Assembly (NCBI RefSeq): GCF_036971445.1
Contig: NC_091473.1
Span: forward strand, 208,010,001-208,074,000
Source of the DNA: Narcine bancroftii
Lineage: Eukaryota
Length of the DNA stretch: 64,000 nt
Direction: 5' to 3'
The notes under the pieces are model-generated. The model worked only from the letters and a program-made list of their open reading frames with translations, was not told the DNA's origin and did no database searches. The number at the start of each line of letters is the position of its first letter. Position 1 is the stretch's first letter. Shown here one piece after another: positions 1 through 64,000 of this stretch. Both the position numbers and the translations under genes were made by a program.

Positions 1-180
1 AGTAAATAAATTCACAGACAGTCCTGTCAATAAATGCATGACCAACAGATGAAGCAAACATCCAATGTCATTTCCAAATTCATTTACCGTGTTACAGAAA
101 TTGCTTCCCGACTTATGTCTCAACAGAGAGTCTATGTCTCTGAGGGAGAAAGGCATGGAATAATCCAAGGAACAGCAAAA

Positions 181-400
181 GGCAGCTCGGTTAGTGTAGT
201 GGTAGCACAACGCTGTTACACCACCACCAACTGGGGTTCAAATCTGGCGCTGTCTATAAGGAGTTTGTACGTTTTCCCTGTGTGTGTGTGGGTTTCCTCC
301 AACCATTCAAATTGTACCAGGGTGTGTAGTTCAATTGGGTGTATTTGGGTGGGACAGGCTCGTGGGGTGAAAACACTTGTTACCGTGCTATATGTCTAAA
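181..400 (+). mobile_element. tRNA-derived SINE (HE1/V-SINE-like)
   Basis: Pol III A/B-box-like head (GGTTCAAATC ~235-244) followed by the gagtttgtacgtt..tgggtttcctcc core; similar copies at 11134, 14905 and 31402. Confidence 0.75.
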
Positions 401-1129
401 TTTAATATTCAAAAATCCCACAGAGGAGATTTAAGCATGGCATATAAGGTGACTCTCTCCTGCAGTACTGAGGCAGTGACCCAATGTCTGACGTGTGGGA
501 TTTTGATCAAAGTTGCACCAAATCTCTCCCTCAAATGCAACGAATGATCCTCAGTGAATGTTTTGCACCAGAATATTGTTCACAGAAAAAAGGAAGAATT
601 TGGCAGGAAGGTTATTGTATAAATCAGAACATTTCACCGGTAATGTTTTTGCATGGAATGAAGTTACACCGGCCTGAATACCTGAACCTCGTCAATATGA
701 AATGTGTGATATGGTGGCACCTGGGGACTCTTCTTCTGAAATTCAATTGAACTGACCCCACAGTGAATTTGTTCCTGCTTTACAGGTTTTCCAAATGTAG
801 TGGCAGAGGAGCTTGATGAAGCAGGAGGGAATGTTAACATGGATAAGAAAGGAATTTGGAAATCCATTAGCCCAGTCCTGAGTAAATGCAGGAATCTTGG
901 AAGGTTGAAAGGTTCACGGAATACACAGCTCCCAGTGTCCAGAGAGGAAATGCACAAGTTAAGAGGCAGAATCTACTTGAAAGATCTGGTTCTCATTTGA
1001 CTGGAAAAGTGCAACCAATGATCATGTGGTTACTTCAGCTAATTCCTGGGCATTAATGGGTGCTTAGGTTTTCATTACTTTAATCTTCTCAATGGCTTGA
1101 AAAGTTGTGAATCATTTCTTAATGTTCAG

Positions 1130-1430
1130 TGTGTGACAAACGACATCTCCTCTATTTCCTCCACATCTGCTCCAACTCCCCCTCTCCTCTTCTCCACATT
1201 TTCCACTTCTCCAGCCTCTCCATTCAACAGATCAACCTTGGTGATTTCTGCCACCTTCAATGAGCTTCCACCACCAGGTGCATCTTCCCCTTCCCTTCCA
1301 TTTCAGTGCTCTGAAGGGACTGTTTTCCTTGCACCTCCCTTGGCCACTTTTCATCTCCACATTTCACTCCCCTTACAGCACTCTCCCTGCAACCACAACA
1401 CTTGCTTTTTCCCCTCTTTCCTCACTCTCC
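1130..1430 (+). mobile_element. Old Penelope-like element fragment
   Basis: gatttctgccaccttcaa..ccaccaccaggtgcatcttcccc resembles the PLE segments at 43720 and 44590. Confidence 0.4.
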
Positions 1431-2104
1431 ATGGATTGTTTACAAATAAAGGGATATCCAGCAAGTGGGATTCCAAATGTGAGATAGGTGGACTTCAGGA
1501 CCAACATGATCCTGTTAAAACGCAGGATAAAACTGGTAGGAGGAGGGAACCTTGGACAATGAGGGATTTCAAGGATCTGGTCATGGAAAGACAAGGAGGC
1601 ACATGGACAAGTTGGGTTGAAGGGTTGGTTTCTGAGCTATGACTCCATGACAGATTTGATAGCAGGAGATTTTGTTTTGGCCCATTGTCAGAATTATCTG
1701 GAGCAGAGTTGTGGGCAAGACTAGTCTTGGCCACCAAAATAGAGTCACAGAGTCAGAGAGGGTTGAAACAGTCCCTTTGGCCCTACTTGCATGCACTGAC
1801 CAGAATGTCTGACCCACACTCATCCCACCTGCCTGCTTTTCATGTCTTTCCCTCCAAATTTATCCATGTATCAATCCACATTTTTCTTAAAACATGCCTC
1901 AACTTCCTCTTCTGCCAGCCCATTCCATACAGCCACAACCCTCTGTTTAAAAAAGTTATGCCTCATGTTCTATTGGATATATTCTGCGAATGAAAGGATA
2001 GTGAGCAAACTTTGGCCAAGATTTCAATTAGGTGGAAAATAAAATTACAAAATATTTACTTCACAATAGTTTCCTCCAGTAGATGGAGGTGAAATGTTGA
2101 ACTG

Positions 2105-2240
2105 CAGTGCACAATGGTGCAGGAGAAACTCAGCAGGTCACTCAGCACTGATGGGAAGTAAAGGGTAACCAGCATTTCAGCCCTGAACCCTTTGTCAAGG
2201 TAATGAACAAAAAGCAGTGTTGATATCTTGCTTCAAAGAC
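2105..2240 (-). mobile_element. Penelope 3' UTR-type remnant with strongly decayed hammerhead motif
   Basis: Minus strand TTGACAAAGGGTTCAGGGCTGAAATGCT..gacctgctgagtttctcc; parallels 46931-47072. Confidence 0.45.
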
Positions 2241-3737
2241 ATTATTCAACCAGATAGCAATGGCCATGATTCCCAGGTGTCAGCTTCTCTGAGGATCTGT
2301 CCTGGAGCCTCCATTTTGATGCAACCACAAAGAAGGTTCCCCAGTACCTATACAACCCAGACCTGTGTTGTGGTGAAGTGTCACAGGACAGGAGGTAGCT
2401 GGACCATAACTACACTCAATGGGCTGAATGGCGCTGGTCTGGCCTGCTATTGGGACTCTCCCCACCCTGCCACACAGGAAAAGGTGGGACCTGGCTGGGC
2501 CTCAGGATGTTGGAGACCTGCAGTGAGGAGCACCAAGACCTCAACACCCTATGGTTTCATTTCTGGGTCTCTGGGCCAAGAACACCCTGACACAAAGCAA
2601 ACCTGGGTTAGCAAAGCTGTCATGTAACATAACAAATTTAAATGTCTGAAACATAAAAACTGACGTAAATTCTGCCACAAAAGGTACTTTGTTTAAAATA
2701 AGCGATCTACAGTTCACTGAAACCACAAAATGTACCCCGAAGTCCTTCATCACAAATGATCTTCCCAGATCTGCCGACCGAGAGTTCCCAGATGAATGGG
2801 GACTGTGAGCCTTTACCAGGCCCAACTTGGTAGGGAATCATAGTGTTGGAATCCCTCTTGTAATCCTGGGAAGCCCAGCTCCATGTGGAGAAGTGTGGTG
2901 AATGGCCCACTACATCTCAGTAAACTCTGTACAGTGGGTCTGTGCATGTCCAGGACTAACTGTAGTGCACGTGGCTGCACACTGTTGGTTCCCTTTGGAA
3001 CTGCCACTCACTGCCAGCACTGTCTGATCCTGGTGAGCCTCAGCTTCATAAGGAGTCAGTAATTCAAGTAAAGGATGATCTGAGGAACCTCACTGCTCTT
3101 CATTGATGTCAGCCTTTAGTAATACAGGGATTCCTGGAGCAAAGAACTGGGATCATCTGGATGCCCTCCAGCCAATCAATGTCTGTCCATTCATCCACAG
3201 CAGAGTCATTCTTCAGCAGAGGAGTCCCCAGTGGAGGAGAACTTTGGGAACTCGGGTCCCTCCCGACATCACTAAAGCAGACCGTCTGGACTTTTTCCTG
3301 GTTCCGTTTGTGGGACCAAGCTGCAGACAAGTTGGGTACAATGTGTCTGCACCTCAAGGGCTAGGGAAGAGTTTGGGATGTTTTGGGGATATGAAAATCA
3401 ATGAAAAACACAAATGAACTTTCACCAAATAAAAGGGTCAAAATAAAAATGAAAGAGGCTGGGTGTCAAAAATCTGACTGAAGGACTTTAATGAAAGGCC
3501 ATTGATGTAAAATATAATCTCTGTGTCCCTTCCCACAGAGGATCGGAGAGCTGCCAAGTGTCTCTGGTGGAGAGGCACAATGTCAGTGAGTGGGATTTAC
3601 ATCCAAGGTTCTTCTACATCCCAAGATCTGCAGATTGTAAGTGCAATTTAATAGGGATCAGTGTTCTGAATGATGGTCAGGAGGTGAACTTGGAAAACAC
3701 ATCAAATCGTCAGCAGGGAGTCAAGTGTAGAGGGTTA

Positions 3738-4544
3738 GAAGCTGAGTGGGTCAGCAGGATGCTGGGATGGAGAGGGGAGAAGTGCTTGGTGGGACAGCAA
3801 GGTGCTGGGATGGAGGATGAGGAGCTGGGTGGGGCAGCGGGGTGCTGGGATGGAGAGGGAGGAGCTGGGTGGGACAGCAGGGTGCTGGGGTGGAGAGGCG
3901 AGAAGAGCTGGGTGGGTCAGCAAGATACTGGGGTGGAGAGGCGAGAAGTGCTTGGTGGGACAGCATAGTGCTAGGATAGAGGGGGAGGAGCTGGGTGGGA
4001 CAGCAGGGTGTTGGAGTGGATGGGGGAGAGGAGCCCATTGGACAGCAGGATAATGGGGTGGAGGGGAGATTTTCTGGGTGGGACAGCAGGGTGCTGGTGT
4101 GGAGAGGGGAGAGGTGCTGGGATGGAGGGGAGGAGCTGGGTGGGACAGTGGGGTGCTGAGATGGAGGGGAGGAGCTGGGTTGGACAGCAGGGTGCTGGAG
4201 AGGAGAGGTGAGAGGTGCTGGGTGGGTTAGCAGGATGCTGGGATGGAGAGAGAAGTGCTTGGTGGGACACCAGTGTTCTGGGGTGGAGAGGGGACAGGAG
4301 GTGGGAAGTACAGCAGTGTGCTGGGGTGGAGATGGGAGAGGTGCTGGGTGGGTCAGCATAGAGTTAGGATAGAGGGGGGTGGAGCTGGGTGGGACAGCAG
4401 AGTGCTGGACTGAAATGGGTAGAGGAGCCCATTGGATAGCAGGGTGCTGGAGTGGAGGTGACAGGAGCTGGGTGGAACTGCAGGGTGCTGGGGTGGAGGT
4501 GACAGGAGCTGAATGGGACAACAGGGTGCTGGGGTGGAGGTGGG
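3738..4544. repeat. G-rich (plus strand) ~40-43 bp degenerate tandem repeat, ~19-20 units, in the J-C intron; switch-region-like
   Basis: Consensus ~GACAGCAGGGTGCTGGGRTGGAGRGGGAGGAGCTGGGTGG; 10 AGCT counted plus AGCA/TGCT in most units. Confidence 0.9.
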
Positions 4545-4559
4545 TTTGATAACACAGTG

Positions 4560-4900
4560 CTGGATTTTCCAAAAGAATAACCTGGGGATGTGGTTTGCAG
4601 CTCGGTTTGGATTCGGCCTCATCTCAGGAAGTGGAAAGAACATCAGAAAAATTAGGCATTTTGACTCTAAACTCTGAGCCATGTTAATACATAATGTGGA
4701 CTGAAATGCTTAGAGTTCTCGAGCATCTCTAAATATTGCAATTCAAGAGAAAAGAGAAAGCAAATTTGTTCAGCTGAAAAATCACATCTCAACCGGGTTC
4801 ACTGGAACCCTGGGGTTATTCAGACTTTAACCGGATCACACATGTGCAGACCTTTTCCCCAGCCAGGTCTTATCTAACAGTTATAACCACGAAAGCAGCC
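4560..4900. promoter_or_regulatory. Candidate J-C intronic enhancer (motif cluster)
   Basis: TGTGGTT (RUNX, 4589), GGAAGTGGAAA (ETS/IRF composite-like, 4627), CAGCTG (4771), CATGTG (4841), AACCAC (4885), kB-like GGATTTTCC (4562); motif evidence only. Confidence 0.3.
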
Positions 4901-5056
4901 GACAGGAAACCCCGATTCCAGTAACTGGAGAAACCGCCCGTCTCGGGGAGATTCAAGTAATTGCTTCAATATCTCACTGGCCTCAGTGAATCAGCTCAAA
5001 GGGCAAATTAATAAAATACAAATGGGAAAGGGTGGAATGGAGAAGTAGGGTCTTAC

Positions 5057-5101
5057 CTGAAGTCACTGTCAGCGAGGTTCCTTTCCCCCAGTAGTTGAGC
5101 G
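5057..5101 (-). CDS. IGHJ: Ig heavy chain J segment (LNYWGKGTSLTVTS), IgW-like
   Basis: WGxG motif, GTAAG splice donor at 5056-5052, upstream 23-RSS. Confidence 0.95.
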
Positions 5102-5140
5102 CACACTGCTCCGTCTCCCGACTCACCCAATACAGTAACT
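5102..5140 (+). other. J recombination signal (23-RSS)
   Basis: CACACTG (5102-5108) + 23 nt + ACAGTAACT (5132-5140). Confidence 0.85.
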
Positions 5141-5480
5141 TCACTGAGCCGTCACCTCCAGTTATCTCAGCCAAGTGTCAGAATGAACCCTGTCCGGACC
5201 AGGAGCAGCCGCTTCCCAAATCTCTGTCACCAACTCCGTCCTCGTCTCTTCCTGACGAGCGAATAAAAGCAGCATTTTGGGCAGTTTTCCTGTCTGCGGG
5301 CACCGGCTCCCCCGCCCCGCGAGAAACTCAGTCGCCGGCTTTGGGGTGTTTAATTGCCCGCAAATGGACATTTCCTCAAACAGCCGCAGTCAGGCTTCGG
5401 GGATGTGACCCTGGGAAGCAGCAATGCGGGATCCGTGGAGACAAGACTGCGCTGCAGACGCTCATTTGTCGGGCGGGACC

Positions 5481-5508
5481 AGTTTCTGCTCAGCTCCCTA
5501 CCACCGTG
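5481..5508 (-). other. 3' D recombination signal (12-RSS)
   Basis: Minus strand CACGGTG (5508-5502) + 12 nt + GCAGAAACT (5489-5481). Confidence 0.85.
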
Positions 5509-5524
5509 ACACTCCAGCTAGAGT
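5509..5524 (-). CDS. IGHD: Ig heavy chain D segment, 16 bp (ACTCTAGCTGGAGTGT)
   Basis: Flanked by two outward-facing 12-RSS, midway between V and J; open frames TLAGV and SSWS, third frame has a stop. Confidence 0.88.
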
Positions 5525-5552
5525 CACGGTGACACACCGCCGTTCAACAACC
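5525..5552 (+). other. 5' D recombination signal (12-RSS)
   Basis: CACGGTG (5525-5531) + 12 nt + TCAACAACC (5544-5552). Confidence 0.85.
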
Positions 5553-5863
5553 TCCGTCCCTCGCTCTGTCTCCGACCCCACTCTCCCCTCAGTTAAACCG
5601 TCCCGACACTGTCCCGGCTCACAGATCCCCTCCCATCCACACTGGCCAGGGGGCTGGGGCCGCCGCTTCGTGCTCCTGGTTCCGATACTCCAGTCCCATC
5701 CGCGGCGCTTGGCTCCGACCTGTTCTGTGATCGATCCCCTCGTCCTTCAACCACTCGCCTCCTATTGCAGGGAGGGCCGACGGGGGCACAGCAAGGCCGG
5801 GAATCCCTGTGGTGATCACTGCTGCCCTCTCACTCCGCGCCCTGAGGGCAGGCGCTCTCGCTG

Positions 5864-5902
5864 GGTTTTTGCAGCGGTCCAGCCCCGCTTCCTCTCGCCG
5901 TG
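5864..5902 (-). other. V recombination signal (23-RSS)
   Basis: Minus strand CACGGCG (5902-5896) + 23 nt + GCAAAAACC (5872-5864). Confidence 0.92.
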
Positions 5903-6200
5903 TCTCTCGCACAGTAATAGGTGGCCGTGTCTTCCACTTTCAGCTTGTTCATTTGTAGGTAGAAGTTGTTACTTCCCTTGGAAGCGGTGAATCTGTCTTG
6001 GATTCCAGGCGCGTAATACTTGCTACTTTCGGTATAATACGCCACCAACCATTCCAGCCCTTTCCCGGAGACCTGTTTCACCCAGTGCATGTAGTAGCTG
6101 CCGAGATTGAACCCTCTAGTTTCACAGGTCAGTCTGTAGGACTCCCCGGGCTTCTTCACCGCTGACGCGACCTGTGTCAGGACGACGTCGGACCGCACGC
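5903..6200 (-). CDS. IGHV: Ig heavy chain V exon, IgW-like, intact
   Basis: (G)[41 protein letters not shown] with conserved C/W/C; ttactgacAG acceptor at 6202-6201; no stops. Confidence 0.96.
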
Positions 6201-6309
6201 CTGTCAGTAAAAGAGAAAAGAGTGGATTTTAATGATCGGTTCAACGGCGAGAGAGTCTCCGAGAAGCAGCCGGGCCCGGCCGGGCTGGGTGAAGACACGG
6301 GGCACCCAC

Positions 6310-6355
6310 CTGCCAGACAGGACAGAAAGAGAAAGAGATAAGGAGCGATCCCCAT
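6310..6355 (-). CDS. IGHV: Ig heavy chain leader exon (MGIAPYLFLFLSCLA-G)
   Basis: ATG at 6355, 46 nt, phase-1 GTGGGT donor; splices in frame to the V exon across a 109-nt intron; MGIA..GVRS leader resembles chondrichthyan IgW leaders as I recall them. Confidence 0.92.
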
Positions 6356-6443
6356 CGCCCCGCGCACTGAGCCAGACTTGGACACTCCACAGATCGGCGG
6401 CTTCAGCTCAGACCGGCTTTGTCGGGAGCTGCAGTGAGCGCTG

Positions 6444-6450
6444 TTTAAAT
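6444..6450 (-). promoter_or_regulatory. TATA-like box of the VH promoter
   Basis: ATTTAAA ~90 bp upstream of the ATG in otherwise GC-rich sequence; no ATGCAAAT octamer nearby. Confidence 0.5.
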
Positions 6451-6651
6451 GGGGAAGGGGCCAGTGAGAGGGAGAGAGGGAACCGCGGCTTGAACAGGCT
6501 CCCACCCACTGAAACCAGAGGGGCAGCTTCCTGTCCCCTCCCCCAGCAGAGATTTCAGTTCCCCAAAAGATGTTTGTCTGTGCAACAGGTGCAGGCCAGT
6601 GGTCATGATAAGATCCGGATTAAAGATCTATCATACTTTTCAATTCACTCA

Positions 6652-7040
6652 TATACCCCTGAGAGAGAGGGACTGGTCAGTGTTCAGATATCCCCTCAAC
6701 CCCCAACCCCCAGAGAGAAGGACAGAGAGACACAGGTCAGTGTTCTGATATCCCCCTGAGAGAGATGAACTGAGAGACACTGGACAGTGTTCAGATATGC
6801 CCACCACCCCCACCCCCCAGAGAGAAGGACTGAGATACACCAGTCAGTGTCCGATATCCCCCCGAGAGAGAGGGACTGTGTACAGATCTTCCCGTGAGTG
6901 ACAAAGAGAGACATCGGTCAGTGTACAGATATCTCCAAGAAAAAATAAATGAGAGATACCAGTGAGTATATGAATACCTCGCAATAGACAGGAATTGAGA
7001 GGCAATGTTCAGTGTACAAATATCCCCCTGAGAGAGGGGA
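6652..7040. repeat. Degenerate minisatellite upstream of the VH promoter
   Basis: Recurrent GTCAGTGT(T/A)CAGATATCCCC(C)TGAGAGAGA units of ~40-60 bp. Confidence 0.75.
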
Positions 7041-8516
7041 AAATTTAGAAGAAACATCAGGGGCCTTTATTTTTACACACAGAGTGGTGTGTGTCTGGAA
7101 TGGAGACTGGTACCATCAGAACATTTGAAAGACTTCAAAAGAAAGATTGTGGATTACAGATATGAGGTGGGGAAAAGGCCCTGTACTGTGCTATATCGTT
7201 CTATGTTAAATCAGGGCTTGATCACAGACAGCAAAGTACTTTTTGAAGTGGAGTGACTGTTGTCTTGGAGGGACGCTGGGACCCAAATTGTACAAAGCAA
7301 GTTCCCTGAACATCAAAGAAATAAAGAGAGCAGACAAGCTATTTCAGTGATGCTGGTTGAGGGATCGATGTTGGCAAGGATGATGGAAAATTTCCAAAAC
7401 CTACATCCACTTCACATGACAGGCATGCTCTCAGTTCACTGCTTCTTCAGATGGGCAGACCACCTTCAGTCCTGTGCTGGGAGGGCCAGACTGCAGAAAG
7501 GGCTCCAGTCACTGGAGTGGGACCTCAACCCACTGCCATTGACACAAGCTGGCTGTGACCCCACTGGTGAAGGTGAAATTGATACAGGCAGAAACCATAC
7601 ATGTTGTTGGAGGTCCCCAGGACAACTCTGTTACATCCTCAGCTCTCACCGTGGAACCAGTTGATCCAGGACAGTGGGAAATACAAAAACATGAGAGACA
7701 GAGAGAGGAGAAGCCCATCCAGCCCCACATACTCTCTCCATCAATCAGTGAGATCATTGTTCACATTTGACCTCAGGGCCATTTCTAGGCATAAACTCAC
7801 ATCTGTTGAAACATTCATGTCTCAAAGTCCATTTATTGCAGCCTCAAAAGGAGTCGGGGACTGACTCTGGATCCAGAATTTCAAGAATTTCACAGATTCA
7901 CTCCACTCTGGGTGAAGACATTCTCATCTTCTCAGTCATCAGTGATAGAACTATGTGACTGTGAACCTTGGTTCTCGACATCCCACCAGCAGAAATATCA
8001 CCTCAAAATTTATCCTGCCAAGTCTCTCACTAATATCAGACATTTTAATGAGGTCACACACCCTGTTCCAAACTCTGGAAAGCAGAGATGCAGCCTGCTT
8101 CATGCTTAACATACAACAAGCCCACATCCCAGAACTCAATCCCTGCACTCCCTCAATCACGTTGATCCTTCCTTCAGAGCTGTAATCCTTATTCCAAATA
8201 TTGTGTCAGAAGGGCTCTCAAAAATTGGAGCAACTTTCCTCTGCTCCTCTACTCAAATCTTCTTCCAATAATCACTGTCTCACCTGCATTTTAACTTCAG
8301 TGATTCTTGTGCAAGGGCACCCACATCCCTCTGACCTTTCGTTCTCTCACTTTGTAAACAATACTCTGAATTTGTATTTTTGTTTCCAAAGTGGACGAGC
8401 TCACATTTTCCACATTCAATTTTCCAGTGTCTGAGACGTGAATCCTTGCTGTACACTTGCTGATAGCCCACACTAAGTCCTGTTGTGTTATCAGTCGCTG
8501 TACCTCTCCTTCAGAC

Positions 8517-8734
8517 TGAATGCCAGTTAATGAAGAGGACGAAGGCTGTGTAGTTCACCGGAAATCATGGCTTTTATTAGTAGAAACTAAGTAATACAAT
8601 AAGGAATGATAATGGGTGCAAACACAGTTATAACCAAGGGGAGAGTCTTTAGTGGTAGAGATAATACACGTCTAATGTCAGTAAAGAAGACTAAGCACAG
8701 TGAAAGACTGACAGCATGACACAGATTCATCACA
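8517..8734 (-). mobile_element. Solo LTR (218 bp)
   Basis: TG...CA ends, flanks CAGAC/CAGGC (5-bp TSD, 1 mismatch), CTAATAAAAGCC on minus strand. Confidence 0.6.
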
Positions 8735-9234
8735 CAGGCCCTGTTAGTTTCCCCTTAAATACATCTCCATCATTCTCTTCAGCCATCTCCTGTAGCAACA
8801 AGTTCCTCCATCTCAGGTGCTTGGGGACAAGCGTTCTTCAAATTCCCCATCACATTTCTTGCTGGCTCTCTGACAATGTTGCCCAGGTTGGGAGAGTGAG
8901 CTGAACACTTTGCTTCTTGAGCTTACTCAGCCATCCATGGGATCACGACTGATCTCACTCTAAGCTCAACTCCGCAATTCCACTATTCATCCCTTGCTTT
9001 TCAGGTACCCACCTCCCTCTGCCTTCACAAATATCCAAACACCGTGCTTCCATTGTCCTGGAAGGATATCATTCCAAAGACCTGATCTCTGTTTTAATTT
9101 GGCAATCCTTTACTTTTAAGCACTGATCCCTAGTTCCAGAATCTCCCACATCACCCTGCCATTATCCCTCAGGATTTTAGACATTTCAATCAATTCATCC
9201 CATTCTTCTAGATTCCAGCAAATGTAAGCCTAAC

Positions 9235-10210
9235 ATGTATTTGGATACAAGGATTTAGATTGACAGGGACTGATGAGGGATTGTCCACATGGCTTTGTGC
9301 ATGGAAGGTCGTGTTTAATCTCGAGTTTTTTGAGGAGGTTAACAGCAAAATTGATGAAGGCCGTGGATGTTGTCTACATGGAATTTAGCAAGGCCTTTGA
9401 CAAGGACCCACATGGGAGGATAGTGAGGAAGGTTTAATTGCTGGGTGTTCATGGTGAGGTAGTAAATTGGGTTAGACATTGGCTTTATGGAAGAAGCCAG
9501 AGAATGGTAGTGAACAGCTGTCTCTCTGACTGGAGGCCTGTGCCTAGTGGTGTGCCTCAAGAATCGGTGCTGGATCCACTTTTCATTGTCATCTCTATCA
9601 ATGATCTGGTCTTTGGAACGATAATGTGGTAAATTGGATGAGTAAACTTGCACATGACACAAAGACTGGAGGTGGAGTGGATAGTGAGGAGAGCTTTCAA
9701 AGCTTGCAGAGGGAACTGAACCAGCTGGAAAAATAGGCTGCAAAATGGCAGATGGAATGACATGCAGACCAATGTGAGGTGTTGCACTTTGGAAAGACAA
9801 ACCAAGGCAGGACATGCACTGTAAATGGTAGGACACTGAGGAGTACAGAAGAACAGAAGGATCTGGGAATACAGCTAAATAATTCACTGAATGTGGCATC
9901 AGAGGTGGATAGGAATGTAAAGAGAGCTTTTGGCACATTGGCCTTCATAAATCAAAGCACTGAGTACAGTGGTTGAGAGGTTATGATGAAGTTTCATAAG
10001 ATATTGATGATGCCAAATTTGGAGCATTCTGTGCAGTTTAATTTCTGAGATTTAAGAAAAATTTAGATGGATCCAAGAACAGGAGGAGTAGGGAGGGATA
10101 TGTTCTGGATGCAAGTCAGTTGGACCAGGCAGGAAATAGTTCGGCACAGACTAGAAGGGCCAAAGGGCCTGTTTTGGTGCTTTATTGTTCTATGGTTCTA
10201 TCGTTCTAAG
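9235..10210 (+). mobile_element. CR1 LINE, degenerate RT/3' end
   Basis: VDVVYMEFSKAFDK, SGVPQESVLDP, HFGKTNQGR motifs; ttcta-type tail. Confidence 0.85.
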
Positions 10211-11133
10211 AAAATTTGTCCAGTCCAGGTTGCTTTTGAGTAAACCTTCTCTGAACTGCTTCTCTGATTGAATAAGGAAAAAGTATTGTGCACAGTAATT
10301 TGCATGGATATTTACCAGTGTTCTATACCAGCCATTCTTACAAGGGCCCATATAGACTCTTGGAAGTCACAGCACATTTAAGTATGGGGTGGGGTGGGTG
10401 GGGGGGGGGGGGGGTGTCACGGTCTGAAATCATAAAATATGAGTTTTTTTTATGCAGTCAGTAGGAGAGATATATGAGGAAACCAACTAAACTTGACTGT
10501 TTCACAGGGAAGGGAGCCCATAGACTTCTGTCAGAGTCCTAAGGGGGCCATAGTTTAAAAAGTTTGAGAATGGCTGCTCTCTACTACTGATTCATAGCTC
10601 TCCCACCTACGTCATCATTTCCTCGGTCTGCAAACAACAACAATCTGTGAGCTTTCATTATTGCTGTGGTTATATACCAGCCTTTTGTAATCTGTGCAAA
10701 TGGTTACCCAGATCTCTCTTCACCTCTGACCCCTGCAATCTCTCACTCTTGGCATTTTCAGTTTCTGAAATGGACCATTGCAGATTTTCTAACATCCTTT
10801 GCCAGATATTTACACCCTCACTTAACCCACCTCTATCCTTCAGCATCGACTTTCGATCCGATCATCAAGCAACTGTGCCTTCAGAACGTTTGCCCAAGCA
10901 TTGACTATATATATATTAGCAGGTTGAAGGCCCAGCACTCTTCCTGTGGCACCTCACTCAGTAAATTTTTGCAATCAAAAAAGACCCAAGAATGTTGACT
11001 CCCTGCTTCCGGTTATTACCCAGCCATTCTCTCCATGTCAAGGTGTTACCTCCTGATCCCTGAGCTTTATTTTTCTGAAAAGGCCTTTGAGGGCTATTGC
11101 AGAAAAATGAAGCTCAGGGCTCAGGAGGTAACT

Positions 11134-11375
11134 GGGCAGCACGGTTGGCATAGCAGTTAGTGCAACGCTTTTACAGCCCCAACAATCAAGACCGGGTTTG
11201 GAATCCTGTGTTGTCTGTAAGGAGTTTGTACGTTTTCTCGGAGTCTGTGTGGATTTTTCCCAGGGTCTCCAGTTTCCTCCCAACATTCAAAACTTACCAG
11301 TGGTGTAGGTTAATTGGGTGTAAATTGGACCTGTGGGCTGAAATAGCCTGTTCCTGTGCTTTATATTTAAATTCA
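11134..11375 (+). mobile_element. tRNA-derived SINE (HE1/V-SINE-like)
   Basis: Same head and core as 181-400. Confidence 0.75.
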
Positions 11376-11674
11376 AATCATCCTTGTCTTTTGCAATCTG
11401 AGTGCAGTACATCCACCGGCTACCCATTCTCTGCAACTCATGTCGCGTATTCAAAAAATTCCAAGCAGGGGTTGTGTGTTCTTCCTGTGACTATGTAGGT
11501 TTCTGCTGGATTCTCCATCCCAAAGATGTGTTGCCATGTTAGTTAATTGGGCGCTGTAAATGATCTCTGCAGTCGGGAGGTAACAGGGGAATGAGTTCAT
11601 GTGAGTTGACCAAAAACAGAATGCTCTGAGAGCTGGTGCAGCCTCATCAGGCTGAATAGATCCCTTCTACATTA

Positions 11675-12452
11675 TCAGGCAATATGAGATTGTACTTTAT
11701 AGCTTCTAACATATCGGAAGAGGAAATAAACAGGCAGATGATTATTTGGTTGGGGAGAAAATTCAAAATTTGGAAGTGTAAAGGGACTTGAGGTTCTTGT
11801 GCACGATACCCGAAAGGTTGGATTAGCAGTCAAGAAAGTGAATGCTATGTTGGCATTCATTTCAAGAGGAATAGTGTATAAGGGTAAAGAGGTGTTGACG
11901 AAGCTCTACGGGGCACTGGTGAGACCTTATTCAGAGTACTGTGTTCAGTTTTCAGCCCCTTATCTTAGAAGGGATGTAATGATGTTGGAGAGAGTACGGA
12001 GAAGATTTACCAGGATGATTCCTGGAATGCAAGGGCTAACACATGAGGAACGCTTAGCAGCTCTTGGACTGTATTCATTGGAGAATAGAAGAATAAGAAG
12101 GGATCTCGCAGAAACATTTTGAAAACTGAAAGGATTGGACAGAGTAGAAGTGAATAAATATTTCCCTTGAGGACAAGAGGACACAGTCTTAGAATTAGAA
12201 GGAACCCATTTAAAACAGAGAGGAGGAGAAATTTCCTTAGCCAGGGGGTTGTGGATTTGTGGGATTCATTGCCACATAAAGTCGTGGAGGCCCGATCATT
12301 GGAGGAGTTAAAGGAAGTATCTAATTAGTCAGAGTATCAAGGATAATGGGGAAAAGGCCGGAAATTGGAACTAGACGCGAGAAAGGTTTAGCTCGGTGTG
12401 GAGTTGCGGAACAGATGTGATGGGCTGAATGGCCTACTTCTGTTTCTTGTGA
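11675..12452 (+). mobile_element. CR1 LINE 3' fragment
   Basis: ALVRPYSEYCVQFSAPYLRRD..RRFTRMIPG..LGLYSLE. Confidence 0.85.
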
Positions 12453-14904
12453 ATATTTTACTGATGGCAGATGTTCAGCCAAGTGGCCTGTGATTGCAGA
12501 CTTCCTGCTCTACCTTCCTGAATGTAGGAAATACATTTTCTGTATCTCATCGAAGGGAATTGCTCCAAACTTCATGAAATTTGAAATATTAAAAGCAGTT
12601 ACCAAACATCAGAATTCACAGCTATTTTTCCAAAAAACACTGATCCCTTTATTGTTCTGTTCTTAACATGCTCACCTAATCATCCAATCTCAGAAAACAC
12701 TGACCTGATGATTTAATATTTCTGCTGTCTCACTAACGTTACTTGGAGGTATTAACCCCCATCTCACTTGAACTAGATTAGCAGGACGATGGGAACCAGG
12801 ATGCCAGATCAGATATGGGAGTGAAGGAGGAAAGAGATGGACTGAAGATTCAAGATTACAGGAAATGTCAGAGTTTTCAAGTGCATCTATTTCTATGCAG
12901 AAGTATTATTGGAAAGGCAGACGAGCTTAGAGCAAAGATTGGCATGTGGATTATGACATTGTGCCCATTTGTGAAACTTGACTGCATAAGGGGCAGGACT
13001 GACAGCTCAATGTTCTGGGCTTCTATTGATAGAACAGGGGGATGAAAGGGGGAAGAGGAGCATTGCTCATCAAGGAAAATAGCACAGATGTGCTCAGACA
13101 GGACAGACCAGAAGACTCCTCTCCTGAGGCTATATGGGTCAAGCTGAGGTCTGGGAAAGGTATGACCACCCTCATGGAGTTATATTATAGACTGCCCAAT
13201 ACTCAACGAGAATTGGAAGAGCAAATGTGTAGAGAGATAGCAGACAGCTGCAGGAAACATAAAGGTGTGATAGGAGGAGATTTTAACTGTCCACATATTG
13301 ACTGGGGCTCCCATTACTGTAAAAGAGCTGGATGGCTTGAAGCTTGTCAAATGTGTTGAGGAAAGTTTTCTCAATTAATATACAGAGGTATCAACTAGAG
13401 AGAATGCAATATTGAATCTCCTATTAGGGAACGAGACTAGAGAGGTGACAGAAATATGTGCAGGGTAATATTTTGAGACCAATGATCATAATGTTATGCA
13501 TCGCAAGTTAATTATGGAGAAGGATAGGTCTGGGCCTCGAGTTGAGATTGTAAATTGGAGCAAGACCAATTTTGAGGAAATGAGAAAAGATCTAGAACAT
13601 GTAGATTGGGATAAGTTGTTTTCTGGCAAAGATGTGCAAGGTAAGTATAAGACCTTTAAAAGTGAAACTTTGAGAGCACATTGTTTGTATGTTCCTGTCA
13701 GGATTAAAAGCAAACTTAACAGGCATATGAAACCTTGGTTTATGAGGGATACTGGGGATCTGGTTTGGAGGAAGAGAGAGATAAATAACAGGCATAGACA
13801 ACACGGAGTAAATGAAGTTCTTGAGAAGTATGATAAATGCAAGAAAAAAGAAAGAAATCAGGAAGACTAAAAGAAGACTTGAGGTTGCTTTGGCAAACAA
13901 TGAGATGGAAAATCCTCAAGGTTTCTACAGCTTTACTAAATGCAAAAGGAAAGTAGGGTCACAATTGGTCCCCTTGAAGATCAGATTGATCAGCTATACA
14001 TGCAGCCAGAAGAGATGGGGAGGTCTTAAATAGGCATTTTGTATCACTATTGAATCAGGAAACTGGCACAGAATCCAGGGAAATAGGCAAACAAGCAGAG
14101 TAAAGAGGAGGTGGTGCTTGCTGTTGTAAAGCAAATAAGGATGGATTGATCCCCATGGTTGACAAGATATTCCCTTGGGCCTTGAGGGAGGCTAGTGTAG
14201 AAATTGCAGGAGCTCTGGCAGAAATATTTAAAATGTCCTCAGCCACGTGTGTGGAGCCGGATCATTGGAGGGTAGCTCATGTTGTTCCGTTGTTTAAAGG
14301 AAGTTCCAAAAGTGACCGTGAAAATCATCAGCTGGTGAGAGCCTGACATCAGTAGTAGGTAAATGACTGAAAGGTGTTCTAAGAGATCGGATATACAAGT
14401 ATTTGGATAGTGAGGGACTGGTTAGGGATCGTCAACATGGCTTTGTTTGTGGAAGGTCACGTTTAACCAATGTTTCAGAGTTTTTTGAGCAGAAAAGTTG
14501 ATGAAGGTAAGGCTGTGGATGTTATCTCCATGGACTTTAGTTAAGGCCTTTTACAAGGTCCCACATGGCAGGTTAGTCAGGAAGGTTCAGACACTTAATA
14601 TTCATGGTGAGGGAGTAAACAGGATTCAAGATTGGCTATACAGGAGAAGGCAGAGAGTGGTAGTGGATGATTGATTGCTTCTTAGAATGGAGGCCTGTGA
14701 CTAGTGATGTACCTCAGGGACTGGCTCTGTGACCATTATTGTTTGTTATCTATAGCAAAGGTAATGTGGTGAATTAGATCAGCAAACTTGGAGGTGTTGT
14801 GGACAACGAGGAAAGCTTTCAAATTTGCAGAGGGATCTGGACCAGCTGAAATGGGCTGAAAAATGGCAGATGGAGTTTAATGCAGACAAGCGTGAGGTGT
14901 TGCA

Positions 14905-15198
14905 TTTTAATTTAATTTCGACATACAGCATGGTAACAGGCCCTTTTGGCCCATAAGCCCATGCTGCCCAATTACCCCCAATTGACCTACAACTCATGGT
15001 AAGTTTTGAAAGTTGGGAGGAAAACGGCGACCCGGGAAAACTGACTCAGACATGGGGAGAACGTACATACTCCTTACACACAACACAGAATTCAATCACT
15101 GGTCCAGATCCCTGGAGCTGTAACAGTGTTGATCTAATGGTGTTGTCCCCTAACTGTTACACTAAGGGCGACACCCCTACACTAACCATGCCACCCCG
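14905..15198 (-). mobile_element. tRNA-derived SINE inserted in CR1
   Basis: Reverse complement of the 181/11134 family; splits CR1 gttgcattt|..gggacaaac. Confidence 0.7.
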
Positions 15199-15690
15199 AT
15201 GAATTTTCAAGGGACAAACTGAGAAACGGCATACATGGTAAATAATAGGGCACTGAAGAATGTGATCGAACAGAGGGATCTGGGAATACAGATACATAAT
15301 TTTCTGAAAGTGTGTCACACGTGGAAAAATGTTGCAAAGAGAGCTTTTGTCATATTGGCCTTTATAAATCTAAGTATTGAATATAGGATTTGGGATGTCA
15401 TTTTCGAGTTGTATTGAGATTGGTGAGGGCAAGTTTGAAGTACTGTGTGCAGTTTTGGTCACCGAACGACAGGAAAGATATCAATACGATTGAAAATGTG
15501 CAGAGAAGATTTACTTGGATGTTAACATAAGCAGGAACTGAGTAACAGGGAAAGGTTAAAGAGGTTAGGAATTTATTCCCTGGAGCAGAGAAGAATGAGG
15601 GGAGATTTGATCGAGGTATTTAAAATTATGAGGCATATAGTTAATGTAAATAGGCTTTTTTGAACTGAAGGTGGGTTAGATACAAACCAG

Positions 15691-17020
15691 AGAGAGCTTG
15701 CCGCGGACCTCCATCTCCTAAAATGATAAGATGATAAAAACTATTAGATTGAGTGTGTAAAAGTAGAAGACACATTTTTCTTGTTCATTTTCCTTTGTGT
15801 GAAGACATTGTTTTATGGAACACATGTCAAACTCTGGCCCGCGGGCCAAATTTGGACTGCGATATAATTATATTTGGCCCGCAAGATCATTTCAAAAATG
15901 TATTAGAGGTGGCCCGCTGGCCGCCGCGCCAGTATAGCGCATGCACAGCTAATACTATAAATCCCAGAATGCATTGGCGTCAGCCCGCTAATCGCCCTCA
16001 CTTCCTCTGTTTACGTTGCAGGGTCTCACCGTGGACTCTGGTTTTGGGGCCTGGCCGATGTCAGGGGAAGCCAAGGCCGCTTCCCAGCGCCCGGAACCGG
16101 AGGCCTCGGGCCTGACCTCACCAGGACCGTTGCCCACTCCCCCTCCCTGCCGCAGGACGACCCGCGACTCACGGTGACGGGGCTGCTGATCCGCCAAGAT
16201 GCCGCCCTGCAGCGAGAGCCGATGCCCCCGCACTGTCGTTGTCCAACCAGATCGCCCGCAAACCCCGCCCTCCCGCACACAGGCCTGAGTAAGTATTATG
16301 AATTTTAATCTCAGGATAAAATGATCTTCCAATTGTTTCATGTCACAGTTATAAATATATTCCTGGTTAAAAATGGTCCTGCACCTGGATACAAGCTCAT
16401 TAGGCATAAAACTTGAAAAGTGTGTAAATCAAAGGATATCTGTACCAATGGAAAAAGGGCATGGCAAATAACCCTGCTAGAGTTCATGCCCACAATCAGT
16501 CACCCATTTGATTGTTTCAGGAATCATGTTATTCTCCCACATTCTCCATAGCCCTCAGATTTTACTATTCGACAGCCACTAGCAACATTTGACAAATCCG
16601 CTATAGAGAAATATTATTTATTGAATATTTTATTTCTCATTTGTTCATGCTTCTGGAAAGAGTTTATCCAAAACTATTATTAAACATTTATTTTAATAAG
16701 AAAAAGTTTAACATTACATATGTTGAAAGAAGTGAAAACCTGCAGATGTTGTTGAAAATTTTCAATAAATATTTAGTTCGGCCTTCGACTTAGTCCAAGT
16801 TTTTAATTTTGGCCCTCCGTGAATTTGAGTTTGACACCCCTGTTTTATGGTTTTATTGTGTCGTATATGTTGAATATTTATTGGTTTTGGAGGGGGGTGG
16901 AAGGGGGGAGGGAGGGAAAGGGGGAAAAAAGGGAGAAAATGCCACTGTGTATATTTAATGAGAAACGTTATTATGGTTGATATGGTTCACAGTGTGAAAA
17001 ATAAAAAAATAATTAAAATT
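15691..17020 (+). mobile_element. L1-clade 3' UTR fragment, split by the hAT element
   Basis: ggacctccatctcctaaaatgataag..ggagggggg..aataaaaaa matches the 3' ends at 40700-40960 and 50240-50518. Confidence 0.8.
15819..16842. mobile_element. Non-autonomous hAT (Charlie-like) DNA transposon
   Basis: 8-bp TSD TTTTATGG (15811-15818 / 16843-16850); TIRs AACACATGTCAAACTC / GAGTTTGACACCCCTG; GGCCC subterminal motifs. Confidence 0.85.
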
Positions 17021-17160
17021 AAGAATTTGGACAGGTACTGTACATCTATATGAGTGTAATGGAGGGTTATAGTCTGGGTGGAGGTCAGTGGAACAAGGCA
17101 GAATAATAGTCAGGTACAGACGAGAAGGGCCTAACATCCTGTTTTTGAGCTGTACCAGAA

Positions 17161-19460
17161 ATATAGAAACTAGGTGCAGGAGTCGGCCATTTGGCCCTTC
17201 AAGCCTACACCACCATTCATTTTGATCATGGCTGATTGTCAACTCAGTACCCAGTACCTACCTTCTCCCCATACCCCCTGATCCCCTTAGCCACATTTGT
17301 CTTAGCTAATCTCTTTCTCTTTAAGTCCTAATAAAAGCTTTTACAGTCATTTTTTATGTTCCCTGACACCTTTCTCTCATAATCCATTTGACCTTTCCTC
17401 ATGAATCCCTTTGTCCTCCTCTGTTGAACTCTGAATTTCTCCCAGTCCTCAGGAATATTGTTTATCTTTTGGTTAATTTATATGCTGCTTCTTTGGATTT
17501 GATTCCCTCTCTGATTTCCCTTAGCCACGGATGCAGCACCTTCCTTGACTTATTCTTTCCCAAACTGGGATGTATAATTGTTGTATTTCAGCCAAGCTAT
17601 CTTTAAATGATCGCCATTGCATTTCCATCATTGATCCTTTAAGTACATTTGCCAATTTACGTCTCATACCATCAAAGTTGCCCTTCTTTAAGTTCAGAAC
17701 CTTTGTATCTGAATTCACTCGGTCACTCTCCATCTTAATGAAGAATTCCACTATATTGTGCTCACTCTTGGCCAAGGGGCTTCTCACAACAAGATTGCTA
17801 ATTAACATTACTCAATACCCAGTCTAGAATGGCCTGTCCTCTTGCTGGTTCCTCCACATCCTGGTTTAGACAACAATCGCGCATACATTCTAAGAAATCC
17901 TCTTCCTCGTTACCCTGACCAATTTGGTTCACCCAATCTACATGTAGATTAAAGTCACCCATTATAACTGTTGTACCTTTGTTGCACACACTACCAATTT
18001 CATGGTTAATGCCATCTCTCACCTCACTGCTACTGTTAGGTGGCCTGTACACAACTTCCACTAGCGAGTTCTGCCCCTTGGTACTTCTCCGCTCGACGCA
18101 TATCGATTCCACATCCTCCAAGCTAATGTCCTTCCTTTCTATTGCATTTACCTCCTCAAACCAACAATACTGCCCCATCTCCTTTTCCTTTCTGTCCAAC
18201 CCTCCAGAATACTGAATATCCCTGAATGTTGAGCTCCCAGTCTCGATCCCCCTGAAGCCATGTCTCTGTGATCCCGACTAAATCATAGTCATTAATAGCT
18301 ATCTCCACATTCAATTCATCCACCTTATTGTGAATGTTCCTTGCATTGAGACACAAAGGCTTCAGGCTTGCTTCTGCCACACTTTTATCCCTTTTCCCAT
18401 TATGTTGAGAAGTGGCCGTTTTTGATTTTTGCCCAGGGTTTACCCAACTGCTACTTTTGATTTTCACCTTGCTATCTTTTGCTTCCACCCTCATATTACA
18501 CCCTTCTGTCTCTCTGCGCTTGTTCCCATCCCCCTGCAACATAAGTTTAAACCTTCCCCAACAGTGGAAGCAAACCAACTCCCAAGAACATTGGTCCCGG
18601 CCTGCCCAGATGTAGACCGCCCAGTTTGTACCGGTCCCACCTGTCCCACAACCCATTCCAATGTCTTAGGAATCTGAAACCTTCTTTCCTACACCACTGT
18701 TCATGCCACATATTTGTTCAAACTATCCTGTTATTTCTACTCTTGCTAGCTCGTGGCACTGGTAACAATACAGAGATTATTACCCCTGAGGTCCTACTCC
18801 TTAATTTATTTCCTAGCTCCCTAAATGTATCTTATGGGACCTCATCCCATTTTTTTCCCTTAATTGATATTACCAATATGGACCACAACAATTGACCCTT
18901 TCAGAATGTCCTGCAGCCGCTCCGAGACGTCCTTGACCCTTGCACCTGGAGGCAACAGACCGACCGGGAGTCCCGTTGCAGTCACAGAAACTTCAGTCTA
19001 TTCCCCTTCCAATGGATCACTATTGCCCTTCCACTCTTTCTCGTGCTCTCTTGCACAGCAGAATGACTCACGGTACCATGATCCTGGATACTGATGATCC
19101 TGGGGGTCATCTCCCCAAACAATATCAAAAATGGCATATCTCTTTTGGAGGATGATGACCACAGAAGACTCCTGCGCTCCTTCCTATTACTGTTGGTCAC
19201 CCAGTCCCTATCTTTCTCTACCCTCTGAAACTGCAGTGTGACCAATTCACTAAAGGTGCTATCCACCACCATCTCAGCATCCCAGATGCTCCAAAGTGAG
19301 TCCACGCGCAACCCCAGTGCCGTCATGTGGTCAAACAGAAGCTGCAGCTGGACACACTTCCTGCACACGTAGTCCCCAGGGACACTTACAGTATCCCTGA
19401 GTTCCCACATAGAATAGGAGGAGCATGATACAGGTCTGAGCTCACCTGCCATGCCTGAAA
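17161..19460 (-). mobile_element. CR1 LINE with ORF1 and EN, internally deleted (3' tail joined directly to post-EN region)
   Basis: ORF1 CSS..MWE..YVCRKC; CLNARNIHNK..ITETWL; VYRPPNS..MGDFN; tail at 17161-17295. Confidence 0.8.
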
Positions 19461-19529
19461 CAAACTCTTGTACATAAATAAAATGGAAGAACAAAGAAAC
19501 CTGAGAACAGGGTTAATTGTTGGTTACTT

Positions 19530-20232
19530 AAGAGTGCAGATGAACAGAAGGAACGGATGCAAATGCATACATCCCACAAGCTCACCACAGACATTGATTG
19601 GATAGTTAAGAAAGTCTATGGGATGCTTGGATTCATTAATCGGGGAATTGAATTCAGGAATAGAGAAGTCATGTTGCAATTCTACAAATGTTTAGTAAGA
19701 TCACACTTATTTGTTCTGGTCACCCTATTATAGGAAGGATGTGAAAGCTGTGGAGAGGATGCAGACGAGATTTATTAGGCTGTTGTCTGGATTGGGAAAC
19801 AAATCTTATGAGGCAAGTTTAGCAGAGCTGGGACAATTTTCTTTGGACGGTAGAAAGACGAGAGGAAATTTGATAGAGGTCTGCAAGATTGTGAGAGGCA
19901 ATAGATAGCGTGGAAAGCCAGCACCTGTTTTCTTGGGCAGGATCAGCAAACACCAGAGGACATCTTTCTGTACAAATTTAAGGGAGGAAGTTCAGAGTAA
20001 GATTTTTTTTAAACACAGAGAGTTGTGGGTGCCAGAAATTCCTTGCCGGGGATGGTGGTGGAAGCTGAAACATTTGGGACGCTTAAGACATTCTTTGGCA
20101 GACACACGGATGAAAGAAAAATAGAGGGTTATAGGGTAAGAATGTTTTAGTACTTGTTATTAGGAAGGGATATATGGGTCGACACAACATCGAGGATCGA
20201 AGGGCCTGTACTGTGCTGTATTGTTCTATGTT
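19530..20232 (+). mobile_element. CR1 LINE 3' fragment
   Basis: FWSPYYRKDVKAVERMQ..; gggcctgtactgtgctgta tail. Confidence 0.8.
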
Positions 20233-20274
20233 AATCACTCTGTTGGAAATAGTCTATGTACCCCAAACTCTGGA

Positions 20275-20715
20275 TAAACGTGTGAAATAGTCGAAAGCAT
20301 GTAAAAGTCAACCCACCAGTTTTTAGCCCAAACATCCGAATTTTTGTATATTTTGTGTGTAAAATTCAAGCCCACCGTATTCCTGGCCCCGTCTGTCCAC
20401 CCATCGGAGCTCTTGATGTCCCGACAATGGACTCTCGCCTAGACCCCGGCTACCAGCCTGCCCATCCCAGCTCCAGATGCTCAGACCACGGACTGTCAAC
20501 TTGGTCCCAGCCGCCTGCCCATCTGAGCTGACAAAGCTGTCAATGTGGACTTACAACCCGATCCCAGCAACCCACCTCCACACCTGAGCTCCTGACGCCT
20601 CAAGCGACACAGTTACTTACTGCAGTTGAAAGTATTGTGTATGTAATAGTCAACCCCCTAAATGTTTGCCTTAAATTTGTTCCACAAATTTCAACTATTA
20701 TATTCATATTTGTGT
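20275..20715. mobile_element. Possible pogo/Tigger-type MITE remnant with ~60-bp internal repeats
   Basis: Repeated gtaaaagtcaaccc / gtaatagtcaaccc and gagctc..atg..tggact units interrupting CR1 EN sequence; TIRs not resolved. Confidence 0.3.
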
Positions 20716-22918
20716 AGCCCTTAGGACATTGTGGAGCAGATAAGCTGGCAGATTGTGAAACAGTGCAGAAATAACTGGCTTGTCGCTATGGGAAACTTCA
20801 ACGCCCCTCATATTGACTGCGGCTTCCTTACTGCAAAAGGAAGAGCTGGAGCAGAATTTGTCAAGGGTGTCCAAGAAGGATTCCTGACACAGTATGTGAA
20901 CCAGCCGATTAGAGGAGAGGCCATTCTGGATCTAGTCCTGGCTGATAAGCCTGGTAAGGCGACAGAATTCATGGTGGGGTATATTTCAATGACAGTGACT
21001 GTTCTCAGAGAAAAGCACAGAAGAAATGCGGAGGATGTTTAGGGTACACGTGTGGGGTTCTGGATGCGTTTGTCCCATTGAGACAGGGAAAAGATGAGAG
21101 GAAAAAGGAAGTGTGCTTGACTAAAGAGGTGAGACAATGAGTTTAGAGGAAGAAGGAGGCTTATATAAAGTTTAGCAAGCAAAAGACAGGAAGAGTTCAT
21201 GAGAATTATGTGGTAGCCAGAAAGGAACTGAAGAAAGGACTCAGGATAGCTAGAAGTTAGGCAGGAGACTGTCTTGGCAAGAAGGATTAAGGAAAACCAA
21301 AAGGCTTTCTATGCTCATAAAAAAAAACAGAAGGATGACTCCAGTGAAGGTAGGGCTGCTTCAGGATAAAGGAGGCAACGTGTGCCTGGAGGCAGAGAGG
21401 AGGTCCTAAATGAGTAGTTTGCTTCAGTGTTCAGCAGAGAGGGAGATCTTAAATAATGTGAGGTCTATGTAAAACAAGTTTCTGTGCTGGTGCAAGGTGA
21501 GGGTAAGAAAGAGAACGTGCAGAATCTTTGTAAAAACACTAGGATTGATGTTCCCGTGACTAGGCGAGATATAGCCCAGATTATGACAGGAAGTGAGGGA
21601 TGAGATTGCTGGGTCATTGACAATAATCTTGACATCCTCTCTGACCAAAGAGAAGGTACAGTGGATTGGAGAATGGTAAATGTAAACCCTTGTTTAAGGA
21701 AGGTTATAGGGAGAATCCAGTGAATCTGACATCAGTGGTGTGCAAAGTATTGGAGAGGATTCTTCTGAACAGCATTTCCAAGCCTTCAGGGAAGCCTAGT
21801 CTGCTCTGGAATAATCAGGAGAACTTTGTGAAGGGCAGGTCATGCATCACGAACCGAATTGACTTTTTTGAGGAAGGAACAATAGAAATTGATGAAGGCA
21901 GGGCAATTCATGCGGAGTCTGTGGATTTTAGTAAGGCAATTGACAAGGTCACCCAAGGTAGACTCATTCAAAAAGTCAAGGGGCATGAGAGCCATGGAAA
22001 CTTATCTTTGTGGATTCAGAATTTTGATTGGAGATCAGTGACCAGCGAATTTCTCTGGAATCTCTGCTTTTTATGATTTTTATAAACGACCTAGACAAAG
22101 AATTAGAAGGTTAGTTTAGAATGTTTGCAGATGACCCAATGGTTGGAGGTGTTGTGGATAATGTGGACGGTTACGATAAGTTACAAAAGGATATATACAG
22201 GATGCAGCGATGTACGGAGAAGTGGCAGTGGTGTGAAATGATGCAATTTGTAATGTTGGACTTGAAGGCGGAATGAATGGTTAATGGCAGGATTTTTAAT
22301 AATGTGGAAGAACAGAGGGACCTCGTGGTTCATATCTGTAGATCTTCCAAGGTGCAGGTTGATAGGGAACATAAGAAGGGTTATGGTGTGCTGGCCTTTA
22401 TTAGTAGGGGGATTGAATTCAAGAGTTGAGAGGTAATGTTGCATCACTATAAGACTCTGGTTTGACCACACTTGGGATATGGTGTTCAGTCCTTGTCGTC
22501 TCATTGTAGGAAGGATGTGGAAGCTTAAGAGAGGGTGGAGAGAGTATGGGATGTTGCCTGGATTGGAGAACAAGTTTTATGAGGCAAGGTTAACATATCT
22601 TGGGTTTTTCGCTTTGGAGCGATGAAGGATGAGAGGTGACTGAATAAAAGTTTTATAAGATTACGAGTGGCATCAATAGGATGGAGAGCCAGCACCTTTT
22701 TCCCAGAACGACAGAAGCAAATACCAGAGGACATCGGTATAAAGGTGAGGGGAGGAAATTTTAAGGGTGACATCAGGGGTAGGTTTTGACACAAAGAGCA
22801 GTGGGTGCCTGGAATTCATTGCCAGGGTAGTGGGGGAGGTTGATAGAATAGGGGCATTTAAAAGACTCTTGGACACAAGCTAAATAGAGGGTGTGATGCA
22901 GGGAAGGTTTAGCTTGTT
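20716..22918 (+). mobile_element. CR1 LINE (EN-RT-3'); last ~70 bp displaced to 28921-28991 by the L1 insertion
   Basis: MGNFNAPHID, PVNLTSVVCKVLE, DFSKAIDKV motifs. Confidence 0.8.
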
Positions 22919-25900
22919 TTTTTAAATTTTTTTATTTTTCACACTATAAACCATATTGACCAAGATACATACAGACCTTTTTTTTTCTTGAATATATACA
23001 GTGTCATTTTCTCCCCCCTTTTCCTCCCTCCCTTCCCTCCCTCCCTCACCCCCTTTCCCATTTATTTGAAGTTCAATCTATAAGATACATTAAACCCGTC
23101 AAACAATGTTGTCACTTAATAAAATTAAACAAGAAATTTTACTGAGTCAGTTCTTTTCATTGTCTTCTCCTTCTGTCATTTTAGGTGGTGGAAGTCCATG
23201 GTAGGATTTCTCTATTGTATTTCATGTATGGCTCCCATATTTGTTCAAATATTGTGATGTTATTTCTTAAATTATAGGTTATTTTTTCTAATAGAATACA
23301 TTTATTCATTTCTATATGCCATTGTTGCATTCTCAATTTGTCTTCTCATTTCCAGGCTGACATAATACACTTTTTTGCTACAGCTAGGGCTATCATAACA
23401 AATCTTTTTTGTGCTCCATGCACATCGAGTCCAAATTCTTTATTTCTTATATTACTTAGGAGGAAGATCTCTGGGTTTTTTGGTACATTGCTTTTAGTGA
23501 TTTTATTCAATATCTGGTTTAACTCTTCCCAAAATGTTTTCACCTTTTCACATGTCCAAATTGCAAGAATTGTTGTTCCCGTTTCCTTTTTACAGCAAAA
23601 ACATCTGTCTGATACTGTTGGGTCCATTTATTTAACTTTTGAGGTGTGATGTATAGCCTGTGTATCCAGTTATATTGTATCATGCGTAACCTCGTGTTTA
23701 TTGTATTTCTCATAGTTCCGGAGCGTAGCTTTTCCCATGTTTCATTCTTTATCTTTATGTTTAGATCTTGTTCCCATTTTTGTTTAGGTTTACCATTTGT
23801 TTTCTTGTTCTCCTTTTCTTGCAGTTTGATGTACATGTTTGTTACAAATTTTTTAATTATCATTGTGTCTGTAATCACATATTCAAAATTGCTTCCTTCT
23901 GGTAACCTCAGACTGTTTCCCAATTTGTCCTTCAAGTAGGTTTTCAGTTGGTGGTATGCAAACATTGTATCGTGAGTTATACTATATTTATCCTTCATTT
24001 GTTCAAAGGATAATAATTTATTTCTCGAAAAACAATTTTCTATTCTTTTGATCCCTTTTCTCTCCAATTCTCTAAAGGAAAGGTTATCTATTGTGAAAGG
24101 GATTAGTTGATTTTCCACCAATATTAGTTTTGGTAGTTGGTAATTTGTTTTATTCCTTTCTACATGAATCTTCTTCCAAATGTTGAGCAGATGATTCAAT
24201 ACCGGTGAATTCCTACATTGCACCAATTTTTCATCCCATTTCTCGGATCCAGAAAAGGCACGAAAATTTGCAGAACAATTACAAAACAGACAGAGAGATG
24301 AAGAGATGTAACAAGAACAAAAATGACAACAAACTATATATGTATATATAAAAAAATATAGAGTATAAGTAAGAACTAAGAAGGGAAAGAAAGGGAAGAA
24401 ATGAAGTAAGAAGGGAATTAAGAGAGTGACCTTTGTTATATATGAAGATTAAAATCTTTTCTGGGGGGGCTGGGTGGGGAAAAATAACAGTCACTGCGAA
24501 ATCAGTTGACACTTGCGAGCGGATTCGCAAATCCAAATGGAGAGGGGAGATGTGGTTGCCTGACAAGGGACAAAGGGCAACTCAGAAAGGGGACGGACTA
24601 TTGGGGTTAAAGGAATTTTAGATCTGAGAATAGTGGAAATATTTTGTTTTAGAAATGTTGTCTTATAATGTGTTCAAAAAAAAAGCAGAAATGGATAAGA
24701 AGGGAAGGTGGTGATGAGGAAACGGAAAGGAAAGATAAACAAAGTATGAAATTACTATGTTGAACTATATGACTTTAAATATTAATGGAATACATAACCA
24801 AATCAAAAGGAAGAAACTGTTAAATTTACTGAAAAAAGAAAAAATTGATATAGCATTCGTACAAGAAACACATCTAACTGAAGTGGAACACAAGAAATTA
24901 AAGAGAGATTGGATTGGACATGTAACAGCAGCATCATACAATTCAAAAGCCAGAGGAGTAGCTATATTAATCAATGAAAATGTACCAATCAAAATAGAAG
25001 AGGAAATAATAGATCCAGCAGGGAGATATGTAATGATAAAATGTCAGATTTATTCAGAATTTTGGAATTTACTCAATGTATACTCACCTAATGAAGAAGA
25101 TCAAAAATTTATGCAAGATATCTTTTAGAAGATAGCAGATACGCAAGGGAACATACTAATAGGAGGAGATTTTAACCTTAATTTGGACTCAAACATGGAT
25201 AAAACTGGAAAAAAACTAACAGAAAGAACAAAGTAACCAAATTTATAATTAAATCGATGCAAGAAATGCAACTTTTGGATCTATGGAGGAAACAACACCC
25301 AAAGGAAAAGGAATATTCATATTATTCGGGTAGACACAAAACATACTCAAGGATAGACCTATTCCTGTTATCAGCCCACATTCAAGGGAGAGTTAGGAAA
25401 ACGGAATATAAAGCTAGACTATTATCGGACCACTCACCCCTGTTATTGGCAATAGGGCTAGAGGACATCCCACCAAGAATGTATAGATGGAGATTAAACT
25501 CCATGCTACTTAAAAGACAGGATTTTAGAGAATTCATTGAACGACAAATTAAAATGTACTTTGAAATAAATACGGCATCAGTGAAAGATAAGTTTATACT
25601 ATGGGACACAATGAAAGCGTTAATCAGAGGGCAAATAATAAGTTATATAACTAAGATGAAGAAGGACTACAATCGGGAAACAGAACAGCTGGAAAGGGAA
25701 ATAACAAATATAGAAAAAGAATTAGCAATAAAGGAAGATACAACTAAAAGAAGAGAATTGGCAGACAAAAAAAAATAAAATATGAAACACTACAAACATA
25801 TAAGGTGGAGAAGAACATAATGAAGACAAAACAGAAAAAAGCTAGGAAAAAATTGTACAAAATTCTAGCGTGGCAGCTTAAGACAGAACAAACTAAAAGA

Positions 25901-28900
25901 ATGGTATTGGCATTAAGGAAAAAGGACAAACAAATTACATTTAATCCAATGGAGATCAATGAAAACTTCAGGGAATTCCACTAGCAACTATATCAAACTG
26001 AAAACAAAGGGAAAGAAGACAAAATAGATGAATTTCTAACTAAAATTGAACTACCGAAATTACAAACAGAGGAGCAAAATAAATTAATAAAACCATTTGA
26101 AATAGAAGAATTACAGGAGATATTTAAAAAACTACCGAACAATAAAACACCAGGAGAGGATGGATTCCCAATAGAATTCTATAAAATATTTAAAGACTTA
26201 TTAATTCCTCCCCTCCTGGAAGTAATCAACCAGATTGATAAGACACAAAACATACCAGATTCATGCAAAACAGCAATAATTACAGTAATACCAAAGACAG
26301 GGAAAGATCCACTAGCACCAGCGTCATATAGACCAATATCTCTACTTAACACAGATTATAAGATAATAGCTAAACTATTAGCAAACAGATTGGCCGACTA
26401 TGTACCAAAAATAGTAAATCTAGACCAAACTGGATTTATTAAAAAAAGACGAACAACGGACAATATCTGTAAATTTATTAACTTAATTCATGCAGTAGAA
26501 GGAAATAAAACTCCAACAGTAGCAGTTGCTTTCGACGCAGAGAAGGCCTTTGACAGAGTAGAATGGAATTATTTATTCAAAGTACTACAAAAATTCAGCC
26601 TACCAGAGAAATATATTAATTAGATTAAAGCATTATATAAGGGGCCATTGGCGGAAGTGACAGTAAATGGATATATATCAAAACAATTTAACTTAAGCAG
26701 ATCAACAAGGCAGGGATGTCCACTATCTCCCTCACTGTTCGCATTAGCTATAGAACCACTAGCAGAACTGATAAGAACAGAAAATAAAATAAGAGGGATA
26801 AAAATAAAAGAGAAGAAAAAAATCAGTCTATTTGCAGATGACATTATAATATATTTAACAGAACCAGAAATATCAATAAAAGAATTACATAGGAAATTGA
26901 AGGAATGTGGAGAAATATCGGGGTTCAGGATCAACCAAATAAAAGTGAAGCAATGCCAATGAATAATGCGGATTTCACAAAGTTCAAGAAAGAATCACCA
27001 TTTAGATGGCAAACACAAGCAATGCGATACCAAGGTGTACAACTAAATAAAAATCTCGGCCATCTATATAAACTAAATTATCATCCATTAATCAAAAAAT
27101 TACAAGACGACTTAGAGCATTGGAAAGACTTACCACTAATACTGATAGGAAGGATAAACTGTATTAAAATGAACATTTTCCCAAGGATAAAATACCTATT
27201 TCAGTCATTACCAATTCACCTAACAGAGAAATTATTCAAGGAGTTAAAGAAAATAATAAGGAAATTCTTATGGAAAGGGGGGAAACTGAGGATAGCACTA
27301 GATAAATTAAAAGAATGGTACAAACAAGGAGGCTTACAACTACCAAACTTTAAGAATTATTATAGAGCCACACAATTAAGATTCCGATCAGATTTTTATC
27401 AAACAAGGGAAAAACCAGATTTGACCAGATTAGAACTAGATAAAATAGGGGAGAAGATACCTGAACATATATTATAGTTTGCCTTGCTGCCCCGGGATAA
27501 GTATTTTAAATACCGCTGGGTATTTTAACATAAATTTATAACCTTTATTCCATCGGATCATTTTTGCTGCATTAAACTCCTTCCTCTTCTTCAGGAGTTC
27601 AAAACTTATATCTGGATAGAAAAAAAATTCTTGACCTTTGTATTCCAGTGGTTTTTTTGTCTTCTTTTATTTTTTTCATTGCCTTCTCCAATATATTTTC
27701 TCTTGTTGTATATCTTAGGAATTTTACTAGAATGGATCTTGGTTTTTGTTGTGGTTGTGGTTTAGGGGTTAATGTCCTGTGTGCCCTTTCTATTTCCATT
27801 TCTTCCTGTAATTCTGGTCTTCCTAGGACCCTGGGGATCCATTCTTTTATAAATTCTTTCATATTTTTGCCTTCTTCATCTTCCTTAAGGCCCACTATCT
27901 TTATATTGTTTCTTCTATTATAATTTTCCATTATGTCTATCTTCTGAGCTAACAGCTCCTGTGCTTCTTTAACATTTTTGTCAGATTCTTCTAATTTCTT
28001 TTTTAAGTCATCTACTTCCATTTCTATGGCTGTTTCTCGTTCTTCCACCTTGTCTACTCGTTTTCCTATATCTGTCATGATCATCTCTAATCTATTCATT
28101 TTTTCTTCTGTACTTTTTATTCTTCTTTTTATTTCGCAGAATTCTTGTGACTGCCATTCTTTTACCATTTCCATATATTCTTTAAAAAAAATATATCCAT
28201 GTACTTGCCCTTCCCTTCATCTTCCATTTCTCTGTGTTCTTCCTCTTCTTCTTCTGGGTCCACTCCAGGATCTGTGTCCTTTACCTCTGTCTCTTCTGGT
28301 TTTCTTGTTGGGTTGTTTATTTTATTTTGTTGGGTATTTTTGGTCTCCTTATTTTTATTAAAAGTGTCTTGGTGTTGGTCTTCTTTCTCTGGGTTGGTCA
28401 TCTGTTGTTTCTTTGATTTCCTATTTTTATTCTCTTCCTTCTTGTTCTCGTTATTTTCTATGTTTTCCTGTTGAGAGTCTTGCTGTTGTGTTGTACTTGT
28501 CTGTTTCAACTGTGGAGATTTACTCCTCAGTTGGTCCCCCCTCCCGTCAGTGTTCTTTTTTGTCTTGCGCATCGCGCATTCTCACTTTTGTTTGGCTCCA
28601 TGAGCCATTTTTGTAGTCCTGAGTTCAGGGTTTCCACTGACCTCAGGGAGCAGGCTTCTCTCTCCATGGCGGGCTTCCTCGACCGGTAAGGCCTTCACCT
28701 TCCTCTTCCGACGTCCTTCCTTCTTCTTTCCTTCCATTGTTTTTGGTTTTTCTTTCTTTGCTGCCATTTTCTCCACACTTTCACTTTCAATTTGTTATGT
28801 TTTCTGTGTTAGTGCCTTAGTTTTTTCTCTACCTTTTTTTTAACTTTTCTGGAGAGGGCTGGAGTTCCCCTACCGTCCACTACTGAATCACGTGACTCCT

Positions 28901-28904
28901 CATC
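22919..28904 (-). mobile_element. Full-length L1-clade LINE with 16-bp TSD and internal inversion (~24240-27476)
   Basis: TSD GAAGGTTTAGCTTGTT at 22903-22918 and 28905-28920; ORF1 (ENYNRRNNIKIVG, ERAHR) on minus; EN (LNING, QETH, SDH) and RT (RQGCPLSP, LFADD) on plus; ORF2 C-terminus and A-rich tail on minus. Confidence 0.92.
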
Positions 28905-31401
28905 GAAGGTTTAGCTTGTTGAGTTATTTATACAGGATGGCATAACATTGGGGGCCAAAGAGCCTGTACTTTGCTGTGATGTTCAGTGTTCGAACCCTCC
29001 ACGACGTCCCTCTGCCTCTTATCATCAACCCAAATCTGTATCCAATTGATTCCATGGAAAATTCACCATGTAGTTCAGCCGACCATGTTGGATCTTGTCA
29101 AAGGCCTTGCTGATAAATTCCACATGGTAAACACGGGTTGTCCTGCCATCAGCAATTTTCCTGGTCACCTCCAAAATTTTAATTAACGTGACAAGATTCA
29201 AGTTCCCATGCAAGAAGCCGTGCTATCTTTAATCAGTGCCTCCCCTTCCAACTGCAAGTAGATCCTGTCTCTCAGCATCCCCTCCAGCCTCTTATCTACA
29301 ACTGGTGTAAATCTGTCCAGCCCATAGTTCTCTGGCTTATCTCTGGAATTCAGCTCTTTGGTCCCCATGAGAACAAAGGCAAAGATGTGCTGAATAACCA
29401 AGTGGCCCAGGTAACACCTAAACTGGTCACTGGTGAGGAGGTGAATGGTGAGTAAGTGGCACTTGATCCCACAGCCAAACATGTCCATCACTTTACTGAG
29501 GATTGAGTAGACTGACATCAGGAATTTACTTATTGGATGTGTCCTGTTTCACAAGAACTGGGGAAACCTGGATACATTTTCATGTGATTATTCAGGTATC
29601 AGAGTGGAATCTGTCCTGGAACATTTTGCCAGAAGCCTCCATTTTAATGGGATCAAGTCATATCCCCAAACTTCCTGGTTGCAGAATAATTAAGAAGCAA
29701 CATTGATCTGAGCCAAGTTTGTTTTTCTTCTCAAATGAATCCAGTATTTGAGTTCAACTCGAGGTAGTTTAGCGATGTTTCTCTCCACAGGACAGACGCT
29801 GAGCACATTTGCATCCTTATCTGCCTTCACCAATCCAAACACATTAATCAAGCCGTCTTTTTCTAGCACGGTGAGAATTGTTTGTTGGTGTTGATCACTA
29901 AATCAGGAACACATTTCCATACATCAAGCAGCATGGCTGTTCTTTTTAGCAGCCTGTTCCCACTGGGAGGTCCCCATCTCAGATTAAGTCCCACTGCCAT
30001 CTCCTACAGGAAGTCTGAAGTGAAGGTAATAGTCCCTAGATCAGTGCCCAGTTTCACACACAACAATGAAAATGTCAAGCACATCTCTGGTCAATCGACA
30101 GCTGCATACAAAGAGTCTGTTGAAATTTGTCCCATGCAGAGAGCATCAGAAAGAGGTTGTTCAGCCTTCCACTTTCTCCTATTCGTTGCTGACATGTATC
30201 TGAACTCCATCTGCCTTCCCTGGCAACCAAAATCTTACAAAATTCCATCACTGGAGAAAATTTCAACTGACCCCCATCCTTGAGAGTTTTCCAGCAAGAG
30301 TTCCGGATTTCCTGTGCTCTGAATAGCCTGGGTCTAATTGAAATGTTTTCCCCCTTATTTGGAATGCACAGATGATGCATCAGTTTCTATCTCCTCCAGT
30401 GCACCCTTTCATGAATTTAAACTCCCAATTCCAGCAGGTTTCATTTTTCATGTATCATGACAAGTTTCATTAAAACGATCCAGCCCAACGACCATCGGAT
30501 ATAAGCCTCACAATTTTGGCTTTCCCATCTCCAATATCCTCTGCATTCAGCTCCCATTCTGAATGGAGACATGGAGTGCAGACAGTGGTTCTTTGAGCCT
30601 TATGATCTGACTCACCTGCCCACAGGGAATAGGATGGGGTCCAACACTGTCCCTGGGAAACAGCAGCTCCTGGGAGTGAGTTTGATGGTGGGTGAAGGAG
30701 AAAAAAATAAAGGGAAATAAAGAGGCAGTGGGAGGAGAGGGGAAGGAGGCAAGAGATGTGATGTGGCAGAAAATGGAAAGGGGAGGAATGGAAGAGTGGG
30801 GTGACAAAGGAGGGAGAGAGGAAAAATGGGTGGCTCCAGAGAGCTGGGAAGAGAGGTGCAATGAAAGACGAGGAAGAGATGGAGAATAGGGTCAGGGAAA
30901 GGCAGGAAAAGTAAGAGAGGGAGAGGATGAGGAGAGAAGGCCCTGATAGAAGGAATGTAGGGGTGGGGAGAGAGGCAGAGAGGGTGGGGGGAGGGGGGTT
31001 AGATGGATGTATGAGCTGTGGCAGAACACAGACTCTAATCTCAGCAGCTGTGATGGAAACCTTGGTCTGTTGGATTCCCTGCTCATCCTCTGCTCAGTGA
31101 TAGGGCAAATCACTCCTTGCTTCTCTCTTTTCTTGAGGGAACTGCATCATGTGCCAGCAGCAGAGTTCTGGCTTAATTGGGACATCGTGTTCAGCACAGA
31201 CAGTGGAGGCCTGAAGGGCCCAACCCTGAACGCTAATGTTCGATGACAGAGGATTCAACAGCCAGGTGTTGAAGGGCATTTCTTTCACCAACTTCATAGG
31301 CCCTGTCCACGTTTTGGCTGCCAGTGAATCAGGGTTAACGTTTGTTTGACATGATCCCCAGTTCACACAGTAATCATACCAGGTAAAGGCAGAACGATGA
31401 G

Positions 31402-31612
31402 GGTAGCACTGTTGGTGTAGTGGTTAGTGTCACGCTGTTACAGCGCCAGCGATCAGGACTGGGGTTCAAATCCCACGCTGTCTGTAAAGTGTATGTTCTC
31501 CCGTGGTCTGGTTTTCTCGCACTGTTTGAAATGTAGCGGAGGTTGTCGGTTAATTGGGTGTAATTGGATGGCACAGGCTACTGGGCCAAATGGTCTGTTA
31601 CCGTGCTGTCTT
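31402..31612 (+). mobile_element. tRNA-derived SINE
   Basis: Same family as 181-400. Confidence 0.7.
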
Positions 31613-32379
31613 GCACAGGTCACAGACGGTTCCGTATGTCTTTTTCCTCCTCCGTTCTCTCACTACATGGACCTGACAGTGATAGTAACTGTTCCAAGTT
31701 GATAGAGTGAGGATTGGAAGTGGGCACAGAAATGGTCGAGCCAGAGGTATTTCAAGCTGATCTTAACCCCTCTAAAGATGTGATTGAAAATCAGCAGTGC
31801 GACAATTTGTCACTGAATCCTTTTCTTCTCTGACATTAATTCTTCTGCTGAGAACTGCGAGTAATTCTGTGATTGGCTGATCTGGAAATAAGAAGGAAAT
31901 AACCATGACGGTGGCACAGATGGAGACCTGCTTCACTTCCACACTGGTGCCAATAACAGGAGCAGGTGTCCCAGAATGAAGATGCCAGTGAGGTGGAACC
32001 AGTGGAAGAGGACAGAGTGCTCAGGAGGGAACCTGCATCTCACAATCCAACTCCCCCTCATTCCCAAAAATCACTTCCAGTTCATGAGCTGCACTTGTGA
32101 CTTCATTCAACAGCACCGCTGCACCCTCTGCGCCTCCAATCCATGCAGTGTAACTCAGTCCCTTCCACACAGATGAGAAGATGGAGGCAAAGGAGACACT
32201 CCGTCACTTCACCCTGACATCCACGTCCTCCATCGCAGGGTCAGAGTCAGGTTGGCCACGAACATGGATCAGGGTTTGTTGTTTTAGGGCAGCAGGGTTG
32301 TGGAGAACAAGGTGCAAAATGACTATCAATTACAATTTTGTAAATACAAAATTGTAAAAGAAATAATGAGAGCGAGAAA

Positions 32380-32860
32380 GAGGAAAAGTGAAGCCATGTG
32401 CACAGGATCTTGTCCATTCAAAAATATGATGGTGGGGGAGAAGCTGCTTTTGTAACATTGTGTGTGTGTGTGTGTCTTCAGACTCCTGCACCTCCTCCCA
32501 GTGAGAAAAGGGCAAGGCCTGGGTGGTGAGAGTCCTTGAAGATAGAAACTGCTTTCTTGAGGCACTGCCTCTTAAAGATGCCCTTAATGGAGTGAAGACT
32601 AATGCCCACGATGGTGCTGGTTGAGTTTACAACCCTCAGTCGCCTATTCCCGTCCTGTCCATTGGCACCTCAATACCAAACAGTGATGCAACCAGCCAGA
32701 ATTTCTGTGGAAATTTGCAAGCGACTTTGGTGACATCACGAATCTCCACAAACTCCTCATGAAGTATAGTGGCTGTCGAGCCTTCTACATGATTGCATCA
32801 TGGTTCAGGATGGATTTTCAGAGCACTTGACCCAGGAATATGAAGTTTCTTACCCTCTCC
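32380..32860 (-). mobile_element. Rex1/Babar-type LINE fragment
   Basis: Similar to the reverse complement of the 3' half of 41235-42270. Confidence 0.5.
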
Positions 32861-33179
32861 ACATGCAGAAAGCAGCCAATGTCCATTGATCCAGTGGATT
32901 CTCTCTCCTTGGAACATAGCAACTTTCTGTGTTCTAACCCTGTCAACCTATTATTTGCACCTTTCTGCATCATATTTATGAAACATCTAATAAATGCAGG
33001 AATGTTTTTCACATCACCCACTCTGTGTGAATGTCACTTCCACATGTTCACCATTCCAAATGCTTAATCCCCTATTTATCAGGGTCGAGAGCTTTGGTGT
33101 TTGTCAACATGTTCCTTGCCTGAGAGGGTTTAATATGCCTATACAGAGGAATCCTCACCCTGTAACATATGCTCTTATA

Positions 33180-33752
33180 GCCATAGGATCATTGAATGCG
33201 ACAGCACAGAAAACAGGCCATTCACCCCCTCTAGTCTGTGCCGACCATCATCTCCCTCATTGCACTGATCTGCTCCCATTTCATAATCCTTCAGGTATCA
33301 CCCATCCATAGACCTATTGAATTCATTCTTAAAAGACACTATCAAGCTCGCATTCACCACATCAGTTGGCAGCTCATTCCACACTCCCACAACTCTATAA
33401 GTGAAGAACTTCCACATTATGTTCCCCCTAAACCTTTCCCCTTCAGCTTAAATCGATGATCTCTCATATTTATCTCCCCTAATCTGTGGAAAAAGCTTAT
33501 TCACATCCACTCTGTCTATACCTCTCATAATATTGTAAACCTCTATCAAATCTTCCCTCATTCTTTTTTTCTCCAAGGAATAAAGTCCTAGCCCATTTAC
33601 TCTTTCCCTGAAACTCAACTCCTGAAGACCTGGCAACATCCTGGTAAATCTTCTCTGCACTCTTTCAATTTTATTGAGATCCTTCTTGTAGTTAGGTGCC
33701 CAGAAATGCATACAATATTCCAAGTTTGGTCTCACCAATGTCTGAAACAACT
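33180..33752 (-). mobile_element. CR1 LINE 3' fragment
   Basis: TLVRPNLEYCMHFWAP..RRFTRMLPG..LGLYSLE. Confidence 0.8.
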
Positions 33753-35174
33753 TGGGTGAAATTGTTGGAACAAGTGAAAGGAACCTCTCTCTAGATCAAA
33801 TCTGTGTTCTTCCTGTCCTGGAGGATATGACCACATTCTGGTGGGAGATTTATTTACTGCCCCGTGGATGTTGTTGCTCCCATGTGACTCTGAGGTTGCA
33901 CTGACTCACATTGAACATACAACACTGGAGAAGATTCAGGTCAGCTTTTCCATGCCATTGTTTAGTTTCCACACGAGCCTTCAGCCACCCCAACACCGTC
34001 CAACTGGGTCAACATCTCCGTCTATTCCCTTCCCACTCATTCACCTCTTTGGGAGAGTTCCACATTCTCCCTACTCTATCTCATTGAGATTATGATTTAT
34101 CAAGAATGAGAGATTAATGACACTAATCTCTGTACCCCTGGAGAATGAATTTTATCCCCCCATCTCAATGTTATCATCTTGAAGGTGGAAATACGCATTA
34201 GACTTTAATCTAATGTATGCAGGGTTAACATGAGTATCTAAACCTATCAGTTATCGACCGATAATGTCACTATTTGTTCCACGTTCACACAGAAAAGAGC
34301 CTCACTGTATTCAATCCACTGCATTGCAGCATCAAAGAGATGGAGTCCCTGCTGGGAGGGTGTCAGGGCACTGAGTGGAAGGAGTGGAGAGACTGCTTTT
34401 GGTCTACAAGGTCCCCATAGGTTTTGAATTAACCCTGGATCAAACTTCACCAACTCTCAGTGACAGCCTGTGGCTCATTTAAAGTTCAGTAGCCATTTGC
34501 TTTGAAGAGCTACAGATGTCTGAAACTCTGTGTTAATGTGAAGATGCAGTCCTTCTTCCACTTCCTCTCAGGTTGTACAGGCCGGTTTAATTTGAGCTGG
34601 GGGCCCTCCCATTGCAATCTTGTTACTAAAATGAATAAGCCCACTGATTTGCATCTGGAAATACATTTCTGAGGTGGTTCTTTGCACCAACCAACAGGTT
34701 CATGTTTACCAAGCAGGATGGGACTGAAGGAATCGAAACCAGTGACCGTGAGATACACACAGACCAAGACCCTCTTGTCATTTCAGGACAAGTGTCACTG
34801 GAAAGCAACAGGCTCAGAGTAATGGTGATTGACTGTTCAGGATGGATTGATTCATTCATTATGGGAACGAGGTGTTTCGACACAGGGCACCCTGTGATTT
34901 TGGTTCTGAAGGAGTTGAGAGGTTCCCACCAATCGTTTACGTTGTCTTCTTCCCACTGATCCAGAGATGCATCTGACGACAGATGTCGATCGCCATATAA
35001 ATTAAGGGTCGTGACTGGTTTAAAAGACCACAGGCCCCGAAGATGACAGGAATTAAGGTTGGACATTCAGTCAAGACACTATTTATTTTGTCTGAGGGTG
35101 AATGAAAGGATGAAGAGGTCTGCTTCTGGCATCAAGAGAGTGATATGTGTATCATTGCATTCCAAAGGATGAGA

Positions 35175-35535
35175 GGTTACTTATTAGAGGTATTTAAGAT
35201 TATTAGGGGCTGAGGTAGGGTGGATAGCCAGCACCCAATATTAGGAAATACCAGAGATATCTGTTGAAGGTGAGAGGTGGAAAAGTTAGGGGTGATGTCA
35301 GAGGTAAGTTTTATGACACAGAGTGTGAGTGTCGAGGTTACATTGCCAGGGTTGGAGGTGGAGGCTGGTTCAAAAGGGACATTCAAAAGACTCTGAGATT
35401 GGCAATGGATGTAAGAAAAATAGAGGGTTATGGGTGTGAGGTCAGAAAAAAGATTGTTGTGGAGTAGGTCTATACAGGTTGGCACAACATAGTGGGCTGA
35501 AGGGCCTCTACATGTGCTGTAATGTTGTGTGTTCT
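35175..35535 (+). mobile_element. CR1 LINE 3' end
   Basis: KVRGGKVRGDVRGKF; gggctgaagggcct tail. Confidence 0.7.
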
Positions 35536-35999
35536 GTCTGAACAGATCATACTGTCAGATTAAAACATTGCTTCCAAACAGCTTTTACCAGACTCTTCCT
35601 CACCTGATATCCTCCCTCCCTGCAACCCCCCCTCTTCTTTGGTCTGGCATCTGGTTCACCCTCCTGTCAGTAACTTGTAATGACTCACCACTCTCTGCAA
35701 AGGCAAGTGGGAGCCGTTGCTTCAGTTGTCCAATGACTTTGCACTGTCACCGACCATGGACACAACCAGCCTCAGGTGTCCTTCATGATGAATGGGAGCT
35801 GAGTCACGAGGATTGCTCCTCTGATCTGAAATCCTTGCAGGATCTGCAGGCAATCACAGCCAAATCAAAATGAACAAATGATATGATATTGAAGGAGAAG
35901 GTGAGGCTCTCAACACCTGTGAGCACAATTTAGAAGGTTTTTTAGCTTTCAGAATGTTTCCCTTGCCAGTCCTTATTGTTACCCTTTTTGCAGCTTAGA

Positions 36000-36975
36000 G
36001 GTTTTAAGGGTCGGCACAGATTAGACTTTAAATGTTTTAAAGAACTATTTCTTCAAAATAAGTTTGTTTCTTTTGAACAATTAATGGTTAAATGTGAATG
36101 ACCAAATGCATTGTTTTTAGATATTTGCAGGTGAGCCATTTTGTTCAATCTCAGATCCCTGATTTTCCGCAAATTACCGAGGCAAATCCTCTTGATTTAC
36201 TTTTTGGTTTACAACTTTCTCATAAAGATTCACTATCTCTTAATTATAACAATTTGCATGATTTAAATGTGACTTTGTTAGTTAAGATTAAGAGACGCTG
36301 GGAAGAGGATTTGAATCTTTCAATCTCTGATGAGCTCTCAGACTCTATTTGTTATCTGATTAATATGATCTCCCTTTGTGCACGACATTGCTTATTGCAA
36401 TTTAAAGTGGTCCATAGGGTACACTTGTTGAAAGTTAAATTGTCTCGTTTTTACTCTGATATACACATTCGATGTGACAAATGTAATTGTTGAGGCTTCT
36501 TTGATTCACATATTATGGACTTGCCCTGGTTTAGAGAAATATTTTCCAAACAACTTAAGGTTAAGTTGGAACCTTGCCCTTGAATTGCTCTTTTTGGATC
36601 ATTACAGGATGATGACGTTTTATTGACTTCAACTCAAAACCAAATTTTATCTTTTACTTCATTGATAGCGAGACGAGCAATTTTGATGAAATAAGATTCA
36701 AATACTAATTTCATACAGACATGAGGCCCATTATGGGCCATTATCACACTCTGAGTTTGACGGTTCTCATCCCTTCGATGCTGTGCTGTTTATTTCCAGG
36801 TTCTCGTCATTTGATATCCACACATTAGTTTTTTTTTCCAACCTCGTATCGTGGTAGGGGCTTTGAATTAAGGGTTTTCTGGTTTCTTTCCATTTTATTA
36901 CAATTTGTATTTCTTACAAAAACATTCTGTTTAACTCTGTTTTATTGTAAACCTCAATAAAAATATCAAGAAAAG
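36000..36975 (+). mobile_element. L1/Tx1-clade ORF2 C-terminal fragment and 3' end
   Basis: FRYLQVSHF..WEEDL..LLQFKVVHRVH..CDKC; aataaa-A tail. Confidence 0.7.
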
Positions 36976-36999
36976 AACAAAAGAATTCATCATGTTTGT

Positions 37000-37635
37000 G
37001 CAAAAGGAGATGGAATGGAGTGACAAAGCAAAGGAAAGGCAACAGGGAAGAAGGTGAGGGATAGGGGAAAGGTTTAACAAAAGCCAGAGATGTCGAATCT
37101 GGTTGGAGGGTGCCCATTCAGAAGAGGTATTGTTCCTCCAATTTGCACGTGGTCTCAGTCTGGCAGAGCACGAGACCACGGACACAGACGTCAGCAAGGG
37201 AATGAGGTAGATCATTGAAATGGGAGGCCACTGGGAGGTCCACATTGTTGTGGCGGATGGAACCAAGGTGCTCAACAAAGCGATCTCCCAGTCTCTCCAA
37301 TGTCAAGGAGACCACAACAGAAGCACCAGTTGCAGCAGATGACCCCTGCAGGTTCACAAGTGAAATGCTACTTCACTTGGAAGGGCTGTTTGGGCCCTAA
37401 AAGGTGATGCGGAAGGTGTGGTCACAGAGGACTATCTCGTGCAGTCACAGGGGTTGGACCCAAGGGAATAATGTGTGGGAAGGGAGAAGTCGACAAGGGA
37501 GTTGTCCCTGCAGAAGGCGGAGAGGGAAATATGTGTCTAGCGGTGGGATCACGAAATAGGTGGTATAAATGGCAGAGGAGGATGTGTTGAATGTGAAGGC
37601 TGGTGGGGCAGTAGCTGAGGTCAAGAGGAATCAGG
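37000..37635 (-). mobile_element. Penelope-like element, GIY-YIG region
   Basis: RLGDRFVEHL..LPVASHFN..KLEEQ. Confidence 0.75.
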
Positions 37636-38478
37636 TTATTGACTGGTGAATGTATACCCTGCTCTGTCAGTGAGTTACTGACTGGCGAAAGGATACCGTG
37701 CTCTGTCAGAGAGTTACTGACTGGCGAAAGGATACCCTGCTCTGTCAGTGAGTTACTGATTGGTGTAAGGTTACCCTGCTCAGTCAGTGAGTTACTTACT
37801 GGTGAATGTATACCCTGCTCTGTCAGTGAGTTACTGACTGACGAAAGGATACCCTGCTCAGTCAGTGAGTTACTGACTGGCGAAAGGATACCCTGCTCAG
37901 TCAGTGAGTTACTGACTGGCGAAAGGATACCGTGCTCAGTCAGTGAGTTACTGACTGGCGAAAGGATACCGTGCTCTGTCAGAGAGTTACTGACTGGTGA
38001 AAGGATACCCTGCTCTGTCAGTGAGTTACTGATTGGTGTAAGGTTACCCTGCTCAGTCAGTGAGTTACTGACTGGCGAAAGGATACCGTGCTCAGTCAGT
38101 GAGTTACTGACTGGTGAAAGGATACCCTGCTCTGTCAGTGAGTTACTGAATGGTGAAAGGTTACCCTGCTCTGTCAGTGAGTTACTGACTGGCGAAAGGA
38201 TACCGTGCTCAGTCAGTGAGTTACTGACTGGTGAAAGGATACCCTGCTCTGTCAGTGAGTTACTGAATGGTGAAAGGTTACCCTGCTCTGTCAGTGAGTT
38301 ACTGACTGGTGAAAGGATACCCTGCTCTGTCAGTGAGTTACTGACTGGTGAATGGATACCCTGCTCTGTCAGTTAGTTACTGAATGGTGAAAGGTTACCC
38401 TGCTCTGTCAGTGAGTTCCTGACTGGTGAAAGGATACCCTGCTCTGTCAGTGAGTTACTTACTGGTGAAAGATACCCA
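37636..38478. repeat. 39-bp minisatellite, ~21-22 copies
   Basis: Unit TTACTGACTGGTGAAAGGATACCCTGCTCTGTCAGTGAG, head-to-tail with no spacers. Confidence 0.95.
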
Positions 38479-38499
38479 ATGTGAGTGGAATGAAATTGA

Positions 38500-39120
38500 A
38501 CGGAGAGGCAGAGCTAAAGGAAGTGGGGGTTGGGGGTATGAGTTTTACCAAAAGCCATAAAAGCTGTTATTAATGCCATCTGGTTGGCTGGTGCCCAGTT
38601 GGAAGATGAGGTGCTGTTCCTCCAGTGTGTGGTTGGTCTCAGTCTGGCAGTGCATGAAACCATGGGCACACATTTAGCAAGTGAATGGGATGGAGAATTG
38701 AAATGGGAGCAGCTGGGAGATCCACGCTATTGCAGCAGACAGAGCCAAGTTGTTTAACAAAGCGATCTCCCAGTCTGCGTCCAGTCTCTCCAATGTAGAG
38801 GTGACCACAATGGGAGCACTGAATGCAGTACGTCATCACTGAAAATACAGAAGTAAATTTGCTTCACTTGGAAGGACTGTTTGGGGCCCAGAATGGTGTG
38901 AGAGAGGTGGTTTGGGCACAAGTGGAGCATCACCTGTGGTCACTGGGGTAGGTCCCAAACAGATAATTGGTGGGGAAGGAGGTAGCAGAGAGTCACAGAG
39001 GGAGTGGTCCCTGTGGAAGGCAGAGAGGGGAGGAGAGGGGAATACGTGTCTAGTGGTGGGATCATGAGATATGTGGCGGAAATGGCGGAGGAGGATGTGT
39101 TGGATGTGGGCGCTGGCACC
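38500..39120 (-). mobile_element. Penelope-like element, GIY-YIG region (second tandem copy)
   Basis: YCIQCSHCGHLYIGETGRRLGDRF. Confidence 0.8.
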
Positions 39121-39601
39121 ATTCGGGAAAATGACTTTTGGTTACTGGGATTGGTTAAAGTACTGATGGCTAGTGAGTCTCCTGGGGAGCTTCAGACACT
39201 GATAGCTTCCCCACACTTCGGGTTTCAGAACTACGGGTCACAGAGATACAGCTTGGATGCCTTGAGCTGGGGCTTATTACTGAATAGGGCAGAGTCTATG
39301 GGGTTACTAAGCTCACAGAGGCCGAGAGGAAGCAGGCTCGGAGGAGGTGGAGAGATCCAAGGACCCCCAATGCCTCAAAAGGGACTCTCTTTTGCCCCTC
39401 TTTCTTGACTGGATTGTGGCCCTGCATTGATGGCTCTTCAGTGTGTGCTTTGACAGGGCAAACAAAGGAAAGAGTTTTCTGTGTTTGTGGACATGACAAT
39501 CAATGGAATGTTATTTTGGAATTTGGATTTGATGGACAGAGGAGGAGCAGGGAATTGTTTCACCAGTTTGTACCTCAATGACAGGGCACATCCTCACAAC
39601 A

Positions 39602-40960
39602 GGAGATAGAGTGGGACTAAGATAGAACAAGATAAAATAGGAGTAAAGGTACTGTAACGTTTACTTTATAAATGGGATGAAAAGGTGGTGCAATATAACA
39701 ACTCACCAGTATTGCATCATTTACTTAACATATGGAAGAAGATGCACGTAGAAAGGAAATTAAATTACCAAACACCAAAAAAGCTTTTGACGCAAAATCC
39801 ACTAATCCCTTTTACAATAGACAACCTATATTTTTTAAGAGAATGGGATTGAAAAGGAATCAAGAGAATAGAAATTTGGTTTTTTTGGAAAGAATTTATT
39901 AAGATTTGAACAGTTGAAGGACAAATACGGAATAACTGACGGTCCAATGTTTGCATACCATCAATTGAAAGCTTAATTAAAGGACAAATTGGGAAGCAGA
40001 TTGAGACTACCGGAAGGAAGCAGTTTTGAGTATGTAATTACAGACACAATGATAATTAAAAGATTTATAACAAACATGTACATTAAGCTGCAAGGCAAGG
40101 AAAATGATGAAATAAGGTACAAACCTAAACAAAGTTGGGAAAAGGACTTAAACAAAGATAAAGAACAAAACATGGGAAAAGTTATGTTCTGGAACTATGA
40201 AGAACACAATAAACATAAGGCTACGTATGATACAATATAATTGGTTACACAGGCTATATATCACCCCTTAAAAATTAAGAGAATGGGACCCAAAAATATC
40301 GGATAGATGCTTTCGCTGTAAAAATGAAATTGGAACAACAATGCACGCAATTTGGGCATGCGCAAGACTGAATATACTTTGGGAAGAACTAAATCAGATA
40401 TTAAATAAAACACCAAAAGCAACATACCAAAAAATCCAGAAATTTGTCTTTTAAATAACATAATAAGTAAAGACCTCGGTCTCAAATTGGATAGAACACA
40501 AAAAAGATTCATTATGATCGACTTAGCAGTAGCAAAAAAATACATAATTTCAACTTGGAAAACGAAAGAGAGCCTGAAAATACAACAATGGTACATGGAA
40601 ATGAATAAGTGTATCTCATTGGATAAAATTACATGTAATTTAAAAGACAACATTACATTGTTTGAACAAATCTGGGAACCATACATGAAATATAACAGAA
40701 AGAGCTGGCCTTGGACCTCCATCTCCTAAAACGATAAGAAGATAACCACGAACAGAATTAATATGTAAATGTAGATGACCCATCTTTCTTGTTTGTTTTT
40801 CTTTTGTGTGAAGATGTTGTTTTATTGTATTTTATATGTTTAATATTTTTTGGTTTTGGAGGGGGAGAAAAGAGAGAAAATGTCATTGTGCATATTTAAT
40901 GAGAAAGATTTGTGCATAGTTGAAAAGGTTCATCGTGCAATAAATAAAAATTACAAAAAA
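39602..40960 (+). mobile_element. 5'-truncated L1-clade LINE (family of 22919-28904)
   Basis: LPEGSSFEYVITDTM, LAVAKK..EQIWEPY; A-rich tail. Confidence 0.85.
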
Positions 40961-41234
40961 CAACAGGAGATAGTGGACGTTTGACACAAACTTTGCCATT
41001 TTGGTTTCTTGGTTTCTGTCAAACCCATCCATTTTCCCTCTCTCTCAATCAAGATTAAAATTCTATTTGTGATCACAAACAAAAAAAAGCACAAAAATCT
41101 CTCTTTATCTCTTGATAAAGATGTCTCCATCTCAGTTCTTGAAATTTCATTTCAATCTCTTCCTTGGTATTTCTTTTTGTCTTTCTCACTCTCCTTCAGT
41201 TTCAGCTCCTGTCTGAGTGGTGACATATATCCAT

Positions 41235-42270
41235 TCTCGTTTGCCTCCCAGTGCAACAAGTCTACAGAAGATGCCATCTCACTGGCTCGACACAAAACCC
41301 TGGAACACATGGACAGCAAAGATACATGAATCAGGATGTTATTTATTGACTAGAGTTTGGTATTCAACACCATAATTCCCTCCAAACTAATCAACATACT
41401 CCAAGGCCTGGGCGTCAATATTCCCATGTGTTGTTGGATCCTCGATTTCATCATTTCCAGACTCCAGTCAGCCCGGATTGGCAGAATATTTCTTCTCCAA
41501 TCTGCCTCAGTACCAGAGCACCACTGAGTAATGTATTTATCCCCCTGCTCTACTCACTCTACACCATTGACTGTGTGGCTCAATACGACAACAAAATTGT
41601 TCACAAATTAGTTGACAATACCACCTGAGTGGGCTGTATAATTAAGGGCCGATGAGTCAGCATACTAGAGGGAGATTCAAAGCTTAGTTGAATGGTGTAC
41701 TAACAATGACCTCTGATTCAATGTCACCAAAACTAAGGAGCTGATTGCAGTCTTTCGGAAAGGAAAACCAGAGGTGTATGATCCAGGCATCTCTGGGGGA
41801 TCACAGGTGGAGAGGGTGAGCACATTTAAATTCCTGGGAGTCACGATCTTAGAGCAGCTTTCCTGGACCCATCATAATAATGCCATCATGAAGAAAGCAC
41901 ATCAGTACCTCGACTTCCTCAGCGGAGGCTGGGTAGGTCAACGGAAACCTTGGGAACCTTCTACAGAAATGTAGTGAAACAGGTGCTGACCGGCTGCATC
42001 ATGGCCTGCTTTGGGTGCATCAATACCTCTGAGCGGAAAGCCCTGCAAAAGGTAATGAACACAGTCCAGAACCTCACAGGGAAAACTTTCCCCACCATTG
42101 AGAACATCTACATGGAACGATGAAGTCGTCAAGCAACAGCAATCATCAAGGATCCACACCACCTAGGACACCCTCTGTTCTTGTTGCTCCCATCAGAAAA
42201 GAGGTACAGATGCCACTGGACTTGCATCTTCAGGATCAGGAATAGTTGCTACCCCTCAACCACCAAACTC
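41235..42270 (+). mobile_element. Rex1/Babar-type LINE RT fragment
   Basis: NKSTEDAISLA..LEHMDSKDT; LLYSLYT; VERVSTFKFLGV. Confidence 0.7.
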
Positions 42271-42448
42271 TAGGACAACCAACTCATTCAGAGACTGAGA
42301 TTACTACAAATGGACGGGACATCACCTCATCTTCCGACTGGTCACCATCCAACCTGATTGCACTTATATCAATTTCTCTGGTTTTCTATAAGCCACCATC
42401 ACCACCACCACCCTGCCAATCTTCATCTCCTTACTTTTATTTAGTTTG

Positions 42449-42450
<2 letters not shown>

Positions 42451-42487
<37 letters not shown>
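42451..42487. repeat. (CT)n microsatellite
   Basis: Perfect CT run. Confidence 0.95.
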
Positions 42488-42489
<2 letters not shown>

Positions 42490-42635
42490 TGCACAGAACC
42501 AAAATCAATTCTCACCTTTCCTTTTATCATGTCCAATGAACACTTCTGGTTTGTTGGTCTGGACTCCTCCCCCTCCCATTCTTCCCCCTTTTCTCTCACA
42601 GTCTTTCTTCAGACATCTGCCTGCTTTTTCCTTAT

Positions 42636-43120
42636 ACATAGAACACTACAGGCCTTTCGACCCTCAAGGTTTTGCCGACCCATGTATTCCTTACAAAATG
42701 TTCTCAAACCTCCCTACCCCGTAACCTGCTATTTTTCTTCCATCCATGTGCCTGTCTAAGAGTCCTTTAAATGCCCCGAATGATTCAGTTTCCAACACCA
42801 TCCTTGGCAAGGTATTCACAACTCTCTCCACAAAAAAAACATCTCTGATGTCTCCCCTAAATTTCCCTCCCTTCACTTTGTACCCACATCCTTTGGGGTT
42901 TGCCATTCCTGTCCTGGGAAACAGGTGCTGGCTGACCACCTTATCAATGCTTCTCACGATCTTGTAGTCTCCTCTCATCCTTCTACAGCCCAAAGAAAAA
43001 TTTCCCTGCTCTGCTAACCTTGCCTCATATGACTTGTTTTCCAATCCAGGTAACATCCTGCTAAGTCTCCTCTGCACCCTCTCCATAGCTTCCACATCCT
43101 TCCTGTAATGAGGTGACCAT
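42636..43120 (-). mobile_element. CR1 LINE 3' fragment
   Basis: WSPHYRKDVEAMERVQRR..KVKGGKFRGDIR. Confidence 0.8.
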
Positions 43121-43699
43121 TGTGGACTCACCAGAGATTTGTAGTTGCAGGTTTCTTTATTGACCAAATTCTTGCCTCTTTTGAACAATTATCCACCATA
43201 TTTATAATACCTAAACATCACTTTTTTTGTTATTTACAGGTTAGGAGCTCCTTGAATTCTTTAATTTTGAGGCTTCCTCAGGGACTGGAACCTAATATGA
43301 TCGGGGAGATTTATAATTTTAAATTTGACCACAAACAGCTGTTATCAGTCCTTTATGAATTATTTTAAGATCTCTGCATAGTTCCCTGGACAGAATTTAA
43401 AAAACTATGAGAACAAGATTTTCAACAGTTAATTTCTGAAACTACATGGGACTCCATTCTGAAACGAGCACATTCATCCTCTCGTTGTGCTCGACACTCA
43501 TTATTACAATTGAAGGTCGTACTCGGGGCCCACTATTCCAAAGTTCAATGATCTAAATTCTACTCTAATCTCTCTTCTAAATGTGATAAATGTATAACTG
43601 TAGAAGGTTCACTGTATCATATGTTCTGGTTATGTCCCCCTCCTTCCAATTTTTTGGTAAGGGGTATTTTGTACCTTGTCTTTAGTTCTTAAAACTACT

Positions 43700-44690
43700 T
43701 TGATCGGGGAGGAGAAGGAAAAATGTGTCTGGTGGTGGGATCTGTAGTAAGTACTGAAAATTCCAGCGGATAGTGTGTGGGATGTGGAGGCTGGTGGTGT
43801 GGTAGGTGAAGACGAGGGGGATTCTGTTTATTGTTTCTAGGGGCAGGAGGCCAGTGCTAGAGCGAGGAATGGAGGAGATGGAGGTGAGGGCTGTGTTAAT
43901 ATTTGGGGAGGGAAAGACACGTTTATGGAAGAAGGCAGACATTTCAGTTGCTCTGGGCTGGAAGACCTCATCTTGGGAGCAGATGTGGCAGAGTTGGAGT
44001 TCTTGAGAGAAGGGATGGCGTCCTTGGAGGGGTGTGAGGACGTGTAGTTCAGGTAGCTGTGCGAGGTAGAGGGTTTGTAATAAATGTCAGTGGTGATTTA
44101 TTCTCCAGAGATGGAGACAGAGTGATCCATAAAATGGGGAGTATTATCAGAGATGGACCAGGTGAATTTGAGGTCAGGGTGGTAATTGGCTGTGAAATTG
44201 ATGAGCTCATCATGGATGCATGAGTCCACCCGATGTAGTCGTCAATGTACCAGAGGAAGAGTTGAGGTGGAGGGGGGGGGGGTCTTGCCTGTGTTTTGGT
44301 CCACAAAACCCACAAACAGGCAGGCATAGCTGGAACCCATGTGGGTACCCATTGCTACTCCTTTAATTTGGAGGTAGTGGGATGAGTTAAAGGAAAAATC
44401 GTTAAGCGTGAGGACAAGTTCTGCCAGGCAGAAAAGAATGGTGGTTGAAGGTGACCACTCAGGTCTGAGGTCCAGGAAAAAGCAAAGTGCTTTTAGGCCT
44501 TCTGTGTGGGGAATGGAGGTGTAAAGGGATTGGACATCCATTATGAAGACCTTCAGGTGAAGCAATACTTCACCTGTATAAAACAAACTCATCCTCACCT
44601 ACCACCCCACTAGCATCCGCATCACACACATTATCTGCCAGAATTTCCGGTACTTACTACAGGACCCCACCACCAGACACATTTTTCTAT
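43700..44690 (-). mobile_element. Penelope-like RT fragment flanked by inverted ~95-bp repeats
   Basis: MDVQSLYTSIPH, GVAMGTHMG..YACLF, YIDD; 44590-44688 is a diverged reverse complement of 43718-43815. Confidence 0.75.
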
Positions 44691-44883
44691 ATTCCATTGC
44701 GTGATATTTAATTGGGAGTCGGACTTCCATATTACCGCTAAACTCTTTCTGGCTCCCACCCAGGTGGCCTTCACGAACTGAATTTGGTATTTGGACAGTC
44801 TATAACTCACATCCCCAACATCTCCCAAAAGGTACAACTCTGGATCCTGTGGAAAATCCACTTTTGTAATGTTTTTCAGAATG

Positions 44884-45121
44884 TGGTGAAACCACTTATA
44901 TATGTAAATACCTTGACCTTGTATGTTTGACCCTGCTCTCACTGGCCGGCTCCTGACTCCTCCCCTTTATTCCTCATAAAAGCTGTCATGTCACAACCTG
45001 CCCCCAGTTCGAGTCCGGGTCAGTGTGAGCCAGCAACTCAAGGCACATTGTCCACCCTCGCTAATAAAAGCCTCCATCCAGGACCTGTACTTCAGACTTT
45101 TGCAACTGATCATGCATCACA
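44884..45121 (+). mobile_element. Solo LTR (238 bp) inserted in an L1 fragment
   Basis: TG...CA ends, TSD GAATG (44879-44883 / 45122-45126), CTAATAAAAGCC; removing it restores DLGDILKNITKVDFP on minus. Confidence 0.8.
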
Positions 45122-46924
45122 GAATGTCCCCAGGTCCATCCAGAAGGATCTCCCCCTTGCACATGGCCAGGATGCAGTGGACAGAGGTTCCAATCTCTAC
45201 ACCACACCTAAAGCACATTTCCAAAATTTCTGGCTTTGATTTATGTAATTTTTGTGGTGTGAGGTATTGCACCAACTTGTATCTGGCATTGATGACCCCA
45301 GTCCCACTGTTCAGACATAGGTCATTTAAATCAATTTTTTAAAAAAATTCCTGGAACTAAGGGACTTGCAATCTCTGTGAGGGAGAAACAAACTATTCTA
45401 TCAAGTGAAATCTTTTCACCTGACCCAAGGAAGTCTGAGATTTCAGGTCAAGTTGCAGGAAATCATTCGACCTCATGGTGACCAGCAGCCCAAGTGAATA
45501 AATTCATTCAGCTTCATTCTCTCATCTCTCTCAATAACATTTGCTCAGCAGAAACAAACAATCCCCAGAAAGAATTAATCTCTGTGCCTGCAACAGTTTA
45601 CCTGTGCAGACTCAACTTGTCAATGTTGGCCCAAACCAACCACTTCTGATATCTCTCCACTGCCGTTCAGTGTGTCAAGTGGCACTGAAAACGGTATCCC
45701 TTCTGTTTCAACGGTTCCCTCGCATCAGGGATATGGAGTGAAACGGCACTTAAACAGGCTCTTCAGCTCACACTGACCATCGACTCAAATCCTTCCATAA
45801 TCAACCTGTTATCTCTCATTCACATCAACTACCCACCACCTCCAAATTCCACTCCTCACTAACATGCTAAGGGAAACTGACAGTGGTCAATTCACCTTGC
45901 ATCCAGCAGCATCAATAGGGGGAAAGGAATTGTCCATATTTTTTGTTGAAAACCATCTGATTGATTGTGGAAAGAGCAGAGAGCCAGTAAAAGGAGAAGA
46001 GGGTTGAAGGGGTGAAAGAGGGACTATGTGGGAATTGGTGAACATGGGAGGGGTGAAGGATCAGAGACAAATGGGAAGAGTGAAGGATAGAGTTGGGAGG
46101 TGCCAGATGTGTGTGTGAGGAAGAGAGAAAGAAGAAAAAGAGGGTGGGTGGAGCAGGACGATCCAGGCGAGGGTGAAGGTAGAGACAGCTGGTAGGTGGT
46201 GAACAATTGGAACTCCATCACCAAAACTGAAGTTCCCCATCTTTTTTGGGATGGAATGATATCAGAGTTAAAATTTAATATTGGGCCTCTGCAGTGCCAA
46301 ATATTGCAGAACATAGAACATTACAGTCCAGTACAGGCCCCTCAGCCCACAATGTGATGACCTATGTAACCCTATTCCACAACATTCAAACCCTTTTTTA
46401 TCTCACACCCATAACCCTTGTCATAGATGGGCATATGGAGGACTAGTAGATCCTTCTCTGGAGATTTGTATGAAACTAAGGCCACAGACGAGAACAGACT
46501 CCCAGAACTATTACAAATTCAACCTCATATAATTCATATACAGGTTCCAGGTATTAACAAAGAAGGAATAATTATTATGTCTATTACATCATCTTTTCCA
46601 ATGGAATACAAGATCTCATTTCCATGTGCCATCATTGAATACTCAAATCAGTCTCGCTTTTCCAAGTAATTGTCAAACATTTTCTAGCCACAGCTAAGGC
46701 CAATCTCAACAAAGCAATTTGAAACCCATCCAAATTTAATTCCAAACTCAATTTATTAATATAACCCAGTAAAAATACCATAGGATCAAGTGAAATTTTA
46801 AATTTGAATATAGCTTCTAAAAGTTCCTCAAGTCTATTCCATAAAGGTTTCACTGTCTCACAATACACAGACATCTGTTATGCAATTCAAATCAATGGGT
46901 GGGAAACCAATAGCTTCCCCTTCC

Positions 46925-47072
46925 ATAAACGGTGATGAAGGGCTCTAGCCCAAAATATTGATTATGTATCTTTATCTTTGCGATATAAAGTACACTGTTT
47001 AACCTGCTAGGTTTCTCCAGCATTGTGTTTTTACTTCAATAACGGTGTCTGCAGACTTTGTGTTTTACTCCA
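46925..47072 (+). mobile_element. Penelope 3' UTR/pLTR remnant with CpG-decayed minimal hammerhead ribozyme
   Basis: GTGATGA-A-GGGC-TCTA-GCCC-AAAA-TATT (46932-46959) vs CUGAUGA..GAAACGUU core. Confidence 0.55.
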
Positions 47073-47169
47073 AGCTACCCCATTATGTCTGAAGTCAGCC
47101 ATGGCTGCTAATTTATTCTTATTTGTGTTCTGCATATATTCCTTTGTTGAATCCATCAGGAAGGACGAG

Positions 47170-50100
47170 ACATTAAATCTGGACAAAAGACAAGCAAAAA
47201 GAATAAAGTAGCCAAATTTATGGTTACATCAATGTAGCAAATGAAACTGATGGATATATGGAGGAGACGGCACCCAAAAGAGAAGGAATATTCATATTAC
47301 TCGAGTAGGCATAAAACATACTTAAGGATTGATATGTTTTTGTTGTTGGCTCATATTCAAGGGAGAGTCAGGAAAACTGAGTATAAAGCTAGACTACTTT
47401 CAGATCATTCACCCCTGCTATTAGCAATTGAACTGGAGGACAACCCACCAAGAACATATAGATGGAGGTGAAACCCCATGCTACTTAAAAGGCTGGAATT
47501 TAGAGAGTTCATTGAACGCCAATTTAAAACATATTTTAAAATAAACACACAATCGATTAAAGATGGTTTTATACGATGGGATGCAATGAAAGCCTTCAAT
47601 AGAGGACGGATAATAAGTTATGTAACGAAGATGAAAAAGGAATACAATCGGGACATAGAGCAGCTGGAAGGGAGATAGCAAGTACGGAAAAGGAACTAGT
47701 GAAAAGGGACGATATAAAGAAAAAGAGAATTGGTGGACAGAAAAAGAAAATATGAAACATTACAAACATACAAGGTGGAGAAGAATGTAATGAAGACAAA
47801 GCAAAAGTATTATGAATTGCGAGGAAAAACATAGAATATTGGCCTGCCAACTTAAAACAGAACAAGCTAAAAGAACTGTATTTGCATCAAGGAAAAAGGA
47901 CAAACAAATCACATACAACCCAACAGAGATTTATGAAAACTTTAAGGAATTTTATGAACAATTGTATCATACTGAGAACGAGGGGCAAAATGTTCAAATA
48001 GAATTTTTAGCTAAAAGTCAACTGCCGAAATTGCAAGTAGAGGATCAAAACAAACTGATAAAACCGTTTGAAATAGAGGAAGTACAGGATATATTAAAAA
48101 AGCTGCCGAACAATAAAACACCAGGAGAGGATGGATTTCCAATAGAATTTTATAAAACATGGAAAGAGTCATTAATTCCTCCTCTCCTGGAAGTAATGAA
48201 TCAGGTAGAAGAAACACAAAACTTACCAGACTCATGCAAGACAGCAATAATTACAGTAATACCAAAGACAGGGAAGGATCCATTAACACCAGTATCATAT
48301 AGACCAATATCCTAACTTAACTCAGATTATAAGATAATAGCAAAATTATTAGCAAACAGATTGGCCGACTGTGTATCAAAAATAGGAAAACAAGACCAAA
48401 CTCGATTTGTCAAGAAAAGACGAACAGCAGACAATATCTGTAAACTTATTCATTTATTTCATGCAGCTCAAGCGAGTAAAAAACCAACGGTGGCAGTTGC
48501 CTTAGAAGCAGAAAAAGCCTTTGACGAAGAGTGGAACTACTTACTTAAAGAAGTACAGAAGTTCAATATGCCAGAAAAATATATTAACAGGATTAGAGCA
48601 TTATATAATGGACCGTTGGCAAACGTAGCAGTAAATGGACATGCATCGAACCAATTCAAATTAAGTAGTTCAACTAGGCAGGGATGTCCATTATCCCCCT
48701 CATTGTTTTCCTTAGCAATAGAACCATTGGCAGAGCTGCTAAGAAAAGGGATAAAAATAAAGGGGAAGGAGTATAAAATCAGTTTATTTGCAGATGACAT
48801 CATAGTATTCCTAACAATAGAACCAGAGAAATCAAGAAAAGAACTACATAAGAAATTAAAGGAATATGGAGAACATTGGAAAGAATTACCACTAACGTTG
48901 ATAGGGAGGGTGAACTGCATTAAAATCAATGTGTTCCCAAGGATACAATACTTATGTCAAACATTACCAATTCCCTTAACAGAGAAATTCTTTGTTGAAC
49001 TAAGGAGAATAATAAGGAAATTCTTGTGGAAAGGGGAGAAACCGAGGATAGCGTTAGATAAATTAACAGAGAGGTACAACCAAGGTGGTTTGCAGTTACC
49101 AAACTTTAAAAATTATTATAGAGCAGCACAATTAAGGTATTTATCAGATTTTTACCAGACGAGAGAAAAACCAGACTGGACTAAGATAGATCTAGTTAAT
49201 ATAGGGGAGAAGGTACCGGAACATATACTTTATAAATGCGAGGAAAAGCTGGTGCAATATAACAGCTCACCAGTATTGCATCATTTACTTAATATATGGA
49301 AGAAGATACATGTAGAAAGGAAAAAAATAAAATACCAAATACCAAAAATGCAATTGATGTAAAATCCACTAATCCCTTTTACAAGAGATAACCTTTCCTT
49401 TAGAGAATGGGAGAGAAAAGGAATCAAGAGAATAGAAAATTGTTTTTTGGGAAATAATTTGTTATCATTTGAACAGTTGAAGGACAAATATGGAATAACT
49501 CATGGTACAGTGATTGCTAATTTATAGGATAAATTGGGAAACACATTGAGATTACCAGAAGGAAGCAGCTTTGAATATGTGATTACAGATACAATGATAT
49601 TTAAAAGATTTATCACAAATATGTACATTTAGCTGCAAGGTAAGGAAAATGATGAAATAAGCTATAAACCCAAACAAAAGTGGGAAAAGGACTTAACTAT
49701 AAAGATATAGAATCAAACATGGGAAAAGTTATGTTCTGGAACTATGAAAAATACAATAAACACAAGGTTACGTATGATACAGTATAATTGGTTACACAGG
49801 TTATCACTCCACAAAAATTGAAAGAATGGGATCCAACAATATTGGATAGGTGTTTTCGCTGTAAAAATGAAATGGGAACAATACACGCAATTTGGACATG
49901 AACAAAAGTGAATACATTTTGGGAAGAACTAAATCAGATATTAAATAAAATCACAGAAAACAACACACCGAAAAATCCAGAAATTTTTCTTTTAAGTAAC
50001 ACAAGAAGTGAAGAACTAGGTCTCAAATAGAATAAAGCACAATAAAGATTCATTATAATAGCCTTAGCAGGTGCAAAAAAAATGTATCATGTCAACTTGG

Positions 50101-50518
50101 AAAATGGAAGAGGGCCTGAGAGTACAGCAATGGTACATGAAAATGAATAAATGTATTCCATTGGAAAAAATAACATATAATTTAAAAAATAAAGTTACAT
50201 TGTTTGAACAAATTGGGGAACCATACATGGGACATAACAGAAAGAGCTTGCCTCGGACCTCCATCTCCTAAAATGATAAGATGATAAAAATGATTAGATT
50301 AGATTGTAAAAGTAGATGACACATTTTTCCTGTTTGTTTTCCCCTTGTGTGAAGACGTTGTTTTATTGTATTGTACATGTTTAATATTTATTGGTTTTGG
50401 AGGGGGGTGGGAAGGGGGGGAGAAAAGGGGGAAAATTTCACTGTATATTTAATGAGAAACATCTGTAAATATTTTTTTGATATGGTTCATTGTGTGATAA
50501 ATAAAAAAAATTAAAAAA
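47170..50518 (+). mobile_element. 5'-truncated L1-clade LINE (ORF2 to tail), with in-frame internal deletion at ~48871
   Basis: DIWRR..SDHSP, PGEDGF, RQGCPLSP, LFADD; poly-A at ~50500-50518. Confidence 0.88.
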
Positions 50519-51194
50519 GGAAGGACAAGGCTTAAAAGAAGTGACATTGCGGGCAATCGAGGCATTCAGGTCAATGCCTCCCTGCATCGGGTCAACATCG
50601 CCATCTTCTGTTCAGACATGATCAATCTGCAGACTGATCAGCATCTACGGCCAGTTTGAGTGGGACTGGGGCCAAAGTAAATTAGAAGAAGAGTGAGGCA
50701 ATGCTTTGGTAACTGGTCAGACCAGATTGCCATCCCCTTCACAGATCCAAGGACCTGAAAATGTTGGAGATTTGGTTTCGAGGGCCTCAAGCTTGGAACA
50801 AAATTTGGCCAGAGTGGATCACAGAGGACAACCAGAAAATGGGTCTGTGAGCAGGATGCACCCTCTCAATAACATGGAAGAATCTGGTTGTCGGGTGCAA
50901 GGTGCTCTTGGTACTGCTGAACCTCCTCCATGATGTTCACCAGAGCACTCTTCTGGTTTATATGGAGATCCAAAATGGAACGAGTTTGAAGGTCATCATG
51001 TAGAAGTTGCAGAAAGAGCAGGCTAGGGTGTTCCCAACATGGCCCTCGTCCTCATGACCACCCTTGTGTGAGACTGTATCAGGCTGTGCATGGAACCAAA
51101 ATGCAAGGGGATCATGTGCTACTATGCACTGAGGTTCTACTTACCCCTGGTGTGGTGAAGGATGGCCCTAGCCCATTTGCCATGCAAGGTCCTT

Positions 51195-51685
51195 GTCAGC
51201 AGAGGACTTGGGACTACTTGTACATGAATCACAAATGGTTGGTTTGCAGCAGCAATCTATCAAGAAAGTAAATGGAATGATGGCCTTCATTGCTAGAGGG
51301 ATTGAATTTAGCAGCAGGAATGTTACGCTGCAAAAGTACAAGGTGAGGCCTCATCTGGAGTACTGTGTGCAGTTTAGGTCTCTTTATTTGAAGAAGGATG
51401 TACTGGCTTTGGAGGTGGTGCAGAGGAGGTTCACCAGGTTGATTCCAGACATGAGGGGATTAACGTATGAAGAGAGACTGGGGGTGTACTTGCTTGAATT
51501 TAGAAAGAATGAGAGAGGATCTTATAGAAATGTATAACATTATAAAAGACACAGATAAAATAGAGAAGGTAAGTGTCCCCATTGTTGAGGAAGATTAGAA
51601 TTGGGGAGATATCCTGAAAATCCAGGGGAGTAGATTTAGGATGATGAGGAGGAACTGCTTTTCCCAGAGGGCAGTGAATCTGTGA
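51195..51685 (+). mobile_element. CR1 LINE fragment
   Basis: VRPHLEYCVQF..RRFTRLIP. Confidence 0.75.
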
Positions 51686-51934
51686 GATAAAAGTCTCCCA
51701 ATAACAATCCTGGTGCTTTTGCCACTTCCTGTGAATTGTACACCTATCTGCTCCCCCTCCTCCTGGTGGTTACTGGGAGGTCTACGGTATAGCATTATCA
51801 GAGTGATTGCAACTTCCTAATTTCTGACCTACATCCACACTGCCTCAGTAGTTGAGCCCACCATTATCTGCTCTCTAGGTGCAACTGTGACCCTGTCTCT
51901 GATTAACAATGCCACATCTTCTCCTGTTTTATAT

Positions 51935-54050
51935 CCTTTTTTTATTTAGTCAGTCACAATAATTCAAGTCAATAAATTTTACATATATAATTCATAGATG
52001 TATTTAGTGACATTTTTTCATTTTCTCCCCACCCCATCCCCATAACTCAAGGAAAGAAAAAGCAGGGAAAAAAAGTAGAAAAAAAAGAAAAATGGCATCT
52101 AGATATTATCTAATTTTTATTAATTCAATGAATATAACACATCTCATTAAGAGTTGGAGATTTGAATCTAGCGACCACTAATACACTTTATATATAGTTC
52201 CAAAACTTGTTTAAATTGCCCAAAATTGTCTCTTAAATTATAGATAATTTTTTTCTGATGGAATACATTTATTCATTTCTATATACCAGCATTGTATTCT
52301 CAAAGGTGTTTCTATTTTCCAAGTTATCATTATACATTATTTTGTTGCTGCTAATCAAAATGAATAGTTTTTGAAATCTATCCAATTTTAACTGTGAATC
52401 TTTATTGTTTATATTACTTAGTAGAAAGATTTTTGGGTCTTTTGGTATCTTATTTTTTGTTATTCAATTTAATATTGAATTTATTTCCTCCCAAAAAATG
52501 TTTAGTTTTTCACATGTCCAAATTGAATGTAATAATGTACCAATTTCCTGTTTATAGCAGAAACACTTTTCAGACCCTATGGGATTCCATTCTTTTAACT
52601 TTTGAGGTGTAATATATAATCTATGTAGTCAATTATATTGTATTTATTGTATTTGTCATAGTTCCCTCACATAGTTCTGACCAAGTTTCATTTTTTATCT
52701 ATATATTTAAATCTTTTTCCCAACATTGTTTTGATTCGTACATTTCTTTATTTTATTCAGTTTTGTAATTTAATATACATATTTTTGATAAATTTTTTAA
52801 CTATCAAAGTATCTGTAATTATATATTCAAAGCAACTTAATTCAAACAACCTTCAATTAGTTCCTCTTCTCTTTTAAATATGTTTTTAATGATAATAAGA
52901 AAATATTGTGTCATTTGATATTCCATATTTATCTTTTAATTGTTCAGTTGTTAATAAAATATTACTCCAAAAAAACATTATTTTATTCTTTTAGTTCCTT
53001 TTCTTGTCTATTCAGTAAAAACATTTATTATTCATTGTAAAAAAATTAATCGATTGTACCTTAACACATATTTGGCAATTGATAGTTTACAATCCCTCTT
53101 TCTAAATATATAATACTCCATATTTTTAATATCTGATGTAATATTTGTAATTTTTTATTCTTTACTAGTTTCTCATTCCAGTTATAGATGAAACATTCAG
53201 CAACATTTTCTATTAATTTATATCGCTCTATCCTAAGCCATGCCAGTTTTTTCCCTACTTGATTAAAATTGGACAAAAATCTTAATCGGGCTGCCCTGTA
53301 ATAGTTTTTAAAATTTGGTTTTTGCAAACCACCTTGTTTATATGACCATGTTAACTTATCCAAAGCCACTCTTGGTTTCTTACCCTTCCATAAGAACTTT
53401 CTTATTAATGTATTCACTTTTTGAAAAAAAAACCCTGATAAGGGAAAAGGCAACATTTGAAAAAATATTGTAATCTTGGAAATATGTTCATTTTTATACA
53501 GCTTACCCTCCTTATAAGAGTTATAGGCAAGTCTTCCATTTTTCTTAATCATCTTGTATCTTTTTTTTAGTAATGATTGATAATTTAATTTAAAATAGAT
53601 GCTTTAAATTATTATCTATTCTGATACCTAAATAATGTATTGCCTGTAACTGCCATTTAAAAGGAGATTCCTTTTGACATTGTGTGTAATCAACTGTATT
53701 CATTGGCATCATTTCACTTTTATCAGTATTGATTTTATATCCTGATATTGCCCCGTATTCTTTCAATTCGGTATGTAACATCTTTATTGACTTTTCAGGT
53801 TGTATTATATATGCAATAATATCATCTGCAAATAAACTAATTTTAAATTCTTCATCATTTATTTTATTTCCTTTATCACTTGATCCAATCGTATCAATTC
53901 TGCTAATGGTTCTAATGCTAAAACAAAAAAGGGACGGTGATAGTGGACATCCCTGTCTAGTTGACATACCTTATGTAAAAGAGTCTGAAATATATCCATT
54001 AGTTAATACTTTTGCCTTCGGTCCATTATATAGAGCCTTAAACTTGTTCT
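51935..54050 (-). mobile_element. L1-clade LINE 3' half, degenerate
   Basis: TRQGCPLSP, ISLFADD, KFLWKGK..GGLQ.PNFKNYY. Confidence 0.8.
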
Positions 54051-54059
54051 GATAATTTA

Positions 54060-56009
54060 AATGCCTGAAATACTTGGTAATGGTAAATCCTTCCATCGAT
54101 TTAAATCAGATTTAATCTTATCTAACAAAGATGAATAATTTAAACCATACAAATTCTTAAATTCCTTATCAATAATTACACCTAAATATTTAATCTTCTC
54201 TGACCATTTAAATTTAGTAATTTGCATACAATCTGAATAATCCTCATCAGATATAGGCAATATCTCACTTTTATCCCAGTTTATTTTAAACCCTGACATT
54301 GTCCCATAATATTTTAACAATTCTTGTAAAGGTTGTAATGAGTTCTTAGGTTTAGATAAATATATCAACACGTCATCTGCAAATACATTAATTTTATACT
54401 CTCATTGCCCAATCGTAATGCCTTGAATATTTACATTTTGTCTAATTGCCTGGACTAAAGCTTCTATAACTAATGCAAATAAGACTGGTGACAATGGACA
54501 GCCCTGTCTAGTTGATGTATACAAAGTAAATACTTGAGGAATTTGACCATTTGTCACCAACTGTGCAGAAGGATTCATATATAACACCTTAACCCAACCA
54601 ATAAAAGATAGTCCAAATTTAAATTTCTCCAACACTTTAAATAAAAATTTCCACTCAACTTGATTAAAGGCTCTCTCAGCATCTAATGCTAATATCATTG
54701 GTTGATTAATTTTCTATCTTGACACATTAATTATTGTAAGTAATTTAGTCATATTATCATCTGAATATCTATTTTTAATAAAACTTGCTTGATCTACATG
54801 CACCAATTTTGGTAAAAAATTAGTCAGTCTATTTGCCAAAGCTTTTGGTACAATCTTTTAGTCTACATTAAGTACAGATATAGGCCTATAAGAACCAACT
54901 TTCAATGGATCTCTATCTTTCTTTGGTACAACTGTTATCAATGCTCTTGAAAATGATTCAGGATATAACCCAGTATCTGTAACCTGCTTCAGTACATCCA
55001 TATACACTGGGAACAACAAATCGTGAAATTCCTTATTAAATTCTACCGTAAATCCATCCTCACCAGGTGATTTACCAATCGGCAGAGCTTGTAATGCCAC
55101 TTTTAATTCAAAATCTGTAAATGGAGTATGTAAGAATTTTCCATCTTGCTCGTCCAAAGAAGATAAATTCAAATTAGACAAAAATTTGTCAATCAGTTCA
55201 ATATCTACATTACCTTCAGATGTATATAAATCTTGATAAAAGGTGCAAAATTCTTCATTAATCTCCTGTGGTTTATAAGTAACTCCAGAATTTCTACATA
55301 TTGCATTAATTGTTCTGGAGGTTTGTAGAGTTTTCAAATGCCATGCTAATACCTGATGTGCTCTTTCACCTAACTCATAATACCATTGTTTTCATCTATA
55401 AAGCAATCTTTCATAATTATGTTTGCTTCGTATTATAACAGTTTCAAATTAGATAACTGTATCCGTTGCATTCTCCTGAAACATTTTCTCTAAATTTTCA
55501 ATCTCTTTCTCTAACTCCGAAAGTTCCACTCTATATTGCTTTTTCATTTTAGCCGTATAACTAATAATTTGGCCTCCCAAATATGCTTTCAAAGCATCCC
55601 ACAATGTAAATTTACTCTGTACTGATCCCTCATTTATCGCCAAAAAAAGTTTAATCTGATCCTTTAAAGACAAAACAAATTCAGGTTGTCTAAGTAACAT
55701 CTCATTAAACCTCCAACAATAAGTTCTCTCAACTTTCTCAGCAATCTCACAAGAAATCAACAATAAAGAATGGTCCGACAATATTCTACTTTTATATTCT
55801 GCAAATTCAACCCTTCCCTGTAAATGACCTGAAACCAAAAAATCTATTCTGGAAAATGAATCATGATGAGCAGAATAAAATGAATAATCCTTCTCGGTCG
55901 GGTGAATACGTCGCCATATATCAACCAAATTCAATTCCTCCATCACTTCGACCACCCTTTTGGCCATTTTAGTTTTCTTAACAATATTTGGAGATTTATC
56001 CAACAGTGG
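54060..56009 (-). mobile_element. L1-clade ORF2 (end of EN to RT); 3' portion of the 5'-inverted element
   Basis: Starts PLLDKS.., SDHS, SPGEDGF, YRPIS, LDAERAF, RQGCPLSP. Confidence 0.85.
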
Positions 56010-57848
56010 CAAGATGGTGTAGGGAGTAGACGTGAGATTCCACCAGTTGAATACTTAACACCCGAATTTTAAAAACTGTTAGAATATTAAAAGTGTTTGT
56101 TATAAGATTTTAAAGAATTTTGACAGTCATAATGAGAGCCATTCAAAAAAAGCACATTTTAAAAGAGTAGGAAGTGCAGAGGAACTGATGCCTACCTCAT
56201 TGAAGGATCCTCAGCGATCGATTTTGGAACAGATGAAGACCTCGAAGACCAGCCAGGCTAAGGTAATGTTGACTCCAGTGCCTTCAACACAAAATGGCAC
56301 CGCCGCTGCCCGTCTATCTGAGGAGAATCACGTTTGTGACTCAGAGCGCGCTCCCGGGAACATGGAGGCCTCTGCAAGCGGGGGCCCAACACCTGATAGA
56401 GGTCTCGAGCACATTGGACTAACTGCCAACGTGCCAAACCTGACAATGAAAATGTCAGGTCTTGATCTTGGGGCCCAGTCAGGACTGGGCATGCATGAAG
56501 ATTCGCGCATGCGTGTGACATCGGAATGGGCCCCGACAACAGGGCCGACCCTCCCCAGAAGGCCCAAACCTGTTGGACCTATGTGGGAGAGGATGCTGAC
56601 CCAGAGTCGGGAGGCCCGGGCAGCGGCTGCATCTGCATCTGCCTTATTAACTATGGAAGGGGAAGAAGAGGAGATGGAAGAATATCCTGAAGAAGAATTG
56701 GATTTGATACTGAAAGCTGCCAGACTTATCAAAGGTAGGCCTCAAATGTTTCAAAAATTTGTAAATCTCCAACTCTACAGACTTTTAAAACAGTACAGAT
56801 GGAAGAAGATACTACACTTTCTCTTTCAGAAGAGTTGATGCGACATATGGATAATATGGCTGTTCAAGTTACTCAAGGTTTTCAAGAAAACAAGCTTCAA
56901 TTTACTGAATTAAGAGGTGAAGTGGCATCGATTAAGCAAGATGTGGTTAAATGTTTAAGAGACGTGGATGTGGTCCAGGGGGAATTTAGGGATATCAAGC
57001 GAGCATTTTGTGATTGTACTGACACTGTAGATTGATATACTGAACGAATAGATTATTTGGAACACTGTTTAACAGATTGGAAGGCTCAGAAGCGTGAATT
57101 TATGCAGAAGATTGATTTGTTGGAAAATCAAAGTAGATGTAACAATATTAAAATAGTGGGCCTGCCAGAAGATTTTGAAGGAGCGGACCCGGTGAAGTTT
57201 TTTCTGAAATGGATTCCTGAAGTGTTGGGAAAAGATGCTTTTCCTGAAGGATTGGAACTGGATAGAGCACATAGAGCGTTACAAAGAATACCCTTTCCTG
57301 ATCAATCTCCACGGGTACTTCTTATTCGTTGTTTAAGATATCAAGATCGTGAGTTAATATTATGATTGGCAATTCAGAAAGCTCGGCAGAATCAGGGCCC
57401 TATGATGATCCAGGGACGTAGGGTTTTTTTTCTATCCAGACCTGAGTCAAGATGTGATACGGCGTCAGAAGGAATTTAATTCAGCAAAGCCTGTGTTATG
57501 GATGAAGGGTTATCGGTTTGCTTTTAGGTACCCTGCCAAGTTGAAGGTGTTTTACGGAGATTTTCAGGCTGAATTTTTTGATGATGAAGCTTTGTCTTTT
57601 GCTAATTCTTTGCCAAATAATTTTCAGAGTTTTAAGTTACAGAAACAATCAACAACAAATGGTTCTCCGAAGCATAATGGTACTGCGAATGGGAGTAGTA
57701 AGAGAAATGGTCAAAATCAACATCCGAACTGGAAGGTAGAAGAGGATCCACCTGCTGCTGTTGTGGATGTTCAGGAGCAATTGGGTGGAGTTGTAGGGGT
57801 AGAGGACTGAATTGAGGTTGTAAATTAAGTGAAATATTGAGATATATG

Positions 57849-58086
57849 TGTAGAGCTCGTCGAAAGAACCAAAGACTTGTTGATCCAAACCAAGGCTTTT
57901 ATTAGCAAAAGACCGGAGCTCTTCACAGGTGGCCGACAAGTCCGGAATGATCCGACCTGGCTACGGACACAACCCTTTAAGGCCCAGACAATAGGTGTGG
58001 CTTAGCTCTCAGCCAATCGCTGCAAGCACAGTCTAGATACAGTAACTATATACACTATGTACATTGGTGATAGATGTACTATCACA
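57849..58086 (-). mobile_element. Solo LTR (238 bp)
   Basis: TGT...ACA ends, TSD ATATG (57844-57848 / 58087-58091), GCTAATAAAAGCC on minus strand. Confidence 0.85.
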
Positions 58087-59280
58087 ATATGAATATCAGC
58101 TGGGGAGGGTGGATGGCACTATAACTTCTGAAGTCATCTACCACTAGTGGTTTAGACCACACCCGGTCAATAGAGGGGGGGGGGGTGGTTACCACTTTTG
58201 TGGGTTTTTTTCTCTTTTGTTTCTTTAGAGGGATTTAAGGAGGGGGAATGGTCTTTTATCCCTCCCTTTACCCGCTTCATTTTTCCCTTTTTTTTGGATT
58301 TATTGTTTTTTTCTTTACAGTTTATTTGTATTTTATTTAGATTAAGGTTAAGGGTGAGGGAAGAGAGAGGGGTGGGGTTTTTATTTAATCAGAGCTTTAG
58401 TGTGTTTGTGGGTTGGTTGTGTCAAAAGTTATTTCTTAAGGTAAAATGAGTAAACTGAATTTTGTGACATTTAGTGTTAAAGAGGCGAATCATCCAATAA
58501 AGAGGAAGCGTGTCTTGGATTACATTAAGAGGATGAAGGTGGATATTGCTTTCCTACAGGAGACGCATTTGATGGAAGAAGAACATTTGAAATTGAAGAG
58601 AGATTGGGTTGGACATATTATATACTTCTGAGGGGAAACAGGACAGTGGTTCTATTGATTCTTATTTATCTAAGTTAACGTTACCAGCATTAGAAGAGGA
58701 GGATGTTATAAATCTGGAAGCTCCGTTCACAGAATTTGAGATTAAGGCAGCTATGTTGGAGATGCCAAATGGGAAGTCACCAGGCAATGATGGATTCTCA
58801 GTGGAATTTTATAAAACCTTTTATGAAGATTTATCTTCTGTGTTTGAGGAGGTATTACAACAAGTGACTGAAGAGCACGAGTTACCAGAATCTTGCTCTA
58901 GTGCTTTAGTTACTGTAATCCTGAAAAAAGATAAATCCTTTGAAAATGTTTTCATATAGACTTATTTCTTTATTGAATGTAGATTATAAAATTATAGCAA
59001 AAGTGTTAGCAAACTGGCTTGCCAATTATTTACCTAAATTGATACATGTTGATCAAACAGGTTTTATTAAAAATAGAAATGCATCAGATAATATTCTTCG
59101 ATTGATTAGTTTGGTCAATACACATTGAAAGCAGCCCAACCACCCCAATGGTGCTTGCGCTTGACGCGGAAAAAGCCTTTGATAGGGTCAAATGGGATTT
59201 TTTATTTAAGGTATTGGAGAAGTTTAAATTTTGCCCTTTTTATTGGTTGGGTAAAAGCTTTATATATGAATCTGATTGCT

Positions 59281-60335
59281 TTTTCTTTCTTTGGCTTGGC
59301 TTCGCGGACGAAGATTTATGGAGGGGGTAAAAAGTCCACGTCAGCTGCAGGCTCGTTTGTGGCTGACCAGTCCAATGCGGGACAGGCAGACACGATTGCA
59401 GCGGTTGCAAGGGAAAATTGGTTGGTTGGGGTTGGGTGTTGGGTTTTTCCTCCTTTGCCTTTTGTCAGTGAGGTGGGCTCTGCGGTCTTCTTCAAAGGAG
59501 GCTGCTGCCCGCCAAACTGTGAGGCGCCAAGATGCACGGTTTGAGTTTGTGAGCATCTTTTGAGGGGGAGGACGTGGAGGGGGAGGACGTGGAGGGGGAG
59601 GACGTGGAGGGGGAGGACGTGGACCTGTCCTCGGGCCTGCGCAAAGGAGCTTTTAGGTGGAGTGCAGTGCGCGCAGTACTGGCCCCACCCTTTACACCCA
59701 TGGTTCGTGTGCCGTGGCCAAGCAAGCTGGGACGTGGCAGCGAGGTCCTTGGGTCGTAGGTTTTATATCGGAGTGGCCTTCTCCTATGCAGGTTTCTTAC
59801 CCGGGCTGGAGGGGCCTGCCTCCCCTCCTAGGTCGGTCCATACTGCCCGGACCGGGGCCTCCGTCTGCCTCACTCGACCGAGGCCGGGGCCGCCGCCTCC
59901 CCCTTGCTCCTGCCCGTAATCGGGGCCGCCGCCGTCTACCCTTCGCCCGGACCGGGGCCGGGGCCGCCGCTGCTCTCCCTGTGCCCGGACTGGGGCCGCC
60001 GCCTCCCCCTTGCTCCTGCCCGTATCGGGGCCGCCGCCGTCTACCCTTCGCCCGGACCGGGGCCGGGGCCGCCGCTGCTCTCCCTGTGCCCGGACTGGGG
60101 CCGCCGCCTCCCCCTTGCTCCTGCCCGTATCGGGGCCGCCGCCGTCTACCCTTCGCCCGGACCGGGGCCGGGGCCGCCGCTGCTCTCCCTGTGCCCGGAC
60201 TGGGGCCGCCGCCTCCCCCTTGCTCCTGCCCGTATCGGGGCCGCCGCCGTCTACCCTTCGCCCGGACCGGGGCCGGGGCCGCCGCTGCTCTCCCTGATAA
60301 AATTACAAAAATTACAAAAATTACAAAAATTACAA
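59281..60335 (-). mobile_element. Young non-autonomous RTE-clade derivative with 105-bp GC-rich VNTR
   Basis: 13-bp TSD GAATCTGATTGCT (59268-59280 / 60336-60348); C-terminal FPCNRCNRVCLSRIGLVSHKRAC; (AAAG)-type tail; no EN/RT. Confidence 0.8.
59886..60296. repeat. 105-bp GC-rich tandem repeat, ~3.9 near-identical copies
   Basis: cccggactggggccgcc recurs at 105-bp spacing (59984, 60089, 60194). Confidence 0.92.
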
Positions 60336-62784
60336 GAATCTGATTGCTAGGGTGGTGACAAATGGTCAAGTTTCATTATCATTTAAATTGACGCGTTCAA
60401 CCCGACAAGGTTGTCCATTGTCACCAGCCCTGCTTGCATTGGCTATTGAACCGTTAGCACAAACAATAAGACAGAGTGAACAGATAAGAGGGATGAGAGT
60501 TATGGACGAAGAGTACAAGATTAATTTATTTGCAGATGATGTTTTGATATATTTAACAAACCCAGAACAATCATTGCCACATTCGCGGGAATGTTTATTG
60601 CAATATGGAACATTATCTGGTTATAAGGTTAATTGGGTCAAGAGTGAAATTTTGCCAGTTGGAGAAGAAGACTATTCAGAGTATAAAAAATTTTTTAAAA
60701 TTGAAATGGTCTGATAAAATTAAATATTTAGGAATAATTGTAAATGCTGAGTATCAATCTTTATACAAGTTAAATTATGTTCCTTTATTAAAAAAGATTA
60801 AAGCAGATTTAATTAAGTGGAAAGATCTTCCATTAACTTTAATTGGTCGAGTTAATTGTATTAAGATTAATATATTTTTCCCCATATTCAATATTTATTT
60901 CAATCAATACCGTGCTCTCTTTCAAGGGATTTTTTTTCAGGATCTAAATAAGGCTGTGAGAGAATTTTTATGGAAAGGTAAATTACCATGGATAGTGTGA
61001 CATAAACTTACCTGGAAGTATGCATTAGGTTTGCTTCAATTACCCGATTTTCAAAATTATTATGAAGCAGCCCAGCTGAAGTTTATTAGTAGATTGATGG
61101 ATTTGGACCAACCCCCAAGTTGGGCTAAGGTTGAGATGGCTTGTATTTCTGAAGTCGAAGTGCATCGATTTATATTTTGATGGCATTTAAATTTGTTGTG
61201 GGAATATAATATGCTGAAATTAAAACATTTATTAAAGATACGGACAAAGGAAAATAAGATTTTAGGATCAAAAGATAAATTTCCAATCTTAACCCCCTTA
61301 TATAATAATCAGCTTATTCCCTTTTCAATGTTTAATAATCATTTAAAGAGTCAGGATTCTAAGGGTATAAAGATGTTACAGGATTGTTTTGTAGAAGGAC
61401 AGTTTCTTTCTTTTAATCAATTGAAAGAGTGTTTTGATATTGCTGAAAATTCTTTGTTTGTTTATTATATTATGGATAAACCAAAATGGGATAAGTCTAA
61501 GCTTAAATGGAAAAATGATTTAGCTTTTGTTTTTCCAGAAGATTGTTGGGCGGATATGTGTCATGACAGTGTTACTAAATTGATGAATGTGCGGTATGGA
61601 ATGGTTAATTATAATTTTTTGCATCAGCTGTATTTAACTCCAGAGAAGTTGAAAAAATATGATTTTAGTAATTCGGACTCTTGTTTTAGATGTGGTGTGT
61701 GTATTGGTACTTTTTTTTTAAATGCTGTTTGGGAGAAATTAGGTTAATTTTGGAAAAATTGTATGATATTAAGTTACCATTAGATCCATCAATTTTTAAA
61801 AATGGGCTATATGGTTCCTTAAAAGGGTTTAGGGTTGGATAAATTTCAAATTACATTTGTACGCTGAGCATTATCTGTTGCTCGAAAATGTGTTGAAAGT
61901 ACATGGGAAAATAATATAGTGATTATGCGAAGGCATAATGAAATGAAAGCTTATATTGTTATGGAAAAAAAATTACACATAATTTACATGAGAATTTTTT
62001 TTTGTTAATAAGTGGTTACCATATTTGGAATATATGCATTTAGATTTATTATATATTCTTAGTTTCCGTTTATATGTTTTTTGACTTTCCTTGAGAGAGC
62101 TGGCTGATGGGGTGGAAGGGTGGGTGGGGATTTAATTTTTTATTTATTTTTCTTTTTTTTCTCTTATTTTTCAGGGGTTTTTTTATATATACATATATAA
62201 AATTGTCTTTATGGAATGTATGCTGTATTATTTCTAATGAATTTTCAAATAAATAAAGTTTTTAAAAAAAGATTGAGTTGGACATGTTTTGGCATCTTCT
62301 TTTAATTCTAAGTCCAGGGAGTGGTGATTTTGGTATATAAGAGGGTACCTTTTATTTTGGAATGTGTTTTTGAAAATGTTGGAAGAATTTTGATGGTGAA
62401 TTGTAAATTGTTTTATGAAACTTGGACTTTAGTGAATTTGTATGCACCGAACGAAATCGATGTACATTTTGTAAATGATGGCTTTTTAAATTTGAATCAA
62501 TCAAATGAGAATATAATGGAAGGAGGGGACTTTAATTGCTGTTTAAATAGATGATTTTCTGTCACATATTGATTTACCTCAACTGGATTTGGAGGAATAA
62601 TGCAAATTGTCAAAATCATTGACTACTACAGAAGTTTATGATACATTAATGACTTTACCAAACAATAAAGCACCAGGTGAAGATGAATTTTCCACAGAGT
62701 TTTACAAAGTTTTTAAAGAATTATTAGTTCCACTCTTTCTAGAAGTATTAAAACAAGTGGAAGAAACTTAGGATTTATCTGAAT

Positions 62785-64000
62785 TTTTTTTAAACAACTT
62801 TATTTATATGATTAAAAATATACAAACAATTATTTAAAAAAACAAAGTCCCCTATTACAAAGATATATTAATAAAGTACTTAACCATACATTAGTAAATT
62901 AGTAGTATTTATCCCCTCCCCCCAGAAAAATCCTAACTACCCCTACACTACATAATATATCATTATTATAATGTTATTATAGTATTATAATGGAGCCTTT
63001 AAAAGATAAGTATCTTAAGATTACCCCCCAAAAAAATTTAAAAATATAATTTTTAAAATATAGAAATATCCATACATTTCAAATATTGTTCCCACATATT
63101 AATAAAAAAAGAATAATTGTTATGCAAATTATAAGTGATTTTTTTTCTAAATGAATATGTGACTTCAATTCATTATGCCATCTTTGAATATTAATTACTA
63201 CATCATCCTTCCATGTTAGTGCTATAGATTTTCTTGCCACAGCCAAAGCCAAATGAATAAATGCAGTTTGAAATTTATCCAATTTCAAACCTCTTAAATC
63301 CTTCATAGAAGCCAATAAGAATAATAAAGGATCAAGTAACAACTGAAATTTGTATAAACTTTCCAAAAATAGTCTCACTTTTAACCAGAAATTTTAACCA
63401 TAACCAGAATGTATAAAAGTCCCTTTTTGTATTCCACATCAGAAGCACAAATCCAAATCCCTAAAACCATACTTTTTCAATTTCTCCAGATTCAAATATA
63501 ATTGATGATTATAATTGACCAAACTATACCTCACATTAAGTAATCTAGTCACAGTCTCTTCACACATCCTTAACCAATCTTCCTCTAATATAGTCACTTG
63601 TAAATCCTCTTCCATTTATTTTTAATTTTAAACAAATCAGGTTTATTTCAATTATTCAATAAAATTATTCAATTTAATTCTGTTTATTCAAAACTATACA
63701 TTTCCAAAATAAATCCTTTCTTAGAGGGATATTTGAAACCTAGTTAAATTCGGAAGTTTAATTTCTTGCCCAAAATTTTCTCTTCAGAAAGCTCACACTT
63801 GATAATAAACAAACAATGAATTGGAAGGTATTTGAAATTTTTCTTGCAATTGAACAAAAGAAATAAAAACACCTCTTTCAAAACAATCTTCTACCCTCCA
63901 AATACCTTTCTTTAAGATAACAACTATCCATTGAAAATGGTATAATCCTATTTATATATAATGGAGTCCACCCTGTAATCCTGCCCTTAGATCCGATCAT
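62785..64000 (-). mobile_element. L1-clade LINE 3' end, running off the window
   Basis: FIHLALAVARKSIALTWK; A-rich tail at ~62785. Confidence 0.75.

What the first reader, a model, noticed from the sequence alone, without database searches (positions are those of the whole stretch)
3738..4544. Switch-region-like AGCT/WGCW tandem repeat in the J-C intron of a cartilaginous-fish IgW-like cluster
Seen: ~0.8 kb of ~41-bp units starting ~510 bp 3' of the J donor, with strong G/C strand skew, 10 AGCT, AGCA/TGCT in most units, and GAGCTGGG and GGGGT motifs with G-runs able to form G4. Established: GAGCT/GGGGT pentamers and WGCW AID hotspots define tetrapod S regions, which lie between JH and C. Switching between shark IgH clusters has been described as occurring without conventional S regions. 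Inference: this may be a proto- or convergent switch region that focuses AID breaks for inter-cluster switching. Caveat: the sense (minus) strand is C-rich, the opposite of mammalian S regions, so R-loops would need antisense transcription. WGCW motifs are strand-symmetric and Xenopus S regions work without G-richness.
Basis: partly seen in the sequence, partly recalled or inferred. Interest (0 to 1): 0.8.

Follow-up and report, generated by a model that had tools for sequence, protein, structure and literature searches.

The report
AID-hotspot-rich repeat in ray IgW intron
An expressed antibody heavy-chain gene of a ray carries, just after its J segment, an 0.8-kb G-rich repeat packed with the DNA motif that the antibody-mutating enzyme AID prefers; it looks like a small class-switch region in a group said to lack them, but it faces the "wrong" way and nothing yet shows that it is used.

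Summary
A degenerate tandem array of 19 units of 38-43 nt plus a half unit lies at 3728-4544. It starts 512 nt 3' of the J splice donor of a minus-strand V-D-J heavy-chain cluster. RNA-type runs show that this cluster is rearranged, spliced and highly expressed.

The array is 52% G and 10% C on the + strand. It holds 45 WGCW (55/kb), against 23.6±3.2 in dinucleotide shuffles and at most 26 in any other tile of the 64 kb. AGCT alone (10) is only marginally enriched.

After V(D)J joining the array would lie about 1.1-1.9 kb from the leader ATG, inside the classical hypermutation window.

Against a true S region: it is short, its G-rich strand is the template strand (no sense R-loops), its WGCW columns are only slightly better conserved than the rest, and no junctions or mutations could be examined. 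The C exons lie outside the window, so "IgW" rests on unchecked scan notes.

The scan noted the same kind of array in four other IgW clusters of this genome (s1-878357, s1-878382, s1-878227, s1-878946). I could not read that DNA.

Verdict: a real, S-like AID-target island. A switch function is plausible but unproven, and a neutral minisatellite is nearly as likely.

The parts
3728..4544 (.). Tandem array: 19 units of 38-43 nt plus one half unit. It is G-rich on the + strand, which is the template strand of the Ig gene. Each unit is two related ~21-nt halves starting WGCTGGG.TGGA and carries three WGCW slots (AGCT/TGCT, AGCA, TGCT).
   Evidence: TRF; unit alignment; motif counts against shuffles
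3700..3739 (.). Decayed edge unit on the C-proximal side of the array
   Evidence: Wrap-around alignment to the unit consensus
4545..4565 (.). Decayed edge unit on the J-proximal side (ACAGTGCTGG remnant)
   Evidence: Sequence; alignment
1..5056 (-). The part of the J-to-CH1 intron that lies in the window. Donor GT at 5056-5055. CH1 lies beyond the window start.
   Evidence: Sequence. RNA contigs end at 5057 and continue in one common sequence (table 7). No Ig C-domain ORF in 1-5056. Scan note s1-878728.
5057..5101 (-). JH segment (..YWGKGTSLTVTS), preceded by the RSS heptamer CAGTGTG at 5108-5102
   Evidence: Sequence; V(D)J joints at 5090-5102 in RNA runs
5509..5524 (-). D segment ACTCTAGCTGGAGTGT, flanked by heptamers CACCGTG (5531-5525) and CACGGTG (5508-5502)
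   Evidence: Sequence; D letters (CCAGCTAG etc.) seen between V and J in joined RNA contigs (table 5c)
5903..6200 (-). VH exon
   Evidence: Pfam V-set E=2.7e-16; VH homologues; joints at 5902-5906
6310..6355 (-). Leader exon (ATG at 6355-6353); the leader intron 6201-6309 is spliced out in RNA runs
   Evidence: Sequence; joint 6199/6200 to 6309/6310 in X5 and X6 only
2103..2336 (.). High-copy interspersed repeat inside the intron. It is not part of the array.
   Evidence: DNA-run depth 19,000-64,000 against about 37 in the flanks, with loose ends at 2103-2154 and 2324-2336

Best explanation
The array is a gene-family-specific, G-rich minisatellite in the 5' part of the J-CH1 intron of an expressed ray heavy-chain (IgW by scan notes) cluster. 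I propose that it acts as an island of AID hotspots.

Shown:
- Its position, anatomy and motif content.
- Three overlapping hotspots (WGCW) per ~42-nt unit, about one every 18 nt.
- 45 of the 51 GC dinucleotides in the array sit in WGCW.
- The gene is rearranged, spliced and strongly expressed.
- The intron, array included, is present at a low level in the same RNA-type runs.

Inferred:
- After V(D)J joining the array lies about 1.1-1.9 kb from the leader ATG. That is inside the promoter-proximal zone where AID acts during somatic hypermutation.
- WGCW offers a hot cytosine on both strands one base apart, so lesions there should turn into staggered nicks and double-strand breaks more often than in the rest of the intron.
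- The array would then be the favoured breakpoint zone for the hypermutation-coupled exchange of VDJ between clusters described in nurse shark.
- The sister clusters' arrays would serve as partners.
- It would work as Xenopus S-mu does, by motif density and not by R-loops. The sense RNA is C-rich, and the G-rich, G4-prone strand is the template. At most this could stall RNA polymerase II.
For: - The array and its enrichment: WGCW 45 against 23.6±3.2 in shuffles, and at most 26 in any other tile of the window. It is the top-ranked window-wide.
- 88% of GC dinucleotides are WGCW, against 46% elsewhere in the window.
- Unit-level null: 3 or more WGCW in 8e-4 of composition-matched 43-mers.
- Slot 1 toggles between AGCT (10 units) and TGCT (5 units) and so stays WGCW in 15 of 19 units.
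- The cluster works: many different V(D)J joints with N/D letters, leader-intron splicing and J-donor splicing appear in runs X5 and X6. V depth is up to 1.4 million against about 300-850 over the intron.
- Distances come from the coordinates.
- The array is not a dispersed family at 90% or more: DNA-run depth over it is 39-66 against about 37 in the flanks, and the unit core occurs nowhere else in the 64 kb.
- AGCT-rich sequence without R-loops supports CSR at about a quarter of the level of a size-matched S-gamma-1 (PMC2442634).
- A 720-bp synthetic array with 36 AGCT supports CSR in a B-cell line (PMC4245955).
- Clusters switch in sharks although S regions are said to be absent (PMC4279169; PMC8201067).
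- Unchecked scan notes report 0.82-0.86-kb arrays in four other IgW clusters.
Against: - There is no evidence of use. Contigs cannot show somatic junctions or rare mutations.
- Non-template G density is 10%. In mouse cells low non-template G density cuts R-loops and CSR (PMC4245955).
- The array is only 0.8 kb.
- AGCT alone is reached by 54 of 1000 shuffles.
- Total WRC per strand is not enriched: 11-16 per 200 nt against about 10 in the flanks.
- WGCW columns are only slightly better conserved than the others (0.90 against 0.82), and TGGA/GGAG are conserved as well or better.
- Sister arrays can be explained by descent from one duplicated cluster.
- Minisatellites are common here: three arrays of 400 nt or more in 64 kb.
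- Inter-cluster switching has been shown only in nurse shark, not in rays.
- The hypermutation window is a mouse and human rule.
Confidence: 0.4

Rival explanations
1. Neutral minisatellite. A G-rich 21/42-nt repeat arose by slippage in the intron of an ancestral IgW cluster and was copied along with the cluster. Its WGCW content is an accident of the founding unit, multiplied about 19 times. AID may hit it, but this has no selected consequence.
For: - Units are only 72% alike and decay at the array edges, and there is a ~393-nt higher-order duplication. This is the usual minisatellite anatomy.
- The window holds two other arrays of 400 nt or more (37635-38477, 59876-60296).
- The enrichment rests on only two or three founder motifs. 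The chance of 2 or more WGCW in a random unit is about 0.02.
- WGCW columns are barely better conserved than the rest.
- The orientation is opposite to mammalian S regions.
- The second allele or copy differs in the array about as much as in the flank (tables 3-4).
Against: - It is the WGCW maximum of the whole window by a wide margin.
- 88% of its GC dinucleotides are W-flanked.
- Its place coincides with the expected AID zone.
- Arrays of similar length are noted in five clusters whose introns differ by more than 10%: DNA-run depth over the intron stays single-copy at 90% likeness, and the notes are.
Confidence: 0.38
2. Cis-regulatory or structural element. The array is a row of GGGTGGG/GGGGTGG boxes (KLF/Sp1/MAZ-type sites) and template-strand G-quadruplexes. 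It would act as part of an intronic enhancer or boundary, or would pause RNA polymerase II. The AID motifs would be incidental.
For: - G4Hunter mean 1.14 over 0.8 kb, against about 0 in the rest of the intron, with five canonical G4 motifs on the template strand.
- The best-conserved tetramers are TGGA/GGAG, with GTGG/TGGG tying AGCA and TGCT.
- In mammals the intronic enhancer lies between JH and S-mu (established knowledge).
Against: - No factor binding or chromatin data are available.
- No octamer lies nearby.
- Enhancers are rarely 19-fold tandem arrays.
- This reading does not explain why nearly every C of the G-rich strand sits in WGCW.
Confidence: 0.12
3. R-loop-type switch region read backwards. 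An antisense promoter on the C side of the array drives + strand transcription in activated B cells. This would give G-rich RNA, stable R-loops and single-stranded C-rich DNA for AID, as at mammalian S regions.
For: - The + strand has S-like G density (52%) and G clusters.
- A + strand exon-like piece with AG and GT borders lies at 3540-3637, just upstream of the array in that direction.
Against: - No joint at 3540 or 3637 is among those listed, and the contigs run straight through the piece (tables 5 and 8).
- Contigs carry no strand information.
- The displaced strand would be the C-rich one, whose cytosines are mostly in cold CCC contexts: only 53 of 420 are in WRC.
Confidence: 0.06
4. Alternative coding exon. 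The 273-codon open frame on the sense strand (4572-3751; Pro/Ser/Thr/Cys-rich) would be spliced into some heavy-chain transcripts.
For: Open frames run on the gene's strand in all three phases.
Against: - A strand with 52% C and 10% G rarely forms stop codons, so open frames are expected.
- There are no Pfam hits and no relatives in the word search.
- The J donor is spliced to one common sequence outside the window, and no joint in the array is listed.
Confidence: 0.02

Closest known systems
Mammalian S-gamma switch regions (49-mer repeats, e.g. the mouse S-gamma-3 consensus in PMC2442634)
   Same: - Tandem units of about 40-50 nt lying between J (or the I exon) and CH1.
- G about 52-55% and C about 10-14% on one strand.
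- The shared string GGAGCTGGG, plus GGGGT.
- WGCW density of the same order: 55/kb here, against 2 per 49 nt (41/kb) in the S-gamma-3 consensus by my count.
   Different: - 0.8 kb against 1-10 kb.
- The G-rich strand is the template strand, so sense transcription gives no G-rich RNA and no R-loop.
- No I promoter is known.
- Use in recombination has not been shown.
- There is no sequence homology beyond short motifs, so it would be convergent at most.
Xenopus S-mu
   Same: It would have to work the same way: by density of AGCT-type overlapping AID hotspots, without R-loops and largely independent of orientation (PMC2442634).
   Different: - Xenopus S-mu is AT-rich, several kb long and rich in AGCT proper.
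- This array is G-rich and short, and most of its WGCW are TGCT or AGCA (35 of 45).
Hypermutation-coupled switching between shark IgH clusters (Zhu et al. 2012; Zhang et al. 2013)
   Same: This is the only known process in cartilaginous fish that the array could serve. It involves breaks in the J-C intron, is concurrent with SHM, and runs between IgW and IgM clusters and among IgW clusters (as summarised in PMC4279169).
   Different: - It has been described for nurse shark and as occurring without S regions.
- The primary papers were not held, so I could not check whether repeats in IgW introns were mentioned there.
Sigma-delta, the short S-like region 5' of mammalian C-delta (from memory, not checked here)
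   Same: It is a short, imperfect, S-like repeat upstream of the constant exons of IgD, the orthologue of IgW. It supports infrequent, non-canonical switching.
   Different: - It lies in the C-mu to C-delta intron of a translocon locus.
- It is an acceptor for S-mu.
- No homology is implied.
G-rich hypervariable minisatellites (Jeffreys-type core), including the VNTR near human JH (from memory)
   Same: - Units of 10-100 nt.
- Strong purine/G strand asymmetry and GGGNGG-type cores.
- Degenerate units, decayed edges and higher-order duplications.
   Different: - No unit-number polymorphism was seen between the two forms in the RNA runs, only 1-3-nt indels.
- It is not a dispersed family at 90% likeness or more.
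- It has an unusual share of GC dinucleotides in WGCW.

Membership tests
Tetrapod (mammalian-type) S region | Tandemly repetitive sequence | tested here: met
   19 units plus a half unit, period 41-43 nt
Tetrapod (mammalian-type) S region | Lies in the intron upstream of the CH1 exon, downstream of J / the I exon | tested here: met
   The array starts 512 nt 3' of the J donor. RNA contigs splice from 5057 to a sequence outside the window. CH1 itself was not seen.
Tetrapod (mammalian-type) S region | Length 1-10 kb or more | tested here: not met
   About 0.8 kb (0.87 kb with the decayed edges). S regions are 1-10 kb (PMC2442634).
Tetrapod (mammalian-type) S region | [quoted passage not shown] | tested here: not met
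   The gene is on the minus strand. G is 52% on the + (template) strand and 10% on the coding strand.
Tetrapod (mammalian-type) S region | Enrichment of AGCT/WGCW and of GGGG(T) and GAGCT motifs over the surroundings | tested here: met
   WGCW 45 against 23.6±3.2 in shuffles, and at most 26 elsewhere. GAGCT 9, GGGGT 10. AGCT alone is marginal (54 of 1000 shuffles). GGGCT is absent.
Tetrapod (mammalian-type) S region | Germline (sterile) transcription from its own I promoter before switching | tested here: inconclusive
   The intron is present in RNA-type runs at about 1/1000 of exon depth. This fits pre-mRNA, but carried-over DNA is not excluded. There is no strand or start information from contigs.
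Tetrapod (mammalian-type) S region | AID-dependent breaks, mutations and recombination junctions inside it in B cells | not testable with these tools
   Only contigs were available, and these drop rare variants.
Xenopus-type S region | AT-rich, several kb, dense AGCT palindromes, R-loop independent | tested here: not met
   GC is 56-64%, length is 0.8 kb, and AGCT is 12/kb. Only R-loop independence would be shared, and that is inferred.
Hypervariable G-rich minisatellite | Tandem units of 10-100 nt with G-rich strand asymmetry | tested here: met
Hypervariable G-rich minisatellite | Unit-number polymorphism between alleles or individuals | tested here: inconclusive
   A second form in runs X5 and X6 differs by substitutions and 1-3-nt indels only. 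Short contigs cannot count units.
Hypervariable G-rich minisatellite | Member of a family dispersed over many non-Ig loci | tested here: inconclusive
   There is no other copy of the unit core in the 64 kb. DNA-run depth over the array is about 1-1.8 times single copy at 90% likeness or more. More diverged copies would be missed, and the genome itself could not be searched.

The most novel reading that the evidence does not exclude
Rays have a dedicated, selected switch region in every IgW cluster: a short, WGCW-dense array placed inside the hypermutation zone that directs AID breaks for cluster-to-cluster class switching. In that case S-region-type targeting either predates tetrapods or arose convergently. 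It would work with the G-rich strand as template, that is, without sense R-loops.
Probability: 0.2. Interest if true: 0.8.

Novelty: new variant of a known kind. Interest (0 to 1): 0.55.

Why it matters
Reviews state that cartilaginous-fish Ig loci have no switch regions and that conventional class switching begins with amphibians. Yet nurse-shark clusters do exchange VDJ and C regions.

A defined 0.8-kb hotspot array at the same place in several IgW clusters gives a concrete, testable candidate for where those breaks occur. It also offers a natural test of whether motif density alone, in the 'wrong' orientation for R-loops, is enough to focus AID.

If the array proves to be an ordinary minisatellite, that too is useful. 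S-like composition next to a J segment would then not be evidence of switching on its own.

Tried and rejected
- **Repeat ORF as a handle on sister arrays.** I searched the 273-aa sense-strand ORF of the array for relatives, to find sister arrays in other assemblies. None was found.
- **Metagenome scan.** An exact scan for a 22-nt unit core gave nothing.
- **Scan index.** Look-ups by sequence and by relatives were blank.
- **Primary literature.** Zhu 2012, Zhang 2013, Hsu 2016, Harding 1990 and Lee 2008 are not held. All ten paper searches are used.
- **Coding exon reading.** Rejected.
- **Part of a transposon.** Rejected. The flanks are single-copy in the DNA run, and the only high-copy element in the intron is at about 2103-2336.
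- **Ig octamer.** None lies near the array.
- **tRNA-derived SINE heads.** None found.
- **Pfam on six other ORFs of the window.** No hits.
- **Selection on WGCW slots.** This was judged from column conservation and is not decisive.

Full report
**1. What is there**

Tandem Repeats Finder reports one array at 3728-4540. Its period is 41-43 nt, with higher-order periods of 83, 126 and 166, and it has 71-75% matches. Aligning the stretch to the unit consensus gives 19 units of 38-43 nt (3740-4544), one half unit (4115-4133) and decayed units at both edges, about 3700-3739 and 4545-4565.

Units are on average 72% identical. Each unit is itself two related ~21-nt halves that both begin WGCTGGG.TGGA. 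A block of about 120 nt recurs about 393 nt later (3949-4072 resembles 4342-4466).

On the + strand the array has G 425, A 173, T 138 and C 81 of 817. GC skew is +0.56 to +0.70, against about 0 in the flanks.

**2. The gene around it**

An Ig heavy-chain cluster lies on the minus strand:
- Leader exon 6355-6310.
- Leader intron 6309-6201.
- VH exon 6200-5903 (Pfam V-set, E=2.7e-16). Its RSS heptamer is the unusual CACGGCG.
- A D segment at 5524-5509 between two heptamers.
- J at 5101-5057 (..YWGKGTSLTVTS), with the donor GT at 5056-5055.

No C-domain exon lies in 1-5056. Scan notes place an exon lying between CH1 and CH2 at 619 nt before the window start, and they call the gene an electric-ray IgW. 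I could not check the isotype or the species myself.

**3. The gene works**

I laid Logan contigs of four runs on 401-6400. Two small runs, X5 and X6, are labelled as probable RNA. They show:
- dozens of different V-to-J joints (5090-5102 joined to 5902-5906) with varied inserted letters that include the D core;
- removal of the leader intron;
- contigs that leave J exactly at 5057 for one common sequence (agreement 0.95-0.98).

The DNA runs X1 and X9 show none of these. Word depth in X6 is up to 1.4 million over V, but only about 270-850 over the J-C intron, array included. This fits pre-mRNA, although carried-over DNA cannot be excluded. Contigs give no strand, start or rare-variant information.

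**4. Is the motif content more than chance?**

*Whole array.*

| Motif | Count in array | Dinucleotide shuffles | Rest of window (308 tiles) |
|---|---|---|---|
| WGCW | 45 (55/kb) | 23.6±3.2; 0 of 1000 reach it | mean 12.9, max 26 |
| AGCT | 10 | 5.9±2.2; 54 of 1000 reach it | mean 2.6, max 7 |
| GAGCT | 9 | 3.6±1.8; 11 of 1000 reach it | mean 0.7, max 4 |
| GGGGT | 10 | 6.8±2.2; 119 of 1000 reach it | mean 0.6, max 4 |
| GGGCT | 0 | 5.0±1.9; all 1000 reach it | mean 0.5, max 3 |

*Context of GC dinucleotides.* 45 of the 51 GC dinucleotides in the array are flanked by W on both sides (88%), against 46% in the rest of the window.

*WRC per strand.* Total WRC on either strand is not enriched. 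The excess is specific to the overlapping, two-strand hotspot. On the G-rich strand 52 of 81 cytosines lie in WRC. On the C-rich strand only 53 of 420 do.

*Founder-level null.* A tandem array multiplies whatever its founder unit held, so the fairer null is at the level of one unit. Among composition-matched random 43-mers, 8e-4 have 3 or more WGCW and about 0.02 have 2 or more. The second figure applies if the two half units share one origin.

*Conservation of the slots.* The three slots are kept as WGCW in 15, 15 and 14 of 19 units. Slot 1 toggles between AGCT (10 units) and TGCT (5 units). Their columns are only modestly better conserved than the others (0.90 against 0.82). TGGA/GGAG are conserved as well or better. 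There is thus no clear sign of selection on the hotspots.

**5. Dispersed or local?**

The unit core occurs nowhere else in the 64 kb. In the DNA run X1, at 90% likeness or more, depth over the array is 39-66 against about 37 in the single-copy flanks. A real interspersed repeat at about 2103-2336 reaches 19,000-64,000. So the array is not a high-copy family at that stringency. More diverged copies would be missed.

Scan notes, unchecked by me, report arrays of 823, 826, 830 and 856 letters in the J-C introns of four other IgW clusters of this genome (s1-878382, s1-878227, s1-878357, s1-878946). One of these was followed up, with the same reading as mine.

The intron is single-copy at 90% likeness in X1, so those sister introns differ from this one by more than 10%. 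That much divergence would not erase a neutral array, so their presence is explained by descent as well as by function.

Runs X5 and X6 also hold a second form, about 92% alike, in the flank (3467-3709) and inside the array (4181-4274). It is absent from X1. It differs by substitutions and 1-3-nt indels, many of them towards the unit consensus.

**6. How it would work**

After V(D)J joining, the distance from the ATG to the array is about 46 + 109 + 298 + ~25 + 45 + 512, or roughly 1.03 kb (coordinates). The array ends near 1.85 kb. In mouse and human, hypermutation runs from about 0.1-0.2 kb to 1.5-2 kb from the start site. This is established knowledge and is untested in rays.

The array would thus sit in the AID zone of the rearranged gene without needing a promoter of its own. 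One WGCW every ~18 nt offers hot cytosines on both strands one base apart. That is the accepted route from deamination to staggered nicks and double-strand breaks in S regions.

This fits the description of shark switching as concurrent with hypermutation and as breaking in the J-C intron (PMC4279169; PMC8201067).

R-loops are not expected. The coding strand has 10% G. In a mouse B-cell line, lowering non-template G density from 46% to 29% already cut both R-loops and CSR (PMC4245955).

The working parallel is therefore Xenopus S-mu. It is AGCT-rich, forms no R-loops and gives about a quarter of the activity of a size-matched S-gamma-1 (PMC2442634).

The G-rich template strand is G4-prone (G4Hunter mean 1.14, five canonical motifs). 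It might stall polymerase, but that is speculation.

**7. Comparison with known S regions**

The mouse S-gamma-3 49-mer consensus is printed in PMC2442634. By my count it has 2 AGCT (41 WGCW/kb), 55% G and 14% C, and it shares GGAGCTGGG with the ray unit. In composition and unit size the array is therefore S-gamma-like.

It fails two defining features that I could test: length (0.8 kb against 1-10 kb) and G-richness of the non-template strand. The decisive feature, use in B cells, could not be tested. I therefore do not file it as an S region. I call it an S-like AID-target array.

**8. Rivals**

- A neutral minisatellite copied along with the cluster is nearly as likely as my best explanation (0.38 against 0.40).
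- A regulatory or structural role, as an array of GGGTGGG boxes or template-strand G4s, cannot be excluded (0.12).
- An antisense-driven R-loop version has no support. A + strand exon-like piece lies at 3540-3637, but no joint there is among those listed.
- The 273-codon sense-strand frame is a composition artefact.

**9. Limits**

- The primary shark-switching papers were not held. I cannot rule out that repeats in nurse-shark omega introns have been described.
- Read laying and the look-up of sequencing runs allow one call each, and both are used.

**10. Verdict**

This is a real and unusual hotspot island at the right place in an expressed gene, and the scan has seen the same kind of array before on other DNA of this genome. 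Its function as a switch target is plausible (about 0.4) but unproven.

Noticed in passing
window 5201-5800: The V-to-J intervening DNA, which is lost on rearrangement, has 30-50 times the RNA-run depth of the J-C intron: 12,000-17,000 against about 300 in X6, and 275-450 against about 13 in X5. This suggests abundant transcripts from unrearranged (germline) copies of the cluster.
   Followed up: no
window 3467-3709 and 4181-4274: Runs X5 and X6 hold a second form about 92% alike: 19 differences in 243 nt, and 8 substitutions plus a GAG insertion inside the array. It has about 60% of the depth of the main form and is absent from DNA run X1. It is either a divergent allele or a cluster copy missing from the assembled individual.
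   Followed up: partly
window 2103-2336: A high-copy interspersed repeat of about 230 nt lies inside the J-C intron (DNA-run depth 19,000-64,000). ARAGORN finds no tRNA-like head.
   Followed up: partly
window 5896-5902: The V gene's RSS heptamer reads CACGGCG, not CACAGTG, yet the cluster rearranges freely (many distinct VDJ joints in RNA runs).
   Followed up: partly
window 5509-5524: Only one D with heptamers on both sides was seen (ACTCTAGCTGGAGTGT). It contains AGCT, and its core is visible in the junction letters of joined contigs. This agrees with scan note s1-877396.
   Followed up: partly
window 3540-3637, + strand: An exon-like piece antisense to the Ig gene (..cccacag|AGGATCGG...CAGATT|gtaagtgc) lies just before the array. 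No joint at its borders is among those listed from the runs laid.
   Followed up: partly
window 37635-38477: A well-preserved 39-nt minisatellite with 21.6 copies and 91% matches. It has 25 WGCW/kb, no AGCT and no strand skew. It serves as a local comparison showing that minisatellites are common here.
   Followed up: partly
window 59562-60296: (GAGGGGGAGGACGTG)x4 is followed by a C-rich 105-nt repeat with 3.9 copies at 99% identity, so it was expanded very recently.
   Followed up: no
run X9 on window 2455-3528 and 3865-4306: A DNA run labelled as a different organism (B) holds contigs identical to the window over 1,074 and 442 nt, the latter inside the array. Either it is the same or a very close species, or the label is wrong.
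   Followed up: no
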